Part shown: positions 1 to 64,000 of the stretch, in pieces
Position numbering within the stretch: the stretch's first letter is position 1
Layout of the letters: each line of letters opens with the position of its first letter
Origin: Acidimicrobiia bacterium
GTDB taxonomy: Bacteria > Actinomycetota > Acidimicrobiia > Spongiisociales > ZC4RG35
Assembly: GCA_965215185.1 (NCBI GenBank)
Contig: OZ244034.1
Span: 1,439,569-1,503,568, forward strand
Direction of reading: 5' to 3'
Length of the DNA: 64,000 bases
Translations under genes and position numbers: made by a program
Notes under the pieces: generated by a model
Told to the model about the DNA's origin: nothing
What the model saw: only the letters and a program-made list of their open reading frames with translations
Databases searched by the model: none

Positions 1-183
1 TCTGATCTGACAGTCAGGCTGATCTTCGTTCGACCCACCACCTCCCACATCGGGCATACTCCCAAGCCGGCCGACACCGGAAAGCTAACCTCCGAGAATG
101 GACGAATCCTCGCCAGCCGCAACCCACCGGGGTCATTTGTCCCCATCCCCCACCAGACCTAAGAGAACAGGATCGTTCGACCG

Positions 184-1203
184 GTGAACCCAACCACCAA
201 GGGGACACTGTGGGCCGTCAACGCGGTCGTCACCGGCTCTTGGCTACCCCTGTTGTACCTCTTCACCCATATCAGCGACGACCCCTTCGTGTGGCGCTCC
301 TGGTCATTCGCATTCCAGGTGATGGCGTTGGCCCCGTTGTTCCTCCTGGTTCCAACCGCCAACAAACAGTGGAGAGAGAAGGCCCGCAAGCTGCTGTTCT
401 ACTGGGGAGACAGCGGAGAACCCGTTCGCATCCGAAACCCGATAGAGGTGGTGCGCACCCCGGCGTTCTGGATGGTTATCTCTTATGCTCTCGACCTGGC
501 GTTTTGGGTTTGGGCGGCGACTCTGATCGATCCGCTGGTCGTGACCATCATCTTCCAACTCTTGCTGATTGGAATGGTGTGGTTGGCGGCCAGACTAGGC
601 CGGAGGATATCGGCTGGAGACCGAACCTCCCCGCACGTCATAGGGCGCAAGCACTGGATGCTGATGACCCTCTCCTTCCTGGGCGCCGCCCTGGTCATCT
701 GGGCGGAGACCGGCGAGGTCAAGACACTGAATTGGCTGGGTATAGGCGTAGCCCTCGCCGGGGTTGCAACCGCCACCGGAAGTCTGTGGGGAACCGTCTC
801 CACCGGACGCATCATGGGGTGGCCCGGCAGCAACGCCCACGACCTGGTGTGGAACGCCACTTTCTCGGCGGTGGCCGGGCGGATCCTGGCCCTCCCTCTG
901 ACCCTGTTAGGAAGCGTCCTGTTTTTCCCGCCATCTGACAACAACTTCGATCTCACCTGGACCACGGTGGGTCTCCTAAGCCTGATGGGAGCGCTTAACG
1001 CGTCGGGAGCGCTCAGTCACCGATATTCCCTGTATGTGACCTCTAGTTTGAGCGTCCAGCGGATCATGTTTTTCTCTCCGGTCCTTCAAATGCTCTGGAT
1101 ATGGATGTTCGCCGATATCTCCATCGCCAACCCCCAAGCCCTACTAGTCGGCGCCGGGATCGTGCTCCTCTCCAATTTTGGATGGCAGAGCAAACGTATA
1201 TGA
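184..1203 (+). CDS. Polytopic integral membrane protein, about 10 predicted TM helices, unknown family (paralog A of a tandem pair)
   Basis: 339-aa ORF starting at GTG 184; hydrophobic segments throughout; about 70% identical to the next ORF. Confidence 0.55.
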   Translation: MNPTTKGTLWAVNAVVTGSWLPLLYLFTHISDDPFVWRSWSFAFQVMALAPLFLLVPTANKQWREKARKLLFYWGDSGEPVRIRNPIEVVRTPAFWMVISYALDLAFWVWAATLIDPLVVTIIFQLLLIGMVWLAARLGRRISAGDRTSPHVIGRKHWMLMTLSFLGAALVIWAETGEVKTLNWLGIGVALAGVATATGSLWGTVSTGRIMGWPGSNAHDLVWNATFSAVAGRILALPLTLLGSVLFFPPSDNNFDLTWTTVGLLSLMGALNASGALSHRYSLYVTSSLSVQRIMFFSPVLQMLWIWMFADISIANPQALLVGAGIVLLSNFGWQSKRI

Positions 1204-1469
1204 CCCCGAATCCAGACACGAACTAAAGTTGCACCCCGAATCGAGGTCCACCACCGATGTAGGGGCTCTACGGAGCATGGGTAGCGCAAGCGAATCACCT
1301 CCCTTTGGATCTAACCATCGGCGGACCCGACCCTCCCACACCGGCGCGCACTTACCGCACCAAGGGACCCCGAAAAGCTAACCTCAAAAACACAGAGGCG
1401 CGCTGGCGGCTGCCTAACGCGGTTGTGTCGCCAGCCCTAACCAGAGCAGGGACCAGGACAGTTCGATCA

Positions 1470-2489
1470 GTGAACCCAAACACCAGGGGGACATTGTGGG
1501 CTGTGAGCGCGGTTGTCTCCCTCTCCTGGCTACCCCTGTTCTATCTCTATACCCACGTCAGCGACGATCCCTTTGTGTGGCGCTCTTGGTCGTTCGTCTT
1601 CCAGGCGGCCGGGTTGGTTCCGGTGCTCTTCGTGGTTCCGACCCAGAACAAGAACTGGAGAAAGAAGGCTGGCAAGCTGCTGTTCTACTGGGGAGACAGC
1701 GGAGAACCGGTTCGCGTGAGAAACCTGATGGAGGTGGCGCGAACCCCGGCGTTCTGGATGGCGATCGGCTTCGCTCTCGACCTGGCCTTCTGGGTTTGGG
1801 CTGCTACCCTGATCGACCCGCTGGTGGTGACCATCATCTTCCAATTGGCGTTTGTCGGAATAGTGTGGATGGCGGCCAGGTTGGGCAGGAAGATATCGGC
1901 TGGAGACCGCACCTCCCCGCATGTCATAAGCAGGAAGCACTGGACCCTGATGGCCTTCTCCTTCCTGGGCGCCGCACTGGTCATCTGGTCGGAGACCGGC
2001 GAGGTCATAACCCTGAACTGGCTGGGAATAGCCGTGGCCTTTGCTGGCACCGCCACTGGCGTCTGGAGTCTGTGGGGAACCATCTCCCTCGGACGCCTGA
2101 TGGGGTGGCCCGGGGATGACCCGAACGATCTGGTTTGGAACTCCACTTTTGCGGCGGTGGCCGCGAGGGTTCTTGCCCTGCCCCTGACATTGGTGGGAAG
2201 CGTCCTGTTCTTCCCACCAACCGAAAACCGCTTCGACTTCACCTGGACAACGTTCGGTTTCCTGATCCTGATAGGAGTTTTCAACATGTCGGGATCGCTC
2301 AGCTACCGATACTCCATGTATGTGACCTCCAGTTTGAGCGTCCAACGGATCATGTTCTTCACCCCCATCCTCCAGATGCTTTGGATATGGATCTTCGCCG
2401 ATGTTTCCATCGCCCACCCCCAAGCCCTAATGATCGGCGCTGGGATCGTACTCCTCTCCAATCTGGGTGCGCAGAGCAAATCCGCGTGA
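1470..2489 (+). CDS. Polytopic integral membrane protein (paralog B); start placed at in-frame GTG 1470 to match paralog A
   Basis: ORF 1305..2489; homology to paralog A begins at SVNPNTRGTLWAV; upstream motif gttcga-cagtgaaccc is conserved before both genes. Confidence 0.55.
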   Translation: MNPNTRGTLWAVSAVVSLSWLPLFYLYTHVSDDPFVWRSWSFVFQAAGLVPVLFVVPTQNKNWRKKAGKLLFYWGDSGEPVRVRNLMEVARTPAFWMAIGFALDLAFWVWAATLIDPLVVTIIFQLAFVGIVWMAARLGRKISAGDRTSPHVISRKHWTLMAFSFLGAALVIWSETGEVITLNWLGIAVAFAGTATGVWSLWGTISLGRLMGWPGDDPNDLVWNSTFAAVAARVLALPLTLVGSVLFFPPTENRFDFTWTTFGFLILIGVFNMSGSLSYRYSMYVTSSLSVQRIMFFTPILQMLWIWIFADVSIAHPQALMIGAGIVLLSNLGAQSKSA

Positions 2490-2568
2490 CCCGGCCTTCT
2501 ACAACCTGATCGCACCGCTACCTATTTAACAGAGCGCGGCGTGGGCAAGGTCCCTTGTTGAGCCCTGG

Positions 2569-4110
2569 TTGTATCGTTCTGAGGCGATGCCTGAGCTAAT
2601 AACCGATCTCTTGGACCGCTCAGCCCGGCTCTATCCCGACCGGTGCGCAGTGCGGATCGTGGGAGGGCCTTCCCTCACCTACGGGCAGTTGGCCCAACGG
2701 GTGGATAACGTGGCCGGTGTCCTGGTCCGAATGGGGGTGGGGAGGGGCGACCGGGTAGCGGTGATGGCTCCCGCCGGACTGGCCTTTTTTGACGCTTATC
2801 TGGGAGCGGCCCGGCTGGGCGCCGCGGCGGTTCCCTTCTCCACCCGCCTGGCCCCAGCCGAAATCGCCCGACAATTGGCCGACGCCGATCCTCAAGTTGC
2901 CATCGTGGGAGCCGAATATGGCGAGAAGATGGCGCAGGTCTGCGGTGATGGCATGAATCTGATCGAACACGACGGCCCCGAATACCGGCGCATGCTTTCT
3001 TCGTCTGACCCAGCTCCCATCTCCGCTCGCTCCGAGAACACCGCCCTCATCATCTACACCAGCGGCACCACCGGCGATCCCAAGGGAGTGTGCCTATCTC
3101 ACGCCGCTCTCACTTTCAACGCCCACGTAACTGCTGTGTCTCAAGAACTCCTCCCCTCCGATGTCTACCTCTCCGCTACTCCCCTCTACCATGCCTCGGC
3201 CGGTTTGCGGGTGACCACCATGTTGGTGGACGGGCAAACCCATGTGGTGCTTCCCTCCTTCGATCCAGATACCACCATGTCGGCAGTATCCGATTATGGG
3301 ATCACCACCACCATCATGGTGTCCACCCAGTTGCAAAGGATGCTGGATTCACCCAAATTCGATCCTGACCGCTTCCGCTCCATGCGGCTTCTGTTGTACG
3401 GCGCTGCCTCCACCCGCTCGAACCTGGTGCAGAGGATGATGTCGGTCCTCCCATGTGGCCTGTACCACGGGTACGGGCTGACCGAAGCCACCGCGGTGTG
3501 CTCGGCCCTGGGACCGGAGGACCATCAACAGATAGTGAAGGGGGACTCTGGACGACTGTCCTGCGGCCGTCCCATCGAGGGGGTGGACATCGACATAAGA
3601 ACTCCCGAAGGCAAACAGACTGAACCCCAAGAGGTGGGGGAATTGCTGGTGCGCACTCCCAAACTGATGTCCGGCTACTGGAGACAGCCCGAGGCCACCG
3701 CCCAAGCAATCCGCAACGGTTGGCTTCACACAGGAGATCTCGGATACCGGGACGAGCAAGGGTTCCTGTACTTGTCCGGACGCATCAAAGAGTTGATCAT
3801 CAGCGGAGGCGTGAACATCCATCCGCCGCAAATAGAGGACACCCTCTCCCATCACCCCCGGGTGGCGGAGGTGGCGGTGATCGGTCTCCCTGATCACCTG
3901 TGGGGCGAGGCGGTGACGGCAGTGGTCGTTCCCCGCCCCGGTCCTGCCCCGACCCTTGAGAATCTCGCCGACTGGGTGGGCGCCCGGCTCGCCTCCCATA
4001 TGAAACCCAAGCAACTGATACTCACCGACCGGCTGCCACGGGGCCCAACCGGTAAGGTGCAAAAGCATTTGCTGGTCGAGATACACACCGACAGAGAGGA
4101 CGGCCAATGA
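2569..4110 (+). CDS. AMP-dependent acyl-CoA synthetase / fatty-acid--CoA ligase
   Basis: AMP-binding signature IYTSGTTGDPKGV plus YGLTE and the C-terminal GKV lysine motif; 513 aa; true start may be M at 2587. Confidence 0.8.
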   Translation: MYRSEAMPELITDLLDRSARLYPDRCAVRIVGGPSLTYGQLAQRVDNVAGVLVRMGVGRGDRVAVMAPAGLAFFDAYLGAARLGAAAVPFSTRLAPAEIARQLADADPQVAIVGAEYGEKMAQVCGDGMNLIEHDGPEYRRMLSSSDPAPISARSENTALIIYTSGTTGDPKGVCLSHAALTFNAHVTAVSQELLPSDVYLSATPLYHASAGLRVTTMLVDGQTHVVLPSFDPDTTMSAVSDYGITTTIMVSTQLQRMLDSPKFDPDRFRSMRLLLYGAASTRSNLVQRMMSVLPCGLYHGYGLTEATAVCSALGPEDHQQIVKGDSGRLSCGRPIEGVDIDIRTPEGKQTEPQEVGELLVRTPKLMSGYWRQPEATAQAIRNGWLHTGDLGYRDEQGFLYLSGRIKELIISGGVNIHPPQIEDTLSHHPRVAEVAVIGLPDHLWGEAVTAVVVPRPGPAPTLENLADWVGARLASHMKPKQLILTDRLPRGPTGKVQKHLLVEIHTDREDGQ

Positions 4111-5210
4111 TCGCTAGAGCCCTCCACGAACAACCGACTCCCGCTCTGGTCATAGACACGGCGGTGATGGAACGGAACATCGCCGAAATGGCGCAACGGA
4201 TGAAAGACCTGGGAGTGGCGCTTCGGCCCCATTGGAAGACTTCCAAGATGGTGGAAGTCGCCCGCCTACAGAGCCAGGCAGGATGTGTGGGTTTCACATG
4301 CGCCACCCCGGCCGAGGTGGAGTGTCTCCTCGATCATGGATTTACCGACATCACTTGGGCTCATCAACCGGCGGGAGGTCCGAAGGTCGCCTTTGCATTG
4401 GAGGCCAACCGGCGGGGGCGGGTGCGGGTGGCGCTTGACTCTCTCGAGGTGGCTGCACCCCTGGCAAGAGCCGGCACGACGGCAGGAGTCGTGATTCCCT
4501 ATCTGATTGAGGTGGACACCGGACTGGGGCGGGCAGGAATCTCCCCTGATCAAGTGGTGAGCATGGCAGGCAGGATGGCTCGATTGGATGGCCTGCAGTT
4601 TGAGGGGATTATCACCCACGCAGGACACTTGAGCGGCTTCGGGGACAACCGGTCAGGCCTGGAAGCTGAGGGCCGAGCGGTGGGAAGGACCATGGTGAGA
4701 GTCGCTCAGGCGCTTAGCAATGCCGGTTTTCAGGTGTCGGTGGTGTCGGTGGGATCCACCCCGGGTTCCACCTCCACTCCCACCGTGCCGGGAGTCACCG
4801 AAGCCCGTCCCGGCACCTACGTGTTCAATGACGCCAACCAAGTGACGGTGGGAAGCACCACCCTTTCGGGGTGCGCCCTGACGGTGGCTGCCCGGGTGGT
4901 GAGCACTCCTCGATCCGGGGAGGCGATTATCGATGCAGGGAGCAAGTCAATGAGTTCTGACGGGCCTAGCTCCGGGGTCAGTTTTGGAAGAGTGTTGACC
5001 GAGGACGGCGCTTACGCCGATATCAGTTTCCACCGAGCCAACGAGGAGCACGGCTTCTTGCAAGGAACCGGCGTGGAGACACTCAAGGTAGGCGATATGG
5101 TGCGCATCGTTCCCAACCATGCCTGCGCCACGGTCAACATGTGGAGCCAGGCGCTGGTGATCGGGGATGACGGAACCCTTGATGAGTGGAGAGTCCGAGC
5201 CCGCCGCTGA
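4107..5210 (+). CDS. PLP-dependent alanine-racemase-fold protein, D-serine dehydratase-like / D-threonine aldolase family
   Basis: N-terminal PHWKTSKM (PLP-lysine context of fold-type III enzymes); 367 aa; ATGA start/stop overlap with upstream gene. Confidence 0.6.
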   Translation: MIARALHEQPTPALVIDTAVMERNIAEMAQRMKDLGVALRPHWKTSKMVEVARLQSQAGCVGFTCATPAEVECLLDHGFTDITWAHQPAGGPKVAFALEANRRGRVRVALDSLEVAAPLARAGTTAGVVIPYLIEVDTGLGRAGISPDQVVSMAGRMARLDGLQFEGIITHAGHLSGFGDNRSGLEAEGRAVGRTMVRVAQALSNAGFQVSVVSVGSTPGSTSTPTVPGVTEARPGTYVFNDANQVTVGSTTLSGCALTVAARVVSTPRSGEAIIDAGSKSMSSDGPSSGVSFGRVLTEDGAYADISFHRANEEHGFLQGTGVETLKVGDMVRIVPNHACATVNMWSQALVIGDDGTLDEWRVRARR

Positions 5211-5231
5211 TCGGGCCGGACAGAAAGCCGC

Positions 5232-6374
5232 TTATCTCAGCCAGGCCGCCAGGCCTGCGAGCAGACGGTCGATGTCGTCCTGGGTGTTCCACATGTGCAC
5301 CGAGACCCGCACCGAGTTGCCTCTCACGGAGACATAAACCGACCGGGAGGCCAGTTCCGTTACCAGGGACCGGGGATCCGCCCCTTCGGGGAGCCGCAAC
5401 CCCATCAGGTGAGCGCTTCGAAACTCACTATCGGGAGCAATCAATCCCAGCGACGCCGACTCGACGGCAAGGCGGTCGGTGAGCAATCGGCTATGAGCTG
5501 ACAGACGCTCGCTACCCACCCCTGCCACGATCTCAAGACCCTGGCAGGCGGCCTCGGTCAACCATAGGTTCCAAGACTGGCCAGCATCGTAGCGCCGCGC
5601 CCCGGAAGCCAACTCCCAGCGGTACTCGTTCACCCTTGAGAAGTCCTCGCTGCCCGCCCGGGCCATCCAATTGGCGTCCAGCGGCCTCCCCTCCCGGTTT
5701 TCGGGCGAGGCCCACAGATACGACATTCCCGGTGGACCCAAAAGCCACTTGTATCCCACAGAAACCAAAAAGTCGGGACGGACACTCTCAACATCGAAAG
5801 GCGCCATCCCCAAACTCTGGGAAATGTCCAACACCAGCCCGGCGCCCACCGAGCGGGTCGACTCCCCCAGCCTCTCCAAGTCCAATCGGGTCCCGTCAGT
5901 CCAGTGACAGGCCGGAATGGACACCACCGAAACCGATTCATCCAGGCGGTCCAGCACCGCAGCAGTCCAGTCGTCGTCAGATGGCCGCTTGACAAAGACC
6001 GGCTTAGCCCCCCGCTCCGTCCAGGGATACACCATGGCGGGGAACTGTTCCTCCAGCATCAACACCCGGTCGCCGTCTCCCACACACAGCGCCGCCGCGG
6101 CGGTGGCAACGCCATAACTGGCGGAGGACACCAGCGCCACGCCTTCCGCATCTGCTCCCACCAGTGACGAAACCAATTTTCTGATCCGGTTTCCCGGGGC
6201 GAAGAAGTCCGAGACCGCCACCTCCCCCAGGGGTCGGTTGACAGCTGCGTTCACCGCCTGTGCCACCGGCTTGGCCCGGGCGCCCAGGTAAGCGCTATTC
6301 AACCATGCCACATCCCCATCGAGATCGAACAAATCCCGAATCGGTAGCTCCAAACTCGAATATGGCGAGGTCAT
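5232..6374 (-). CDS. Class V aminotransferase / isopenicillin-N-epimerase-like PLP enzyme
   Basis: 380-aa ORF, clean coding frame, fold-type I aminotransferase-like layout. Confidence 0.6.
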   Translation of the reverse strand: MTSPYSSLELPIRDLFDLDGDVAWLNSAYLGARAKPVAQAVNAAVNRPLGEVAVSDFFAPGNRIRKLVSSLVGADAEGVALVSSASYGVATAAAALCVGDGDRVLMLEEQFPAMVYPWTERGAKPVFVKRPSDDDWTAAVLDRLDESVSVVSIPACHWTDGTRLDLERLGESTRSVGAGLVLDISQSLGMAPFDVESVRPDFLVSVGYKWLLGPPGMSYLWASPENREGRPLDANWMARAGSEDFSRVNEYRWELASGARRYDAGQSWNLWLTEAACQGLEIVAGVGSERLSAHSRLLTDRLAVESASLGLIAPDSEFRSAHLMGLRLPEGADPRSLVTELASRSVYVSVRGNSVRVSVHMWNTQDDIDRLLAGLAAWLR

Positions 6375-6380
6375 CGAAAC

Positions 6381-6680
6381 CTATAGGTCAGTGGGATAGA
6401 CCAAGGCAAGATCCGAAAAAGCCACCCCTTGCGAATTCAGCCGGGAGGAGATCATCCCTGCGAACATTTGTCTGGGAATCAGACAGTCCTCGCAGGCATC
6501 GGGGCCGGCCACTATCTCCACCCGCAGGCTTCCGGCGCTCGACAGGCTCACATCCAAGGTATAACCATCGGCGGCCAACCCAAAGACGAAAGGCCGCAAC
6601 GCGGAAACCGCCGATTCCACATCAGGATGCAACTCTGTGCTCACAGTCTCCGTAGGGTAGCCTTCGGCTATACCCCGCAA
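6381..6680 (-). CDS. Small CxxC-containing protein (possible NifU/Nfu-like)
   Basis: 99 aa with a CEDC motif; 6 bp from the aminotransferase stop. Confidence 0.35.
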   Translation of the reverse strand: MRGIAEGYPTETVSTELHPDVESAVSALRPFVFGLAADGYTLDVSLSSAGSLRVEIVAGPDACEDCLIPRQMFAGMISSRLNSQGVAFSDLALVYPTDL

Positions 6681-6687
6681 ATGGGTA

Positions 6688-7446
6688 GTGTCTTGCCCGG
6701 CAAAGAGTTCCCAGTCTCTTGGTCAGCGTCTTGGCGCTGGCCCCCTCCGGCAAGAGGTCGAATCTTTGGCAAACAAAAACCCTCCCACCCTTCACATACC
6801 CACGGTGTTCGTTGAAGGCCTCAGGGTCTTTTTCGAGCATCAGACAGCCCTTCTGGTCCGGTCCCTTTATCTGTTAGCCGTGCCGTCTGTGGTCCTGGTG
6901 GTGTGGCAAGCCAGCGAAGACACCCGCGACAGCAATCCTCTCTTCTTCTGGGTTTACCTGTTGATATGGTTCGGGAGCTTTGCCGTGGCCGGATATGCGG
7001 GCTGGCCGCTCGCCCGCACCGTCCTGGCAGCCGCTTCACCAGAAGCCGATCCCAGCCTCCACGGTGACGATTGGTGGGTGCGAGACGGATTCGTGCGAGC
7101 AACTGCGGTTTTCTCCTTCACTGTGGCGGTGGGAACGGTTTTCCTGGTGATTCCGGGGCTGATGGTGCTGATGATCTACACGTTTTATCCCTTCTTGATC
7201 GTGGAACGCAAGGCCAAAGGCTTTTCGGCGCTAGCCGCAAGCTCCGAGCTCACCACCGGGAACCGCATGCGACTTCTTGGTTTGGTGCTGATCCTCACGC
7301 TGCTTTTTGTCCCCGCCGGGTGGTTGTTCTATCTGTGGGGTCCCGGCACGACGGGAATCGTCGCCATGTGGGCGTTGGGCGCTCCGGCACTGTCGGTGGC
7401 GGCGGCAACCATGGCATCGGCCTACCGGACGATCCTTAACACTTAA
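6688..7446 (+). CDS. Hypothetical membrane protein
   Basis: Several hydrophobic helices; true start probably downstream of 6688. Confidence 0.4.
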   Translation: MSCPAKSSQSLGQRLGAGPLRQEVESLANKNPPTLHIPTVFVEGLRVFFEHQTALLVRSLYLLAVPSVVLVVWQASEDTRDSNPLFFWVYLLIWFGSFAVAGYAGWPLARTVLAAASPEADPSLHGDDWWVRDGFVRATAVFSFTVAVGTVFLVIPGLMVLMIYTFYPFLIVERKAKGFSALAASSELTTGNRMRLLGLVLILTLLFVPAGWLFYLWGPGTTGIVAMWALGAPALSVAAATMASAYRTILNT

Positions 7447-7530
7447 ATCAATTCAGCGCATTAGTTGCGCTAACCGGAGTCCATCCTCTATGGTTATGAG
7501 TGCATGCACCCTTATTTAGAAGGAGGAAAG

Positions 7531-8625
7531 ATGCTCGCACGTCTACAGAAGTTTGGTGGATTTATGGCGGGTATGGTCATTCCCAACATTGGGGCGTTTA
7601 TCGCCTGGGGACTGATCACCGCCTTTTTCATTCCCACCGGATGGACTCCCAATGACACTATTTTGGAGCTCGTAGGTCCCATCATTGTCTTCCTGCTGCC
7701 AATCCTTATTGGGTACACAGGCGGCAAGATGGTTTACGGTCACCGGGGAGGCGTAATGGGATCCCTCGCCACCATGGGAATCATCATCGGAGCCGACTTC
7801 GTCTTGGAGAGCGGCGCCACCGGCGACCCACCCCAGTTCCTGGGCGCGATGGTGGTCGGTCCGGCGGCCGCCTGGCTGATCATGAAACTCGACGAAGCCA
7901 TGGAAAACAAGATCCCGGTCGGATTCGAGATGCTGTACAACAACTTCTCGGCTGGCATCCTCGGCGCCATCCTGGCCATCATCGGCCAATGGATTATGGG
8001 GCCGATCATGGCTGGTATCGCCAATTTCTTCGGAAACCTGGTGGACTGGATCACCGACGCCGGAATCCTGCCTCTGGCTGACATACCCATTGAAGTTGGA
8101 AAGGTGTTGTTCCTGAACAATGCCATAAACCACGGAATCTTGGGCCCATTGGGCGTGGATGAGGCTGCCGAAACCGGTCGCTCCATCTATTTCCTGCTGG
8201 AGACTAACCCCGGGCCCGGTCTTGGTTTGCTGTTGGCCTACTGGTTCGCCGGTAAGGGTCTGGCCAAGCTGTCCGCCCCCGGCGCCATTGTGATTCACTT
8301 CTTCGGTGGGATCCATGAGATCTATTTCCCTTATATCCTCATGCATCCAATCATGATTCTGTCGGTCTGGGCCGGCGGCATCCTCGCCGACATCATCTTC
8401 GTGATATTCGATGCGGGATTAACTGCCACGCCTTCACCAGGCTCCATCTTCGCCTACCTGGCAGTGATGCCCAAGGGGCAACACTTCCCGGTCTTACTAG
8501 GAGTGGTAGCCGCAGCGGCCGCCGCCTTCGTAGTAGGAACCCTGCTATTGCGGATCTCCCCCGTCAAGGAGCAGGAGGGCATAGAAGACATGATCGGTAC
8601 TATGCCAGGTGTCGCCACCGGCTAG
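7531..8625 (+). CDS. mtlA: PTS mannitol-specific EIIC component
   Basis: FGGFMAGMVIPNIGAFIAWGLITAFFIPTGW, LFLNNAINHGIL and GGIHEIYFPY match E. coli MtlA EIIC almost residue for residue; RBS aggagg precedes ATG 7531. Confidence 0.85.
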   Translation: MLARLQKFGGFMAGMVIPNIGAFIAWGLITAFFIPTGWTPNDTILELVGPIIVFLLPILIGYTGGKMVYGHRGGVMGSLATMGIIIGADFVLESGATGDPPQFLGAMVVGPAAAWLIMKLDEAMENKIPVGFEMLYNNFSAGILGAILAIIGQWIMGPIMAGIANFFGNLVDWITDAGILPLADIPIEVGKVLFLNNAINHGILGPLGVDEAAETGRSIYFLLETNPGPGLGLLLAYWFAGKGLAKLSAPGAIVIHFFGGIHEIYFPYILMHPIMILSVWAGGILADIIFVIFDAGLTATPSPGSIFAYLAVMPKGQHFPVLLGVVAAAAAAFVVGTLLLRISPVKEQEGIEDMIGTMPGVATG

Positions 8626-8708
8626 AACCAAACCAACACTCGTATAAAGTGGGGAGAGTCTCTTACCGAGACTCTCCCCACTTCCTTAACCGAAAGGCCT
8701 TCATAGAC

Positions 8709-9032
8709 ATGAGTCCAGTAACAAAACCCGCGGCGGAGGTCAACTGGATTGTTTTGGCTTGCGAAGCCGGGATGGGTTCCAGCCTCATGGTCACCAACGC
8801 CCTCAAGAAGAAAATCAAAAAGGCCAAACTCGATATAAAGGTCAGCCATGCCCCGGTGCATGGCATACCGGACGCCGCCGATGTGGTGGTTACTCACACC
8901 GGTCTCGCCACCCGTGTCAAGCAGGTCGCCCCCCAAGCCGCCGTGGTCCCCTTCAGAACCTTCTTGAATGACCCCGCCCTGACCCAGTTGGTGAATGCGC
9001 TCTCCACCGGCCAGGATGTTGTAGGGATCTGA
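8709..9032 (+). CDS. PTS mannitol EIIB domain protein (separate polypeptide)
   Basis: IVLACEAGMGSSLM matches the MtlA EIIB phosphocysteine motif (IVACDAGMGSSAM). Confidence 0.75.
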   Translation: MSPVTKPAAEVNWIVLACEAGMGSSLMVTNALKKKIKKAKLDIKVSHAPVHGIPDAADVVVTHTGLATRVKQVAPQAAVVPFRTFLNDPALTQLVNALSTGQDVVGI

Positions 9033-9036
9033 GCAG

Positions 9037-9486
9037 GTGATGGCAGAGAGGTCAGTCACCTCGGTGGAAGCCATCACCCTGGGCGAGCAGGGGCTAACCC
9101 AAAAAGAGGCCATCGATCGAGTATCGGGCATGCTGTTCGACCTGGGAGCGGTAGAGGCTGGCTACGGAGCGTCAATGATGGCCCGCGAAGAGGTGATCTC
9201 CACCTACCTGGGCAACGGGATCGCTCTCCCCCACTGCACCTACGAAGACAAAGACCTGATCAAACGCACCGCCCTGGTTCTGGCTCAGTACCCCGCCGGC
9301 ATCCCTTGGGATGATGAGGACGACATAGCTCATCTGGTGTTCGGACTGGCGGCGGTGGGCGAAGAGCATCTGGCGGTGATGTCTCATCTAGCTGAAGTGT
9401 TGGACGACGAGGATCTGTGCGATCGGCTGGCGGTGGCAACCGACGAAAACTATGTCCGGGAGACCCTGGCCGCCCCTCCGGAATGA
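9037..9486 (+). CDS. mtlF: PTS mannitol EIIA component
   Basis: GNGIALPHCT phosphohistidine motif of EIIA-Mtl; 149 aa. Confidence 0.75.
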   Translation: MMAERSVTSVEAITLGEQGLTQKEAIDRVSGMLFDLGAVEAGYGASMMAREEVISTYLGNGIALPHCTYEDKDLIKRTALVLAQYPAGIPWDDEDDIAHLVFGLAAVGEEHLAVMSHLAEVLDDEDLCDRLAVATDENYVRETLAAPPE

Positions 9487-10604
9487 CCAGACGGCGGGCG
9501 GCGGTATTCGGCGCCGGGAACATTGGACGGGGGCTGCTGGGGTGGTTGTTCGGCCGGGCAGGATGGGAAGTGGTTTTCGTAGATGTCTCTTCCGACTTGG
9601 TGGACCTCATAAACCAGGAGGGCTCCTACCAGGTATTTGAGGTGGGCACCGAGAGCCGATCAACCCAGTGGATTAGGGGCGTGAGCGCAGTTAACGGCAT
9701 GTGCCCAGAAGCCGTTTCCGCCACTGCTGCGGCGGAGGTGGTGTGCACTGCGGTGGGAGCCGGAATACTGGGTCGGGTGGCGCCCACCATCGCCGCCGCT
9801 CTTTCTATGAGCACCAGCCAGATTCGCAACGTGTTGGCCTGCGAAAACGCCGATCCCAACAGCGCCCTGCTGCTGCGGCATGTGGAGGGCCTGATGGGCA
9901 AGCGCCCGGCCGGTGTGGGGTTCCCCGAGACGCTGGTCGACCGAATGGTGCCCGGCTCCACCGCAGCAGGGTTGCAAGTGGAGGTAGAGGCGCGTTTCGA
10001 TTTCAAAGTGGCCAGAGAGGATTGGGTGGGAGACGATCCAGGCGTGGTGGGAGTGGAGTTGGTTGACAGCTTGAGGCTCTTCCGGAAGAGAAAGCTATGG
10101 CTGGTGAACGGACTCCATGCCGCCGGAGCCTTCCTGGGTTGGCATGCGGGGCACGAAACGGTGGCCGAAGCGGTCTCCGATCCCGCTATCCGGCCGCGAT
10201 TGGAACAAATAGCGGTCACAATGGCGGCGGTGCTCTTCGCGCAGTTGGAGGATTTGACCCAGGAGGAGTTGGCCGAGTACGGACTGTTCAACCTCCGACG
10301 GTTCGAGGACACCGCTTTGGTGGATCCCATCCGCCGAGTGGCGCGCAATCCCCTCCGCAAACTTGGCCCGACCGAGCGTCTGGTGGGTCCCGCCCGGGAA
10401 GCCGCGCGACATGGTCTTGCGGCTGACGCTCTGTGCGACGCCATTGTGGCCGGGCTCTCCCTCGATGACCAGCGGGTGGACGGGATGCAAGAGTTGCGAG
10501 ACGCGTTGCGCTCCGGGGGGTGGCAGTCGGTGGTGGGGCTGGGCGAAGCGGACCACAAACTGCTGGAGATGCTGGAAAAACGTTTGGAGACCACGAAAAG
10601 CTGA
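9483..10604 (+). CDS. mtlD: Mannitol-1-phosphate 5-dehydrogenase
   Basis: N-terminal AVFGAGNIGRGLLG Rossmann motif and downstream LACEN, NGLHA segments typical of MtlD; start placed at M 9483. Confidence 0.85.
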   Translation: MTRRRAAVFGAGNIGRGLLGWLFGRAGWEVVFVDVSSDLVDLINQEGSYQVFEVGTESRSTQWIRGVSAVNGMCPEAVSATAAAEVVCTAVGAGILGRVAPTIAAALSMSTSQIRNVLACENADPNSALLLRHVEGLMGKRPAGVGFPETLVDRMVPGSTAAGLQVEVEARFDFKVAREDWVGDDPGVVGVELVDSLRLFRKRKLWLVNGLHAAGAFLGWHAGHETVAEAVSDPAIRPRLEQIAVTMAAVLFAQLEDLTQEELAEYGLFNLRRFEDTALVDPIRRVARNPLRKLGPTERLVGPAREAARHGLAADALCDAIVAGLSLDDQRVDGMQELRDALRSGGWQSVVGLGEADHKLLEMLEKRLETTKS

Positions 10605-10658
10605 GTTTTGGGCTTATATGATCGGGAGCAGCAAGTAATCCACAACGCAGGTGAAACT

Positions 10659-10958
10659 ATGGCCCGCATGACCCGCGACCAACTCCAACAGGCGATGATC
10701 GATAAGTTCTCTGCTGAGCCGGATCCCTCGGGTCAAGCCGACCTGATCTGCTCCAAGGGTTCTTTGGGCATCGCCGCCGACCACAAGCAGATCAAAAAGA
10801 CGGTGAAACGCCTAAGACCTCTGATGACCTATCGGTTCCTGGTCATTAACCGAGGCGACCTGTTCGCGGCCAGCCCCGCCACCATCGGCACCAAAATCGG
10901 CATCCTCGACGCCAACGGATCGCTCCTGAAAGCAGCCGACCTCCCCCGCAAACGCTAA
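10659..10958 (+). CDS. Hypothetical small protein
   Basis: ORF immediately downstream of mtlD; no recognisable motif. Confidence 0.3.
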   Translation: MARMTRDQLQQAMIDKFSAEPDPSGQADLICSKGSLGIAADHKQIKKTVKRLRPLMTYRFLVINRGDLFAASPATIGTKIGILDANGSLLKAADLPRKR

Positions 10959-11210
10959 GAAGCCACCGATAGCGGAGGGCGGGTCTCAGGTAATACCTGA
11001 TTGGAGCGTCCGGAGATCCAATCGGGCAGTTTGCCCCTTTCGGCCTGGACATCGGCGGACTGACCACCTCGATTTTCCAAGTGTGGAGCACCTGGTAGGC
11101 ATAGCTCACGGTGATCGAGTTATGCGGTGGACGGTTTCCAAAGATCTGCTTGAGCTTGCATCAGCCAGCGGAGGAACTCACGCTCCGGCCCCCGGTTAGC
11201 ATCACCAAGG

Positions 11211-12044
11211 TTGATGAACACTGATACCAGGGGTGTAGCAGAATCCCTATCCAGACTGGCTGCGAACTCCGACTTGAAAAGGGCTTTGGAAGCGGCTCGC
11301 GCGGGAGCCGAGGTAGTGGCTGGCGGACTGGGGCAGCAGATAGACGTTTCTTACAAGGGCGATGCCGACCCGGTTACCGAGGTCGACCATTGCTCCGAAC
11401 AGGCAATCCTGGAAGTGTTGGCCCGACACTTCCCCGATGACCGGGTGGTGCGGGAAGAGGGAGGAGGAGAGCTTCCCGACGGGGGGCGGGTGTGGTTGGT
11501 GGATCCTTTAGACGGCACCACCAATTTCGTTCACGGGTTCCCCTGGGCGGGGGTGTCGGTAGCTCTTTGGATCGATAATGTCCCCTCGGTGGGGGTGGTG
11601 ATTGATGTCAATACCGGAGACGAGTACACGGCGGTGGCCGGAGGAGGCGCCCGACGAAACGGATCGCCCATCGGGGTGAGCGGCACGGCGGATCTGGGAG
11701 AAGCGTTGATCGTCACCGGGTTCCCTTACGACAGAGCCGAGCGAATCGAAATCTGTGACAGCCGGTTCCGGCGGGTGCTTGCCGCGTCGCAGGGCACCCG
11801 GCGGCTGGGGGCGGCGTCGCTCGATATGTGCATGGTGGCCTGCGGGAAGCTGGACGGTTACTGGGAAGAAGACCTGTTGCCCTGGGACTTGGGAGCGGGT
11901 GTGCTGATAGTCCAGGAGGCCGGCGGGACGGTCACCAACTTCTCCGGTCAGCCGGTCGATCCTGCCGGGTTATTCGTTGTGGCCAGCAATGGGGCGATCC
12001 ACGGCCGGTTCTTGGAAACGCTTCGAGGCGAGTCCATTCCCTGA
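11211..12044 (+). CDS. Inositol monophosphatase family protein
   Basis: WLVDPLDGTTNFVHGFP metal-binding IMPase motif. Confidence 0.8.
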   Translation: MMNTDTRGVAESLSRLAANSDLKRALEAARAGAEVVAGGLGQQIDVSYKGDADPVTEVDHCSEQAILEVLARHFPDDRVVREEGGGELPDGGRVWLVDPLDGTTNFVHGFPWAGVSVALWIDNVPSVGVVIDVNTGDEYTAVAGGGARRNGSPIGVSGTADLGEALIVTGFPYDRAERIEICDSRFRRVLAASQGTRRLGAASLDMCMVACGKLDGYWEEDLLPWDLGAGVLIVQEAGGTVTNFSGQPVDPAGLFVVASNGAIHGRFLETLRGESIP

Positions 12045-13333
12045 TGCTTCACCGGCGCCTTCAAGACCTCGAAAACAGCGGCGGCAAGATCCGGGTGGGA
12101 CTGGTGGGCGCCGGGCAGATGGGAGAGGGGCTGGCGGTGGTCTTGGAGCAAATGTCCGGCATGGAAGCCAGTGTGGTGGTGGATGCCATGCCGGGCCGGG
12201 CAATGGAAGCGTTGCGGTCAGCAGGAGTGCCCCTTTCCGATGTGGTGGAGACCGACGACCCGGACCGGGCGGTCTCGGCTCTCTCCGACGGGCGGCGGGT
12301 GGCCACTTCCAACGTTCGGTTGGCTTGGTGTGAGCCGATGGATGTCGCGGTGGAGGCGACCGGGATTCCCGAAGTGGGCGCTTGGGTGGCGCGTGGCGCC
12401 ATCGAAGCCGGAAAACACGTTCTTCAGATGAACGTGGAGACCGACGCCACGGTGGGATACGTCCTGCGCCAAATGGCGGAGGAGGCCGGGGTGGTCTACA
12501 CCCTGACCGGAGGTGACGAGCCGGGGGCGATAATGGAGTTGTACGACTTCGTGGCCAGTCTGGGCTTGGAAGTGGTGAGCGCTGGCAAGGGCAAGAACAA
12601 CCGGCTGGATCGAACGGCCACACCCGAGACGGTGGCAGAGCTTGCCCGAAAGCGACGTATGAACCCAAAAATGCTCGCCTCGTTCGTGGACGGCACCAAA
12701 ACCATGGTGGAGATGACCTCACTGGCCAACGGGATCGGTTTCGTCCCTGACGTGCGGGGCATGCACGGTCCGGAAGTCAGTGTCGAGACCATCGCATCCA
12801 CCTACATCCCGGTATCCGACGGCGGGGTGCTTTCCGGGCGGCGCCGGGTGGACTACGGACGGGGAATCGCCCCGGGAGTCTTCGTGGTGTTCACCACCGA
12901 CCACCCCAAGCTGATCCGCGACCTCGGCTATCTCTCTATGGGACCGGGGCCCTACTACGCCCTCTACCGTCCCTATCACCTGGCCAACATCGAGACTCCC
13001 ATCTCCATCGCCCGGGCGGTGCTGTTGGCCGAGACCACCCTGGCCACCGATCATCCTCCCACCGCAGAAACGGTTGCCTTCGCCAAACGACATCTAGCGG
13101 TTGGAGAGACCATCGCTGATCTGGGTGGCTACCGTGTTTATGGCATGATCGAAAGGGCAAAGACCGCGGCCGCCGAGCGGTTCTTGCCGGTGGGCCTGGC
13201 GCCGGGCGCGGTAGTTGTCTCTGCGGTGAGGGCCGGTGACCCTCTTACCTACCGTGATGTGGAATTGGACGAATCTTCGAATATCGTTTCACTGCGCCGC
13301 CTCCAGGATTCACTCACCGAGGTGCTGTCATGA
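12044..13333 (+). CDS. NAD(P)-binding oxidoreductase with C-terminal SAF-like domain (COG4091-like)
   Basis: GLVGAGQMG Rossmann motif at the N-terminus; start ATG overlaps the upstream stop (TGATG). Confidence 0.5.
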   Translation: MLHRRLQDLENSGGKIRVGLVGAGQMGEGLAVVLEQMSGMEASVVVDAMPGRAMEALRSAGVPLSDVVETDDPDRAVSALSDGRRVATSNVRLAWCEPMDVAVEATGIPEVGAWVARGAIEAGKHVLQMNVETDATVGYVLRQMAEEAGVVYTLTGGDEPGAIMELYDFVASLGLEVVSAGKGKNNRLDRTATPETVAELARKRRMNPKMLASFVDGTKTMVEMTSLANGIGFVPDVRGMHGPEVSVETIASTYIPVSDGGVLSGRRRVDYGRGIAPGVFVVFTTDHPKLIRDLGYLSMGPGPYYALYRPYHLANIETPISIARAVLLAETTLATDHPPTAETVAFAKRHLAVGETIADLGGYRVYGMIERAKTAAAERFLPVGLAPGAVVVSAVRAGDPLTYRDVELDESSNIVSLRRLQDSLTEVLS

Positions 13334-15312
13334 TTGAGCGGACCGGAATCGGGGCTTCGCCGGGAATCGCCATCGGTCCCGTCTATCTGCATTCCCCAAG
13401 CGTCCCCGATGTCACTGCCCGCCGGGTGGATAACCCCGACGCCGAGGTTGAAAAACTCATCCGCAGCGAGGAGATCGTCCGGGAGAGGCTGATTGGTCTC
13501 CAGCAACTGCACGGCGAGGAATCCGAAGAGGCGGAAGTCATCGGAGCGCACCTTCTCTTGTTGGAAGACCCCGAGTTCACCGGCGAAATGCGCATGCTCA
13601 TCGAGTCGGACTCGCTGTGCGCCGAAGCGGCCGCTTTGCGGGTCACCGAGGAGTCGGCGGTCATGCTGGAATCTTTGGAGGACGAATACCTGGCGGCCCG
13701 CGCTGCCGATGTCCGCGATGTGGGCACGCAGCTTCTGAAATCCATTCTGGGGCTTCCCCTGGAGATCTGGGATCATTTGAAGGTCCCCTCCGTGCTGGTG
13801 GCGTCGGACTTCTTCCCCTCCGAGACGGCCACCATTCCACCGGGGATGGCGCTCGGGCTGTGCACCGAGGAGGGAAGCGCCACCTCTCACATCGCAGTGT
13901 TTGCCCGAGGCATGGCGCTGCCCGCGGTGGTAGGGGTTGACCTGCCGGACCTGGAGCCCGGAGCTTTGGTGGCTTTCGACGGCGACACGGGGGCAGTCTA
14001 TATCGAGCCTACCCAGGAGGTGATCGACCAGCTCCTAAGTCAACAGGAAGCGCAGCGGCGGAAAAGGGAGGGTGCGGCTGTGCGCGCTCACGAACCGGCC
14101 GTTACCAGGGACGGGACACGGATCGAGGTGGCCGCCAATATCGGCTCGGACGAAGACACCACCCGGGCAGTGGGGCTGGGCGCCGAGGGGGTGGGGCTGT
14201 TCCGCACCGAGTTCTTGTTCCTCGACAGGACCCGTCCTATCTCTGAGGAGGAGCAGTTCGAGGCCTACCGGTCGGTGCTGTCGGCCTTCGGGGACCAATT
14301 GGTGGTGGTGCGTACCCTGGATGTTGGGGGAGACAAACAGGTTCCGGGCATCGAGATAGGAGCAGAACTCAACCCTTTCCTGGGTTTGCGGGGGATCCGA
14401 CTGACCCTGGCCCGCCCCGAGATGATGCACGAACAGTTGCGGGCGCTGCTCCGAGCGGGAACCTCTGGACGGCTGGGGATAATGGCGCCCATGGTTTCGG
14501 GAAGAGTCGAACTAATGGCTTTTAGAGCAGCCCTGAAGGAGGCCGAACGGTCATTGGCCGCCGACGGCTTGGAGCACGCCACCGACTATCAGGTGGGGAT
14601 CATGATCGAGATACCCTCGGCAGCCTTGCTCGCCTCCCGGCTAGCCGCCCACATCGATTTCTTCTCCATCGGGACCAATGACCTCACCCAGTACACACTG
14701 GCGGTTGACCGAACCAACCGGGAAGTCGCCGATCTGGCTAATCCTTTCGATCCCGCCGTGCTCCGTCTTATCGCCGAAACCACCTCGGCGGCGGCGTCCC
14801 ACCAACGCTGGGTAGGGGTTTGCGGGGCCATGGCCGGCGATCCCCTGGCGGTCCCCGTGCTGATCGGGTTGGGGGTCACCGAGTTGTCGGTAGCCATTCC
14901 CTCCGTTCCCATCATCAAGGAAAGGATCCGCTCCCTGGACATGGACAGTTGTCGAAAAGTGGCGGCCCAATGCCTGGAGGCCGCCGACGCAGCAGAGGTG
15001 CGAGAACTGTTGGCCGGGATGTGGGCGACCTCTCGCCGGGCTCATTTACGGGCGGTGGTCCGGGGACGGGTACATGGCGTTGGGTACCGGTGGGCGGTAG
15101 TCACCCAAGCCAGGGATCTAAGGATTTCCGGGCGTGTCTCCAACCAGGAGGACGGTACCGTGCTGGTGGTGGCCGAAGGCCGCAGAGGGCAGCTGGAAGA
15201 GTTTGCCGACTGGCTCTCTCGGGGACCCAGCCACGCCGTGGTCACCAGGGTGGAGTTGGAGTGGTCCCAGCCTCGGGGCCATTGGCAGGACTTCGCCATA
15301 GACCACCTCTGA
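13330..15312 (+). CDS. ptsI: PTS Enzyme I fused to a C-terminal acylphosphatase domain
   Basis: EI motifs GSATSHIAVFARGMALPAVVG and GTNDLTQYTLAVDR; the C-terminal 90 aa carry both acylphosphatase signatures (VVRGRVHGVGYRW and GRVSNQEDGTVLVVAEG). Confidence 0.85.
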   Translation: MIERTGIGASPGIAIGPVYLHSPSVPDVTARRVDNPDAEVEKLIRSEEIVRERLIGLQQLHGEESEEAEVIGAHLLLLEDPEFTGEMRMLIESDSLCAEAAALRVTEESAVMLESLEDEYLAARAADVRDVGTQLLKSILGLPLEIWDHLKVPSVLVASDFFPSETATIPPGMALGLCTEEGSATSHIAVFARGMALPAVVGVDLPDLEPGALVAFDGDTGAVYIEPTQEVIDQLLSQQEAQRRKREGAAVRAHEPAVTRDGTRIEVAANIGSDEDTTRAVGLGAEGVGLFRTEFLFLDRTRPISEEEQFEAYRSVLSAFGDQLVVVRTLDVGGDKQVPGIEIGAELNPFLGLRGIRLTLARPEMMHEQLRALLRAGTSGRLGIMAPMVSGRVELMAFRAALKEAERSLAADGLEHATDYQVGIMIEIPSAALLASRLAAHIDFFSIGTNDLTQYTLAVDRTNREVADLANPFDPAVLRLIAETTSAAASHQRWVGVCGAMAGDPLAVPVLIGLGVTELSVAIPSVPIIKERIRSLDMDSCRKVAAQCLEAADAAEVRELLAGMWATSRRAHLRAVVRGRVHGVGYRWAVVTQARDLRISGRVSNQEDGTVLVVAEGRRGQLEEFADWLSRGPSHAVVTRVELEWSQPRGHWQDFAIDHL

Positions 15313-15363
15313 GGCTCGTGAGGTCCCGATAAGGGTTGTTGTTTCCTGACGAAAGCAGGGGAC

Positions 15364-16467
15364 TCAATCCGGTGCAATGGGGAGTTTCAACCGTTTGGAC
15401 ATTCGCGGTGTTCGGGTGCCGGTTCTGGTCAGCAATACATTTGCTGCGGCCACGGTCAGGGCTCCTGCCACCAGGAGATCGAGCCGCGCAACCGTGATTT
15501 CGGTAAACATACCCAACCATATGAGGCCCACCACCGGCGACACGTAGATGAGGGCATTGATCCCCAGATCGGGTGTTATCAGCACGGCCCTGCGGGAAAG
15601 CAACGCCCCGGGGACCAAGCTGACCCCGACAGCCACCGACCAAGCGACGGACTCCAGTGTGATTCGGCCTCCACCGGCAAACCCGATTAACACGTTGGGA
15701 ATGACGGAGATCAGTGCCGAAACGGTGTATCCGAACAACAGACACGCGAACTCCAAACTGTACCTGTCCATGCGGATGTCGGCTTTGCGGGTGATTTCAG
15801 TTGCGAGACTGTCACCAAATGGAAAGCCCGCACCTACGGTGCAGGCTATGAGAAGGGCTGATATGAGAGCCAGGATCATCCCGAATACCCTGGCGGCCAG
15901 TGTCGCCTCGACGGGTTGCAGACCAAGAGTTCCCACCACCACCGCCGCCATTCCCAGGAATGCCAAGCCCAAACCTGTCCACGAGAGGGCGGTGAATCGC
16001 CGGTACCTCTTTCGGTTGGTTCGGTCCCATCTGGAAAGCCCCAGTACGAAGAAGACGGGCCAGGTATAGTGCAACATCGCCACTGTGGCGGTCTCCACAT
16101 ACTGGGTGGCCCAAGGGAAAAACGCGAACGCGAACCGTCCCACCACCATCAGCAGCAGCATTCCCAACAGGTCCCATCTGCGAACGCCATCGGTCTTCAA
16201 CCCCGCGACCCGTCTGAAGAGCACCCTTCGAATGGCGGGATCAGCAAAGATCGGCCTGTAAAACAGTAACGAGAAACCTCCCAGACCCAGTGCCGTTCCC
16301 ATCCACACTCCGGCGTTGTAAAGGAAGGGATGATTGTCTGCGAGGGTCAACTCCACAAAGACAGCATTGGTGGAGAAGAACATCACCGCGCCCGCCATCA
16401 ACGCCAACGCCCGGCGATGGCTACTAGTCACTGCCGGACTACGGTCTATTGCGGTTCCTTTGCGCAA
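15364..16467 (-). CDS. Integral membrane protein, possibly DMT/EamA-like transporter
   Basis: 367 aa, about 10 hydrophobic helices. Confidence 0.45.
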   Translation of the reverse strand: MRKGTAIDRSPAVTSSHRRALALMAGAVMFFSTNAVFVELTLADNHPFLYNAGVWMGTALGLGGFSLLFYRPIFADPAIRRVLFRRVAGLKTDGVRRWDLLGMLLLMVVGRFAFAFFPWATQYVETATVAMLHYTWPVFFVLGLSRWDRTNRKRYRRFTALSWTGLGLAFLGMAAVVVGTLGLQPVEATLAARVFGMILALISALLIACTVGAGFPFGDSLATEITRKADIRMDRYSLEFACLLFGYTVSALISVIPNVLIGFAGGGRITLESVAWSVAVGVSLVPGALLSRRAVLITPDLGINALIYVSPVVGLIWLGMFTEITVARLDLLVAGALTVAAANVLLTRTGTRTPRMSKRLKLPIAPD

Positions 16468-16565
16468 ACCCGGTCAGGACTTCTTTCCTTCCAGGGGTTC
16501 GGCTTGGAGCACAATGGCGGGGGCAGGTTTCCTGGGGAGGCGCCGCCACCTTGTGAATTAGCGTC

Positions 16566-16820
16566 TCAACCCTCCACGGAAAGAAGATCGGTAAAATCGG
16601 AGATGACTTCGGCAGCGTCGTCGCCATCCACTTCGACCGAGATGGTGGTTCCCTGAGTGGCGCCAAGTTTGAGTATCCCGAGCATGCTTTTGGCGTTCCC
16701 GGTCTTGTCGTTGGCGGTTACTGTGATATTCGAAGAAGAGGCCTTGGCGCGCTTGACGAATTCGGCCGCGGGCCGGGCATGAAGTCCAGCTGGGTTGGTG
16801 ATGGTGATCTCTATTTGCAT
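16566..16820 (-). CDS. ptsH: Phosphocarrier protein HPr
   Basis: MQIEITITNPAGLHARPAAEFV... matches HPr including the active-site His15 context GLHARPA; 84 aa. Confidence 0.8.
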   Translation of the reverse strand: MQIEITITNPAGLHARPAAEFVKRAKASSSNITVTANDKTGNAKSMLGILKLGATQGTTISVEVDGDDAAEVISDFTDLLSVEG

Positions 16821-16843
16821 CTCTTGTTCTCCAGCTGGGGCGT

Positions 16844-17671
16844 TCAACAAAAGCTTACCGAGACCGATCCCAGCCGGTCGAAGACTGCCCATACCGTATC
16901 TGCGGGTTTTACCGCAATTGCGGCGTGAAGAGCGCCGGTTAGGACGAAACTTCCCGCGGTGAGTTCCTCTCCGTATCGGGCCAACTCGTTGGCAAGCCAG
17001 GCCAACGCGGTGAAAGGACTGCCCATGCACGCCGCTCCCGCTCCGGTTCCGGCCAGGTCACCGTTGTGGTAAATGGCCATCCCGCACCACCGCAGATCAA
17101 AGTCGACCGGAACCACCCGGTCGCTCAACACCGCGGCTCTTGACGAACCCAGATCGGCAACCGTGTCCACCAGCTTGATACGCCAGTCCGCCACCCGGGA
17201 GTCGACCACCTCGATGGAGGCCACTGCCCCTTCCACCGCCCGAGAGGCGGCCAGGGCTGTTACGCCCGGCCCGCGCAACGTCTCTCCCACCATCAGTGTG
17301 ATCTCCGCCTCGGCCTTGGGGGCGATCGCCGAGTCGATGTCCACCCGTTCGCCGCTGTTGTGGGCCATGGTCGAGATCACCGGCGCATAGTCGGGCGTGT
17401 TCACTCCCAGCAGCTTTTGCATGGGCTCGGAGGTCAGCCCGAGTTTGTAGCCGATCAACTCTCCCCCAAGCCACGAAATGAGTTTCTCCGCGAACATCTT
17501 TTGGATGGCGTGAGCATCCTCCACTTCCAGGGTGGGGTCCATGTCGCTGAGCGGCTCGATCGGCACTCCACTGCGATATGAGTCGAACAGGATGTCTGCC
17601 CATCTATTCAGTACGCGCTTGTTCTTCATGGCCTTCACAAAGATAGCCAGCCACCGCATATGTCGAGGCAA
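16844..17671 (-). CDS. 2-keto-4-pentenoate hydratase / 2-oxohepta-3-ene-1,7-dioate hydratase family protein
   Basis: MhpD/HpaH-like layout (GYKLGLTS, ELARYGEEL, SFVLTG). Confidence 0.6.
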   Translation of the reverse strand: MPRHMRWLAIFVKAMKNKRVLNRWADILFDSYRSGVPIEPLSDMDPTLEVEDAHAIQKMFAEKLISWLGGELIGYKLGLTSEPMQKLLGVNTPDYAPVISTMAHNSGERVDIDSAIAPKAEAEITLMVGETLRGPGVTALAASRAVEGAVASIEVVDSRVADWRIKLVDTVADLGSSRAAVLSDRVVPVDFDLRWCGMAIYHNGDLAGTGAGAACMGSPFTALAWLANELARYGEELTAGSFVLTGALHAAIAVKPADTVWAVFDRLGSVSVSFC

Positions 17672-17697
17672 CCGCCAATCCTTTTCGTCGGGTAGCC

Positions 17698-18318
17698 TTG
17701 GCTGGTATGACCCGTTTGCTGTTGGTCCGTCATGCCCCGGTGGCCACCACCGGAAAGGTCCTGTACGGTCGAGAAAGAGGACACCACCTCACCAAAGAAG
17801 GAAAGACCGCCACCCGGCAACTTGCCCAACGCCTGGCGGGAGTCGACCTGCGGGCGGTCTACTGCTCACCCCTGGAAAGAACCATAGAAACCGCCACCCT
17901 ATTGGGAAAGCCCCATGAACTTGCACCCGTTGTCGAAGAACAGCTGATCGAAGTGGACTACGGAGAGTGGACGGGACAGGAACTGAAAACCTTGTACAAG
18001 CTGCCGGAGTGGAAAACGGTGGTTCATCAACCCTCCCGGATGCGCTTTCCCGGCGGCGAATCACTGGCAGAAGCCCAATTGCGAGGAACGAGGGCCTGCG
18101 AGAAACTGGTCGGTTTGCATCCGGACGGGGCGATAGCCGTCATCACTCACGCCGATATCATCCGTTTGGTGTTGGGGTTTTATCTGGGACAACCGCTTGA
18201 CCTTCTTTCCAGAATCACCGTGTCCCCCACCTCGGTTTCGGTGTTGAACATCTCCAAAGAGGGGGCGGTGACCGTGGTAGCGGTCAACTCCAACGGAGAT
18301 CCGGCCACGTGGCAATGA
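17698..18318 (+). CDS. Histidine phosphatase family protein (MSMEG_4193-type putative phosphomutase)
   Basis: LLLVRHAPV (RHG-type) motif near the N-terminus and ITHADIIRLV; sits beside DUF3090 and SCO1664 genes. Confidence 0.7.
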   Translation: MAGMTRLLLVRHAPVATTGKVLYGRERGHHLTKEGKTATRQLAQRLAGVDLRAVYCSPLERTIETATLLGKPHELAPVVEEQLIEVDYGEWTGQELKTLYKLPEWKTVVHQPSRMRFPGGESLAEAQLRGTRACEKLVGLHPDGAIAVITHADIIRLVLGFYLGQPLDLLSRITVSPTSVSVLNISKEGAVTVVAVNSNGDPATWQ

Positions 18319-18791
18319 ATAACATCGGGCCGGCAGAGCGGTTCTTGGTAGGCGCCATTGGACCGCCCGGCAAGCGCCGCTTCTATTTCCAGGTAGTGGC
18401 CGATGGCCAGCAGCATTCCATGCTGGCCGAAAAGCAGCAGGTGGAGGCTCTGGCCTCCCAGGGATGGCGCAGCCTGCAGCGTTCCGGGGTGTTGGTGGAC
18501 AACGGGGCGGTGGAAGCCATCCTGGGCACCGATCTGGAAATAGTCGATCCCGCCGGCAGTGAGGACTTTCGGGTGGGAACCATCAACGTCGGGATCCGAC
18601 CGTCGGGCCTTATGAACCTCTCCTTCGAGTCGGATCGAGATGACCAGGGACTGATGTTCATGGTGTCACCCGAGCAGTTCCGAGCCATGGTGGTGATCGC
18701 TCGCAAGTTGGTCAGAGCCGGACGGCCGATCTGTCCCTGGTGTCGACTGCCCAAGGACCCCGATGCTCATGAGTGTCCCGCCCGCAACTGA
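18309..18791 (+). CDS. DUF3090 family protein
   Basis: C-terminal CPWCRLPKDPDAHECPARN cysteine motif typical of the family; overlaps its neighbours. Confidence 0.6.
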   Translation: MAMNNIGPAERFLVGAIGPPGKRRFYFQVVADGQQHSMLAEKQQVEALASQGWRSLQRSGVLVDNGAVEAILGTDLEIVDPAGSEDFRVGTINVGIRPSGLMNLSFESDRDDQGLMFMVSPEQFRAMVVIARKLVRAGRPICPWCRLPKDPDAHECPARN

Positions 18792-19482
18792 ACATCAGAC
18801 CGACCGGCTGGTCATCTCCGATCTGGTGGGCAGGTTCAGGTCCGCCTCCAACGCCACGTTCCTTGGGCGAGATCCCGACGACGATCTTTGGGTCTACAAA
18901 CCGACCGCGGGAGTGCGCCAACTATGGGATTTTCCTGCTCACACCCTGACCAACCGGGAAATCATGGCCTATGAGGTGAGCACCTGGATGGAACTTGACC
19001 TGGTTCCCGAAACGGTGGAGGCCGAAGGGCCGTTGGGGTCAGGAGCAGCTCAGCGCTTTCTGGAACCTGATGTCGACTTTGACATTCGATTGTGGTTCGA
19101 AGACCAGATGCATCCTCGGCTATGGCCGGTGGCGGTGTTCGACCTGGTCGCCAATAACGCCGACCGAAAGCTCGGACACATGCTCAAGGAATCCAAAAGC
19201 GGACGCATCTTCGCTATCGATCATGGCCTCACCTTTCACACCCAGGACAAATTGCGGACCGTACTATGGGGCTTCGCCGGACATCCGATTCCCGACTCAT
19301 GCATGGAATCGGTATCCCGGCTGCGGGAAGCGCTGGTTGGGGAGATGGCGTTGCGGACCGCCGAGCTTCTCACCGAGATGGAAGCGGACGCCCTTCGCCG
19401 CCGAACCGAGAACCTTCTGGACGATCCCGTCCATCCCCACCCCCCGGTGGACCGCTCCGCCCTGCCCTGGCCCCTTTGGTGA
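18763..19482 (+). CDS. SCO1664 family protein (PI3/4-kinase-like fold)
   Basis: Third member of the conserved actinobacterial phosphatase/DUF3090/SCO1664 trio. Confidence 0.55.
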   Translation: MLMSVPPATEHQTDRLVISDLVGRFRSASNATFLGRDPDDDLWVYKPTAGVRQLWDFPAHTLTNREIMAYEVSTWMELDLVPETVEAEGPLGSGAAQRFLEPDVDFDIRLWFEDQMHPRLWPVAVFDLVANNADRKLGHMLKESKSGRIFAIDHGLTFHTQDKLRTVLWGFAGHPIPDSCMESVSRLREALVGEMALRTAELLTEMEADALRRRTENLLDDPVHPHPPVDRSALPWPLW

Positions 19483-19490
19483 CCTAATGG

Positions 19491-20219
19491 CTATTGGATG
19501 GCGGCCAGCGCGGAGAGAACGCCCTGACTCGCTGCCGGATTCAGATCAGGATCGGTGAGCGCCGCCTCCAAGGAGGGGACTTGGCGCATCAAGGCGTTGG
19601 ACACCACCGCCGCATCCTCGGTTCGGGTGGCCCGGGTGATTTCCGCCGTCTCCGACAATCGGTAGGCCAGAACATCCACGAAGGTGGCGATGACATCCAC
19701 CTTCCATAGCAGATCCTCCCCTTGGGCCACCGTCAGCTTGAAGGTCCGATCCTCTGGCGCCGAGGAGGGGGCCAGCCCGAAGTCGGCGAACAGCACCCCA
19801 CCCGCCTGATAACGGCGCTGGGAGACCGACACCAGATCCGCCACGGGGTTGGACAGAAACTCCTCGGTAACCTCGGTAAACCCTGCCCAGAAGTTGACTC
19901 CCACCCCCACTTCTCCTAGCTGCAGATAGTCCGAGACGATCTCGATATCGGCTCCCTCCGTCAGGGCCACCAAGGCCATCTGACCCTCCACAGTCATCCT
20001 TGCCGCCTCCTCCCATCGGCCAGCGGCCAGGGCCGACAAGAGAGCAGAGACGGTCTCCTCCGGCTCGGAGTATCCGGCGGGGGGAGGTGGTAGTGAGGTG
20101 ACAGGGGTAACCGAGTCCGAAACGCCGTCATCGCCGCATCCGGCCAGCCCCACCCCGGAAACCAACAGGGCCGCGGCCAGAATGCCCATTCTCACCGGTA
20201 GTAGGCGCAATCTGCCCAT
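19491..20219 (-). CDS. Putative lipoprotein
   Basis: Signal peptide with lipobox LAGC (MGILAAALLVSGVGLAGCGDD). Confidence 0.45.
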   Translation of the reverse strand: MGRLRLLPVRMGILAAALLVSGVGLAGCGDDGVSDSVTPVTSLPPPPAGYSEPEETVSALLSALAAGRWEEAARMTVEGQMALVALTEGADIEIVSDYLQLGEVGVGVNFWAGFTEVTEEFLSNPVADLVSVSQRRYQAGGVLFADFGLAPSSAPEDRTFKLTVAQGEDLLWKVDVIATFVDVLAYRLSETAEITRATRTEDAAVVSNALMRQVPSLEAALTDPDLNPAASQGVLSALAAIQ

Positions 20220-20740
20220 CAAGACAGCTTCCCGGTTTGTAGGAAGCGATTGCGCACCTGCGAAGACCCCAAACCTGACCTTCCCAACAAAACCCACAGA
20301 TAGAGGAGGCCGATCCCTTCGGCCAGCCATCGCCACGGATCGGACCCAGCCCGGGCTACCGCCCCAGGCCAGAACGGGAGCGTCTCAGCGGGAAACGCCC
20401 ATCCCCCCAAGGGCCACCACAGCACCGTCGTCTCCAGCCAGATCCCGTCTGCCACAAGGTGAATCAGCCATCCCACCATCATCACCATGAGATTGCGCCG
20501 GGCCCGGCCGTGACGATGGGTGAATAAAAGAACCGCCACGCCCACCACCATCGTCACCGCGAGGCTGTGAGCAAAGATCTCGCCCGAGGAGAACGTGGCA
20601 GCCCAGATCAGCGTCCCCACCGGCAAATCCAGCAGGTCGGGCGCCAACGCTCCAGCCAGCAACCATCGCAGATCCGCCTGCGGATCGCGAAACACCCACC
20701 GGAACCCGAAAAGAGCAGTAGCCAGATGCCAAAGGATCAC
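20219..20740 (-). CDS. Membrane-bound metal-dependent hydrolase-like protein (YdjM/DUF457-like)
   Basis: 173 aa, 4-5 TM helices, His-rich. Confidence 0.4.
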   Translation of the reverse strand: MILWHLATALFGFRWVFRDPQADLRWLLAGALAPDLLDLPVGTLIWAATFSSGEIFAHSLAVTMVVGVAVLLFTHRHGRARRNLMVMMVGWLIHLVADGIWLETTVLWWPLGGWAFPAETLPFWPGAVARAGSDPWRWLAEGIGLLYLWVLLGRSGLGSSQVRNRFLQTGKLS

Positions 20741-21189
20741 GAGTCCAGCGCCTGGTTGGCCAGCTGATCGGCCCAGCGGTTCTTCTCCCGGGGTACGTGT
20801 TCGACACTCACCTTCGGGAAGTCAGCCAACAAATGCAGGGCCCGCTGGTGCAGGGGTCGCAGTAATGCAGACTTGACCCGGTAAACACCCATCAGTTGAC
20901 GCACCAGCAGCTGCGAATCCGAGCGCAATGCCAGCCGAGCGGGGCGAAAGTCGGCGGCCATCTCCAATCCCTCCACCACCGCCTGATACTCGGCGACGTT
21001 GTTGGTGCTCCGGCCGATAGCGCGGCTCAGTTCGGCCACCACGTTGTCCGAAGTCGGAGTTCCCCGATACAGGACCGCCCCCACCGCCGCCGGACCCGGG
21101 TTGCCGCGGCAGGCTCCGTCCGTGTAGAGGAAGAAATAGTCGTCCACGAAAAGAGTTAGATCACCAGAATTCTTCGGCAATGCGGGCAC
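20737..21189 (-). CDS. rnhA: Ribonuclease HI
   Basis: DEDD residues in context: LYTDGACRGNPG, NNVAEYQAV, SDSQLLV, NRWADQLAN. Confidence 0.75.
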   Translation of the reverse strand: MPALPKNSGDLTLFVDDYFFLYTDGACRGNPGPAAVGAVLYRGTPTSDNVVAELSRAIGRSTNNVAEYQAVVEGLEMAADFRPARLALRSDSQLLVRQLMGVYRVKSALLRPLHQRALHLLADFPKVSVEHVPREKNRWADQLANQALDS

Positions 21190-21857
21190 CGGGCCGGATC
21201 GGTTTCCGCAGCCCCCTGACGCTCTGATTCGGAAAGCGCCAAATTACAACCACCACAAATGCTTCCCTCCAAGCGACCGGCTGCCACTCCTCCCTTGCTT
21301 CGGCGAAGGGATTCGTACATCTCCAGAATCTCGGAGGGAACCGGGTCGGCGAGTTGGGCTCGATCGGACCGCAGTTTCGCCAATTCGGCGTCGATCTTCC
21401 CCCAGATCTTGCGAACCACCTCTCCCAGATCGCTCTCCAAGGACCGGGCTGTTTCCAATTCGGCCGACAACTCCCCCAGGCGGACCGAGACCTTCTCCCT
21501 GCGTTCCATCACATCCAGCGCTTCGGACTCCCTTTCGGTGATACGTACGCGCAGCGACTGCACTTCCAGCCGACGATTCTCGGTCTCTTTGGAAGTCATA
21601 CCCCCGCCGAACAGCCGCTTTTCAGATATTTTCAGCCGCTCCTCCATAATTTGCAACTCACCGTTGGCCTTGTCGAACTGCAGATCGAGTGACCTTGCCT
21701 CCCCGAGAATCTCGTCATGCTCAGATTCGACAGTCTGCCTTCTTTGGTGCAACCGCCGAAATTCCTCCCACTCCGGCAGGGTCACTTTCCTTCGCTCCAG
21801 CCGATCGATCTCCAGATCAATGGCCTGCAAGGCCACCAGGTCGTAGGAGAGATTCAT
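21156..21857 (-). CDS. C4-type zinc-ribbon coiled-coil protein (COG1579, Rv2229c-like)
   Basis: Coiled-coil body and a C-terminal CGGC...CPHC zinc ribbon. Confidence 0.6.
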   Translation of the reverse strand: MNLSYDLVALQAIDLEIDRLERRKVTLPEWEEFRRLHQRRQTVESEHDEILGEARSLDLQFDKANGELQIMEERLKISEKRLFGGGMTSKETENRRLEVQSLRVRITERESEALDVMERREKVSVRLGELSAELETARSLESDLGEVVRKIWGKIDAELAKLRSDRAQLADPVPSEILEMYESLRRSKGGVAAGRLEGSICGGCNLALSESERQGAAETDPARCPHCRRILVI

Positions 21858-22969
21858 GCCGACAAACTCCCCATCCTGATTATCGGACCCGGACGCAACC
21901 CGGTCAAGTCCAAGGTGTCAGGCGCCACCTGCGCCACCAGTTGCGCCAGCCTCCTCACCCCGGGCCCCTCAGTGGCGGCGTGTCCCGGATCGATCACCTC
22001 CACTCCCAGGTGTGCAGCCTGAGCCATCTGATGATGAGAAACGTCTCCGGTGACGATAAGGTCAGCGCCCGTGGCCGCGGCGGCCGTCAGAAAAGAACCG
22101 CCCGACCCGGGTAGGACCGCCACTTTAGCCACTTTCCTATAGCCCATTCGGCCGCAGCGCATGCCCACCACCCCTAATGCTTCGGCCACTCGGTCGGCGA
22201 ATTCATCCGCCGGGATCGGCTCGCCGAGCATTCCCACCCGCCCCACCATGGGAAGGTTGGCCGACACCGGGTAGAAATCAAATGCCGGCTCCTCGTAGGG
22301 ATGGGCAGCCACCAGCGCGGCAGCCAACGCCGACTTTCTCGCGGCGGGGGCGATCATCTCCAACCGGACTTCAGGAACCCGGTTGCGCTCTCCAACCTCT
22401 CCCAACACCGGAGCCGCACCCTTTTGGGGAAGAAAGCCTCCCACTCCTTGGCTTCGATAGCTGCACCCGCGGTACCTGCCGATCTGGCCAGCGCCAGCCG
22501 ACGCCAACGCCTCGGCCACCTGCTCGGTAGACCCGTCGGGTACAAAGGTCACCACTTTGACTTGAGGGTAGACATCCATAGGCCCGAAGCCCCTCACCTG
22601 CTCCAAGCCCAGGCTGGCAGCCAGAGCATCGGCCGCGCCACCGGTACAGACATCAAAAGCGGTGTGAGCCACAGCCAAGGCCACTCCCATTCTCACCAGC
22701 CGGAAGGCCAGACCCTCCGGCCCTGGCCCGGCTCGCAGGGAACGCAGCGGTCGGAACAGGAGCGGGTGATAGGTGACCAAAAGGTCCACCGGCTCCTCCT
22801 CCAAGACCCCCAGCACCTCGGCGGTTACCTCGTGGCATACCCCGGCCGTTCTCACCGGCTGTTCGGGATCGCCAAGCGTCAAGCCGCTCACATCCCATTC
22901 AGCCGCTTGATCCCAGGGAATTGAGGTGGAGAGCTCTTCCAGCACCGCAGCAACCGAGCGTTCAGACAT
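21854..22969 (-). CDS. Nif3 family dinuclear metal-centre protein (GTP cyclohydrolase 1 type 2 homolog)
   Basis: NIF3 motifs (VTYHPLLF, VLPGSGGSF, TGDVSHH, IDPGHAATE). Confidence 0.75.
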   Translation of the reverse strand: MSERSVAAVLEELSTSIPWDQAAEWDVSGLTLGDPEQPVRTAGVCHEVTAEVLGVLEEEPVDLLVTYHPLLFRPLRSLRAGPGPEGLAFRLVRMGVALAVAHTAFDVCTGGAADALAASLGLEQVRGFGPMDVYPQVKVVTFVPDGSTEQVAEALASAGAGQIGRYRGCSYRSQGVGGFLPQKGAAPVLGEVGERNRVPEVRLEMIAPAARKSALAAALVAAHPYEEPAFDFYPVSANLPMVGRVGMLGEPIPADEFADRVAEALGVVGMRCGRMGYRKVAKVAVLPGSGGSFLTAAAATGADLIVTGDVSHHQMAQAAHLGVEVIDPGHAATEGPGVRRLAQLVAQVAPDTLDLTGLRPGPIIRMGSLSA

Positions 22970-23245
22970 CCGATAAGAAGGGTACCGCGCCCCACCACAC
23001 TATAAACGGGAAACCTATGACCCGCAATAGGCGCGGCAAAAGAGAAATGGTGGGCCTCCAGGTACTGCACCGCGAACTTTCGAGCCGGGCATGACGCTGT
23101 AGCCACTATGCCTCCCGGGCGCCTCGGGCGGGGCCGTACTCAAGGAGCACCGAGCAGCCGGCGATGTTGGCCAAGTCGGATTCAAGGTCAAAGCATTGGC
23201 CAGCCACGATGTCGCAGTAGGAGTCGAAGAAATGGTGGCCAGTTT

Positions 23246-23322
23246 GCCACCACCCCTGACCTGCGCTATAGCAGGGGGTCTCGGGAGGACACCACAATTT
23301 AAGGAGGTAGGACACCACAATT
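23246..23322 (+). repeat. Roughly 77-bp repeat unit copy A, containing two copies of the 13-mer GGACACCACAATT
   Basis: About 85% identical to 24398..24475; 13-mers at 23288..23300 and 23310..23322. Confidence 0.8.
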
Positions 23323-23848
23323 GGAAACCACTCTAGAACGCGGCCCTAGAGTGGCCGCCGGAGCGAAACTGAAAGCACTCGACCAAGAACCGGGGTTCCC
23401 ATGTAAACGTGCTTCCCGGCAGCCGTTGCACGGCAAGCCGACCTACCCGACCCGCTTTTCGACCCAACACCAAGACCCCGGCGGAGCGTTGCAACCACCG
23501 GCGGGAACCAGATGACCACTCCTTTTGCTCGCTTAGCTATTTAGGGAACATCCACTCGAAGTGTCGTTCGCCGGACTCTACATGAAATACCCAATCCTCG
23601 AACCGATCGAGGAAAACCACCAGTTTCTGGTCGTAAACCCCGTATCCGGCATGCACAACCACATTGGGCCGATCCTCTGCGTCCAAGCCCGTTCAGACAG
23701 TGTCGGGGTGAGTTCAACCGCTTCTGATAGGAGCATGGTCTCCAATGGATTAACCAGGACTGCATCAATGTCGAATTTGGTAATCCCGTATTTGAGAGTT
23801 GATCGAGTTATGTAATCGAGTTATGTAGGGGACATCCCTCAAATGTGC

Positions 23849-24136
23849 CTAACGAACAGGAAATAGATAAGTTTCCACGCCTGCCCTTTGGGTGGGATTC
23901 AGGAGGCTGAGGATATGGTCGCGGTCCTTGATCGGGCGGTTAGCGATTCGGCGAGCCGCTCTTTCTGGACTGAGAGCGTTCAAATAGTATCGCCAGTCGT
24001 CATCTGTATAGGCATCGGCCATGGCATCCGCGATTCGCCGTGCCTGCTCTATTTCCTCGGGTCCGGCGGACACCCAATTGCTGGGATCGCGGCCCAACTG
24101 GCAGATAGCCTCTATCTTCTCTGGTGTCCACCGCAT
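23849..24136 (-). CDS. Small hypothetical protein (95 aa) embedded among the GGACACCACAATT repeat clusters
   Basis: ATG at 24136 inside the longer ORF 23849..24349; longer-ORF N-terminus is just translated repeat sequence. Confidence 0.3.
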   Translation of the reverse strand: MRWTPEKIEAICQLGRDPSNWVSAGPEEIEQARRIADAMADAYTDDDWRYYLNALSPERAARRIANRPIKDRDHILSLLNPTQRAGVETYLFPVR

Positions 24137-24300
24137 GTAACCCAAGCATAAAGCTCCCGTAGCGCGCCCTTGAACTAGACGCAAAGCCGTCTTCTTTCCA
24201 GACGATGATCGTGGGACCGGAACCTCACGACCCGCGCTTCGGTTGTCATGGCTCGTCTCCCCGCAACCCCATGGCGAAGTCCTGATTCTGTGAACGGTAA

Positions 24301-24351
24301 GGACACCACAATTCTGAGAGGGGGGGATGTGAGAGGGGGGACACCACAATT
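24301..24351 (+). repeat. Middle cluster: two copies of GGACACCACAATT separated by ggggggatgtgagagggg
   Basis: 13-mers at 24301..24313 and 24339..24351. Confidence 0.8.
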
Positions 24352-24397
24352 GGGAAGCACCTATCCACGGTGTCTCGGTTTTGGTTGGTGGGGGTTA

Positions 24398-24475
24398 GCC
24401 GCCACCCCTGACCTGCGCCTTAACAGGGGTTCTTGGGAGGACACCACAATTGGGGCAGGGAGGACACCACAATTC
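24398..24475 (+). repeat. Roughly 78-bp repeat unit copy B, containing two copies of GGACACCACAATT
   Basis: Direct repeat of copy A; 13-mers at 24439..24451 and 24463..24475. Confidence 0.8.
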
Positions 24476-25347
24476 TGAACCTCGTGAATTCCTCCTCATG
24501 CTGGGGGATTTACCTGGCCCTTCGCGAATTCGTGGGGCGCGAGAACCTTGGATTGTGAAGCTCAGTGGCCCAACTGTGTCGGATGAAGAACCATCGGTTG
24601 AGCCTTTGCTCTCGCCCTTGACCATCCAATTACGGTGGGCTGGCGCGAAAAAGCTATTTCCCGAAGTCAGAGGATTGCCCCAGAAAGATTTTGGAAGGGA
24701 TGTCCGCGGTAGTCGTTCCGGCTCCAGCGAAAGCACCTCGATTCCCTACAGGTACCTGGCGTGGAATACGCGGCACACCTCTCCGGGTTGCCTGAAGTCT
24801 TGCCTCAGGCCCACTTCTATTTCTCGCCAAGCCTCTCCCCTATACCTACCACCAAGCGATAAATCCAGTGTGTTGTTTTGCCCCGTGTCCCGCATCAAGC
24901 ATATCAGTATACTCAAAATACGGGTACTAGAAGGTCTTTAGTGTATCATGTACGCGTCAAGCCGCCAAGACCAATGTGCCGATTCGTAGTCTCTGGCTTT
25001 GATGAACTCCATCATCGACAGCCCATCCTCGCCGTAAGCACCCATCTGCCAAGGGATAGTGAGTTGCTCTGATAGGTCAAAACTTTGGTAGCACACGATT
25101 ATGTCGTCCATAAGTTCTTATATTTGTTCGAAGTCGTATGCTGGTAAACCCGGTGGGCAGCACACGTTCTCGGGGCCCTCTGTGATCATTTGTTTCACGA
25201 GAGCATCCACATCAACACTCGTGGCAGGGCGGGCGGTCATGGTCATACTCCCCTTCATTGTACTATCGGGATGGGTTGCACGCAACCATTAACCCCCGAT
25301 GTTTTACCTTGTGGGAAAGCGAACAATAGCACCAACCTCGGCAAGCT

Positions 25348-25791
25348 CTAGCGGTGGTTGCTCGTTAGTTGATTGTAGAGGTCCTGGGGGCTGTGCCAGT
25401 TGTGTAGTCGTCGTGGCATGAGGTTGAGGTTGTCTTCGATGATGGAGAGGGGTATTTGGCCGATGTTGAGGTTGGTGCTTTTGGGCAGCCAGCGGCGGAG
25501 CATGCCGTTGGTGTGCTCGTTGGTGGCCCGTTGCCAGGGTGATCGGGGGTCGCAGAAATAGACCGAGAGACCGGTCTGCTGTTCGACAGAGCACCATTGG
25601 CTCATTTCTCTTCCTTGGTCCCAGGTGAGCGTTTTCCGCAGAGGTTTGGGAACGCGGGAGAAGGCGTCGCAGATGGCCTGGGCGGTGTGGGGAGCGCGGT
25701 AGCCGTTGGGCAGAGCGGCTAGGAGGGTGTGGCGGGTGACCCGTTCGGTGAGCGTTACCACCGCCGTGCGGTTGTGGGCGCCGATGATCAA
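25348..25791 (-). pseudogene. IS30-family transposase, C-terminal DDE-domain fragment (N-terminal about 200 aa missing)
   Basis: VVTLTERVTRHTLL, VYFCDPRSPWQRATNEHTNGMLRRWLPKST and NLMPRRLHNWHSPQDLY match the IS30 integrase core. Confidence 0.75.
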
Positions 25792-25935
25792 ATCGCCTCA
25801 CCGAGTGACCGGGTTCGAGGCGTTCCTCGATATCGGGAGGACGGTCACCGATGGGTCGGATGTCACCGAGTGGGCTGCGTTTTGCCTGTTCACAGCGGCT
25901 GCGTGGCTTCCGCCGCCTGCGGCGGCTTGGCCGTA

Positions 25936-26110
25936 CGTCTTCTGTGTTCTGGTAGATGGAAGGTAGGGGGGATCGACGTAGATTAGGCAGTCCTGGCCGG
26001 AGAAGCGCTTCATGACATCCAATGCCGGTCGGTTCTCGATTTCAGCGTCTTTCAGACGGTTTGCCAGTTCAGCCAACTCAGACGGAACTCGCTGCCATCG
26101 AATCGACATT
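25936..26110 (-). pseudogene. DNA adenine methyltransferase (Dam/D12-class) fragment
   Basis: IENRPALDVMKRFSGQDCLIYVDPPY corresponds to the Dam motif-IV region (DPPY); flanking sequence is unrelated. Confidence 0.45.
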
Positions 26111-26320
26111 CCGCGCGCGCTGCTTCGACCCGCGGTTCTTCCATCCCGTTTTCTTTGCCAGGTCGCTGGCGTGGGCCTGCCAAACCCGAACGACGAACCT
26201 GCGGGCATCTTCGAGCGAATCGCCGGTCCCCGTGTCCGACAAGTCGTATTACTCTCTTGACCAGGGAGTTGTCTCCAACAGCCAGCACAACTCGGCGGTC
26301 TGATAGCGCAGAGCACGGAA

Positions 26321-26986
26321 GAAGTTGACTACTTCTCCATTCAAGTCGTTGACAAGCTCATCCTCAAACTCCTCACCGAAGGAACGGGAGTCAACGCCAC
26401 CACCCGCATAGTCGGCTGTTCCAAAAACACCGTCCTCAAACTCCTCGCCGACGCCGGACGCGTCAGCGCCCAATATCAAGACCAAACCCTCCGGAACTTG
26501 GAATGCCGCCGCATCCAAGCCGACGAAATCTGGTCGTTCGTGTACGCCAAGAAAGACACCCAGACAGACAACCCCGAAACTGGTGATATGTGGACATGGG
26601 TACCGATCTGCGAAGACAGCAAACTCATACCGACCTGGTGGATCAGCGACTGCACCTACAACACTGGCGTTCTGTTCATGGAAGACCTCGCCAGTCGCAT
26701 GGCTCATCCCATCCAGCTAACCACCGACGGGCTCGCCGCATACCTCGACGCCGTCCAGGACTCCTTTGGTGACTGGATGGTCGACCACCGAATCCTCAAA
26801 CGCAAATACCCCACCGCCCAGACCGCTCGCACCAGCTACATCGAGCCGCAGAACCTCACCATGCGCATGAACATCCACCGCTACTCGCGGCGCACCAACG
26901 CCTTCTCCGGCGCCCTCTTGGTGCGGCAGGCCCCTCACTGCCGCATCTCTGGCGGCGGCCGGCGTGAGTTCGGAGCCCCGGGATAG
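26321..26986 (+). mobile_element. IS1-family transposase remnant (fused InsA-HTH/InsB-like frame, N-terminal zinc finger missing)
   Basis: LTEGTGVNATTRIVGCSKNTVLKLL resembles the InsA HTH; DEIWSFVYAK, ITTDGLAAY and IEPQNLTMRMNIHRYSRRTNAFS resemble InsB; no start codon upstream of the HTH part. Confidence 0.65.
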
Positions 26987-27572
26987 GGCCTTCGTGCGGA
27001 GGGAGCGCGACACCGGCATCCTCGAGGCGTGGGGCACTGTGAGTCCGGAAATCAACCAGATAGCTACGCGATGGAGGCGGAAACTCGCCGGTTTCCACGA
27101 GATAGTGGATGCCTTGGGGGTGGATGTCGGTCCTAACGATGCTCTCCGTTCGCAAGCGGGCATGTTGCTGTCAATGTGTTCGAATGCGGACCTGATGGAG
27201 GAATGGCGGGAGAGAAGGGAGAAACTCCGTCCCGAAGGGGAGGTTCCGGATTGGTACGGGCTCATAGCGGATGTGAATGAACCGGCCTGCATAGTGGCCT
27301 CCGTCCTCCTTGCCGGAGAGGCAAAGAGGCTACGGTGGGCGGGGGTGACCATGGCGGGGGATCCCTCTCCTGTTGATGCTTCTTTCTCCGCAACCGCATT
27401 GCGGTTCGGCACCTTAATAATGATTGTGGCGACCTCTATTGTTTTGACTTGGGTTCTGTTCCGAGGCGACCAAGCCACCATCCTCAAAGCCCGGGCGAGC
27501 GCCGAAAGCGCGGCGACCTGTTCCATTCTTGATGGTATCTGGAACGCAGATAATGACCCGCCATGCAGATAA
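26964..27572 (+). CDS. Hypothetical protein with one C-terminal TM helix (island cargo)
   Basis: 202-aa ORF; codon third-position composition differs from core genes; immediately upstream of the nucleotidyltransferase gene. Confidence 0.4.
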   Translation: MSSEPRDRAFVRRERDTGILEAWGTVSPEINQIATRWRRKLAGFHEIVDALGVDVGPNDALRSQAGMLLSMCSNADLMEEWRERREKLRPEGEVPDWYGLIADVNEPACIVASVLLAGEAKRLRWAGVTMAGDPSPVDASFSATALRFGTLIMIVATSIVLTWVLFRGDQATILKARASAESAATCSILDGIWNADNDPPCR

Positions 27573-27691
27573 GTTCCTTCAAAAGCTATTGACCCAGACC
27601 CCCGATGGGGCCAGGGACTACTCGGTCGACTTGCCCGCCTCGGGGAAATTGTCTTTGGTCGAGAAGATAGGGCTCCCTTATGATCCGCCTT

Positions 27692-28825
27692 ATGACTGCG
27701 ACCAATATCACATCGGTTCCCACTGTGGGGGATGCCCGAAGGGTGGCCGATGTGTTGCCGGGTAGCGTGTTGCTGTTCGGTAGCGTCGCCAAGAACAAGG
27801 CCACTTCCCGGTCGGACATCGACCTTCTGGTCATCCTCGACCACATAGACAGAGACGACCAGAGGCAACTGTTGATGTATCTGGATCACCTGGAAAACAT
27901 GGCCTACGAAGTAGACGAGCGGGCGAACATAGTGGTGATCGACTGGCCGGAGTGGGAATCCCGCCGGAGGGTGCCTCCCAGGGTGGAACACGCAGCCGAC
28001 GCACACGGCATTTGGTTATGTAGACATTCTCCCGGACCTTCTGTAGAATGGGGGAAGATGAAAGACATTCGGCAGGAAACTACGGATACTCTGTGTCACC
28101 ATTTGAGCAACGTTGAAGCCCACCTTAGCCATGCGAACAATCAACTACATCCAAACCATGAGGAACGTTATTGCATTAAGACTCGGGACGAAGATTCGTA
28201 CTGGGGGCAGGTGCGGTTCCGGCTGTCGGCGCTAAACCACTTTTGCCATGTGGTGCTTGAAGAGTCCCTGTTAGCGCTATGTTGTCTGACCGGACAGCCT
28301 TACCATAAGGATCGCCAACACAAGCTGACGAGAATCTTTGAGCGGCTTCCCGACGAACTGCAACGTGTCATGTTGAACATGGATCCCCCCTTGGACGAAG
28401 AGGCCATGGTGTGGATACAGAAGTGGCGGAATGTCAGCACTTACGAGGATGCCTTGCGTCTGTCTACCACTCCCGAGACCACCGAGAAGTTGGGATGGGT
28501 CGCCTCTGATGTGGCCTCACTCACCCACCAAATGGTAGATGTGGCCATCGGAACAACAATCTACGGCGTCTACACAGCCACCATCGCCGACCTAGTAGTT
28601 CGCTTCGTGTATATGGAAGCCAACAATGGAAAACCCGCGTTTGTTGTCACAAACCAATTGGAGGGCAGGGTAGCAATTATGGGTCGAATAATAGATCGGA
28701 TGCGCGTAAGGCTATCCACCAAGGAGTGGCTGTATCCGGGCGGCGTGCCGCCCCACGGGTGGAAATTACCTCCGGCACACCAACCACCCAATGTGTATCT
28801 TCCGTGGGGCGAAACCTGGGACTAG
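27692..28825 (+). CDS. Minimal nucleotidyltransferase (Pol-beta superfamily) domain protein with about 270-aa uncharacterised C-terminal domain
   Basis: LLFGSVAKNKATSRSDIDLLVILD is a canonical GS...DxD NTase motif; C-terminal part contains RLSALNH (Rx5H, HEPN-like). Confidence 0.55.
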   Translation: MTATNITSVPTVGDARRVADVLPGSVLLFGSVAKNKATSRSDIDLLVILDHIDRDDQRQLLMYLDHLENMAYEVDERANIVVIDWPEWESRRRVPPRVEHAADAHGIWLCRHSPGPSVEWGKMKDIRQETTDTLCHHLSNVEAHLSHANNQLHPNHEERYCIKTRDEDSYWGQVRFRLSALNHFCHVVLEESLLALCCLTGQPYHKDRQHKLTRIFERLPDELQRVMLNMDPPLDEEAMVWIQKWRNVSTYEDALRLSTTPETTEKLGWVASDVASLTHQMVDVAIGTTIYGVYTATIADLVVRFVYMEANNGKPAFVVTNQLEGRVAIMGRIIDRMRVRLSTKEWLYPGGVPPHGWKLPPAHQPPNVYLPWGETWD

Positions 28826-28856
28826 GCGGGACACTGCCGCCCTAAATATCTGACAC

Positions 28857-29300
28857 TCACATCAGAGATGTCTGCGCATGCCGCGTTTGGCGGGAATGCC
28901 CCTCCGTACATCCCCTCATAGACACACCCTCCGTCATATAACAACTAGAGCACACCGCGTCGGGAAACACGAGTTCATGTCCCACCCGACCCCGGGGATT
29001 CCACATGAGAAAGCCTCGGGCGCATACGTTGATTACAGAGTTGATGTCTCTGCATATGGGTAGTCCACACTGTTCGCACCGGAAGATCCGTGCCGAGAGG
29101 GGCATCTTCTGGCGATGCCCGCATCGGGAACAGTCGGTGGAGTCGCCCGACCTACCCGGGCAAGTGGTGGAAATGGGGGGAAAGCCGCACACGCGGTACA
29201 TCACCCCCGGCGCCGAGCCGATCATCGCCACTGCCCGGGTCGCCGTCCTGTGTCCATGGGAGTCGCCCGTCGAACTGGTCGACTCAGGCTTGTCTGAGGA
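28857..29300 (-). pseudogene. IS200/IS605-family TnpB (OrfB) C-terminal fragment
   Basis: CSRCGHRQKMPLSARIFRCEQCGLPICRDINSVINVCARG is the TnpB zinc finger plus RuvC-III motif. Confidence 0.55.
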
Positions 29301-29529
29301 GGAGATAAACGAGAAGGCTCTGATATCCGGCTCCCTCGAGCAAGCGGCACTCAGGAGGCAGATGTCCCCCTTTCCCGCCAACAAGTCGGTGACTGAGCAT
29401 CTGTGGACGATCATGCAGACAGACGCCTCTCCCCTGTCCTCTTTGCCCTGATGCCCGGCCGTGTACGCTTGGCAACTGCGGGTGCGCTTTGAGACCGACG
29501 ACGGAGGGTCCACCGAGGAATCGTGGGAG

Positions 29530-29847
29530 ACCATCCACAAGCGTCAGAAGATGCCCTTGGAAGTGAGGATGTGCCGGTGCGAGCAGTGTGGGCTGGTCAT
29601 GTGCAGAGACGTCAACTCTGCCGTCAATGTACGCGCCCGGGGCTTTCCTACCCATAAACCTCGGGGTCGGGTGGGTCATGACCTGGTGTATCCCGACGCG
29701 GTGCGCTATGCAAACCTCTGTTGTAAGACAGTGATCGGTTCAGGCCGAACGATGCAGGCAGACACCGCAGAACAGTATCACCTAGATGACTCTGTCAACC
29801 TAGGTAGACGCAAACCCCCAGAACACGGCCAGCGGGGTTATCGCTAA
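29530..29847 (+). pseudogene. Second, diverged TnpB C-terminal fragment in inverted orientation
   Basis: HKRQKMPLEVRMCRCEQCGLVMCRDVNSAVNVRARGF is paralogous to the minus-strand fragment. Confidence 0.55.
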
Positions 29848-30047
29848 GCGAAGAACGCCGTCTAGGCGTTCGGGATCTATCCATCCCGAACCTCCCAACA
29901 CCACCGCTGTGAACCATACTCCCCACCAACCCCCCAGCAATTGCTGATCACCTTCGTCTTGCTGCATCCAAGCGGCATGCTCCCGACGGATGCGGGTCCA
30001 CTCTTTATGTAAGCCCTTTGGCACCATTCCTGCTTACCCGTGCTCGA

Positions 30048-31000
30048 TCAGGCCTGGACACCGAAGTTATCCGATCGGGCGGTTACCTCCATTACAGCGT
30101 CCTCGCTCGGCCGGGGGTACCGGTCGAGCCTTCTGCGGTCGTGGTGGCGGCTTTTGGCCTGCAACAGTGCCGTGTTCACTGAGTCCTGAGCTAGATGGGT
30201 AAGGCAGGGGTGGCGGAGTTGGTGGAGTGTCCATCCGCCAACCTGGCTGCCGGCTTCTGTCTGCGCGGTGGCGCGTTTGAAGATCCGGGCGGCGCGGTGG
30301 TAGGTCAGCGGGCCAGCCCCGTGCCAGGGCAGAGATCTCGCGCCGGGAGGATCGCCTGCGGTTTGCGGTGGGTGACGAATACAGACCCCCGGCGACGCCC
30401 GGCCAGGTACCGAGGAAGCAGTCGGTCGGTACCAGAGGCCCAATGGATACGTTGACGATGCCCACCCTTGCCGATGATGGTCGCTCCGTTGTGGGACAAG
30501 TCCAAGTCCTCAATGTTCAACGCCAGGACTTCGCTGGCCAGTGCTGCGGTCTCGTACAGCATTCGCCACATAGTTTTCTCCCACAGGTCAATATCTCGCC
30601 GGCACCAGAGCGGTGCCAAGGTGTCGAGCGGGATCGCTTTGGTCTCGTCGCGCTCGATACGCCCCGGCTCGACCCGTACCATCGGCTCGTCGGTGATCCA
30701 GTTGCGTCTCTCGCAGAAAGCCATCAACGACCTAGCCCTGATGCGATGGGTGTTCCAGGTGGACGGCATGGCCCCTCGGTCGTGTCCCCATCGCCGGAGG
30801 AACGCCGCCCCGACCGCTTCCGCCTCGATACGGTTGATCGGGATCTCCCAGCCCAGCTCGTCACCGAGAGCGTCGAGCGTCTGCTGGTAGCCGCGGCGGC
30901 TGTTCGGTCGCAGCTCCTTGGCGGCGAAGAAAGTCTCAACGGCCGTGCGGATCACCGGCCCGCGACGATAGTCGGCCAAGACTGCAACTGGACTGGTCAT
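30048..31000 (-). pseudogene. Tyrosine recombinase / phage-type integrase, frameshifted
   Basis: ORF 30305..31000 carries the core-binding and N-terminal catalytic parts; ORF 30048..30443, in another frame, carries AARIFKRAT...HQLRHPCLTHL...LDRY (HxxR...Y catalytic tail). Confidence 0.65.
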
Positions 31001-31307
31001 TGGTCAAATCCCCTCTTTAGGTCAGATGTTTCGCTGGGGTCATGCAGAAAGGCTAAATGCGGAACGCCAGCAAGCAGCGCATTGTCGAACCGGTCTAGGA
31101 CAGATATTGAGGGAATATCTGACCTATTTGGGCCGAGCCCAGCCCGGTACGGCTCGGAGCATTCTTGTTGACCGACTCCCGGTCCGGACATTGGGAAATG
31201 CAGCAGCCTGATGGGCGGTGCCGTCGGCTGTGGCTTGGCCCTTGGGGTGCATCCGGGCGTTCGGAGGTGGAAGGTCCATATCCGGCCGAAGCCTCTTACG
31301 TGAAGAC

Positions 31308-32648
31308 TCATAAGCCAATATCGAAAGCTGTGGAGCCGTTGGGTCGCAACTGGGGATGGGCTTCGCTTGGGTCGTCCAACCAAGCTGGCGCGTCCCTGGC
31401 CGTGGGGCTTTGTAGCGACAAGTCTCTGTCCAGCCGTGTGATAAGACCGATGACATCGGGTGTTTCGAACACCCGGTAACGTTCCTTGCCGATAGTCCTG
31501 ACTTTAAGCACACCCGATTCGGTGAGTTGGTTCACGGCCTGACCGGTAGCCACCGTCGACCGACGGATCATCATGCCAGCCGAGCGAACGGTGAAGATGG
31601 GCCAAGCAGCTAACCCACCCAAGAGCAGGTCTGCTGCGGACCCCTTGCGAACTGGTCCCGCCCGGGAGCGCAGGTCTGCCTCTAGGGAGGACACGGCTTG
31701 CAGATAGTTGTGCGCCTCGTGGCAGGCGTCCTGGGTAGCCTCCGAGAACAGACCCAGCCATTCCTCCGCGCTGTGGTCGCGAGCTGGGTCGTCGGCCGAT
31801 CCCACATGTCGCCACGCTCTAAGACCCTCGAAGTAGGCATCGCGGGAGCGGGCCAGCACGGCGCTGATGGGCGGCACAAACGCCGGAGCAACACCCCTCC
31901 TCCGGAGAACGGCGTGGATCAAGGCGCGTCCAACCCGGCCGTTACCGTCGGCGAACGGGTGAATTGTCTCAAACTGGGCGTGGGCGACTCCCGCTTGCAG
32001 CAGCGGCGGAACATCTGATCGGTTCACAAAGGCCACAAGATCCTCCAGGAGCGCAGGAACTTCCTCAGGTGGAGGAGGAACAAAAGAAGCACCCACCGGC
32101 GTGTAGCTCGAAGCACCGATCCAGTTTTGGACATCCCGAACCCAGCCTCCCAAACCAGGATGCGCAGACGCTGCCATCAGCCGCCGGTGCACCTCCAACA
32201 GATCGTCCGATCGTAGCGGCCCCCCACCAGAAGCCAAACGGATCGCTTCTTCCATCGCTTCGATGTTTGCCAACACCTCCACCGCTCGCCGATCCGACGA
32301 CCGGCTCCCCTCACGGTGTTCGGCCTCCGCTGTAAGCAACCGCCGCGGGGCAAGCTCGATCTCCTCTATCCTCGACGACGCCATAGCTTCCACCCGCAGC
32401 AGCACATGGGAAAAGGTGTCCAACGGGTGGGGGCCACTTCCTGCGTACCGCCTGTTCAGCGCCGCCACCGCTGTCTCGGCTTCACCCACCGTTGCCATCA
32501 ACTCCAGCGACAAGCGAGGCGCCCACCCTGAGAGACAGTCTGGCACATAAGCCTCGTACCGCCCCCCGCGTCTCTTTCTCGCCACCGAGGCGTCGAACCG
32601 GGAGCGCCAGTACCTAGCGACATACCGGCCCATAACCTTTCCTCCCAA
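31308..32648 (-). CDS. Fic/DOC family protein (AMPylator-type) with C-terminal winged-helix domain
   Basis: Canonical Fic motif HPFADGNGRVGRAL. Confidence 0.8.
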   Translation of the reverse strand: MGGKVMGRYVARYWRSRFDASVARKRRGGRYEAYVPDCLSGWAPRLSLELMATVGEAETAVAALNRRYAGSGPHPLDTFSHVLLRVEAMASSRIEEIELAPRRLLTAEAEHREGSRSSDRRAVEVLANIEAMEEAIRLASGGGPLRSDDLLEVHRRLMAASAHPGLGGWVRDVQNWIGASSYTPVGASFVPPPPEEVPALLEDLVAFVNRSDVPPLLQAGVAHAQFETIHPFADGNGRVGRALIHAVLRRRGVAPAFVPPISAVLARSRDAYFEGLRAWRHVGSADDPARDHSAEEWLGLFSEATQDACHEAHNYLQAVSSLEADLRSRAGPVRKGSAADLLLGGLAAWPIFTVRSAGMMIRRSTVATGQAVNQLTESGVLKVRTIGKERYRVFETPDVIGLITRLDRDLSLQSPTARDAPAWLDDPSEAHPQLRPNGSTAFDIGL

Positions 32649-32690
32649 CTAACCTAACAACAGCATCAACTCTAACCTTAGCTTACAGAG

Positions 32691-33203
32691 GTGGAGCGGT
32701 CGGTAGGGTTCTCCGGTATGAGCAAACCGGTGGAGTGGGGATCCCTTGAGCTGCCGATCCGGCCCGACACCATCATCTCGGAACCGGCCGAGCCTAGGCG
32801 TCCACTTCGGGCCTGCCACCTGCCGGCCATCATGGATGAGGACGACTGGTTCGATGCCTACCGGTACGCGCTCATCCAGTTCGTAGCCGACTGGAACCAC
32901 TCTAACGATCCAGAAGCGTTGATCGCTGACCCTCCTGTGTATGAGGGCGATGACTGGCGGCTTCTGCCCACCATCGCCTCAGTGGTGCATGCTCTGGCGG
33001 ACAGAAAGACTCTGACCGTACCCGAATGGGTATGGGGACACAAAGCACCCGAAGAATGGGTGGTGTTCTGCGATCCTCCCGGTTCCTATTTCTGGCGGCT
33101 GGAAAAGCCGAAGGCACCCTCTACCTGCCTCCACCATCGGGTCTATTTCAATCCACGGCTGTTGGACAAAGGCACCCCCGACTGGTGGCTGCCCTGGAAC
33201 TAG
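32691..33203 (+). CDS. Hypothetical protein divergent from fic
   Basis: 170-aa ORF, no recognisable motif. Confidence 0.3.
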   Translation: MERSVGFSGMSKPVEWGSLELPIRPDTIISEPAEPRRPLRACHLPAIMDEDDWFDAYRYALIQFVADWNHSNDPEALIADPPVYEGDDWRLLPTIASVVHALADRKTLTVPEWVWGHKAPEEWVVFCDPPGSYFWRLEKPKAPSTCLHHRVYFNPRLLDKGTPDWWLPWN

Positions 33204-33613
33204 ACCGACACTCCATCCTCCTGCTCATCCAAAAGGTTGATAAGCAACTGGAAGCCATCACCACCCGGCGGCATAACCTGATGATCGCAGGAGGTGCAGC
33301 GGTGGCTTTGCTGTGGGATGATCAGGTATTTTGCCTTCCTACCCAAGAACGGCCTGCCCCCACTATGAGCAGCACTAGGATTCCTGTGCCGGTCCCATGG
33401 TGCTCTTCGACTAACCGTCACTCACCAGCACCATCCGAAAAATGACCCATGAATGGCCCTTGACACCCCAATGCTTCGGACAGCGTTCACAGCGTATGAA
33501 CCTAAAGGGCTCTTCGCGAAGCCTCACCTAAAGACCCGATAAGGGTTGCTAGTGTTACCGTAAGTGATACCAGACCCCGTCATAACGCCTCTGACCAGGG
33601 GAAACAGGGGTTG

Positions 33614-33686
33614 TGGGCGTTGACGGAATCGAACCGCCGACCTCTTCCTTGTAAGGGAAGCGCTCTTCCATCTGAGCTAAACGCCC
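33614..33686 (-). tRNA. tRNA-Val (anticodon TAC)
   Basis: Reverse complement GGGCGTTTAGCTCAGATGGAAGAGCGCTTCCCTTACAAGGAAGAGGTCGGCGGTTCGATTCCGTCAACGCCCA folds as a cloverleaf with GTTCGATTC T-loop and anticodon loop CTTACAA; CCA is not encoded. Confidence 0.8.
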
Positions 33687-33717
33687 GGCCGTCTCCCTAT
33701 ATTACGACCTCTGTCGA

Positions 33718-34089
33718 TCAGGCGGTCTTTTCCATCGGCGACAGCTCGTGCACTAACTCCCACAGTTCCTTTCTCGAGGCTTCCACCGGCAAGGATGCCT
33801 CATCGGCCCGGGGCCGACCCGGAGGCCTCTTGCGGTAGTAGGCATTGCCATCCCAGAACAGAATGCCTCCCCAGACCCCGTATTCCATTTCCGTGGTCAA
33901 GGCGTACTCAAGGCAAGCCACCCGAGCATTCAGTGGACAGGTGCCGCAAATCAGCTGGGCGACTCGAACGGCTTCACTTTCGTTGGTGAAGAAGCCGTAA
34001 GTCTCAACGGAGCCGTAACAGGCGCCGTTGCTCTCCAGCGTATTCCTCAATATTTCCAGTCTGGTTGATAGGTTCATTTGTATCTCCAA
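33718..34089 (-). CDS. WhiB-family transcriptional regulator
   Basis: Four Cys in the WhiB arrangement (C..ICGTCP..C) and the GVWGG motif. Confidence 0.75.
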   Translation of the reverse strand: MEIQMNLSTRLEILRNTLESNGACYGSVETYGFFTNESEAVRVAQLICGTCPLNARVACLEYALTTEMEYGVWGGILFWDGNAYYRKRPPGRPRADEASLPVEASRKELWELVHELSPMEKTA

Positions 34090-34405
34090 ATAAAAAGAGC
34101 CGCCTTCCGGCGGCTCCGCAAACGATGGCTGGTTGTCAGTCAGGTCATTGGCTTGTGGTCCGCCCTTTTTCTTGGCAGGATTTCCGCATCATGCTTCGCG
34201 CCCGGGAGCGCTGCATGATGGGTGGTCGGCAGGGTTGACCAGACACGCACAGATGTCGGGCCCATCCCGTGTGCTGTGTGATGCGTCACAATCGGCTCCT
34301 CATTTGTCAGGCCTCTTTCTTTCCTTGATTCGGCCTCTTATTAAGTATGACATCCTTTTAACGTTTTCGTTTCCTATTTTCTTCCGGTTTCTTTTCCGGG
34401 GGCGG

Positions 34406-36007
34406 TCAGATCAGGCTGTTGGAAATCGCTTCCAACCCGCCGGACCGGTCCGATCCCAGATCAACCCGCAGTACCCGGCGACCCACCCTCCGGAGGGCAG
34501 AGTAGTCGCCCTCCGCCTGAGCCGAGATCAATTTGGCGAAGCCATAATCGGCATCGGGAACTTCGATGTCTAGGGCGGGATCGTCCACAATCTGCAGGAA
34601 CACCCCGCTCGAAGGTCCCCCTTTGTGTATCTGTCCGGTGGAATGAAGAAATCTGGGACCATATCCAAAGGTGGTAGCCGCACCACTCATCTGCGTAATC
34701 CGGCGTCTGATCCCACCGACCTGCTCCTCCATTTCGGCGCCGGGAGGAAGATAAGCCTGGATCCCCAGATACTCTCCGGCTTTCAATTCTTGGATCATGC
34801 GTTTGATCATCATCGCGGCTTGGGGAGATTGGGCGAGTACCAGGTCTTCTCTCACCACCTGCCCCGACCGTCCCATCGCCACCGAAGCCAGCCGTTTGGC
34901 TTCTTCCACATCAGGCTGATCGAAGGGGTTGACTCGCAGCACCTCCCCAGCCGCCGACACCGCCAACTCAGCGCGGAGAATCTCCGCTCCCATGTCCAGT
35001 CGGTCCTTCAAAGCGATTCGCGCCCAAGTCCGTCCCGGGGGACCCACCGCGGCCTCGCCTGCCAGATCCCATTGTAAGAAGAGCCGGTCTTTTCCATACA
35101 TACCCGACGGCAAGATCGGCTCCCCTGCCACCGGGATAATTCCGAGCCCGTTCTTGCCGAGACTCTCGGCCACGAGCTGCTCCATCCAGGCAGGGAAGGC
35201 AGACAGACCCTCCGATGTGTGGAGTGTGAGTTTGTCCATACCGGCCACCGCAGCGGCCCCCAACGCCAATCCCAACCCCACTGCGGGGTTCTCACCGGCT
35301 GACCGGCGTCCGTGGTCCGCCATCTCCCGGGCCCGGCCCAGGAGCGCCGCAAGGTCAACCCCAATCAGGGCGGCGGGAACCAAGCCAAAGACACTGAAAG
35401 CTGAAAAGCGCCCCCCTACGTCGGCAGGGGCGTTGAACACCGCTCGAAACCCCCGTTCGCGCGCCAGTTCGTCCAGGGGAGTGCCGCGGTCGGTGATGGC
35501 CACAAACCGGGACCCCTCTCCGGAACTTCGTTTCCAAAAATGCCGATAGAAGGACAAGGTCTCCACCGTGGTACCCGACTTGGAAGAAACCACAAAGAGA
35601 GTGCGGGCCGGATCCAACCGGCGAGTGAGGGAATCCACCGCTTCCGGATGCGTGGAGTCGAGGATCGTGAGGCGAGGAAAACCCGCCACCGACCCGAACA
35701 TCGAGAAGAACATCTCAGGAGCCAGGCTGGAGCCACCCATGCCCATCAGCACCACATCCTCCACCCCTTCGCATGCCACGTCCTCGGCCAGTTCGGTGAT
35801 CTCTTCCAACTGCGACTGCATGGTCTCGGCAAGGTCCATCCATCCCAGCCATTGGTGGGCGGTGGGCGCCGCCTTCCCCCACACCGAGGCGTCGGATGCC
35901 CACAGCTTTGACACCAAATCCTCCCTTTCCCACCTGCGGACCACTTCGCTCCATCCATCCAACCCAGCCAGGTCGTCGGAATACCGTAGAGGCCCCACAG
36001 ACATCAT
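34406..36007 (-). CDS. pgi: Glucose-6-phosphate isomerase
   Basis: PGI layout with GMGGSSL and VGGRFS segments; start probably at MMSVGPLRY. Confidence 0.7.
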   Translation of the reverse strand: MMSVGPLRYSDDLAGLDGWSEVVRRWEREDLVSKLWASDASVWGKAAPTAHQWLGWMDLAETMQSQLEEITELAEDVACEGVEDVVLMGMGGSSLAPEMFFSMFGSVAGFPRLTILDSTHPEAVDSLTRRLDPARTLFVVSSKSGTTVETLSFYRHFWKRSSGEGSRFVAITDRGTPLDELARERGFRAVFNAPADVGGRFSAFSVFGLVPAALIGVDLAALLGRAREMADHGRRSAGENPAVGLGLALGAAAVAGMDKLTLHTSEGLSAFPAWMEQLVAESLGKNGLGIIPVAGEPILPSGMYGKDRLFLQWDLAGEAAVGPPGRTWARIALKDRLDMGAEILRAELAVSAAGEVLRVNPFDQPDVEEAKRLASVAMGRSGQVVREDLVLAQSPQAAMMIKRMIQELKAGEYLGIQAYLPPGAEMEEQVGGIRRRITQMSGAATTFGYGPRFLHSTGQIHKGGPSSGVFLQIVDDPALDIEVPDADYGFAKLISAQAEGDYSALRRVGRRVLRVDLGSDRSGGLEAISNSLI

Positions 36008-37302
36008 TCCACCGGTGCCCCGGGTACAAGGGAGGCGGCTTTGCCCTCCACCTGCGAAGTCCACACCACCGCTATCTCCTGATCAGCTTCAACCAGATAA
36101 CCGGGGAGATCCTCGGCCAAACCAGTGAGTTCGCTCAAATCGAAAGCAATCACCGATTCGGGGGAAACAGTCACCTGAAATGAGTAGGCACCCTGAGCCG
36201 CGCCCGACACGGTGACCGCCGCCGGCAGTTCCGAAGGGTTGAGAAGCCAGGCCTGGTTTTCCCTTTGCTCATCGTCCCCGGCGCCCGGCAGGAGCCAACG
36301 CGTGGAGAGCCCCCTCGCCCCCGGACCGACGGCCAACATACCCTCCCCCTCTATTCGTAGCCCTGCCACCAGCGCAACTGTGCCCGAAACCCGGATCCCT
36401 CTCACCCCATCAGGTAGGTCGGACAAGGAAATGGACACCAACTGGCCAGGCAGGAAGTCCTCTTCGACATAGCCGATGAACGGGCCGGCCTCGGTGAAAA
36501 GGTCCAGCCGGTAAGTGAAGGGAGAGCCAGATGGGGAAGCGATGAGCAGATGGGTCTCGGCTTGCCCTAGGAGGGGAACCGGCAACCACCAATCGGTGTG
36601 GGGGACCACCCCCTCAATCATTGCCGTCTCACCCCTCCCGGTCTGTTGCAACAACAGGGAAACTCGGCCCGGAGAAGAATTAACCTGCGCCGACAAGAAC
36701 CTGCGCAGCCGCAACGACTCGTCGATACTCACATTCACGGCTTTCCCGGCCGGCACGAAAATCTCTTGCAGTGGGGGCGGGGTGTCTTCTCCCAACTCGC
36801 TGGTGATTGCAACCCGGGAGACCGCATCCAACACGTAGGGGTTGTACAGAATCAGATCAAGAGTCTCATCGGCCTGAGTGGAACCGCCCAAAGATATCAA
36901 CTGATCGGAGGATTCCCCGCACATCCAGGCAGAGACCGATTGAGGAGCGATGTTCAGCATTCCGGCCCCCGACCACCCCGGGCCACTTTCCACCAATAAG
37001 ACACTGGTCCCGGACGGCGCTGGTCCCAGCCAGCCTCCGGTGTCTCCCAAATCCGCCTCGCCGTACGATGACCATTCGCCGCCCGACGCGCGCAATAGTT
37101 CTACACCTCCTCCACGGGAGGCCATCAGGGCGATCTGAGTGTCGGAGCGGAGAAAGTCGGCCAGCGGGCAAACCAAATGATCCGGCGACCCCGAATAGGT
37201 TGACGGGGACTCGGCAGGGGAATCAGTCGGCGACTCGACCACAATCGCCCAAGTCAGAACCCCCAACAGCAAACCCATCATCCCAACCGCCACCCCCCTC
37301 AT
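36004..37302 (-). CDS. Secreted/membrane-anchored hypothetical protein (DUF5719-like)
   Basis: N-terminal TM helix/signal (MRGVAVGMMGLLLGVLTWAIV); start placed just after the upstream gene's stop. Confidence 0.4.
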   Translation of the reverse strand: MRGVAVGMMGLLLGVLTWAIVVESPTDSPAESPSTYSGSPDHLVCPLADFLRSDTQIALMASRGGGVELLRASGGEWSSYGEADLGDTGGWLGPAPSGTSVLLVESGPGWSGAGMLNIAPQSVSAWMCGESSDQLISLGGSTQADETLDLILYNPYVLDAVSRVAITSELGEDTPPPLQEIFVPAGKAVNVSIDESLRLRRFLSAQVNSSPGRVSLLLQQTGRGETAMIEGVVPHTDWWLPVPLLGQAETHLLIASPSGSPFTYRLDLFTEAGPFIGYVEEDFLPGQLVSISLSDLPDGVRGIRVSGTVALVAGLRIEGEGMLAVGPGARGLSTRWLLPGAGDDEQRENQAWLLNPSELPAAVTVSGAAQGAYSFQVTVSPESVIAFDLSELTGLAEDLPGYLVEADQEIAVVWTSQVEGKAASLVPGAPVE

Positions 37303-40088
37303 CGAAATGCCCCTCTCCCCCACCATACCAATCCCAGCAAAATGGTTACCAAACCTACACCCCACCAACCCATGGCCCGGGCCCATGGATAGGGGGTGAA
37401 ATACCCTCCACCCTCGGCGCCGGAGATGCTGTTCCACCATGATTGCTGAGCCCACTGTGGCCCCCAGCGAGGATGCGCATTGTCCCCGATCCGTATCCTT
37501 CCCCCGAATTCAGGACCCTCCACCCGGTCGGGTGCAACTGAATCCCATGCTCCCACGTACGGCCCGTCAGACCTGGGCAGGGCAAGCAGGTTCTCGTATA
37601 CGGCCGTTTGCTCGGAGACGGCTAGGAGTCGCAGGTCGACTTGGGCGTTCAACTGCTCGGAGAAGCCGGTGTCCTGGGAGACAACCACCCACCGGATGCC
37701 GAAGGGGGCCAAGAGCTCTCCGGGCCGCAGAGAACGAGACCCGGAGAGCTGGGAGAGCACCTCGGCCAAAGCCTGGTCTCCCACCGCTGGCGGCGCCACC
37801 CAGGCCTGCTCCAGTGTCGCAGGTCCGGCCTTCACCAACCGGTAGGAAAAGCCCTCTGTTTTTCTCGCCATTCCCGGCAGGGATCCCTCCGGCCCGATCA
37901 ACAACACACGACTACCCGACTGCGGATCAGCGAGGCTGGAAGCGAAGTCCAACCGACCACTCCATTGGTCTTCTGGTAGCCCCACCCTTCCGTTTTCCAG
38001 AGCGGGAAAGGTAAAGCCCAACAATGCCACCCCGCACAACAGCGTCAGCACACCCCCCAAACGACTGGGCCCCGAATTCTGCCTCCCCCCCGAGCCAACT
38101 GCGGCCCCCACCACGGCCCCTGATCCAACCGCAGCCAGTGCCGCCCCCGCCACCGCCACCTCCCAATCAGGTAGATGTCCCGCCCACAGACCCGCCCCCG
38201 CCAAAGCCAATCCAACACCGGCCGCGCCCCTCAAACCAGCTCCGCCGAGCGCCAGCGCCAAGACGCCGGTCACCCCCACTGCTCCCCAAAAGACCCACTC
38301 TGCTTCCAATGACAGATCGGGTCCCCACGACCAGACATCCCAGCCGTTCGCCCACAGATAGGCACCCACCGTCGACAACCCGGCCACTCCTCCCGCTATC
38401 ACTCTGGGCAGGGCCCAAAACGGCCAGCCGGCCCCTGCCGCCCAGCCCAGCAGGACTATCGCCACCGGCACTGCCACCGCCACCGGGGCCGCCGCCGCCA
38501 CAACCGCGCTAGCCAGGCTAATCATCGCCAAATCCCCAATCTGATCACGCCGGCTCTCCGGCCAGGGCCGCACCGCCGCCACCACCGCCCAAGGCAGGGC
38601 GCCCAGGGCAATCACTATCGGCCAATAGCCCTGGGTTAGCACCGACGCGGTGGCTGAGCCCAACAAATAGACCACCGCCCCGGCATAGGAAGCGGAAGCG
38701 CTGATCCCCATGCTGCGAAACAACCGGGATGACCCCACCAGGCCCCCCAATAGGGCCAAAGCCGTCACCAGCAACTGAGAACCCGGCCACCCCAACATCA
38801 GCCAGTGCAAAGCGGAAGTCAGCACCGCCGCAGGGTGGGGAGGAAGGGTGGTGCCCAATCCCGTGTCGTTCCACCCTCCCGCAAAGGCGGCCAACACCCC
38901 CACCGGGTCGTCTCCGGGAGGGAAGGAAAAGCCGGTGGCCGGTAAGCCGCCCAGCCAGATGCCGCGGCCCGCCGCCGCCAGAACAAGCAGGGACAGCAGA
39001 ACCGCGAAAGGCGCCCCCCTCCGAAAACGGGCGGAGACCATCTCTGCCCACGACTGCTCCGCAGGACCGAAGTCCCCGATCTTCCCTCCTATCTGCGATC
39101 CCATATCCCGCAAAATCACCGAACCCGAGATTTGATAGCGAAAGATGTCCTCATCGCCAACCGCCCGGAATTTCTGTACCCTCACACGGGCCACAATGGT
39201 GGAGGGAAGTCTCCAGATACTCAAAACCAAAGCGGCCAGGAAGCCCGCCAGGCGACTCGGGCGGCCCAGAACCAGACTGAAAACTCCCTCCACGAGATTG
39301 ATAACCACATCGAAGGGAATGGCCCAGGCCAGGGTCATCAGGCCGTAGACCTTGAACATGGCTCGCATGCGCCCTGCCCTCTCCTCCCAGTCCTCCAAAC
39401 GGGGGAAACGCCGGGGGGGATATAGCACCTGGGAAGAGGGCGCCACCACCACCCGCCCACCGGCCAGACGCACACGCTGGCAAAAGTCCAATCCTTGCGA
39501 AACCGGGGGAAGTTCTGGATCGAGTCCACCCAGCACCGCCACCAACCGGCGACGAGCGAGCAGGGAAATGGTCGACAGCGTCGACACCTCCCGGATCACG
39601 TCGTGTTGGGCAAAATCCAGTTCGGACTCGTCCAATCCCGAAGAGGGAACCCCGAACAGGTCGGTGGCGCTGCCTACCGATAAAAGATGCTCGGGGTTCT
39701 TGGTGGAGAGAATCTTTGATCCCACTAGCGCCGCCTGATGATTCACCGCCACCTGCAACATGGCACTGAGAGCTCCCGGTTGAGGTCGGGCATGACCGTC
39801 CAGAATCCACACATAGTCAGCTTCGACGGCGATGTCCTTCAATGCCTCCTCGAACGTTCCCGCGTGGAGCGCCCCCACTTCCTCGGCCTTTTGCTTGGTG
39901 CCGGGGTCTTCGCCGACCACTATCAATTGGGTGTCTCGATCCTGTTCCGCCACCCCTTCGACCGCCGACTGGAAGTCCTCACCCTCCGCTATGATCACCA
40001 CTGCGATTCCCGGCGTACGGACCGGGCGTACGATGGGATCTGGGGAAGAACCCGCGTTCTCCTTTAACATTGTTTTCTCCATCAACAA
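37299..40088 (-). CDS. Family-2 glycosyltransferase fused to a large polytopic membrane domain
   Basis: N-terminal GT2-like segment (VVIIAEGED..., DYVWILDGHARP) followed by more than 15 hydrophobic helices; 929 aa. Confidence 0.55.
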   Translation of the reverse strand: MLMEKTMLKENAGSSPDPIVRPVRTPGIAVVIIAEGEDFQSAVEGVAEQDRDTQLIVVGEDPGTKQKAEEVGALHAGTFEEALKDIAVEADYVWILDGHARPQPGALSAMLQVAVNHQAALVGSKILSTKNPEHLLSVGSATDLFGVPSSGLDESELDFAQHDVIREVSTLSTISLLARRRLVAVLGGLDPELPPVSQGLDFCQRVRLAGGRVVVAPSSQVLYPPRRFPRLEDWEERAGRMRAMFKVYGLMTLAWAIPFDVVINLVEGVFSLVLGRPSRLAGFLAALVLSIWRLPSTIVARVRVQKFRAVGDEDIFRYQISGSVILRDMGSQIGGKIGDFGPAEQSWAEMVSARFRRGAPFAVLLSLLVLAAAGRGIWLGGLPATGFSFPPGDDPVGVLAAFAGGWNDTGLGTTLPPHPAAVLTSALHWLMLGWPGSQLLVTALALLGGLVGSSRLFRSMGISASASYAGAVVYLLGSATASVLTQGYWPIVIALGALPWAVVAAVRPWPESRRDQIGDLAMISLASAVVAAAAPVAVAVPVAIVLLGWAAGAGWPFWALPRVIAGGVAGLSTVGAYLWANGWDVWSWGPDLSLEAEWVFWGAVGVTGVLALALGGAGLRGAAGVGLALAGAGLWAGHLPDWEVAVAGAALAAVGSGAVVGAAVGSGGRQNSGPSRLGGVLTLLCGVALLGFTFPALENGRVGLPEDQWSGRLDFASSLADPQSGSRVLLIGPEGSLPGMARKTEGFSYRLVKAGPATLEQAWVAPPAVGDQALAEVLSQLSGSRSLRPGELLAPFGIRWVVVSQDTGFSEQLNAQVDLRLLAVSEQTAVYENLLALPRSDGPYVGAWDSVAPDRVEGPEFGGRIRIGDNAHPRWGPQWAQQSWWNSISGAEGGGYFTPYPWARAMGWWGVGLVTILLGLVWWGRGAFR

Positions 40089-40116
40089 CCGACAATGCTA
40101 GGAATGCATAGGACCC

Positions 40117-41055
40117 ATGAACGCTCTTGCTGACCAATCGGAACTGGTGCTCCTCTCGGGAGGAGTGGGCGGCGCCCGCCTGGCGAGGGGGTTCTACCAA
40201 TTGGAGGGCTGGAACACCACGGTGGTGGTGAACACCGGGGACGACGACTGGGTGTACGGGGTTTATGTCTCCCCGGATCTGGATACGGTGGTCTACACCC
40301 TGGCCGAGGAGGAGGGACCCCACGGTTGGGGACAGACCAACGAGACATGGCAGGTCATGGAAGCCCTCTCCCGTTTTCCCACCGACACCGCCTTCCGATT
40401 GGGCGACTCCGACCTAGGTCTCAACCTCTTTCGGACCATGCACCTTCGAAAAGGACAGCCTCTCAGTTCGATCACGGCGCTGATCGCCGCCGCCTTCGGA
40501 GTGAGAATCACCTTGCTCCCCGCCACCGACCAGCCCCTTCATACCAAGCTGCACACCGCCACCGGGGAGTGGCTCGACTTCCAGGACTACTTCGTGCGAA
40601 GACAACATCGCGACCCAATCACCCGCATCCGTTTCGAGGGAGCCGATCGCGCCAGTCCCGCTCCGGGGGTCATAGAGGCGATTCAAGGCGCCCGGGCGGT
40701 GATCATCGCCCCTTCCAATCCTCCGTTGTCGATCTGGCCGATCCTGGCGGTCCCTGGTATTCGCGCCGCCCTGGAGGCATCGGAGACTGTAATAGCGGTC
40801 AGTCCGCTCTTCGGAGGAAAGGCGCTCAAAGGACCTGCCGCCGAGGTGATGGCCGGTCTTGGTCTTCCCCCGGGCAACCGGGGGGTAGCCGCCGCCTACC
40901 GGGGTTTGCTCTCCGGCCTGGTGGTTGACCGAAGCGACGCCCAAGACGTCTCCCTCCTGGCGGGAGAAGGGCTGGAGGCATGGGCAACCGACACCCGCAT
41001 CGCCGAACCCGCCGCGGCCGCCCGACTGGCCGCCTGGATACTGGAGAGGCTGTGA
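40117..41055 (+). CDS. cofD: 2-phospho-L-lactate transferase (F420 biosynthesis)
   Basis: N-terminal LLSGGVGGARLARG motif of CofD/YvcK-like fold; followed by cofE. Confidence 0.8.
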   Translation: MNALADQSELVLLSGGVGGARLARGFYQLEGWNTTVVVNTGDDDWVYGVYVSPDLDTVVYTLAEEEGPHGWGQTNETWQVMEALSRFPTDTAFRLGDSDLGLNLFRTMHLRKGQPLSSITALIAAAFGVRITLLPATDQPLHTKLHTATGEWLDFQDYFVRRQHRDPITRIRFEGADRASPAPGVIEAIQGARAVIIAPSNPPLSIWPILAVPGIRAALEASETVIAVSPLFGGKALKGPAAEVMAGLGLPPGNRGVAAAYRGLLSGLVVDRSDAQDVSLLAGEGLEAWATDTRIAEPAAAARLAAWILERL

Positions 41056-41756
41056 TGATCAGCATCTACCCGGTCACGGGCCTTCCTGAAATATCGGTCG
41101 GAGACGACCTCGCCCTCCTGGTGAGCAACGCTTTGGTGGAGTCCCAAATCGGTCTGCATGCAGGAGATGTGGTGGTGGTAACCCATAAGATCGTCTCGAA
41201 GGCGGAGGGAAGACTGGTCGATTTGGAAGACGACGGTCCCCACAGCCATCGACATCTGGTGGAAGAGGAGTCAGTAGCCACCCTCCGCCGCAGGGGTGAC
41301 TTGGTGATCACGGAGACCCGGCACGGGTTCATCTGCGCCAATGCGGGCGTGGACCGCTCCAATGTCGGCCCCGCCAAGGCAGTGTTGTTGCCTCTCAACC
41401 CCGACCGCTCCGCCCGACGGCTTCGCTTTCGGTTGATGCAACGGTTCGGTGTGGAGGTGGCGGTAGTAATCACCGACACCTTCGGACGGCCTTTTCGACG
41501 CGGGTTGACCGATGTGGCGATCGGAGTGGCGGGATTCAAACCGATCAGCGATTTACGGGGAGTGCCGGACGATCACAACCGCATCCTGGAGGTCACCGAG
41601 GTGGCGGTGGCCGATGAGATAGCAGCAGCGGCCGATCTGGTGAAAGGCAAGGCCCGGGGAATCCCGGTGGCGATCATCCGTGGATTGTCGCTGCCGACCG
41701 CCGACGGAGCGGCCACCGAGTTGGTGCGAGGAGCGTCCGAAGACCTGTTCCGTTGA
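41055..41756 (+). CDS. cofE: Coenzyme F420-0:L-glutamate ligase
   Basis: CofE segments (VVVVTHKIVSKAEGR, ITETRHGFICANAGVD); GTGATG overlap with the cofD stop. Confidence 0.8.
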   Translation: MISIYPVTGLPEISVGDDLALLVSNALVESQIGLHAGDVVVVTHKIVSKAEGRLVDLEDDGPHSHRHLVEEESVATLRRRGDLVITETRHGFICANAGVDRSNVGPAKAVLLPLNPDRSARRLRFRLMQRFGVEVAVVITDTFGRPFRRGLTDVAIGVAGFKPISDLRGVPDDHNRILEVTEVAVADEIAAAADLVKGKARGIPVAIIRGLSLPTADGAATELVRGASEDLFR

Positions 41757-41772
41757 TCCAGCCCCCAGTGAG

Positions 41773-42717
41773 CTAACCGGCGGCCATCCACTCCCATGTA
41801 CGGCGAAGACCGGCTACCAGGTCGGTGCGGGCTTTCCAGCCCAGTTCGCCTTGGGCGGAACGAGGGTCCACAACCGACCGGCGAATGTCCCCCGGCCGGG
41901 CAGGGCGTCGCCGGGGGTTTTCTGACCAGCCCGTGATATCGCGCATGATCTCCAACAGTGAGAGCAGAGATGTCTCCACTCCCCTGCCCAGATCCAAAGC
42001 CAGCCCGTCCCCCCGATCGGCGGCGGCTACCACGGCACCCACTGCATCTTCCACATAGAGGAAATCCCTGGTCTGCTGACCGTCCCCGTCCAGGAACAGA
42101 GACCCGCCCCGCGCCATTGCCTCTAACCAGGCGGCCACCACGGCCGATTCTCCGTCTCCGGGTTGGCGGGGTCCGTAAACATTGGCGGGACGGAGAGTGA
42201 CCCAACGGATCCCCGCCGAAGGTGCTTTCCTCATCAGGTACTCCTCGGCAGCCTGCTTGCTCATCCCGTAGGAAGACCCCGGACAGTGGGGAACGACTCC
42301 ATGTACGGCCAGGGACGAAATGTTTACCAGTTTCTCTGCCCCGCTCCGACAAGCGGCTTCCAACACCCGAACGGTTCCCTCCACATTCACCTCCCTGCAC
42401 CTTTTTTGGTTGTTTTCGCAGAGCATCACCGACGAAACCGCCGCCAGGTGAAACACGACCTGGGGCTGGGATTTCATCATCGCCGCCTCCAGATCCGAAC
42501 CCGTGATGTCCATCCTCATCTCCTCGACTCCCATCGACCTCGCTCGCCGCAAGTTGGAACCCGAACCGGTGGAGAAGTCGTCAAAGGCCACCACCTTCCA
42601 ACCATCGCGCGCCAAGGCCTCGCAAAGATGGGATCCCACGAATCCCGCCCCGCCGGTGACCACGGCCCGGCGGCTCATCGGAAAGCCGCCCGCCAACAGG
42701 TTGTTGTGGAGCAGCAA
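41773..42717 (-). CDS. NAD-dependent epimerase/dehydratase (UDP-glucose 4-epimerase-like)
   Basis: VVTGGAGFVGSHL Rossmann motif. Confidence 0.75.
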   Translation of the reverse strand: MLLHNNLLAGGFPMSRRAVVTGGAGFVGSHLCEALARDGWKVVAFDDFSTGSGSNLRRARSMGVEEMRMDITGSDLEAAMMKSQPQVVFHLAAVSSVMLCENNQKRCREVNVEGTVRVLEAACRSGAEKLVNISSLAVHGVVPHCPGSSYGMSKQAAEEYLMRKAPSAGIRWVTLRPANVYGPRQPGDGESAVVAAWLEAMARGGSLFLDGDGQQTRDFLYVEDAVGAVVAAADRGDGLALDLGRGVETSLLSLLEIMRDITGWSENPRRRPARPGDIRRSVVDPRSAQGELGWKARTDLVAGLRRTWEWMAAG

Positions 42718-42807
42718 AGGCCCAACTGCATCATCTAGCTATGAAAAATAGCCGCTCATCGAAGCCGCTACCCTTTCCGTAGTGATACCAACCCAGGAGG
42801 GTTAGCT

Positions 42808-43551
42808 TTGGCGGTGCTTCCCCACGAGGGTACTTACCCGGTGATGTACGGTACCTACTCCACACCGACTGGAGGTTCTTACCGGTCCGACTACCTGGCC
42901 AGACCTGATGCGGTAGGCCGTTTCCCGGTGGTTCTGATCCTAAGGGACGAAGCGGGGATTACCTCACATACCAAGAGTTTCTCCCATTTCCTGGCCCGCC
43001 GAGGAATAGCGGTGCTCGCCTTGAACCTGGATGTGCAGCAGCCCGGCCTGGCTGACGGACGGACCGGGCCTTTCGACCGCGACACCGAGGTGCTGGCTCA
43101 ACTCGATGAAACCCACCGCTTTCTGACCGGTGAAGATCTCGACTGGGCGCTCACCGGGCGCTTTGGGATACTGGGCATCGAGTCGGGGGGAAGACTGGCA
43201 TTGATAGCCGCCGCCCTGCGAAGCTGGGGCGGGCCAGTAGCGGCACTCTACGTACCCCTCTCCGGGGATCAACAACAACGCTATCCGATCGCCGAGCAAC
43301 TGCCCCGGTTGGGCGGAGAGGTGCTCGGTATTTACGCCTCCGAGGATGACCTCATCGACCCCACTTTGGTGGACGGCGCCCAGAGCCGCAACCCGGGCGG
43401 ACAGTGGCTGCTCTATCAGGGAGTGGGACACGGATTTGTCAATGAGAACCACTCCAATTACAACGAGGCGGCGGCCATGGACGCTTTGACGCGGGTGGCC
43501 GGGTTCTTCACCGCTCTTCTTCCTGCACCCCAACTCGAGGAGACCGGTTAG
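42808..43551 (+). CDS. Dienelactone hydrolase family protein
   Basis: Alpha/beta-hydrolase layout of DLH family; 247 aa. Confidence 0.5.
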   Translation: MAVLPHEGTYPVMYGTYSTPTGGSYRSDYLARPDAVGRFPVVLILRDEAGITSHTKSFSHFLARRGIAVLALNLDVQQPGLADGRTGPFDRDTEVLAQLDETHRFLTGEDLDWALTGRFGILGIESGGRLALIAAALRSWGGPVAALYVPLSGDQQQRYPIAEQLPRLGGEVLGIYASEDDLIDPTLVDGAQSRNPGGQWLLYQGVGHGFVNENHSNYNEAAAMDALTRVAGFFTALLPAPQLEETG

Positions 43552-44258
43552 TCCTGTTGGTTGACGACCCGAACATGGGAGACGTCTGCGGAAAGTAGCC
43601 TTCTTCGGCCGTCGGCCGTCTCAACTACCAGCGCACCTTCGGAGTCCACATCAACCGCCTGTCCGGATACTCCCTCTCCCCAGCCCACCCTTTGACCGAG
43701 TGTGATGCAGCGACGTCGGTAATGATCGAGAGAGAACTTTCCTCCCCCCGGATCGAGAGCAGCCTCGATAAACCTCCCCGCCCAGGCATGGGCGATCTCT
43801 TCGCGTCGGGAGGAATCGGGGGGATGATCTTGCAGACCGGCCATTCCCCCCGGGGGATCAGGCCACCACAGGTTCAGCCCGCAACCTGCCACCACCAACG
43901 AGTCTCTCCCCTCCAGCAACACCCCGCCCACCTTGTCATGGCCGACCAAAAGGTCGTTGGGCCACTTCAGGGAGACATGCTCACCCAACACCTCCGCCGC
44001 CTGCCAGCCCGCCATGAGGGACAGCAAACCCCACTGGCTCCTAGCCCATCGCGGTTCACAGGCCACAGAAACCGCCACCGATCCCGGTGCGGTTATCCAA
44101 TCCCGGCCCCGTCTTCCCCTACCATGTTCCTGACGGTCTGCAACCACCACGACTGGCCTTCCCCGATAAGCTCGGCGGGCGTCGTCCTGAGTGGAAGCCG
44201 TGACGGACAACCGAATCAGCCAATATGGTGTAGCCAAAGAGGTATACCCCAAGTCCAA
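43548..44258 (-). CDS. birA: Biotin--[acetyl-CoA-carboxylase] ligase
   Basis: GRGRRGRDW motif (GRGRxGRxW of BirA). Confidence 0.75.
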   Translation of the reverse strand: MDLGYTSLATPYWLIRLSVTASTQDDARRAYRGRPVVVVADRQEHGRGRRGRDWITAPGSVAVSVACEPRWARSQWGLLSLMAGWQAAEVLGEHVSLKWPNDLLVGHDKVGGVLLEGRDSLVVAGCGLNLWWPDPPGGMAGLQDHPPDSSRREEIAHAWAGRFIEAALDPGGGKFSLDHYRRRCITLGQRVGWGEGVSGQAVDVDSEGALVVETADGRRRLLSADVSHVRVVNQQD

Positions 44259-44291
44259 GTACCAGCAAGCCTATCAAAGAGGTAACAGAGG

Positions 44292-45839
44292 GTGGGTACC
44301 GAACAACGAATTGAACACTTGCGCAAAATGCGTAGCCAATCTCTGGCCGTGGACCGCCGGGCCATTGACCGCCAGCACGAGCGAGGCAAGCTCACCGCCC
44401 GAGAACGTATCGCCCACCTTTTGGACCAGGACACCTTCTGCGAGGTTGATGCCTTCGTGCGTCATTCGGCCCGAGGGTTCGGGGTGGAGAACCGCCGTCC
44501 CCTGGGCGACGCGGTGGTGACCGGTTGGGGCAAGATCGACGGGCGCACGGCATTCGTCTTCGCTGAGGACTTCACCAGCTTCGGAGGCAGCCTGGGTCGG
44601 GCGGTAGCCGACAAGATCTGCAAAATCACCGACATGGCAATGCAAGCCGGCGCTCCCCTGATCGGACTGAAGGATTCGGGAGGCGCCCGCATCCAGGAGG
44701 GGGTGGCCTCCTTGGATGGTTACGGGAGGATTTTCGAACGGAACGTGCGCGCCTCGGGGGTGATACCGCAGATATCGGTGATCATGGGCCCTTGCGCGGG
44801 AGGCGCCGTCTACTCCCCGGCCCTCACCGATTTCGTAATTCAGGTCACCGAAACCAGTCACCTGTTCATCACCGGTCCCGATGTGATCAAGGCGGTGACC
44901 GGAGAAGAGGTCACCTTCGAAGAGCTGGGCGGGGCGATGGTGCACGCCACCACCTCCGGTGTGGTTCACTTTGTCTTCTCCGATGACGAACTGGCTCTGG
45001 AGGGAGTACGGTACCTGCTCTCCTTTCTGCCCCAGAACAACTTGGAACTTCCCGCCTACTTCACTCCCACCGACTCCCCCACCCGCACGGACGACCTGTT
45101 GGACCAGATCATCCCCGACTCTTCCAACCAGCCTTACGACATGAACACCCTGGTCGAAATCGTCCTCGATGACGGCGATTTTTTCCAGGTCCACGAGCAC
45201 TGGGCGCGCAACCTGCTGGTGGGATTGGGCCGTTTGGACGGCCATACCGTGGGAGTGGTTGCCAATCAGCCCTCGGTCCTGGCCGGGACCCTGGACATCA
45301 GCGCCGCCCAGAAGGGGGCTCGATTCGTCAGATTCTGCGACGCGTTCAACATACCCCTGGTTACGTTCGTGGATGTGCCCGGAGTTCTCCCCGGAGTGGA
45401 TCAGGAGCACAACGGGATCATCCGCCACGGTGCCAAGCTGCTCTACGCCTACTGCGAAGCCACGGTCCCCCGGGTCTCGGTGATCACCCGCAAAGCCTAT
45501 GGCGGGGCCTATCTGGTAATGAACGCTCGCGGGATCCGGGCCGACTTGGTCTTGGCCTGGCCCTCGGCGGAGATCGCGGTGATGGGCGCCTCGGGCGCAG
45601 TCAACGTAATCTTCCGCCGAGAGATCGCCTCCGCCCAAGACCCCGAGCAGCGCCGAGGCGAACTCATCAGCGACTATGAGGAAGAGTTCAATAACCCCTA
45701 CCAGGCCGCGGAACTCGGGCTGGTGGACTCGGTTATTGAGCCCCGTGAAACCAGATCCCACCTAATCGCAGCGTTGGAGATGCTGCGTACCAAACGGGAG
45801 GCTCTGCCCAGCAAGAAACACGGGAACATACCGTTGTGA
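44292..45839 (+). CDS. Acyl-CoA carboxylase beta subunit (carboxyltransferase; propionyl-CoA carboxylase-like)
   Basis: Typical PccB/AccD5 N-terminus (KLTARERI...LLD) and a duplicated crotonase-like carboxyltransferase layout; 515 aa. Confidence 0.85.
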   Translation: MGTEQRIEHLRKMRSQSLAVDRRAIDRQHERGKLTARERIAHLLDQDTFCEVDAFVRHSARGFGVENRRPLGDAVVTGWGKIDGRTAFVFAEDFTSFGGSLGRAVADKICKITDMAMQAGAPLIGLKDSGGARIQEGVASLDGYGRIFERNVRASGVIPQISVIMGPCAGGAVYSPALTDFVIQVTETSHLFITGPDVIKAVTGEEVTFEELGGAMVHATTSGVVHFVFSDDELALEGVRYLLSFLPQNNLELPAYFTPTDSPTRTDDLLDQIIPDSSNQPYDMNTLVEIVLDDGDFFQVHEHWARNLLVGLGRLDGHTVGVVANQPSVLAGTLDISAAQKGARFVRFCDAFNIPLVTFVDVPGVLPGVDQEHNGIIRHGAKLLYAYCEATVPRVSVITRKAYGGAYLVMNARGIRADLVLAWPSAEIAVMGASGAVNVIFRREIASAQDPEQRRGELISDYEEEFNNPYQAAELGLVDSVIEPRETRSHLIAALEMLRTKREALPSKKHGNIPL

Positions 45840-47572
45840 AATCGGTGCTGGTCGCCAACCGCGGCGAAATCGCGGTCAGGATCATCCGCACCTGCCACGA
45901 GATGGGATTGCAGACCATCGCCGTTTACTCGGAGCCGGACCGGGACGCCTATCACGCCTATTTGGCGGATCAGGCTTGGAACATCGGACCCGCTCCGGCC
46001 GGACAGTCTTACCTGAATGCGGAACGGATCCTGAAGGTGGCCGCCGAAACGGGCGCCGAGGCCATCCACCCCGGATACGGCTTCTTGTCGGAAAACCCCG
46101 ACTTCGCCCGGGCGGTCATCGAGGCGGGTTTGATCTGGGTAGGCCCGCCCCCCTCGGCTATCGCAGCCATGGGAGACAAGGTCGCCTCCCGTCGAATAGC
46201 GGTCGAGGCAGGGGTCCCGGTGGTGCCCGGCACCGACTCACCGTTGGATGACCCCGCCGAGATCATGGAAGTTGCGGAGCGGCTGGGCTATCCGGTGCTG
46301 ATCAAAGCCTCACGGGCGGGTGGCGGAAGAGGCATGCGGGTAGTGAACCATCCATCTGAGATTGAGGAAGCGCTGGCGTCGGCCCAACGAGAAGCCGATG
46401 CCTATTTCAGCAGCCCCGAAGTCTACTTGGAGAAAAGGTTGACCAATGTCCACCACATCGAGGCGCAGATCCTGGTGGATAACCACCACAACTACGTCTA
46501 TTTGGGAGAGCGGGACTGTTCGGTGCAAAGACGTCACCAAAAGCTCATCGAAGAGGCGCCCTCGGCGATACTCAGCCTGGCGCAAAGCCGCGAACTGGGC
46601 GAGGCCGCTTTGCGGATCGCTCGCACCTGTGATTACCGCAACGCCGGCACGGTGGAGTTCCTAGCCGATTCATCGGGGACGTTCTACTTTTTGGAGATGA
46701 ACACCCGTCTACAGGTGGAGCACACCGTAACAGAAATGGTCACCGGCGTGGACCTGGTTCGCGAACAGCTGCGAATCGCCGCCGGACGGCCCACCTCGGC
46801 CGTCGGGCTTCGGGCGGACGGGCACGCCATCGAGATGCGCATCAATGCCGAGGATCCCTACCGCAATTACATGCCCACGCCGGGTCGGATCGTCAACTAT
46901 CGGGAGCCGTCTGGACCGGGAGTGCGAGTGGATGGATGGGTGAGTTCAGGAGTCACCATTCCCCGCTTCTACGACAACCTGCTGGCCAAACTGGTGGTGT
47001 GGGCGCCTACCCGGACACAGGCCATCAGTCGAGCCAGGCGGGCTTTGGACGAGTTTGAGATCACCGGCGTGCCCACCACCATTCCCGTTCACCGGGCGGT
47101 GCTCAACCACCCTGATTTCATATCCGCTCGCCACCACACCAGTTGGCTGGAGAGCGAGGTTGATCTTTCCCCATCCGAGCCGGAAGTGGCCGAGTCCCTG
47201 CCGGAGGAGGAGGGGGTCCTTCGCCAGGACATGACCGTGGAGATCAGTGGCCGAAGGTTTGTCGTCTCATATTGGGAGCCGGATGTGGGGCAGGAAGACC
47301 GCCCGACCAAGGTGCGACGTCGTCCACCCAAGCCCGCCACTGGACCTGCCGGTGCCGGGGACGGAGCGGTTACCGCCCCCATGCAGGGCACCATCGTCAA
47401 AGTAAATGTGAAAGTGGGAGACCAGGTGGGCGCCGACGACACCATCTGCGTTCTGGAGGCCATGAAAATGGAAAACGCGGTGTCGGCCGGCAAAGACGGC
47501 AATGTGGTGGAATTGCGCATCAAGCCCGGCGATTCGGTGGCAACCGGAGCGGTTGTGGCGATCATTCGATAG
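45836..47572 (+). CDS. Acetyl/propionyl-CoA carboxylase alpha subunit (biotin carboxylase + BCCP)
   Basis: Biotin carboxylase N-terminus (VLVANRGEIAVR), ATP-grasp segment, and C-terminal biotinyl motif EAMKMEN. Confidence 0.85.
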   Translation: MKSVLVANRGEIAVRIIRTCHEMGLQTIAVYSEPDRDAYHAYLADQAWNIGPAPAGQSYLNAERILKVAAETGAEAIHPGYGFLSENPDFARAVIEAGLIWVGPPPSAIAAMGDKVASRRIAVEAGVPVVPGTDSPLDDPAEIMEVAERLGYPVLIKASRAGGGRGMRVVNHPSEIEEALASAQREADAYFSSPEVYLEKRLTNVHHIEAQILVDNHHNYVYLGERDCSVQRRHQKLIEEAPSAILSLAQSRELGEAALRIARTCDYRNAGTVEFLADSSGTFYFLEMNTRLQVEHTVTEMVTGVDLVREQLRIAAGRPTSAVGLRADGHAIEMRINAEDPYRNYMPTPGRIVNYREPSGPGVRVDGWVSSGVTIPRFYDNLLAKLVVWAPTRTQAISRARRALDEFEITGVPTTIPVHRAVLNHPDFISARHHTSWLESEVDLSPSEPEVAESLPEEEGVLRQDMTVEISGRRFVVSYWEPDVGQEDRPTKVRRRPPKPATGPAGAGDGAVTAPMQGTIVKVNVKVGDQVGADDTICVLEAMKMENAVSAGKDGNVVELRIKPGDSVATGAVVAIIR

Positions 47573-47842
47573 TCGCCAACCGAGTACGGTAGGTGGAGAA
47601 TAACCGGCTCTCATTGCGTGCAGTATTGGTAGCGGCCGAGGCGACATTACGTGGGTGACGAATGTCTACATCGGTGGAAAGTTTCCCGCCCCGCCCAAGT
47701 TTGACCGAAGGCCTCCCTAAAATACCTGGTACCTAGACATCACGGGTGCTGCGGGTTGGCGGATTCCTGCAACCCCATCGAAGCGCCTCTGTCTGGGCCC
47801 GACTTTATGAAAATGGATCACTATGAAGGAAAGAATGTACTC

Positions 47843-50362
47843 ATGATGCATAATACCATGCGGTATGTCAAGCTATTGGTCATTGTCTCGGTGATGGCCC
47901 TCGTGGCGGCCGCCTGTGGAGGTGACGAGCCGGAGGAGGAGACAGTTGCTCCCCCCACTACCCAAGTCCCCGTCACTACTGAAGCCCCTACCGTTGAACC
48001 GACAGAGGAACCAGCCATGGACGGTCAGTTGGTGATTGGTACGTTGTTGCCGGTTACTGGGGACTTGGCTTTCTTGGGTCCACCGGAAGTGGCCGGCGCT
48101 CGGTTGGCTGTGGCCGATATCAACGCGGCGGGTGGTGTGTTCGGCAATGATGTGGTGTTGCATGAGGGGGACTCTGGTGACACCAACCAGGACATCGCCA
48201 ACCCCGAAGTTGACCGGCTTTTGGCCTTGGATGTGGATGCGATCATCGGAGCGGCCAGCTCGGCTGTTTCCAAGCTGGTGATTGACAAGATCACCGGTAA
48301 CAACGTGATCCAGGTTTCCCCGGCCAACACCTCCCCGGACTTCACCACATACGACGACAACGGCCTGTACTTCCGTACGGCCCCCTCCGACTTGTTGCAA
48401 GGTAAGGTCTTGGCGGATCTGGTTGCATCAGAAGGCAACGAGATCGCCGGTGTGATCTTCCGACAGGAGTCCTATGGGCAGGGCCTGGCCGATTCCTTCA
48501 AGGACAACTTCGAGAGCCAGGGCGGCACGGTTGATCCGTTTATCGCCTATGCGCCCGGTACCGATAACTTCGACGCCGAAGTCGATCAGTTGGCGGGAGC
48601 CAGTCCCGACGCGGTCGTGGTGATCGGTTTCCAGGAATCAGCCACCATTTTGGTGACGATGCACGAGCGGGGCATTGGTCCCACTTCTGCCACCAATGTG
48701 TACGGTGTTGACGGAAACATCGGTGGAATCGGTGCTGAGCTTTCCGATCCTTCGATCATCACGGGTATGCGCGGTACTGAACCGTCGGTGGACTTGACTT
48801 CCATCTCGGACTTCACCTCCCGTTTGGAAGGCGCCTACGAGGGTGGTCTGCAAGAGATCTATGCCTACGGTGCGGAGACCTACGACGCGATCGTGATCGT
48901 GGCCTTGGCCGCGCTGGTAGCCAACTCCGACGACCCGGTAGCCATCGGAGCGCAGATCAACGGCGTGACCAAGGACGGCACTAAGTGCACCTCCTTCGCG
49001 GAATGCAAGAACATTATCGAAAGCGGTAGTGATCCCGATTACGACGGAGTAGGCGGACCCTACGAGTTCGTGGAAGCCGGCGAACCAGCCGCAGCCAGCT
49101 TCCGTATCGCCACCTACAGCGGCGGCGACAAACCCGACAGCGCACTCGACGAATACGTCTTCGCCGGCGGCAGCGATGCAGCCATGGACGACATGGAAGA
49201 GATGGCCACCGGTCAGTTGGTGATTGGTACGTTGTTGCCGGTTACTGGGGACTTGGCTTTCTTGGGTCCACCGGAAGTGGCCGGCGCTCGGTTGGCTGTG
49301 GCCGATATCAACGCGGCGGGTGGTGTGTTCGGCAATGATGTGGTGTTGCATGAGGGGGACTCTGGTGACACCAACCAGGACATCGCCAACCCCGAAGTTG
49401 ACCGGCTTTTGGCCTTGGATGTGGATGCGATCATCGGAGCGGCCAGCTCGGCTGTTTCCAAGCTGGTGATTGACAAGATCACCGGTAACAACGTGATCCA
49501 GGTTTCCCCGGCCAACACCTCCCCGGACTTCACCACATACGACGACAACGGCCTGTACTTCCGTACGGCCCCCTCCGACTTGTTGCAAGGTAAGGTCTTG
49601 GCGGATCTGGTTGCATCAGAAGGCAACGAGATCGCCGGTGTGATCTTCCGACAGGAGTCCTATGGGCAGGGCCTGGCCGATTCCTTCAAGGACAACTTCG
49701 AGAGCCAGGGCGGCACGGTTGATCCGTTTATCGCCTATGCGCCCGGTACCGATAACTTCGACGCCGAAGTCGATCAGTTGGCGGGAGCCAGTCCCGACGC
49801 GGTCGTGGTGATCGGTTTCCAGGAATCAGCCACCATTTTGGTGACGATGCACGAGCGGGGCATTGGTCCCACTTCTGCCACCAATGTGTACGGTGTTGAC
49901 GGAAACATCGGTGGAATCGGTGCTGAGCTTTCCGATCCTTCGATCATCACGGGTATGCGCGGTACTGAACCGTCGGTGGACTTGACTTCCATCTCGGACT
50001 TCACCTCCCGTTTGGAAGGCGCCTACGAGGGTGGTCTGCAAGAGATCTATGCCTACGGTGCGGAGACCTACGACGCGATCGTGATCGTGGCCTTGGCCGC
50101 GCTGGTAGCCAACTCCGACGACCCGGTAGCCATCGGAGCGCAGATCAACGGCGTGACCCGGGGCGGCTTCAAGTGCACCTCCTTCGCGGAATGCAAGAAC
50201 ATTATCGAAAGCGGTAGTGATCCCGATTACGACGGAGTAGGCGGACCCTACGAGTTCGTGGAAGCCGGCGAACCAGCCGCAGCCAGCTTCCGTATCGCCA
50301 CCTACAGCGGCGGCGACAAACCCGACAGCGCACTCGACGAATACGTCTTCGCCGGCGGGTAA
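47843..50362 (+). CDS. ABC transporter substrate-binding lipoprotein (Liv/branched-chain amino acid type) with two tandem type-I PBP domains
   Basis: Lipoprotein signal (LVAAACGG); one complete SBP domain (48021..49163) is repeated in frame at 49209..50351 with more than 99% nucleotide identity. Confidence 0.7.
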   Translation: MMHNTMRYVKLLVIVSVMALVAAACGGDEPEEETVAPPTTQVPVTTEAPTVEPTEEPAMDGQLVIGTLLPVTGDLAFLGPPEVAGARLAVADINAAGGVFGNDVVLHEGDSGDTNQDIANPEVDRLLALDVDAIIGAASSAVSKLVIDKITGNNVIQVSPANTSPDFTTYDDNGLYFRTAPSDLLQGKVLADLVASEGNEIAGVIFRQESYGQGLADSFKDNFESQGGTVDPFIAYAPGTDNFDAEVDQLAGASPDAVVVIGFQESATILVTMHERGIGPTSATNVYGVDGNIGGIGAELSDPSIITGMRGTEPSVDLTSISDFTSRLEGAYEGGLQEIYAYGAETYDAIVIVALAALVANSDDPVAIGAQINGVTKDGTKCTSFAECKNIIESGSDPDYDGVGGPYEFVEAGEPAAASFRIATYSGGDKPDSALDEYVFAGGSDAAMDDMEEMATGQLVIGTLLPVTGDLAFLGPPEVAGARLAVADINAAGGVFGNDVVLHEGDSGDTNQDIANPEVDRLLALDVDAIIGAASSAVSKLVIDKITGNNVIQVSPANTSPDFTTYDDNGLYFRTAPSDLLQGKVLADLVASEGNEIAGVIFRQESYGQGLADSFKDNFESQGGTVDPFIAYAPGTDNFDAEVDQLAGASPDAVVVIGFQESATILVTMHERGIGPTSATNVYGVDGNIGGIGAELSDPSIITGMRGTEPSVDLTSISDFTSRLEGAYEGGLQEIYAYGAETYDAIVIVALAALVANSDDPVAIGAQINGVTRGGFKCTSFAECKNIIESGSDPDYDGVGGPYEFVEAGEPAAASFRIATYSGGDKPDSALDEYVFAGG

Positions 50363-50385
50363 TCTGCCCGCTACTCAAACAACCC

Positions 50386-50426
50386 AAGTGGGGGACCGGT
50401 CAACAACCGGTCCCCCACTTTTCTTC
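50386..50426. terminator. Rho-independent terminator (bidirectional hairpin between SBP gene and the convergent livF)
   Basis: aagtgggggaccgg-tcaacaa-ccggtcccccactt followed by TTTCTTC. Confidence 0.7.
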
Positions 50427-50527
50427 TACAGGGGGGATTAATTCTTGTTTCGGGCCAATGCCGTGCAATCGCCTCCTCCCGGCGCCCGGCCGATTGCGAT
50501 TGTCAGACTCAGGTTCGAGTCAGACGA

Positions 50528-51274
50528 TCAACTCCCCCGGGCCAAGGTACCCAGATACAGTTCTATGACCTTGGGATCGGTAAGAAGGTCCTGCCCCCTG
50601 CCTGTATAGGCATTGCGACCATGATCGAGAACATAGCCGCGATGGCAAATCTGCAGGCATCGGTGGGCGTTTTGTTCCACCATGATCACCGCCACTCCCG
50701 AGCGGTTGATATCTCTCGCCCGGGCGAATACCTGGTCTTGGAGAACCGGCGATAAGCCCGCCGAGGGCTCGTCCAACAGCAGTACCTTCGGATTCATCAT
50801 CAGCGCCCGACCCATGGCCAACATCTGCCGCTCACCGCCGGACAGGAGCCCGGCACGCTGACCGAGACGCTCCCCCAACCGCGGGAAAAGTTCCACCACC
50901 CTGTCTATTCGTTCGGTCGCCTTGTGCGGCTGCAGATACGCCCCCATCTCCAGGTTCTCCATCACCGTGAGCGCGGAAAAGACATTGTTGAGTTGCGGTA
51001 CGTAGCCCACTCCCCTGGCCACCAGTTCATGGGCCCGCAGGCCGGTTATGGATTCTCCTCTGAAAAGCACCTCTCCTGAGCGCACCTCCAGCAAGCCGAA
51101 CAGCGACTTCAGCAGGGTGGATTTGCCCGCCCCGTTAGGGCCGATGATCCCGATCATTTCATCGGGGTAGAGAACCAGATCAACCTTTCTGAGAATGTCC
51201 ACTCCGGGCACATAACCGGCCACCAACTGGCGCAACTCCACAAGAGGCTGGTCTGATACGTTGGGTTCGCTCAT
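50528..51274 (-). CDS. livF: Branched-chain amino acid ABC transporter ATP-binding protein
   Basis: Walker A GPNGAGKST, signature LSGGERQ and Walker B LLLDEP. Confidence 0.8.
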   Translation of the reverse strand: MSEPNVSDQPLVELRQLVAGYVPGVDILRKVDLVLYPDEMIGIIGPNGAGKSTLLKSLFGLLEVRSGEVLFRGESITGLRAHELVARGVGYVPQLNNVFSALTVMENLEMGAYLQPHKATERIDRVVELFPRLGERLGQRAGLLSGGERQMLAMGRALMMNPKVLLLDEPSAGLSPVLQDQVFARARDINRSGVAVIMVEQNAHRCLQICHRGYVLDHGRNAYTGRGQDLLTDPKVIELYLGTLARGS

Positions 51275-52134
51275 CAGCCTTCCGCTCCGTCAGCTTCTAT
51301 GGATTCTTGGCCCGAGCCCAGATAGGCATCAATCACCGCTTGGTTCTTCCCAATGGATTCGGGGGATCCCTCTGCGATAACCCCCCCTTCCGCCATCACT
51401 ACCACCCAGTCGGAGATATCCCACACCACATCCATATCATGTTCCACGAAAATCACGGAGATGCCTTCCTCGGGAAGCCTTTTGACATGTTCCAACAGCG
51501 ATTGGGTGAGGGCAGGGTTCACTCCCGCCACCGGCTCGTCCAACATCACCACCGCCGGGGAGGCCATCAAGGCCCGGGCCATCTCCAAGAGTTTGCGTTG
51601 GCCACCGGAGAGGGTGCCGGAGTACTCCGTCTCCATGCGACCCAGCGAAAACCTCTGCAATAACACCCGGGCCCGCTCTTCGATGGCATCTTCTTGCGAT
51701 CTCCAAAGAAACGGCAGCAGGGATTGGAGAAACCTCTCGCCGATCTGTTCCTTGGCGCCCAGCTTCATATTCTCCATCACCGACAGCTTGGTGAGAGCCT
51801 TGGTGAGCTGAAAGGTCCGGACCATTCCCTCCCGGGCCCGTGCGTGTGATTTCAGCCGCTCCACGTCCTTACCGTTGAAAAACACCGATCCGCTGTTGGG
51901 ACGGTCGAACCCCGTGAGCAGGTTGAAGAAAGTGGTTTTGCCGGCTCCGTTGGGACCGATCAGCGCAGTTATCACCCCCCGCTGGATTTCCAGATGCTCA
52001 ACGTTCACCGCCACCAAACCCCCGAAGGCGCGGCGCATGTTGTCGACCACCAGAATGGGATCGGGCTTTGCCACACCCGGGACATGCGGCACTTCAGCAA
52101 GAGGATGAGAAACAATCGCGCCGTCAGCGGACAT
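51274..52134 (-). CDS. livG: Branched-chain amino acid ABC transporter ATP-binding protein
   Basis: Walker A GPNGAGKTT, signature LSGGQRK and Walker B VMLDEP. Confidence 0.8.
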   Translation of the reverse strand: MSADGAIVSHPLAEVPHVPGVAKPDPILVVDNMRRAFGGLVAVNVEHLEIQRGVITALIGPNGAGKTTFFNLLTGFDRPNSGSVFFNGKDVERLKSHARAREGMVRTFQLTKALTKLSVMENMKLGAKEQIGERFLQSLLPFLWRSQEDAIEERARVLLQRFSLGRMETEYSGTLSGGQRKLLEMARALMASPAVVMLDEPVAGVNPALTQSLLEHVKRLPEEGISVIFVEHDMDVVWDISDWVVVMAEGGVIAEGSPESIGKNQAVIDAYLGSGQESIEADGAEG

Positions 52135-53134
52135 CCAGCATCATCTCCTCTCTCGACCCGAAGATTCCCTGTGGTCGGAAGATCATTAGCAGAGCCAGCC
52201 CCACCCCCACCAGCATAAAGCGTATCTGGCTTACCTGGCTGGTGTCCATTAGAGCGGTGGGAATCAATCCCTCGTTCACCATGGCAGTCAGGGTTCCCTG
52301 GAAGAAGGTGAGCATCGCCCAAAAGATCATGGCGCCCACTACGGGTGACCAGATGCGACCCACCCCGCCCAGGATCAACACTGTCCAGAAGAAGAAAGTG
52401 TAAGCGGGGACGAAAGAGTCGGGCTGGATCGTGGCTTTACCGACAGCCTGCACCATACCCGCCAAACCTCCTATTACCCCACCCAGAATGAGGGCCTGCA
52501 ATTTGTACCAATAGGCGTTCTTACCAAGCGCCCGGGCAGCGTCCTCGTCCTCCCGGATAGCCTTCACTACTCTCCCCCAGGGGCTGCGCATCAATTGCCA
52601 GATAGCAAACAGCGCCACTGCTGTGACCGTCCAGCCCAACAGAATGGCAAAGAACTGGTTACCCCCGAACTGGATGGGACCGATCCCGTATTCGGAACTG
52701 GGATCAAACGGATTCAACTCCCGGAAAGGTCCGATGAAGGCGTGCAGTCCCTCGGCGCCACGGGTGATATCAGCCAAGGTGGTCGAACGGGCCAGCAGGC
52801 GCACTATCTCGGCAGCGGCGATGGTGACAATGGCCAGATAGTCGCCTCGAAGTCGGAGGGTGGGCACACCCAGGATGAGAGCGAAAGCGGTGGCAAAACC
52901 CATCCCGACCAGCACCGCCACGAAAGGGTTCAAATGCCACAGGGTGACGGACAACCCCATCCCGTAGGCACCCATGGCCACAAAACCGACCTGTCCGAAG
53001 TTGAGCAACCCGGCGTATCCAAAGTGAACGTTGAGTCCCACCGCCGCCAGTGCGTAAACGGCTGCCTCCAGACCCACCGATGTTTCCAGCGTTTGGATGA
53101 AAATGAAACCCCAATCGATCGCAGCAAAAGTCAT
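52124..53134 (-). CDS. livM: Branched-chain amino acid ABC transporter permease
   Basis: Polytopic permease layout immediately downstream of the second permease gene. Confidence 0.7.
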   Translation of the reverse strand: MTFAAIDWGFIFIQTLETSVGLEAAVYALAAVGLNVHFGYAGLLNFGQVGFVAMGAYGMGLSVTLWHLNPFVAVLVGMGFATAFALILGVPTLRLRGDYLAIVTIAAAEIVRLLARSTTLADITRGAEGLHAFIGPFRELNPFDPSSEYGIGPIQFGGNQFFAILLGWTVTAVALFAIWQLMRSPWGRVVKAIREDEDAARALGKNAYWYKLQALILGGVIGGLAGMVQAVGKATIQPDSFVPAYTFFFWTVLILGGVGRIWSPVVGAMIFWAMLTFFQGTLTAMVNEGLIPTALMDTSQVSQIRFMLVGVGLALLMIFRPQGIFGSREEMMLDVR

Positions 53135-53136
53135 AG

Positions 53137-54504
53137 CTACCCGAACCGTTCTCTCTTACCCAACAGACCTTGCGGGCGCAGAACAAGGACCACCGCCAAT
53201 ACCAGTAATGCGCCTATGTTCTTCAACTCCACCGGGATAAAGAGCGTCGAGAGTTGAATGCCAATCCCCACCAAGAGACACCCCAGCAGGGCGCCGTAGG
53301 CAGTTCCCAGACCGCCCAGCACCACCCCGGCGAAGATCAAGAGCAACATTCTGAATCCGATCAGCCAACTCAACTGCTCGGCCAGCCCGATGAACACCCC
53401 TCCCAGTCCGGCCAAGCCACCCGCTCCTATCCACACTATCCGTATAACCCGCTGAACATTGATCCCCGAGGATTCGGCTAAGTCGCGATTGTCCGCCACC
53501 GCCCGCATCGCCTTGCCCGTCCGAGTGCGCTGCAGGAACAATCCCACTGCGATCAGGATGAATACCGAAAGCACCACAGTGATCAGGTCCTTGGGCGTTA
53601 TCTCGATTATCCAGATCTTCAAAGCGCTCTGGGCGGAGTAGTCCTTGAAGAACCGGAGATTCCCCCCGAAGATGAATAAAAAGACGTACCGGGCCAGGAT
53701 GGAGAGGCCGATTGTCACCACCATCTGGGCAATCAGGCTCGTTCCCCGGGCCCGCAACGGACTGAATACCCACCGGTCCATGAAATATCCACTGGTGGCG
53801 CCCACTATCACGGCCATTGCCGCCGCCAGGATCAGGTTCATTCCCTGACCGAAGGGCGGCCACCACCCCGCCATGAACCCAAAGGCTCCGGCCAGGCCGT
53901 AGAAATTGAAGAAATAGGCGGAGAGCATTCCCCAGGTGACCATCTCGCCGTGAGCGAAGTTGACCAGTCCGGTGGTTCCAAACACCAGGGATAGCCCAAT
54001 AGCGGCCATACCCAGGAATAGCCCCAATTTGATGCCCTCGGTAGTGAGTTGCGCTACTCGTCGAAGAGAGATTGCGCTACTGTCTTCCACCACCACCGAC
54101 TCTCCGCTTGTCAAAGAGAATATCGCCCTGCCGTCCCGGCCCTCCAACACCTCCACCTCGACCCTGGTCCGATCTGTCTCTCGCAACTCGATACCTGCGG
54201 GGAGGGTGCTGACATTGATGCTCACCACATATACCGCCGGCCCAGAGACCGGTATCTCGAATGTCCCCTCTGCGTCGGTGGTTCCCGACCCAACTTCGAT
54301 CCCTTCCAGGGTGCTGACCGAGATCCCCACCCCTTCCACCGGCACGCGGTCTCCCTCCGCGTTCTCGTAGCGCAGCCGTGTCCCCACCGTCTCCGATGAT
54401 TGTCCCAACGCCGGGACCGCCACGAATAACGCAATCCCCACCAGGATGAGAACGCCTATCGCCCTCCGGCGGACCGAACCTTCCGTCACTGCACCATGCC
54501 TCAC
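53137..54504 (-). CDS. livH: Branched-chain amino acid ABC transporter permease with about 150-aa N-terminal extracytoplasmic extension
   Basis: LivH-like body (NFAHGEM...); N-terminus has a signal/TM and a beta-rich domain (TDAEGTFEIPVSGPAVYVVSINV). Confidence 0.65.
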   Translation of the reverse strand: MRHGAVTEGSVRRRAIGVLILVGIALFVAVPALGQSSETVGTRLRYENAEGDRVPVEGVGISVSTLEGIEVGSGTTDAEGTFEIPVSGPAVYVVSINVSTLPAGIELRETDRTRVEVEVLEGRDGRAIFSLTSGESVVVEDSSAISLRRVAQLTTEGIKLGLFLGMAAIGLSLVFGTTGLVNFAHGEMVTWGMLSAYFFNFYGLAGAFGFMAGWWPPFGQGMNLILAAAMAVIVGATSGYFMDRWVFSPLRARGTSLIAQMVVTIGLSILARYVFLFIFGGNLRFFKDYSAQSALKIWIIEITPKDLITVVLSVFILIAVGLFLQRTRTGKAMRAVADNRDLAESSGINVQRVIRIVWIGAGGLAGLGGVFIGLAEQLSWLIGFRMLLLIFAGVVLGGLGTAYGALLGCLLVGIGIQLSTLFIPVELKNIGALLVLAVVLVLRPQGLLGKRERFG

Positions 54505-54568
54505 AGAACTAACCGGGTATTCCCTACATAACCCTAGAGCCCACCCTTGCAGTTGTGTAGGTTTATCG

Positions 54569-55588
54569 CTATATCAAATCCTGCTGGCGAATCCCATAGG
54601 AGGGATGGCGCAACCGACACAATGCCAACTTCTCCAGCTGCCGGATTCTCTCCCGAGTCAACTGGAAGTGGCCGCCGATTTCGTCCAGACCCTTGGGTAT
54701 CCCATCTTCCAGGCCGTATCGCAGTTCCATGATCTTGCGTTCCCGATCGGGCAGTTTCTTGATGGAGTTGCGCATAGCTATCGCCACGCTGGTGGCCTCG
54801 GCAATAGCTGCCGGATCGTCGGCATCCCCGTCTTCGATGAAATCACCCCGCTGCGCGCCATCCTCCCCAACCGGCTCCTCCAAGGAGACGGTGTCCGAAA
54901 GCACCAACGCCTGCTCCACATGGTCGATACGGATGCCCGTCTCCCGCGATATCTCCTCGGGGTTGGGCATGCGACCGAGTTTGCCCTTCAGAATCCCCTG
55001 AGCCAACCGGACTTTGGCCAAGGTGTCGTGCAGGTGAGCGGGGATGCGCACGGTGCGAGACTTGTCGGCGATAGCCCGGGTTATGGCTTGCTTTATCCAC
55101 CAGGTGGCGTAGGTTGAGAACTTGAACCCCTTGCGCCAATCGAATTTTTCCACCGCCCGGATCAAGCCGAGATTTCCTTCTTGGACCAGGTCCAAGAAAT
55201 CGATTCCCCTCACTCCCTGATAGCGACGGGCGTTGTGCACCACCAATCGCAAATTGGCCTGCACAAACTGGTTTTTAGCGTTTTCTCCCCTACGCTTCTG
55301 CTTTTGCAGAACTCTCTTCTCGGAAGCGGTCTCGTATTCGCCCGCCTCCAGCTTTGCTTCGGCTTGACGGCCTCCCTCCATCAACTGAGCCAACTCCACT
55401 TCCTGTTGGGCGTCCAGCAGGTCGGTCTCACTGATCGCTGACAGATACTGGGCTACCAGGTCGGAGGTAAGTCGGCCGCGCTCATCAGTTATCTGATCGG
55501 TGAGGCGCACCCGTCGTTGTCCCTTGGCCTCGGGCCGCCCTCGCTTGACAGAAGCTCGGGTAGCTACAGACGCGTTTCGGTGAATCAT
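54569..55588 (-). CDS. RNA polymerase sigma-70 family factor (group 1/2, SigB-like)
   Basis: Regions 2-4 conserved: [50 protein letters not shown]. Confidence 0.8.
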
Positions 55589-55665
55589 AAGGGTGTTTTT
55601 CTAATCAGCAAATAGATCCTTTTCCTTACTATGTCACAAAAACCATAGATCGGGAACCCCCTTTT

Positions 55666-56646
55666 TCAAATTTGGCGAGGTTCTATGTCCAATAGAAGCA
55701 TTAACTCCCACACGCGCCTTTCTATTTCGTCCCGGGCTCTTCTCATTTCCTCAATGCCCTTCCCCGCTGGCGACTCCATCTGCCAACGCATGTAGCGCTT
55801 GTTCGCCGCCACCGGATGCTGCTCCTCCCCGATGTTCACCACCACCTCGGCCGATGCGACCATGGCCGCATTGAGTCGAACCGGTTTCGCCCCACCGATG
55901 TCTACTCCTCGCTCGGCCAGGACCGCCACCGCCCTCGGGTCCACTCTCGAGGCGAGCGCCGATCCTGCGCTGAACACTTTCACCGGCCGGCCGGACATGG
56001 CGCGGAGCAGGGCGGCGGCCATTTGGGAACAGTCGGCGTCTTGGGCGGCTATGAACAGTACCGAAGGGGCCTTGTATGACGGGGCGGAGTAGGGCTTGTG
56101 TCCCTCCTCCTCGAGAAACTGCTCAAATCGACGTCGAGCCCTCAGCATCGCAACTCTTATCGAGCCTTCTCGCTTGAACAGCCTGCCACCAAGCTCTGCA
56201 TAGGAAAGACCTTCCACCTCCCGTAGCCAAAGCAGTTCTCGATCTTTGGGACCCAGGCGGCCGTAGGCGCGGCGCACCGTCCGAAAGTCCTCTTGGTCCA
56301 AAGCGTGCTCATCGGGAAGTATGTGGGTTGTCTCCAGTTCGGGTGCGGGAAGTGGCCGGTGGCGCCTTCGCAGGTAATCGTGGAATTTGGAGCGGGCCAC
56401 TCTCCAAAACCAGGCCTCGAAGGCTTGCGGTGACCTGAGGCGGCCAATGGAACGGATAATGGACTCGCAGGTATCACTCGCCACATCTTCTGCATCCGCC
56501 AGGTTTAAACCCTGGCCCCGAAAGAAAGCCACCAGTCGGGGTAACCCCTTGGTGAGGATGGCCGCAAGAGCGGCCTGATCGCCGTCCCGGGCGGCAGTGG
56601 CCTCGGATAGAGGGGGAGGCCAGACGGAGGAGTCCGTGGGCACCAT
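55666..56646 (-). CDS. ECF sigma factor fused to a C-terminal degenerate LMW-PTP/ArsC-like domain
   Basis: ECF region 2 (FEAWFWRVARSKFHDYLRRR) and region 4 (LSYAELGGRLFKREGSIRVAMLRAR); C-terminal 135 aa align to ArsC/LMW-PTP but the P-loop is AAQDADCS in place of CTGNSCRS. Confidence 0.65.
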   Translation of the reverse strand: MVPTDSSVWPPPLSEATAARDGDQAALAAILTKGLPRLVAFFRGQGLNLADAEDVASDTCESIIRSIGRLRSPQAFEAWFWRVARSKFHDYLRRRHRPLPAPELETTHILPDEHALDQEDFRTVRRAYGRLGPKDRELLWLREVEGLSYAELGGRLFKREGSIRVAMLRARRRFEQFLEEEGHKPYSAPSYKAPSVLFIAAQDADCSQMAAALLRAMSGRPVKVFSAGSALASRVDPRAVAVLAERGVDIGGAKPVRLNAAMVASAEVVVNIGEEQHPVAANKRYMRWQMESPAGKGIEEMRRARDEIERRVWELMLLLDIEPRQI

Positions 56647-56673
56647 TCGATCTTAAGCTATTACCTTGAAACT

Positions 56674-57636
56674 TCAGGTTCGGGTAATGACCTCGGTATC
56701 GGGAGATCGGAAGCCGTCTTTAGGCGCCGCTTCGTCCTCAGTCCTACCCACCACCAGTGTCATCTTCATCATCGTCGGGCGGCAAGATGATACTCGGCTC
56801 GTCATGGTATTCGAGGATGGGCGTTGTTGCGATTCTTGCGTTTTCAGCAGCCTCGGCAAGTTCCTCGGGATCCGCCGACAGGAGTTCCTCCACTTCGACC
56901 CTGAGAATTTGGCCGAGTTCCTCAATGGTGGGCTGCGGATCGGATACAGCGGGCTGCGAAATCGTTGTGCCCTGTTGGGGATCCTCTCCGTCATCTTTTG
57001 GTGGATCAGTGGCGGGTGGAGATCTGTGGACGACTCGCCCCCCGGGTAGGTGCCTTGCTCGGGGGGAACAGCCCCCCTCACAGTTGTGGACGTGGTCGGA
57101 GTCCCGCCAGCCTCGGCCACGGTAGTGGGCGGTGAGGAGACGTCTTCAGTCGTTCCGCCGGTGCCCGCAGAGCCCGGCATAGCGGCGAGGGCGCTGACCA
57201 CCACCTCCGCTGCCTGCAGTTCCTTTTGCTGGTCGATCAGATCCAGGGCTTCCATCAGTCTTTCCTTGGATATGGTGGGGACCCCGGCTGTGGGCCCCTC
57301 AGAAATAACCGCGTCCGGCGCGGTGCCGGACGCCACAGGAGGCTGGGGATCAGAAACCTGCGAACCGGAGTCAGAGTTCCCGACAATTAACACTAACCCC
57401 ACCGCCAGCACACCGGCGGCCAACGCCAAGCTCGGCGCCAGCAGTCTTATGGCCTTGCTGTGGGAGGGGCGGGCGCTAGCCCGAGCCATGGCACGGGACA
57501 CTAACTGTTCGGCCCGTGCCGAGCCTATTTCATCCCGATAGGATTGGGCAATAGCCCTGAGAGCCTCTCCGGACCGATCCGGTGTATTCATTTTCCTTCC
57601 AACCCGCTTACTCACCAAGACGCTGAGAAGCCCCAA
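56674..57636 (-). CDS. Putative membrane-anchored anti-sigma factor
   Basis: Directly downstream of the ECF sigma gene; single TM (LLAPSLALAAGVLAVGLVLIV); Pro/Thr-rich extracytoplasmic tail. Confidence 0.4.
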   Translation of the reverse strand: MGLLSVLVSKRVGRKMNTPDRSGEALRAIAQSYRDEIGSARAEQLVSRAMARASARPSHSKAIRLLAPSLALAAGVLAVGLVLIVGNSDSGSQVSDPQPPVASGTAPDAVISEGPTAGVPTISKERLMEALDLIDQQKELQAAEVVVSALAAMPGSAGTGGTTEDVSSPPTTVAEAGGTPTTSTTVRGAVPPEQGTYPGGESSTDLHPPLIHQKMTERIPNRAQRFRSPLYPIRSPPLRNSAKFSGSKWRNSCRRIPRNLPRLLKTQESQQRPSSNTMTSRVSSCRPTMMKMTLVVGRTEDEAAPKDGFRSPDTEVITRT

Positions 57637-57698
57637 GCGTTACGGAATCGTCGTGCAACGCGTCTACACCGGTTTTCAATCAGCTAATCTAGCCATTT

Positions 57699-58673
57699 GT
57701 GAGAGCTGTCGTTTGCACCGCCTGGGAAGGACCGTCCGCATTGCAGACTCGGGACGTCCCCGACCCGACGCCCGGTCCCGGACAGGTCAAAATCGCTCTG
57801 GGAGGGTCGGGACTCAATTTCGCCGACATCTTGATGGTGTCGGGGCTCTATCAGGTAAGGCCTGATCCTCCTTTCATCCCCGGCTTCGAGGGAGCGGGGA
57901 CCGTAACCGACGTGGGGCCGGAAGTGGACTCGGTGAAGGTGGGAGACCGGGTGATGGTCTTTGCCGGGATGGGGTGTTACGCCGAAGCAGTGATCGCCGA
58001 CGCCTCCCGTACCGCCCCGTCGCCGGAGAACCTGAGCGATACCGATGCTGCGGTCTTCATGACCGCTTACGGCACCTCCTACCACGCCCTGGTTGATCGA
58101 GGGGCTTTGGCCGCCAACGAGAACGTGGTGGTATTGGGCGCAGCGGGAGGAGTGGGGATCGCCGCCGTACAGATCGCCAAGCTACTGGGATGCCGAGTGG
58201 CGGCGGCCGTGTCCTCGGACCGAAAGGCGGAATTCGTCTTGGAACATGGGGCAGATGTCGCCATTCGATACGACCGAGACGATCTGCGGGCCGCGATTCG
58301 CAATTTCACCGAGGGGCAGGGGGCGGATGTGGTCTACGATCCAGTGGGAGGATCCGCCACCGAAACAGCGTTTCGCTCGCTCGGCTGGAACGGGCGGTTG
58401 CTGGTGGTGGGCTTCGCCGCCGGGAAAATCCCCCGCCTTCCGCTCAACCTGCCGCTGCTCAAGTCGGCCTCGGCCGTGGGAGTGTTCTGGGGCGACTTCG
58501 TGGAACGCTTTCCCGATCACAACCGGGCCAATCTCGCCCGGCTCCAAGAGTGGTGCGAGCAGGATCTGATCCGCCCTCATGTGGACCGCGTGTTCCCCTT
58601 CGAGGAAGCACCCGCCGCGCTTAACTACCTGGCGCAGCGCCGAGTCGTGGGACGGGCCTGTCTAGCTCCGTAA
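57699..58673 (+). CDS. NADPH:quinone reductase / zinc-type alcohol dehydrogenase-like oxidoreductase
   Basis: MDR superfamily layout with GAAGGVGIAAVQIAK nucleotide-binding motif. Confidence 0.75.
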   Translation: MRAVVCTAWEGPSALQTRDVPDPTPGPGQVKIALGGSGLNFADILMVSGLYQVRPDPPFIPGFEGAGTVTDVGPEVDSVKVGDRVMVFAGMGCYAEAVIADASRTAPSPENLSDTDAAVFMTAYGTSYHALVDRGALAANENVVVLGAAGGVGIAAVQIAKLLGCRVAAAVSSDRKAEFVLEHGADVAIRYDRDDLRAAIRNFTEGQGADVVYDPVGGSATETAFRSLGWNGRLLVVGFAAGKIPRLPLNLPLLKSASAVGVFWGDFVERFPDHNRANLARLQEWCEQDLIRPHVDRVFPFEEAPAALNYLAQRRVVGRACLAP

Positions 58674-58742
58674 GGAGACTCTCCCCTGCTGGCTCCGTGA
58701 GGACTCGATAGTGAATAGCAATTTGATAGCATATTACAGTAG

Positions 58743-61109
58743 GTGGCAGTGTCCATTCGTAGTAACGGGGTATCGCAAGGTTTTCTAGCACTGGTGTTGA
58801 CAGTCTCGATTGTGGTTCCGGCCACGTTCGTCTTCGCCGACAGCGGCTTCTCTGATCTTGACGAAGCGGTTTCACATCGCTCAGCGGTAGAAACACTGGC
58901 CAAAGAAGGAATCCTGACCGGTACCGAGTGTGCTCCCGGAGAGTTCTGTCCCAACGATCCCCTGGAACGGTGGGTCATGGCAGTGTGGCTCGTCCGGATA
59001 CTGGACAGAACCGACTCCGACCCATCATCCACCCGTTTCACTGATGTCGATCACGACCAATGGTGGGTCCCCTATGTCGAACGCCTAGCGGTACTGGGGA
59101 TCACGGTGGGCTGTGCAACTAACCCCGCTCGGTACTGCCCTCACGACAATGTCACGCGCGGGCAGGTGGCCACCTTCCTCACCCGCGCCTTCGAACTCGA
59201 CCCATCGTCACCGTTCGGCTTCACCGACATTGAGGGCAACACCCACAAAACCAACATCGACGCGCTGGTCGCCGCCGGTATCACCGTGGGCTGTGATACC
59301 AACCCTGCCCGGTACTGTCCCGACGAAACCGTCACGCGGGGACAGATGGCCACCTTCCTCACCCGCGCCATCAACACCGCTTCGCCTTCTGTGGAGGGCG
59401 ATTACCGAGACGGCCCGTGGTTGGATTCCCGAGACCATGAGGTGGTGGTGAGGTCCTTCCGGCAGGAATTCAAACGGGAGGAACCAGACCCGCATTTCAC
59501 CGGCAACGCCAACGAATGTGACGCCGGGACAACCAGCCAGGATTTCCGGGACAGCGTGGTAAGCCGGGTCAACTGGTATCGGCGGATTGCCGGTCTGGGC
59601 ACCGTCACTGAGCGGGCACAGCTTTCGGCTGCCGCTCAACAAGCCGCGTTGATGATGGCCGCCCACAGAGATCTTTCGCACAGGCCGAGCAGGACATGGA
59701 CATGCTACACACCATCGGGCGCGTCAGCAGCCGCCAACAGCAACCTCACCATCGGCAGTTTTGGAATAGAGGCCGTTAACGACTACATGCATGACGCAGG
59801 GAAAAACAGCTTAGAAGTTGGCAACCGCCATTGGATCCTCTATCCGCGTCTACTCGAGATTGGCACCGGCGACTTCCCATCTGATTACCCATACATCTCC
59901 GGCAGCAACGTCCTGTATGTGATTGGCGAAACATTCGGGGCATCTCGTCCTGATGTCCGTGAGCCACGTGGCTTTGTGGCATGGCCGCCCCCAGGCTACG
60001 TGCCCGTCGATACAGTTTGGGGCCATTGGTCATTCCATTTGGAGGGCGCCAACTTCGATACGGCAACCGTCAGGGTTGAACACGAACAAGGCCCCGTCCC
60101 GGTCAAGATCATCTCCCGGAGCACAAGGACAGGCGCTCCCGAGTCGGCACTGGTTTGGGCAGTGCATGGAGCCACCGACTCCTTGCCCCTCCCGAGGACT
60201 CAAGGAAGTGATTCCTGCTACAAGATAACCGTCGAAAACGTATATGTCTCGGGAGTGGCCGAGAAGCCATACCAATACGCAACCTGCCTGCTTGACATCA
60301 GCAAGGACACCACCAGACCCATGAATCCCGCCATAGAGAGCCTTGCCTGGTCTCGGGACGGCAGGACCATCGCCTACCTCAGCGACGGGATTTGGACAAT
60401 CAATATCGATGGCGCCAACCAACGGCTATTCCTTCTGGAGAGATTCTCTTTCGCCTGGTCTCCGGATGGCAGCACCATCGCCTATGGCACCGACGGCATC
60501 TGGACCATCAACACCGACGGCACGGACCAACGACAACTCACCACCGATGGATTCCTGCCAGTTTGGTCTCCAGACAGCACCCGCATCATCTATCGCCTCC
60601 CGGGAGGGGGACTGGCCGCCATAGATGGTGACGGCGCCAACCAACAGCAACTCGCCACCGCCGGGCTGGATCAGGCATGGTCCCCGAACGCCGCAAGCAT
60701 TGCCTACGGCCTCTGGGAAGAGGGAATCTGGACCATGAACACCGACGGAACCAACCAACAACAACTCACCACCGACGGATCCAACCCCACCTGGTCACCA
60801 ACCGGCACCCAAATCGCCTACACCAACAACAACCAGATCTGGACCATGAACACCGACGGAACCAACCAACAACAACTCACCACCGACGGATCCAACCCCA
60901 CCTGGTCACCAACCGGCACCCAAATCGCCTACACCAACAACAACCAGATCTGGACCATGAACACCGACGGAACCAACCAACAACAACTCACCACCGACGG
61001 ATCCAACCCCACCTGGTCACCAACCGGCACCCAAATCGCCTACACCAACAACAACCAGATCTGGACCATGAACACCGACGGAACCAACCAACAACAACTC
61101 ACGAAATGA
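58743..61109 (+). CDS. Secreted multidomain surface protein: 3 SLH domains, CAP/SCP-like domain, PD40/TolB-type beta-propeller repeats
   Basis: Signal peptide; three FTD-D...VTRGQ/MATFL SLH-like repeats; PD40-like repeats (DGxxIAY...IWTxNxDG); C-terminus is 3.4 perfect copies of a 37-aa repeat. Confidence 0.65.
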   Translation: MAVSIRSNGVSQGFLALVLTVSIVVPATFVFADSGFSDLDEAVSHRSAVETLAKEGILTGTECAPGEFCPNDPLERWVMAVWLVRILDRTDSDPSSTRFTDVDHDQWWVPYVERLAVLGITVGCATNPARYCPHDNVTRGQVATFLTRAFELDPSSPFGFTDIEGNTHKTNIDALVAAGITVGCDTNPARYCPDETVTRGQMATFLTRAINTASPSVEGDYRDGPWLDSRDHEVVVRSFRQEFKREEPDPHFTGNANECDAGTTSQDFRDSVVSRVNWYRRIAGLGTVTERAQLSAAAQQAALMMAAHRDLSHRPSRTWTCYTPSGASAAANSNLTIGSFGIEAVNDYMHDAGKNSLEVGNRHWILYPRLLEIGTGDFPSDYPYISGSNVLYVIGETFGASRPDVREPRGFVAWPPPGYVPVDTVWGHWSFHLEGANFDTATVRVEHEQGPVPVKIISRSTRTGAPESALVWAVHGATDSLPLPRTQGSDSCYKITVENVYVSGVAEKPYQYATCLLDISKDTTRPMNPAIESLAWSRDGRTIAYLSDGIWTINIDGANQRLFLLERFSFAWSPDGSTIAYGTDGIWTINTDGTDQRQLTTDGFLPVWSPDSTRIIYRLPGGGLAAIDGDGANQQQLATAGLDQAWSPNAASIAYGLWEEGIWTMNTDGTNQQQLTTDGSNPTWSPTGTQIAYTNNNQIWTMNTDGTNQQQLTTDGSNPTWSPTGTQIAYTNNNQIWTMNTDGTNQQQLTTDGSNPTWSPTGTQIAYTNNNQIWTMNTDGTNQQQLTK
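60726..61106 (+). repeat. Perfect tandem repeat, 111-bp unit, 3 full copies plus a partial one, inside the surface-protein gene
   Basis: Unit atctggaccatgaacaccgacggaaccaaccaacaacaactcaccaccgacggatccaaccccacctggtcaccaaccggcacccaaatcgcctacaccaacaacaaccag starts at 60726, 60837, 60948 and 61059. Confidence 0.9.
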
Positions 61110-61184
61110 GCCAGAACGTCAGGTTGATGGAAGACGCTTTTTCGCTAACCAGCCCGGGGCAGCGCTGCCCCGACTGGCCGCACG

Positions 61185-61517
61185 TCATTCGAGCCCGAGC
61201 GAGTCGCCACCGGCCATCCGGCGCGCTTCTTCGATAGCTTCAGCGCGGTCTCCTGCGGTAACCCGGGCCCGGTCGGTGAGGAGGGTCACCTGGTTGTTCA
61301 CCACCTGCATGAACCCGCCGTGGACGGCAATGGTGGTCCGCTGATCACCGTCGTGGTCGATCAAAACCGCACCGGCCGACAGGGCGGCCATCAACGGCTC
61401 GTGTCCCGCCAGGATCCCGATCTCGCCCTCGGTGGTGCGAGCCACCAAGAAGTCGGCCTCCCCCGACCAGAGGGTCCCCTCCGGTGAGACCACGTCGACA
61501 CTGAAAGGACTGGCCAC
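61185..61517 (-). CDS. atpC: F0F1 ATP synthase subunit epsilon
   Basis: GTG start at 61517 right after the atpD stop; VASPFSVDVVSPEG...ILAGHEPLMAAL pattern typical of epsilon. Confidence 0.75.
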   Translation of the reverse strand: MASPFSVDVVSPEGTLWSGEADFLVARTTEGEIGILAGHEPLMAALSAGAVLIDHDGDQRTTIAVHGGFMQVVNNQVTLLTDRARVTAGDRAEAIEEARRMAGGDSLGLE

Positions 61518-61519
61518 GG

Positions 61520-63855
<2,336 letters not shown>

Positions 63856-63867
63856 AGGCGGTCTCTC

Positions 63868-64000
63868 TCAATCTCCCGAACGGAAGCTCTCGGCGAACGC
63901 GGCAATCGCCGCGTCGAGAGTCTCGATGTCGGGAAGTGCCCCGGTTTCCGCAATTCCGCGCAGAACGTGCCCATGACGGCGGCGCATGTGCCCGGTCAAT
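63868..64000 (-). CDS. atpA: F0F1 ATP synthase subunit alpha (3'-terminal fragment; gene runs off the window)
   Basis: Minus-strand frame ending ...ETLDAAIAAFAESFRSGD* with stop at 63868, just upstream of atpG. Confidence 0.6.
   Translation of the reverse strand, partial: LTGHMRRRHGHVLRGIAETGALPDIETLDAAIAAFAESFRSGD

Follow-up and report, generated by a model that had tools for sequence, protein, structure and literature searches.

An ECF sigma factor fused to a catalytically dead arsenate reductase-type domain and accompanied by a single-pass membrane protein in marine Acidimicrobiia

The fusion gene and its distribution

The window (the whole 64-kb stretch of DNA that was analysed) carries on its minus strand a gene of 326 aa (55666..56646) in which an ECF sigma core is followed, within one open reading frame, by a domain of the LMW-PTP/ArsC fold. 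Pfam places sigma region 2 at aa 35–97 (56356..56544, minus strand; Sigma70_r2, PF04542, E 3e-11), sigma region 4 at aa 124–173 (56128..56277, minus strand; Sigma70_r4_2, PF08281, E 9.5e-8), and the catalytically dead domain at aa 196–316 (55699..56061, minus strand; LMWPc, PF01451, E 6.6e-11), the last scoring 43 bits where the gathering score is 23.2. Only regions 2 and 4 and no region 3 are matched, as in group IV (ECF) sigma factors, and the protein scores 71.3 bits with TIGR02937 (sigma70-ECF; cut-off 42.9); Foldseek matches of the sigma part are SigE, AlgU, SigW, SigH, and BldN. The two ECF regions had already been recognized in a sequence-only reading of this locus, which had also aligned the C-terminal ~135 aa to the LMW-PTP/ArsC fold, and both assignments hold, the second by the PF01451 profile, by a PDB sequence search with the fusion, in which Corynebacterium glutamicum ArsC1' (3t38) is the top match (E 2.6e-18), and by superposition of the AF2 model of the domain on pI258 ArsC (1lk0/1jf8; TM 0.86, rmsd 1.9 Å, Foldseek). 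The C-terminal extension, 140 aa long, has no Pfam match to a SnoaL-like, TPR, or receiver (Response_reg) domain, its match being LMWPc. The AF2 pTM of the fusion is 0.62, and the arrangement of its domains is predicted without confidence.

Selection acts unevenly along the protein, with dN/dS of 0.095 in the sigma core (0.07 in region 2), ~0.20 at dS ~1 in the dead domain, indicating purifying selection there, and 0.43 in the 13-residue interdomain spacer. The peptide linking sigma regions 2 and 4 (HRPLPAPELETTHVLPDEH) is unusually conserved (dN/dS 0.15) despite its low AF2 confidence. From this strong purifying selection and from Pfam scores well above the thresholds, the sigma half looks functional. 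There are 23 full-length homologs, at 72–98% identity, and because the family is so shallow, arguments from conservation have limited power. An intact single ORF of 326–328 aa is found at 17 syntenic Acidimicrobiia MAG loci, 16 of them in species representatives, with identical gene order, complete long-read chromosomes included. These independent assemblies dispose of the frameshift or two-gene artefact that the sequence-only reading had named as one possible refutation, and the gene is one. In one 14x contig (L034), an internal frameshift in sigma region 4 splits it into calls of 151 and 160 aa. That the fusion could be an error of assembly or annotation, or else a functionless relic in decay, might be argued from this split gene and from a 4-nt deletion in the neighboring gene of the window; set against the 17 intact loci and the dN/dS of 0.20 in the domain, such an explanation is hardly credible.

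Only a single, narrow clade of uncultured marine Acidimicrobiia carries the module, several of the MAGs presumably deriving, to judge from their names, from sponges and a coral. When 1.84 billion representatives were searched exhaustively with phmmer, the ECF plus LMWPc architecture was recovered at full length in a single 50% cluster (P0013) and otherwise in two fragments. No independent ECF–LMWPc fusion occurs among 20 longer or multi-stretch phmmer matches scanned with Pfam, which are tandem LMWPc proteins or have ArsR-HTH, PF21234, MIP, or GNAT fused to LMWPc. The conserved neighborhood of the fusion consists only of ADH, SigB-like sigma, and Liv transporter genes; no ars genes lie near the fusion loci or near relatives of the sigma that consist of the ECF part only (hereafter ECF-only relatives), and the 64-kb window contains no other ArsC. 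The SigB-like gene, a group-2 sigma-70 gene (54569..55588, minus strand; Pfam r1.2, r2, r3, and r4; NCBIfam SigB 314 bits, under the cut-off of 464), is always directly downstream of the fusion and ~90% conserved, and is taken here as context only. A scan together with conservation across loci assigns it a sigma-70-type promoter, TTGAAA-N16-TATGGT (55642..55669, minus strand), whose –35 element shares bases with the TGA codon that ends the fusion gene.

The degenerate ArsC domain

Translation and alignment show that the P-loop, CVHNAGRS in active ArsCs, reads AAQDADCS in the fusion (56026..56049, minus strand). The sequence-only reading had reported this motif and the replacement of the nucleophilic Cys by Ala correctly, but had the Arg changed to Ser; it is changed to Cys (C206), and the last Ser corresponds to the S/T of CX5R(S/T), which is kept. 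The catalytic degeneration described there goes considerably further. The equivalent of Asn13 is an Asp, invariant across 24 family members; the redox cysteines of GCGDAC are replaced by G-EEQH in the alignment to active ArsCs; and the general-acid DP has become SP, with Ser292 invariant. Thus, the equivalents of Cys10, Asn13, Arg16, Cys82, Cys89, and Asp105 are all lost. The nucleophilic Cys is present in none of the 24 members, all of which have every catalytic residue replaced. Lacking its nucleophile, the Arg of the P-loop, the two resolving cysteines, and the Asp that serves as general acid, the domain is a pseudoenzyme.

Its fold is nonetheless that of the thioredoxin-coupled ArsCs (Staphylococcus aureus pI258, Bacillus subtilis, and C. 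glutamicum ArsC1'; TM 0.80–0.87), and the core motifs LF, SQMA, SAGS, and DEIERRV are kept, whereas the domain differs from these enzymes in lacking the catalytic residues, in being joined to a sigma factor, and in having no ars genes nearby. The nearest relatives are active thioredoxin-type ArsCs of 136 aa from Acidimicrobiia and other actinobacteria (46–54% identity). Judging from these alignments, the domain descends from an arsenate reductase of Acidimicrobiia that had the LMW-PTP fold and was coupled to thioredoxin. Alignments of PF21234-type reductases obtained by phmmer and BLAST extended into sigma region 4, which had raised the idea that the junction originated there; a homology of sigma region 4 with the PF21234 N-terminal domain of ArsC1'-type reductases was rejected by hhalign of both domains (probability 0.4%).

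The sequence-only reading had also suggested a response to arsenate, phosphate, or redox state, and this part finds no support. A small-molecule or redox sensor of this kind, with the sigma factor switched on or off either by arsenate or phosphate held in what is left of the P-loop or by Cys206 becoming oxidized, draws on the preserved P-loop backbone and following SQ motif, on the Cys that 15 of the 24 members have in place of the Arg, and on the ArsR–LMWPc fusions that occur among the nearest relatives of the domain, showing that the fold is often tied to arsenic-responsive regulators. Across the 24 members, however, the Arg position is occupied by C, R, S, H, or N, so that no thiol switch and no anion clamp is common to the family. 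The anion hole contains the invariant Asp and frequently a second Asp, His, or Cys, which would be expected to repel oxyanions. The domain has no conserved cysteine, several members have a single Cys in the whole protein, located in sigma region 2, and neither ars genes in the neighborhood nor another ArsC in the window accompany the fusion. We therefore consider a sensor of this kind improbable.

What is conserved beyond the fold are surface features specific to the fusion, namely a Trp (W313) within the final helix and an IEPR(K/R)I tail at the C-terminus. Together with the retained fold, the purifying selection, and the apparent presence already of a separate membrane regulator, these features could also be accounted for by a docking module, which would tether the sigma factor to a partner such as a thioredoxin-like protein, thioredoxin being what the ancestral ArsC worked with, or an RNA polymerase subunit, instead of serving as a brake in cis. 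Spx (PF03960) offers a parallel: it has an arsenate reductase-type fold without reductase activity and acts in the transcription machinery by binding the C-terminal domain of the RNA polymerase α subunit, although its fold is of the glutaredoxin-type ArsC family, unrelated to the LMW-PTP type, and Spx is free-standing and keeps a CXXC redox switch. The cysteines that mediate the interaction of ArsC with thioredoxin are gone from the domain, however, and the conserved neighborhood suggests no partner that could be named; docking in place of a cis-acting role is thus unlikely, if somewhat less so than sensing.

The upstream membrane protein and the promoter

The gene for a single-pass membrane protein, a candidate regulator or mini anti-sigma factor, extends from 56744 to 57591 on the minus strand, as delimited by alignment to the intact 283-aa homolog at locus L003. 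The corresponding ORF was listed as 56674..57636, but the gene actually begins with the ATG at 57591. Relative to the L003 homolog, 4 nt are deleted between 57016 and 57017, because of which the last third of the gene is out of frame and the ORF runs on to 56674. The copy in the window itself is thus frameshifted, which is a point against the interpretation preferred below; at 17 loci the gene is intact. The sequence-only reading was right about the single TM segment but had placed the gene after the sigma gene, and since both are on the minus strand it actually lies 5' of it.

AF2 predicts, with low confidence (pLDDT 57.7), a helix at residues 6–38, the TM segment at 47–70, and further helices at 109–136 and 224–261, so that the predicted cytoplasmic part amounts to one helix of ~33 aa, shorter than a class I anti-sigma domain. 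Neither an anti-sigma domain of ~80 aa (class I ASD, zf-HC2, or RsdA) was matched in Pfam or NCBIfam, nor RsdA_SigD_bd in Pfam, and a search of the PDB with the profile of the family found nothing; a weak match to CU044_5270 was seen (E 0.011). The family is restricted to the same clade as the fusion, with which it strictly co-occurs, and the membrane protein gene is co-conserved and apparently co-transcribed with the fusion gene. All 12 of the 12 ECF-only relatives have a protein with a short N-terminus and a TM segment encoded at position –1. The membrane protein is a candidate anti-sigma factor.

The membrane protein gene is preceded by a conserved ECF-type promoter, GTAACG-N15-CGTCTTG (57616..57643, minus strand), and by a Shine–Dalgarno sequence, GGAAGGA (57594..57600, minus strand), ahead of the ATG at 57591. 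In all 18 aligned loci (GTAAC(G/A)-N15-CGTCTTG), GTAAC and CGTCTTG are invariant, the spacer being otherwise variable, and each fusion locus has one copy at the same position. GTAAC-N15-17-CGTCT is matched once in the 64-kb window, where 0.19 matches are expected, no second copy being found there or at the fusion loci; upstream of the ECF-only relatives, the GTAAC motif shows no consistent matches. An AAC-containing –35 and a CGT-containing –10 are thus predicted from sequence ahead of the sigma factor's own operon, as is characteristic of the ECF group, and the invariance of this promoter before the membrane protein gene suggests an autoregulated two-gene operon.

[quoted passage not shown] The recognition helix of sigma region 4, GSIRVAMLRA, resembles GAVRVAQHRA of Mycobacterium tuberculosis SigD in the alignment to 3vep_D, with a shared RVA motif. 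ShbA recognizes CGTAAC-N16-CGATGA (PMC12019637) and SigD GTAACA/G-N16-CGAT (PMC13537577); compared with an ECF40 consensus of GTAAC-N16-18-CGAT, the promoter of the fusion operon has an identical –35 and a similar spacer, and a –10 of CGTC, not CGAT. ShbA/SigD is the best NCBIfam sub-family for the sigma factor, though marginally, its NF007230 (ShbA) score of 62.8 bits falling far short of the cut-off of 209, and in a PDB search with the full sigma core SigE and AlgU outscore ShbA (9isn); membership in the SigD/ShbA sub-family is thus not supported by sequence. The actinobacterial lineage is a further likeness, as is the principal-like sigma gene adjoining the fusion, which recalls the link between ShbA and hrdB. 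However, no GTAAC motif accompanies the SigB-like gene, which is served by a sigma-70-type promoter of its own; a cascade of the ShbA–hrdB type was rejected, the spacer before that gene holding the conserved TTGAAA-N16-TATGGT and no ECF promoter. Furthermore, RsdA is encoded downstream of sigD, whereas the membrane protein is encoded upstream here and is unrelated to RsdA; ShbA has no anti-sigma factor of this type; and ECF40 members have no C-terminal extension (PMC12019637), in contrast to the 140 aa of the fusion.

The short membrane-anchored helix also invites comparison with the PhyR/NepR system. In PhyR, a half resembling sigma regions 2 and 4 is followed by a flavodoxin-like α/β domain, the same order as in the fusion, and the binding region of its partner NepR is likewise very short and helical. 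The fusion might accordingly be a mimic of this kind, its sigma half serving as bait for the membrane-anchored helix, its C-terminal domain gating the bait, and a different, true sigma factor being set free. Yet both sigma domains clear the Pfam thresholds by a wide margin and are kept by strong purifying selection, and the SigD-like recognition helix with a matching GTAAC promoter is what would be expected of a working, autoregulated sigma factor. No receiver is present at the C-terminus, and phospho-acceptor chemistry on an Asp is impossible in the LMW-PTP/ArsC fold; the partner differs from NepR in being anchored in the membrane; and PhyR is missing among the best 50 Foldseek PDB matches listed. 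A sigma-factor mimic is, accordingly, very unlikely.

A proposed two-gene module

It is probable, in our assessment, that the locus encodes a two-gene module consisting of a self-transcribing, SigD/ShbA-like ECF sigma factor with a dead ArsC extension for regulation or contact, and a membrane protein that holds it. In the predicted mechanism, the sigma factor would use the GTAAC promoter to transcribe its own operon, comprising the genes for the membrane protein and the fusion. The dead ArsC domain would be a built-in regulatory or protein-contact module, directed at the unit of sigma regions 2 and 4, at the conserved linker between them, or at RNA polymerase, as the fused extensions of ECF41 and ECF42 do, and a signal-dependent hold on the sigma factor would come from the membrane protein, through its short helix at the N-terminus. 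The best reading of the extension is that it would act through protein contacts, and not through chemistry or the sensing of oxyanions. The earlier proposal of a regulatory extension akin to those of ECF41/42 survives as a concept, with the dead domain being maintained by selection.

The fusion is worth comparing with the known fused-extension ECFs, such as ECF41 (SnoaL-like), ECF42 (TPR), ECF56, and ECF238 (Cys-rich), with which it shares a C-terminal domain of >50 aa on a core of sigma regions 2 and 4, an extension evolving in concert with the core and maintained by selection, and a conserved linker between the two regions. It differs in that its extension has the LMW-PTP/ArsC fold, a type absent from the main texts of the ECF literature examined, and in the apparently co-transcribed membrane protein gene. 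ECF sigma factors with C-terminal extensions usually have no anti-sigma factor (PMC7826278), and the presence here of an extension together with a putative anti-sigma factor, unlike in typical extension-bearing ECFs, is a tension for the preferred module. A more elaborate form of it, which we put forward only tentatively, would combine the pseudoenzyme and the one-helix membrane protein in a two-layer ECF switch, in which the domain locks or presents sigma regions 2 and 4 in a PhyR-like manner and the membrane-anchored helix, in place of a classical anti-sigma domain, binds the composite surface of sigma factor and pseudo-ArsC. If this were true, the fusion and the membrane protein would have arisen together, and the arrangement would represent a new regulatory principle for ECF sigma factors.

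The family does not extend beyond a narrow clade of MAGs from Acidimicrobiia, which limits the reach of these findings. Although the host is uncultured, the case is tractable, since the protein is small and a candidate promoter and a candidate partner are defined. The types of ECF extension described so far are SnoaL-like, TPR, Cys-rich, DUF1835, multi-TM, and zinc-finger, and a pseudo-arsenate reductase (LMW-PTP) extension would add a new type of C-terminal extension to this group. Altogether, an ancient enzyme fold appears to have been turned into a built-in transcriptional regulator of a new type, and the fusion would provide a clear bacterial case of a pseudoenzyme drawn into transcription control.

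Domain architecture and conservation of the fused gene

The fusion gene (55666..56646, minus strand) is a 326-aa ORF in which Pfam places Sigma70_r2 at aa 35-97 (E 3e-11), Sigma70_r4_2 at aa 124-173 (E 9.5e-8), and LMWPc (PF01451), covered over its full profile, at aa 196-316 (E 6.6e-11; 43 bits against a gathering score of 23.2). Among the NCBIfam models, sigma70-ECF scores 71.3 bits (cut-off 42.9), and the arsenate reductase models give sub-threshold matches. Solved arsenate reductases match the C-terminal 140 aa, the top one being C. glutamicum ArsC1' (3t38, E 2.6e-18). In the AlphaFold2 model (mean pLDDT 85.4, pTM 0.62, at which no interdomain geometry is confident), the N-terminal half matches ECF sigma structures and the C-terminal domain superposes on pI258 ArsC with a TM score of 0.86 and an rmsd of 1.9 Å. 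The description as an ECF sigma factor joined to an LMW-PTP/ArsC fold, proposed in the sequence-only reading, is therefore correct, far beyond chance.

That the two domains belong to one gene, and are not separate genes joined by a frameshift artefact, is borne out by comparison. Among 5.8 billion clustered proteins, 23 full-length homologs (72-98% identity) were retrieved, every one of identical architecture, and when one genome was scanned for each species, 16 Acidimicrobiia MAGs proved to carry the fusion gene. Together with the near-identical contig L003, these provide 17 related loci, several on complete long-read chromosomes, each with a single intact ORF of 326-328 aa in a constant gene order: zinc-type ADH (divergent), membrane-protein gene, fusion gene, SigB-like sigma gene, and livHMGF. 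The one split, on a 14x contig (L034:1222-2201), is an isolated error and no natural two-gene state; a frameshift inside sigma4 there yields gene calls of 151 aa and 160 aa, which explain the fragment clusters P0122 and P0121. Pairwise Nei-Gojobori dN/dS estimates (dS about 1) are 0.095 for the sigma core, 0.07 for sigma2 alone, 0.15 for the sigma2-sigma4 linker, 0.43 for the 13-residue interdomain spacer, and 0.20 for the ArsC-like domain, a pseudoenzyme that is thus under clear purifying selection and not in decay.

Loss of catalytic residues and origin of the extension

The P-loop, CVHNAGRS in the closest active enzymes, is degenerate in the fusion protein (AAQDADCS; 56026..56049, minus strand). 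The replacement of the nucleophilic Cys by Ala stands as originally read, but the Arg has become Cys and not Ser, the last Ser corresponding to the S/T conserved after the Arg. Judging from the other motifs, the degeneration extends well past the P-loop: an invariant Asp stands at the position of Asn13, the redox-cysteine pair GCGDAC is changed to G-EEQH, and the DP general acid to SP. None of the 24 family members has Cys at the nucleophile position, the P-loop Arg position is occupied by C, R, S, H or N, and in several members the protein's only Cys lies in sigma2. On these residues, catalysis by the ArsC-like domain can be excluded. Sensing of arsenate, phosphate or redox state, suggested earlier, is also unlikely, whether through an oxyanion or a thiol, because the Arg and Cys positions are unconserved, the anion hole carries acidic residues, and nothing in the context points to arsenic.

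The domain is closest to 136-aa ArsCs that are separate proteins, annotated from Acidimicrobiia and other actinobacteria; it matches them at 46-54% identity, and their catalytic motifs are all intact. This suggests a local gene fusion with later loss of catalysis. The fusion belongs among the ECF sigma factors with fused C-terminal extensions, already known as a kind, and is limited to a narrow clade of uncultured Acidimicrobiia. An exhaustive phmmer search of 1.84 billion 50%-identity representatives gave one full-length cluster with the ECF plus LMWPc architecture; of the longer or multi-stretch matches, the 20 scanned with Pfam were all tandem LMWPc proteins or fusions with ArsR-HTH, PF21234, MIP or GNAT. 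Homology of sigma4 to the PF21234 N-terminal domain of ArsC1'-type enzymes was rejected by profile-profile comparison. The main texts of the ECF reclassification, the non-canonical-ECF review, and the ECF evolution paper do not mention a phosphatase or arsenate-reductase extension, and the architecture appears to be undescribed.

Promoters and neighboring genes

A candidate ECF-type promoter, GTAAC(G/A)-N15-CGTCTTG (57616..57643, minus strand), lies 5' of the membrane-protein gene. Both elements are invariant across 18 aligned loci, the 15 bases between them vary, and little else in this spacer is conserved beyond the ribosome-binding site; GTAAC-N15-17-CGTCT occurs once in the 64-kb window, against 0.19 expected. 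The -35 element is the same as that of ECF40 (SigD/ShbA), whose promoters are CGTAAC-N16-CGATGA for ShbA (PMC12019637) and GTAACA/G-N16-CGAT for SigD (PMC13537577), and the sigma4 recognition helix GSIRVAMLRA resembles GAVRVAQHRA of SigD. ShbA/SigD is also the top sub-family model, yet its 62.8 bits are far under the cut-off of 209, so that the sigma core is best called SigD/ShbA-like and not placed in ECF40. The sigma fusion would transcribe its own operon from this promoter. A block ATTACCC ... TA[GCA]C[GT]T is also conserved at about 56650..56690 (minus strand), ending 7-8 nt 5' of the ATG of the fusion gene (56646), which no Shine-Dalgarno sequence precedes; the block may be an internal promoter that gives a leaderless sigma mRNA.

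The SigB-like sigma gene (54569..55588, minus strand) is about 90% conserved and always adjoins the fusion gene. It is presumably driven by a conserved sigma-70-type promoter in the spacer, TTGAAA-N16-TATGGT (55642..55669, minus strand), whose -35 overlaps the TGA stop of the fusion gene and which is followed by a second conserved element, TGnCATAGT. A ShbA-hrdB-like cascade is unsupported, because the spacer has this sigma-70-type promoter and no GTAAC motif. Elsewhere in the window, a 788-aa ORF (58743..61109, plus strand) has precomputed Pfam CAP and Tricorn-like beta-propeller matches and a faint SLH match, and ends in three identical units of about 37 aa (NNQIWTMNTDGTNQQQLTTDGSNPTWSPTGTQIAYT); it occupies the same position in L003 and is absent there in contigs L001 and L002.

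The membrane protein and the proposed role of the extension

The single-TM gene had been taken to follow the sigma gene; both are on the minus strand, and its ORF (56674..57636) precedes it. The ribosome-binding site GGAAGGA precedes its true start codon, an ATG at 57591. Relative to a 99% identical contig, 4 nt (GGAT in the orientation of the gene) are missing between 57016 and 57017, so that the last third of the ORF is out of frame and reads on to 56674; the lesion reflects either an assembly indel or a pseudogene peculiar to this strain. In 17 other loci the reading frame is uninterrupted (266-302 aa). The family is found only within the fusion clade. Its poor AlphaFold2 model (pLDDT 57.7) places one N-terminal helix (consensus PDxSGxxLRAIAxxYRDExGPARAEQL) at aa 6-38 and the TM segment at aa 47-70, with two helical hairpins on the outside. 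No known anti-sigma domain matched the protein, which may plausibly be a minimal anti-sigma factor. Related sigma factors lacking the extension (44-49% identity) occur in other Acidimicrobiia with none of the synteny of the fusion locus, and in 12 of 12 loci (L020-L031) the gene at -1 encodes a single-TM protein with a short N-terminus and an outer region of DUF5667 type; the N-terminus is similar to that of the fusion clade, but the outer part differs. The AVPGxxLY motif of DUF5667 is present in all 12, two of which were tested with Pfam. Encoded before the sigma gene, the DUF5667-type protein seems to be an uncharacterised kind of partner that is conserved in this Acidimicrobiia ECF lineage.

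This leaves, at the C-terminus of what looks like a working sigma factor, a domain that is folded, under selection and non-catalytic, accompanied by a linker that is conserved and a membrane protein inherited with the fusion. Docking of a third partner by the domain is an alternative but a rather improbable one, and a PhyR-like bait function of the fusion protein is more improbable still. The best-supported proposal is that the ArsC-like domain would serve as a fused regulatory or protein-contact module acting together with the membrane protein, by analogy with the general logic of ECF41/42 extensions. The taxonomic reach is small and the mechanism is one that we infer, and the fusion itself is approachable by experiment.
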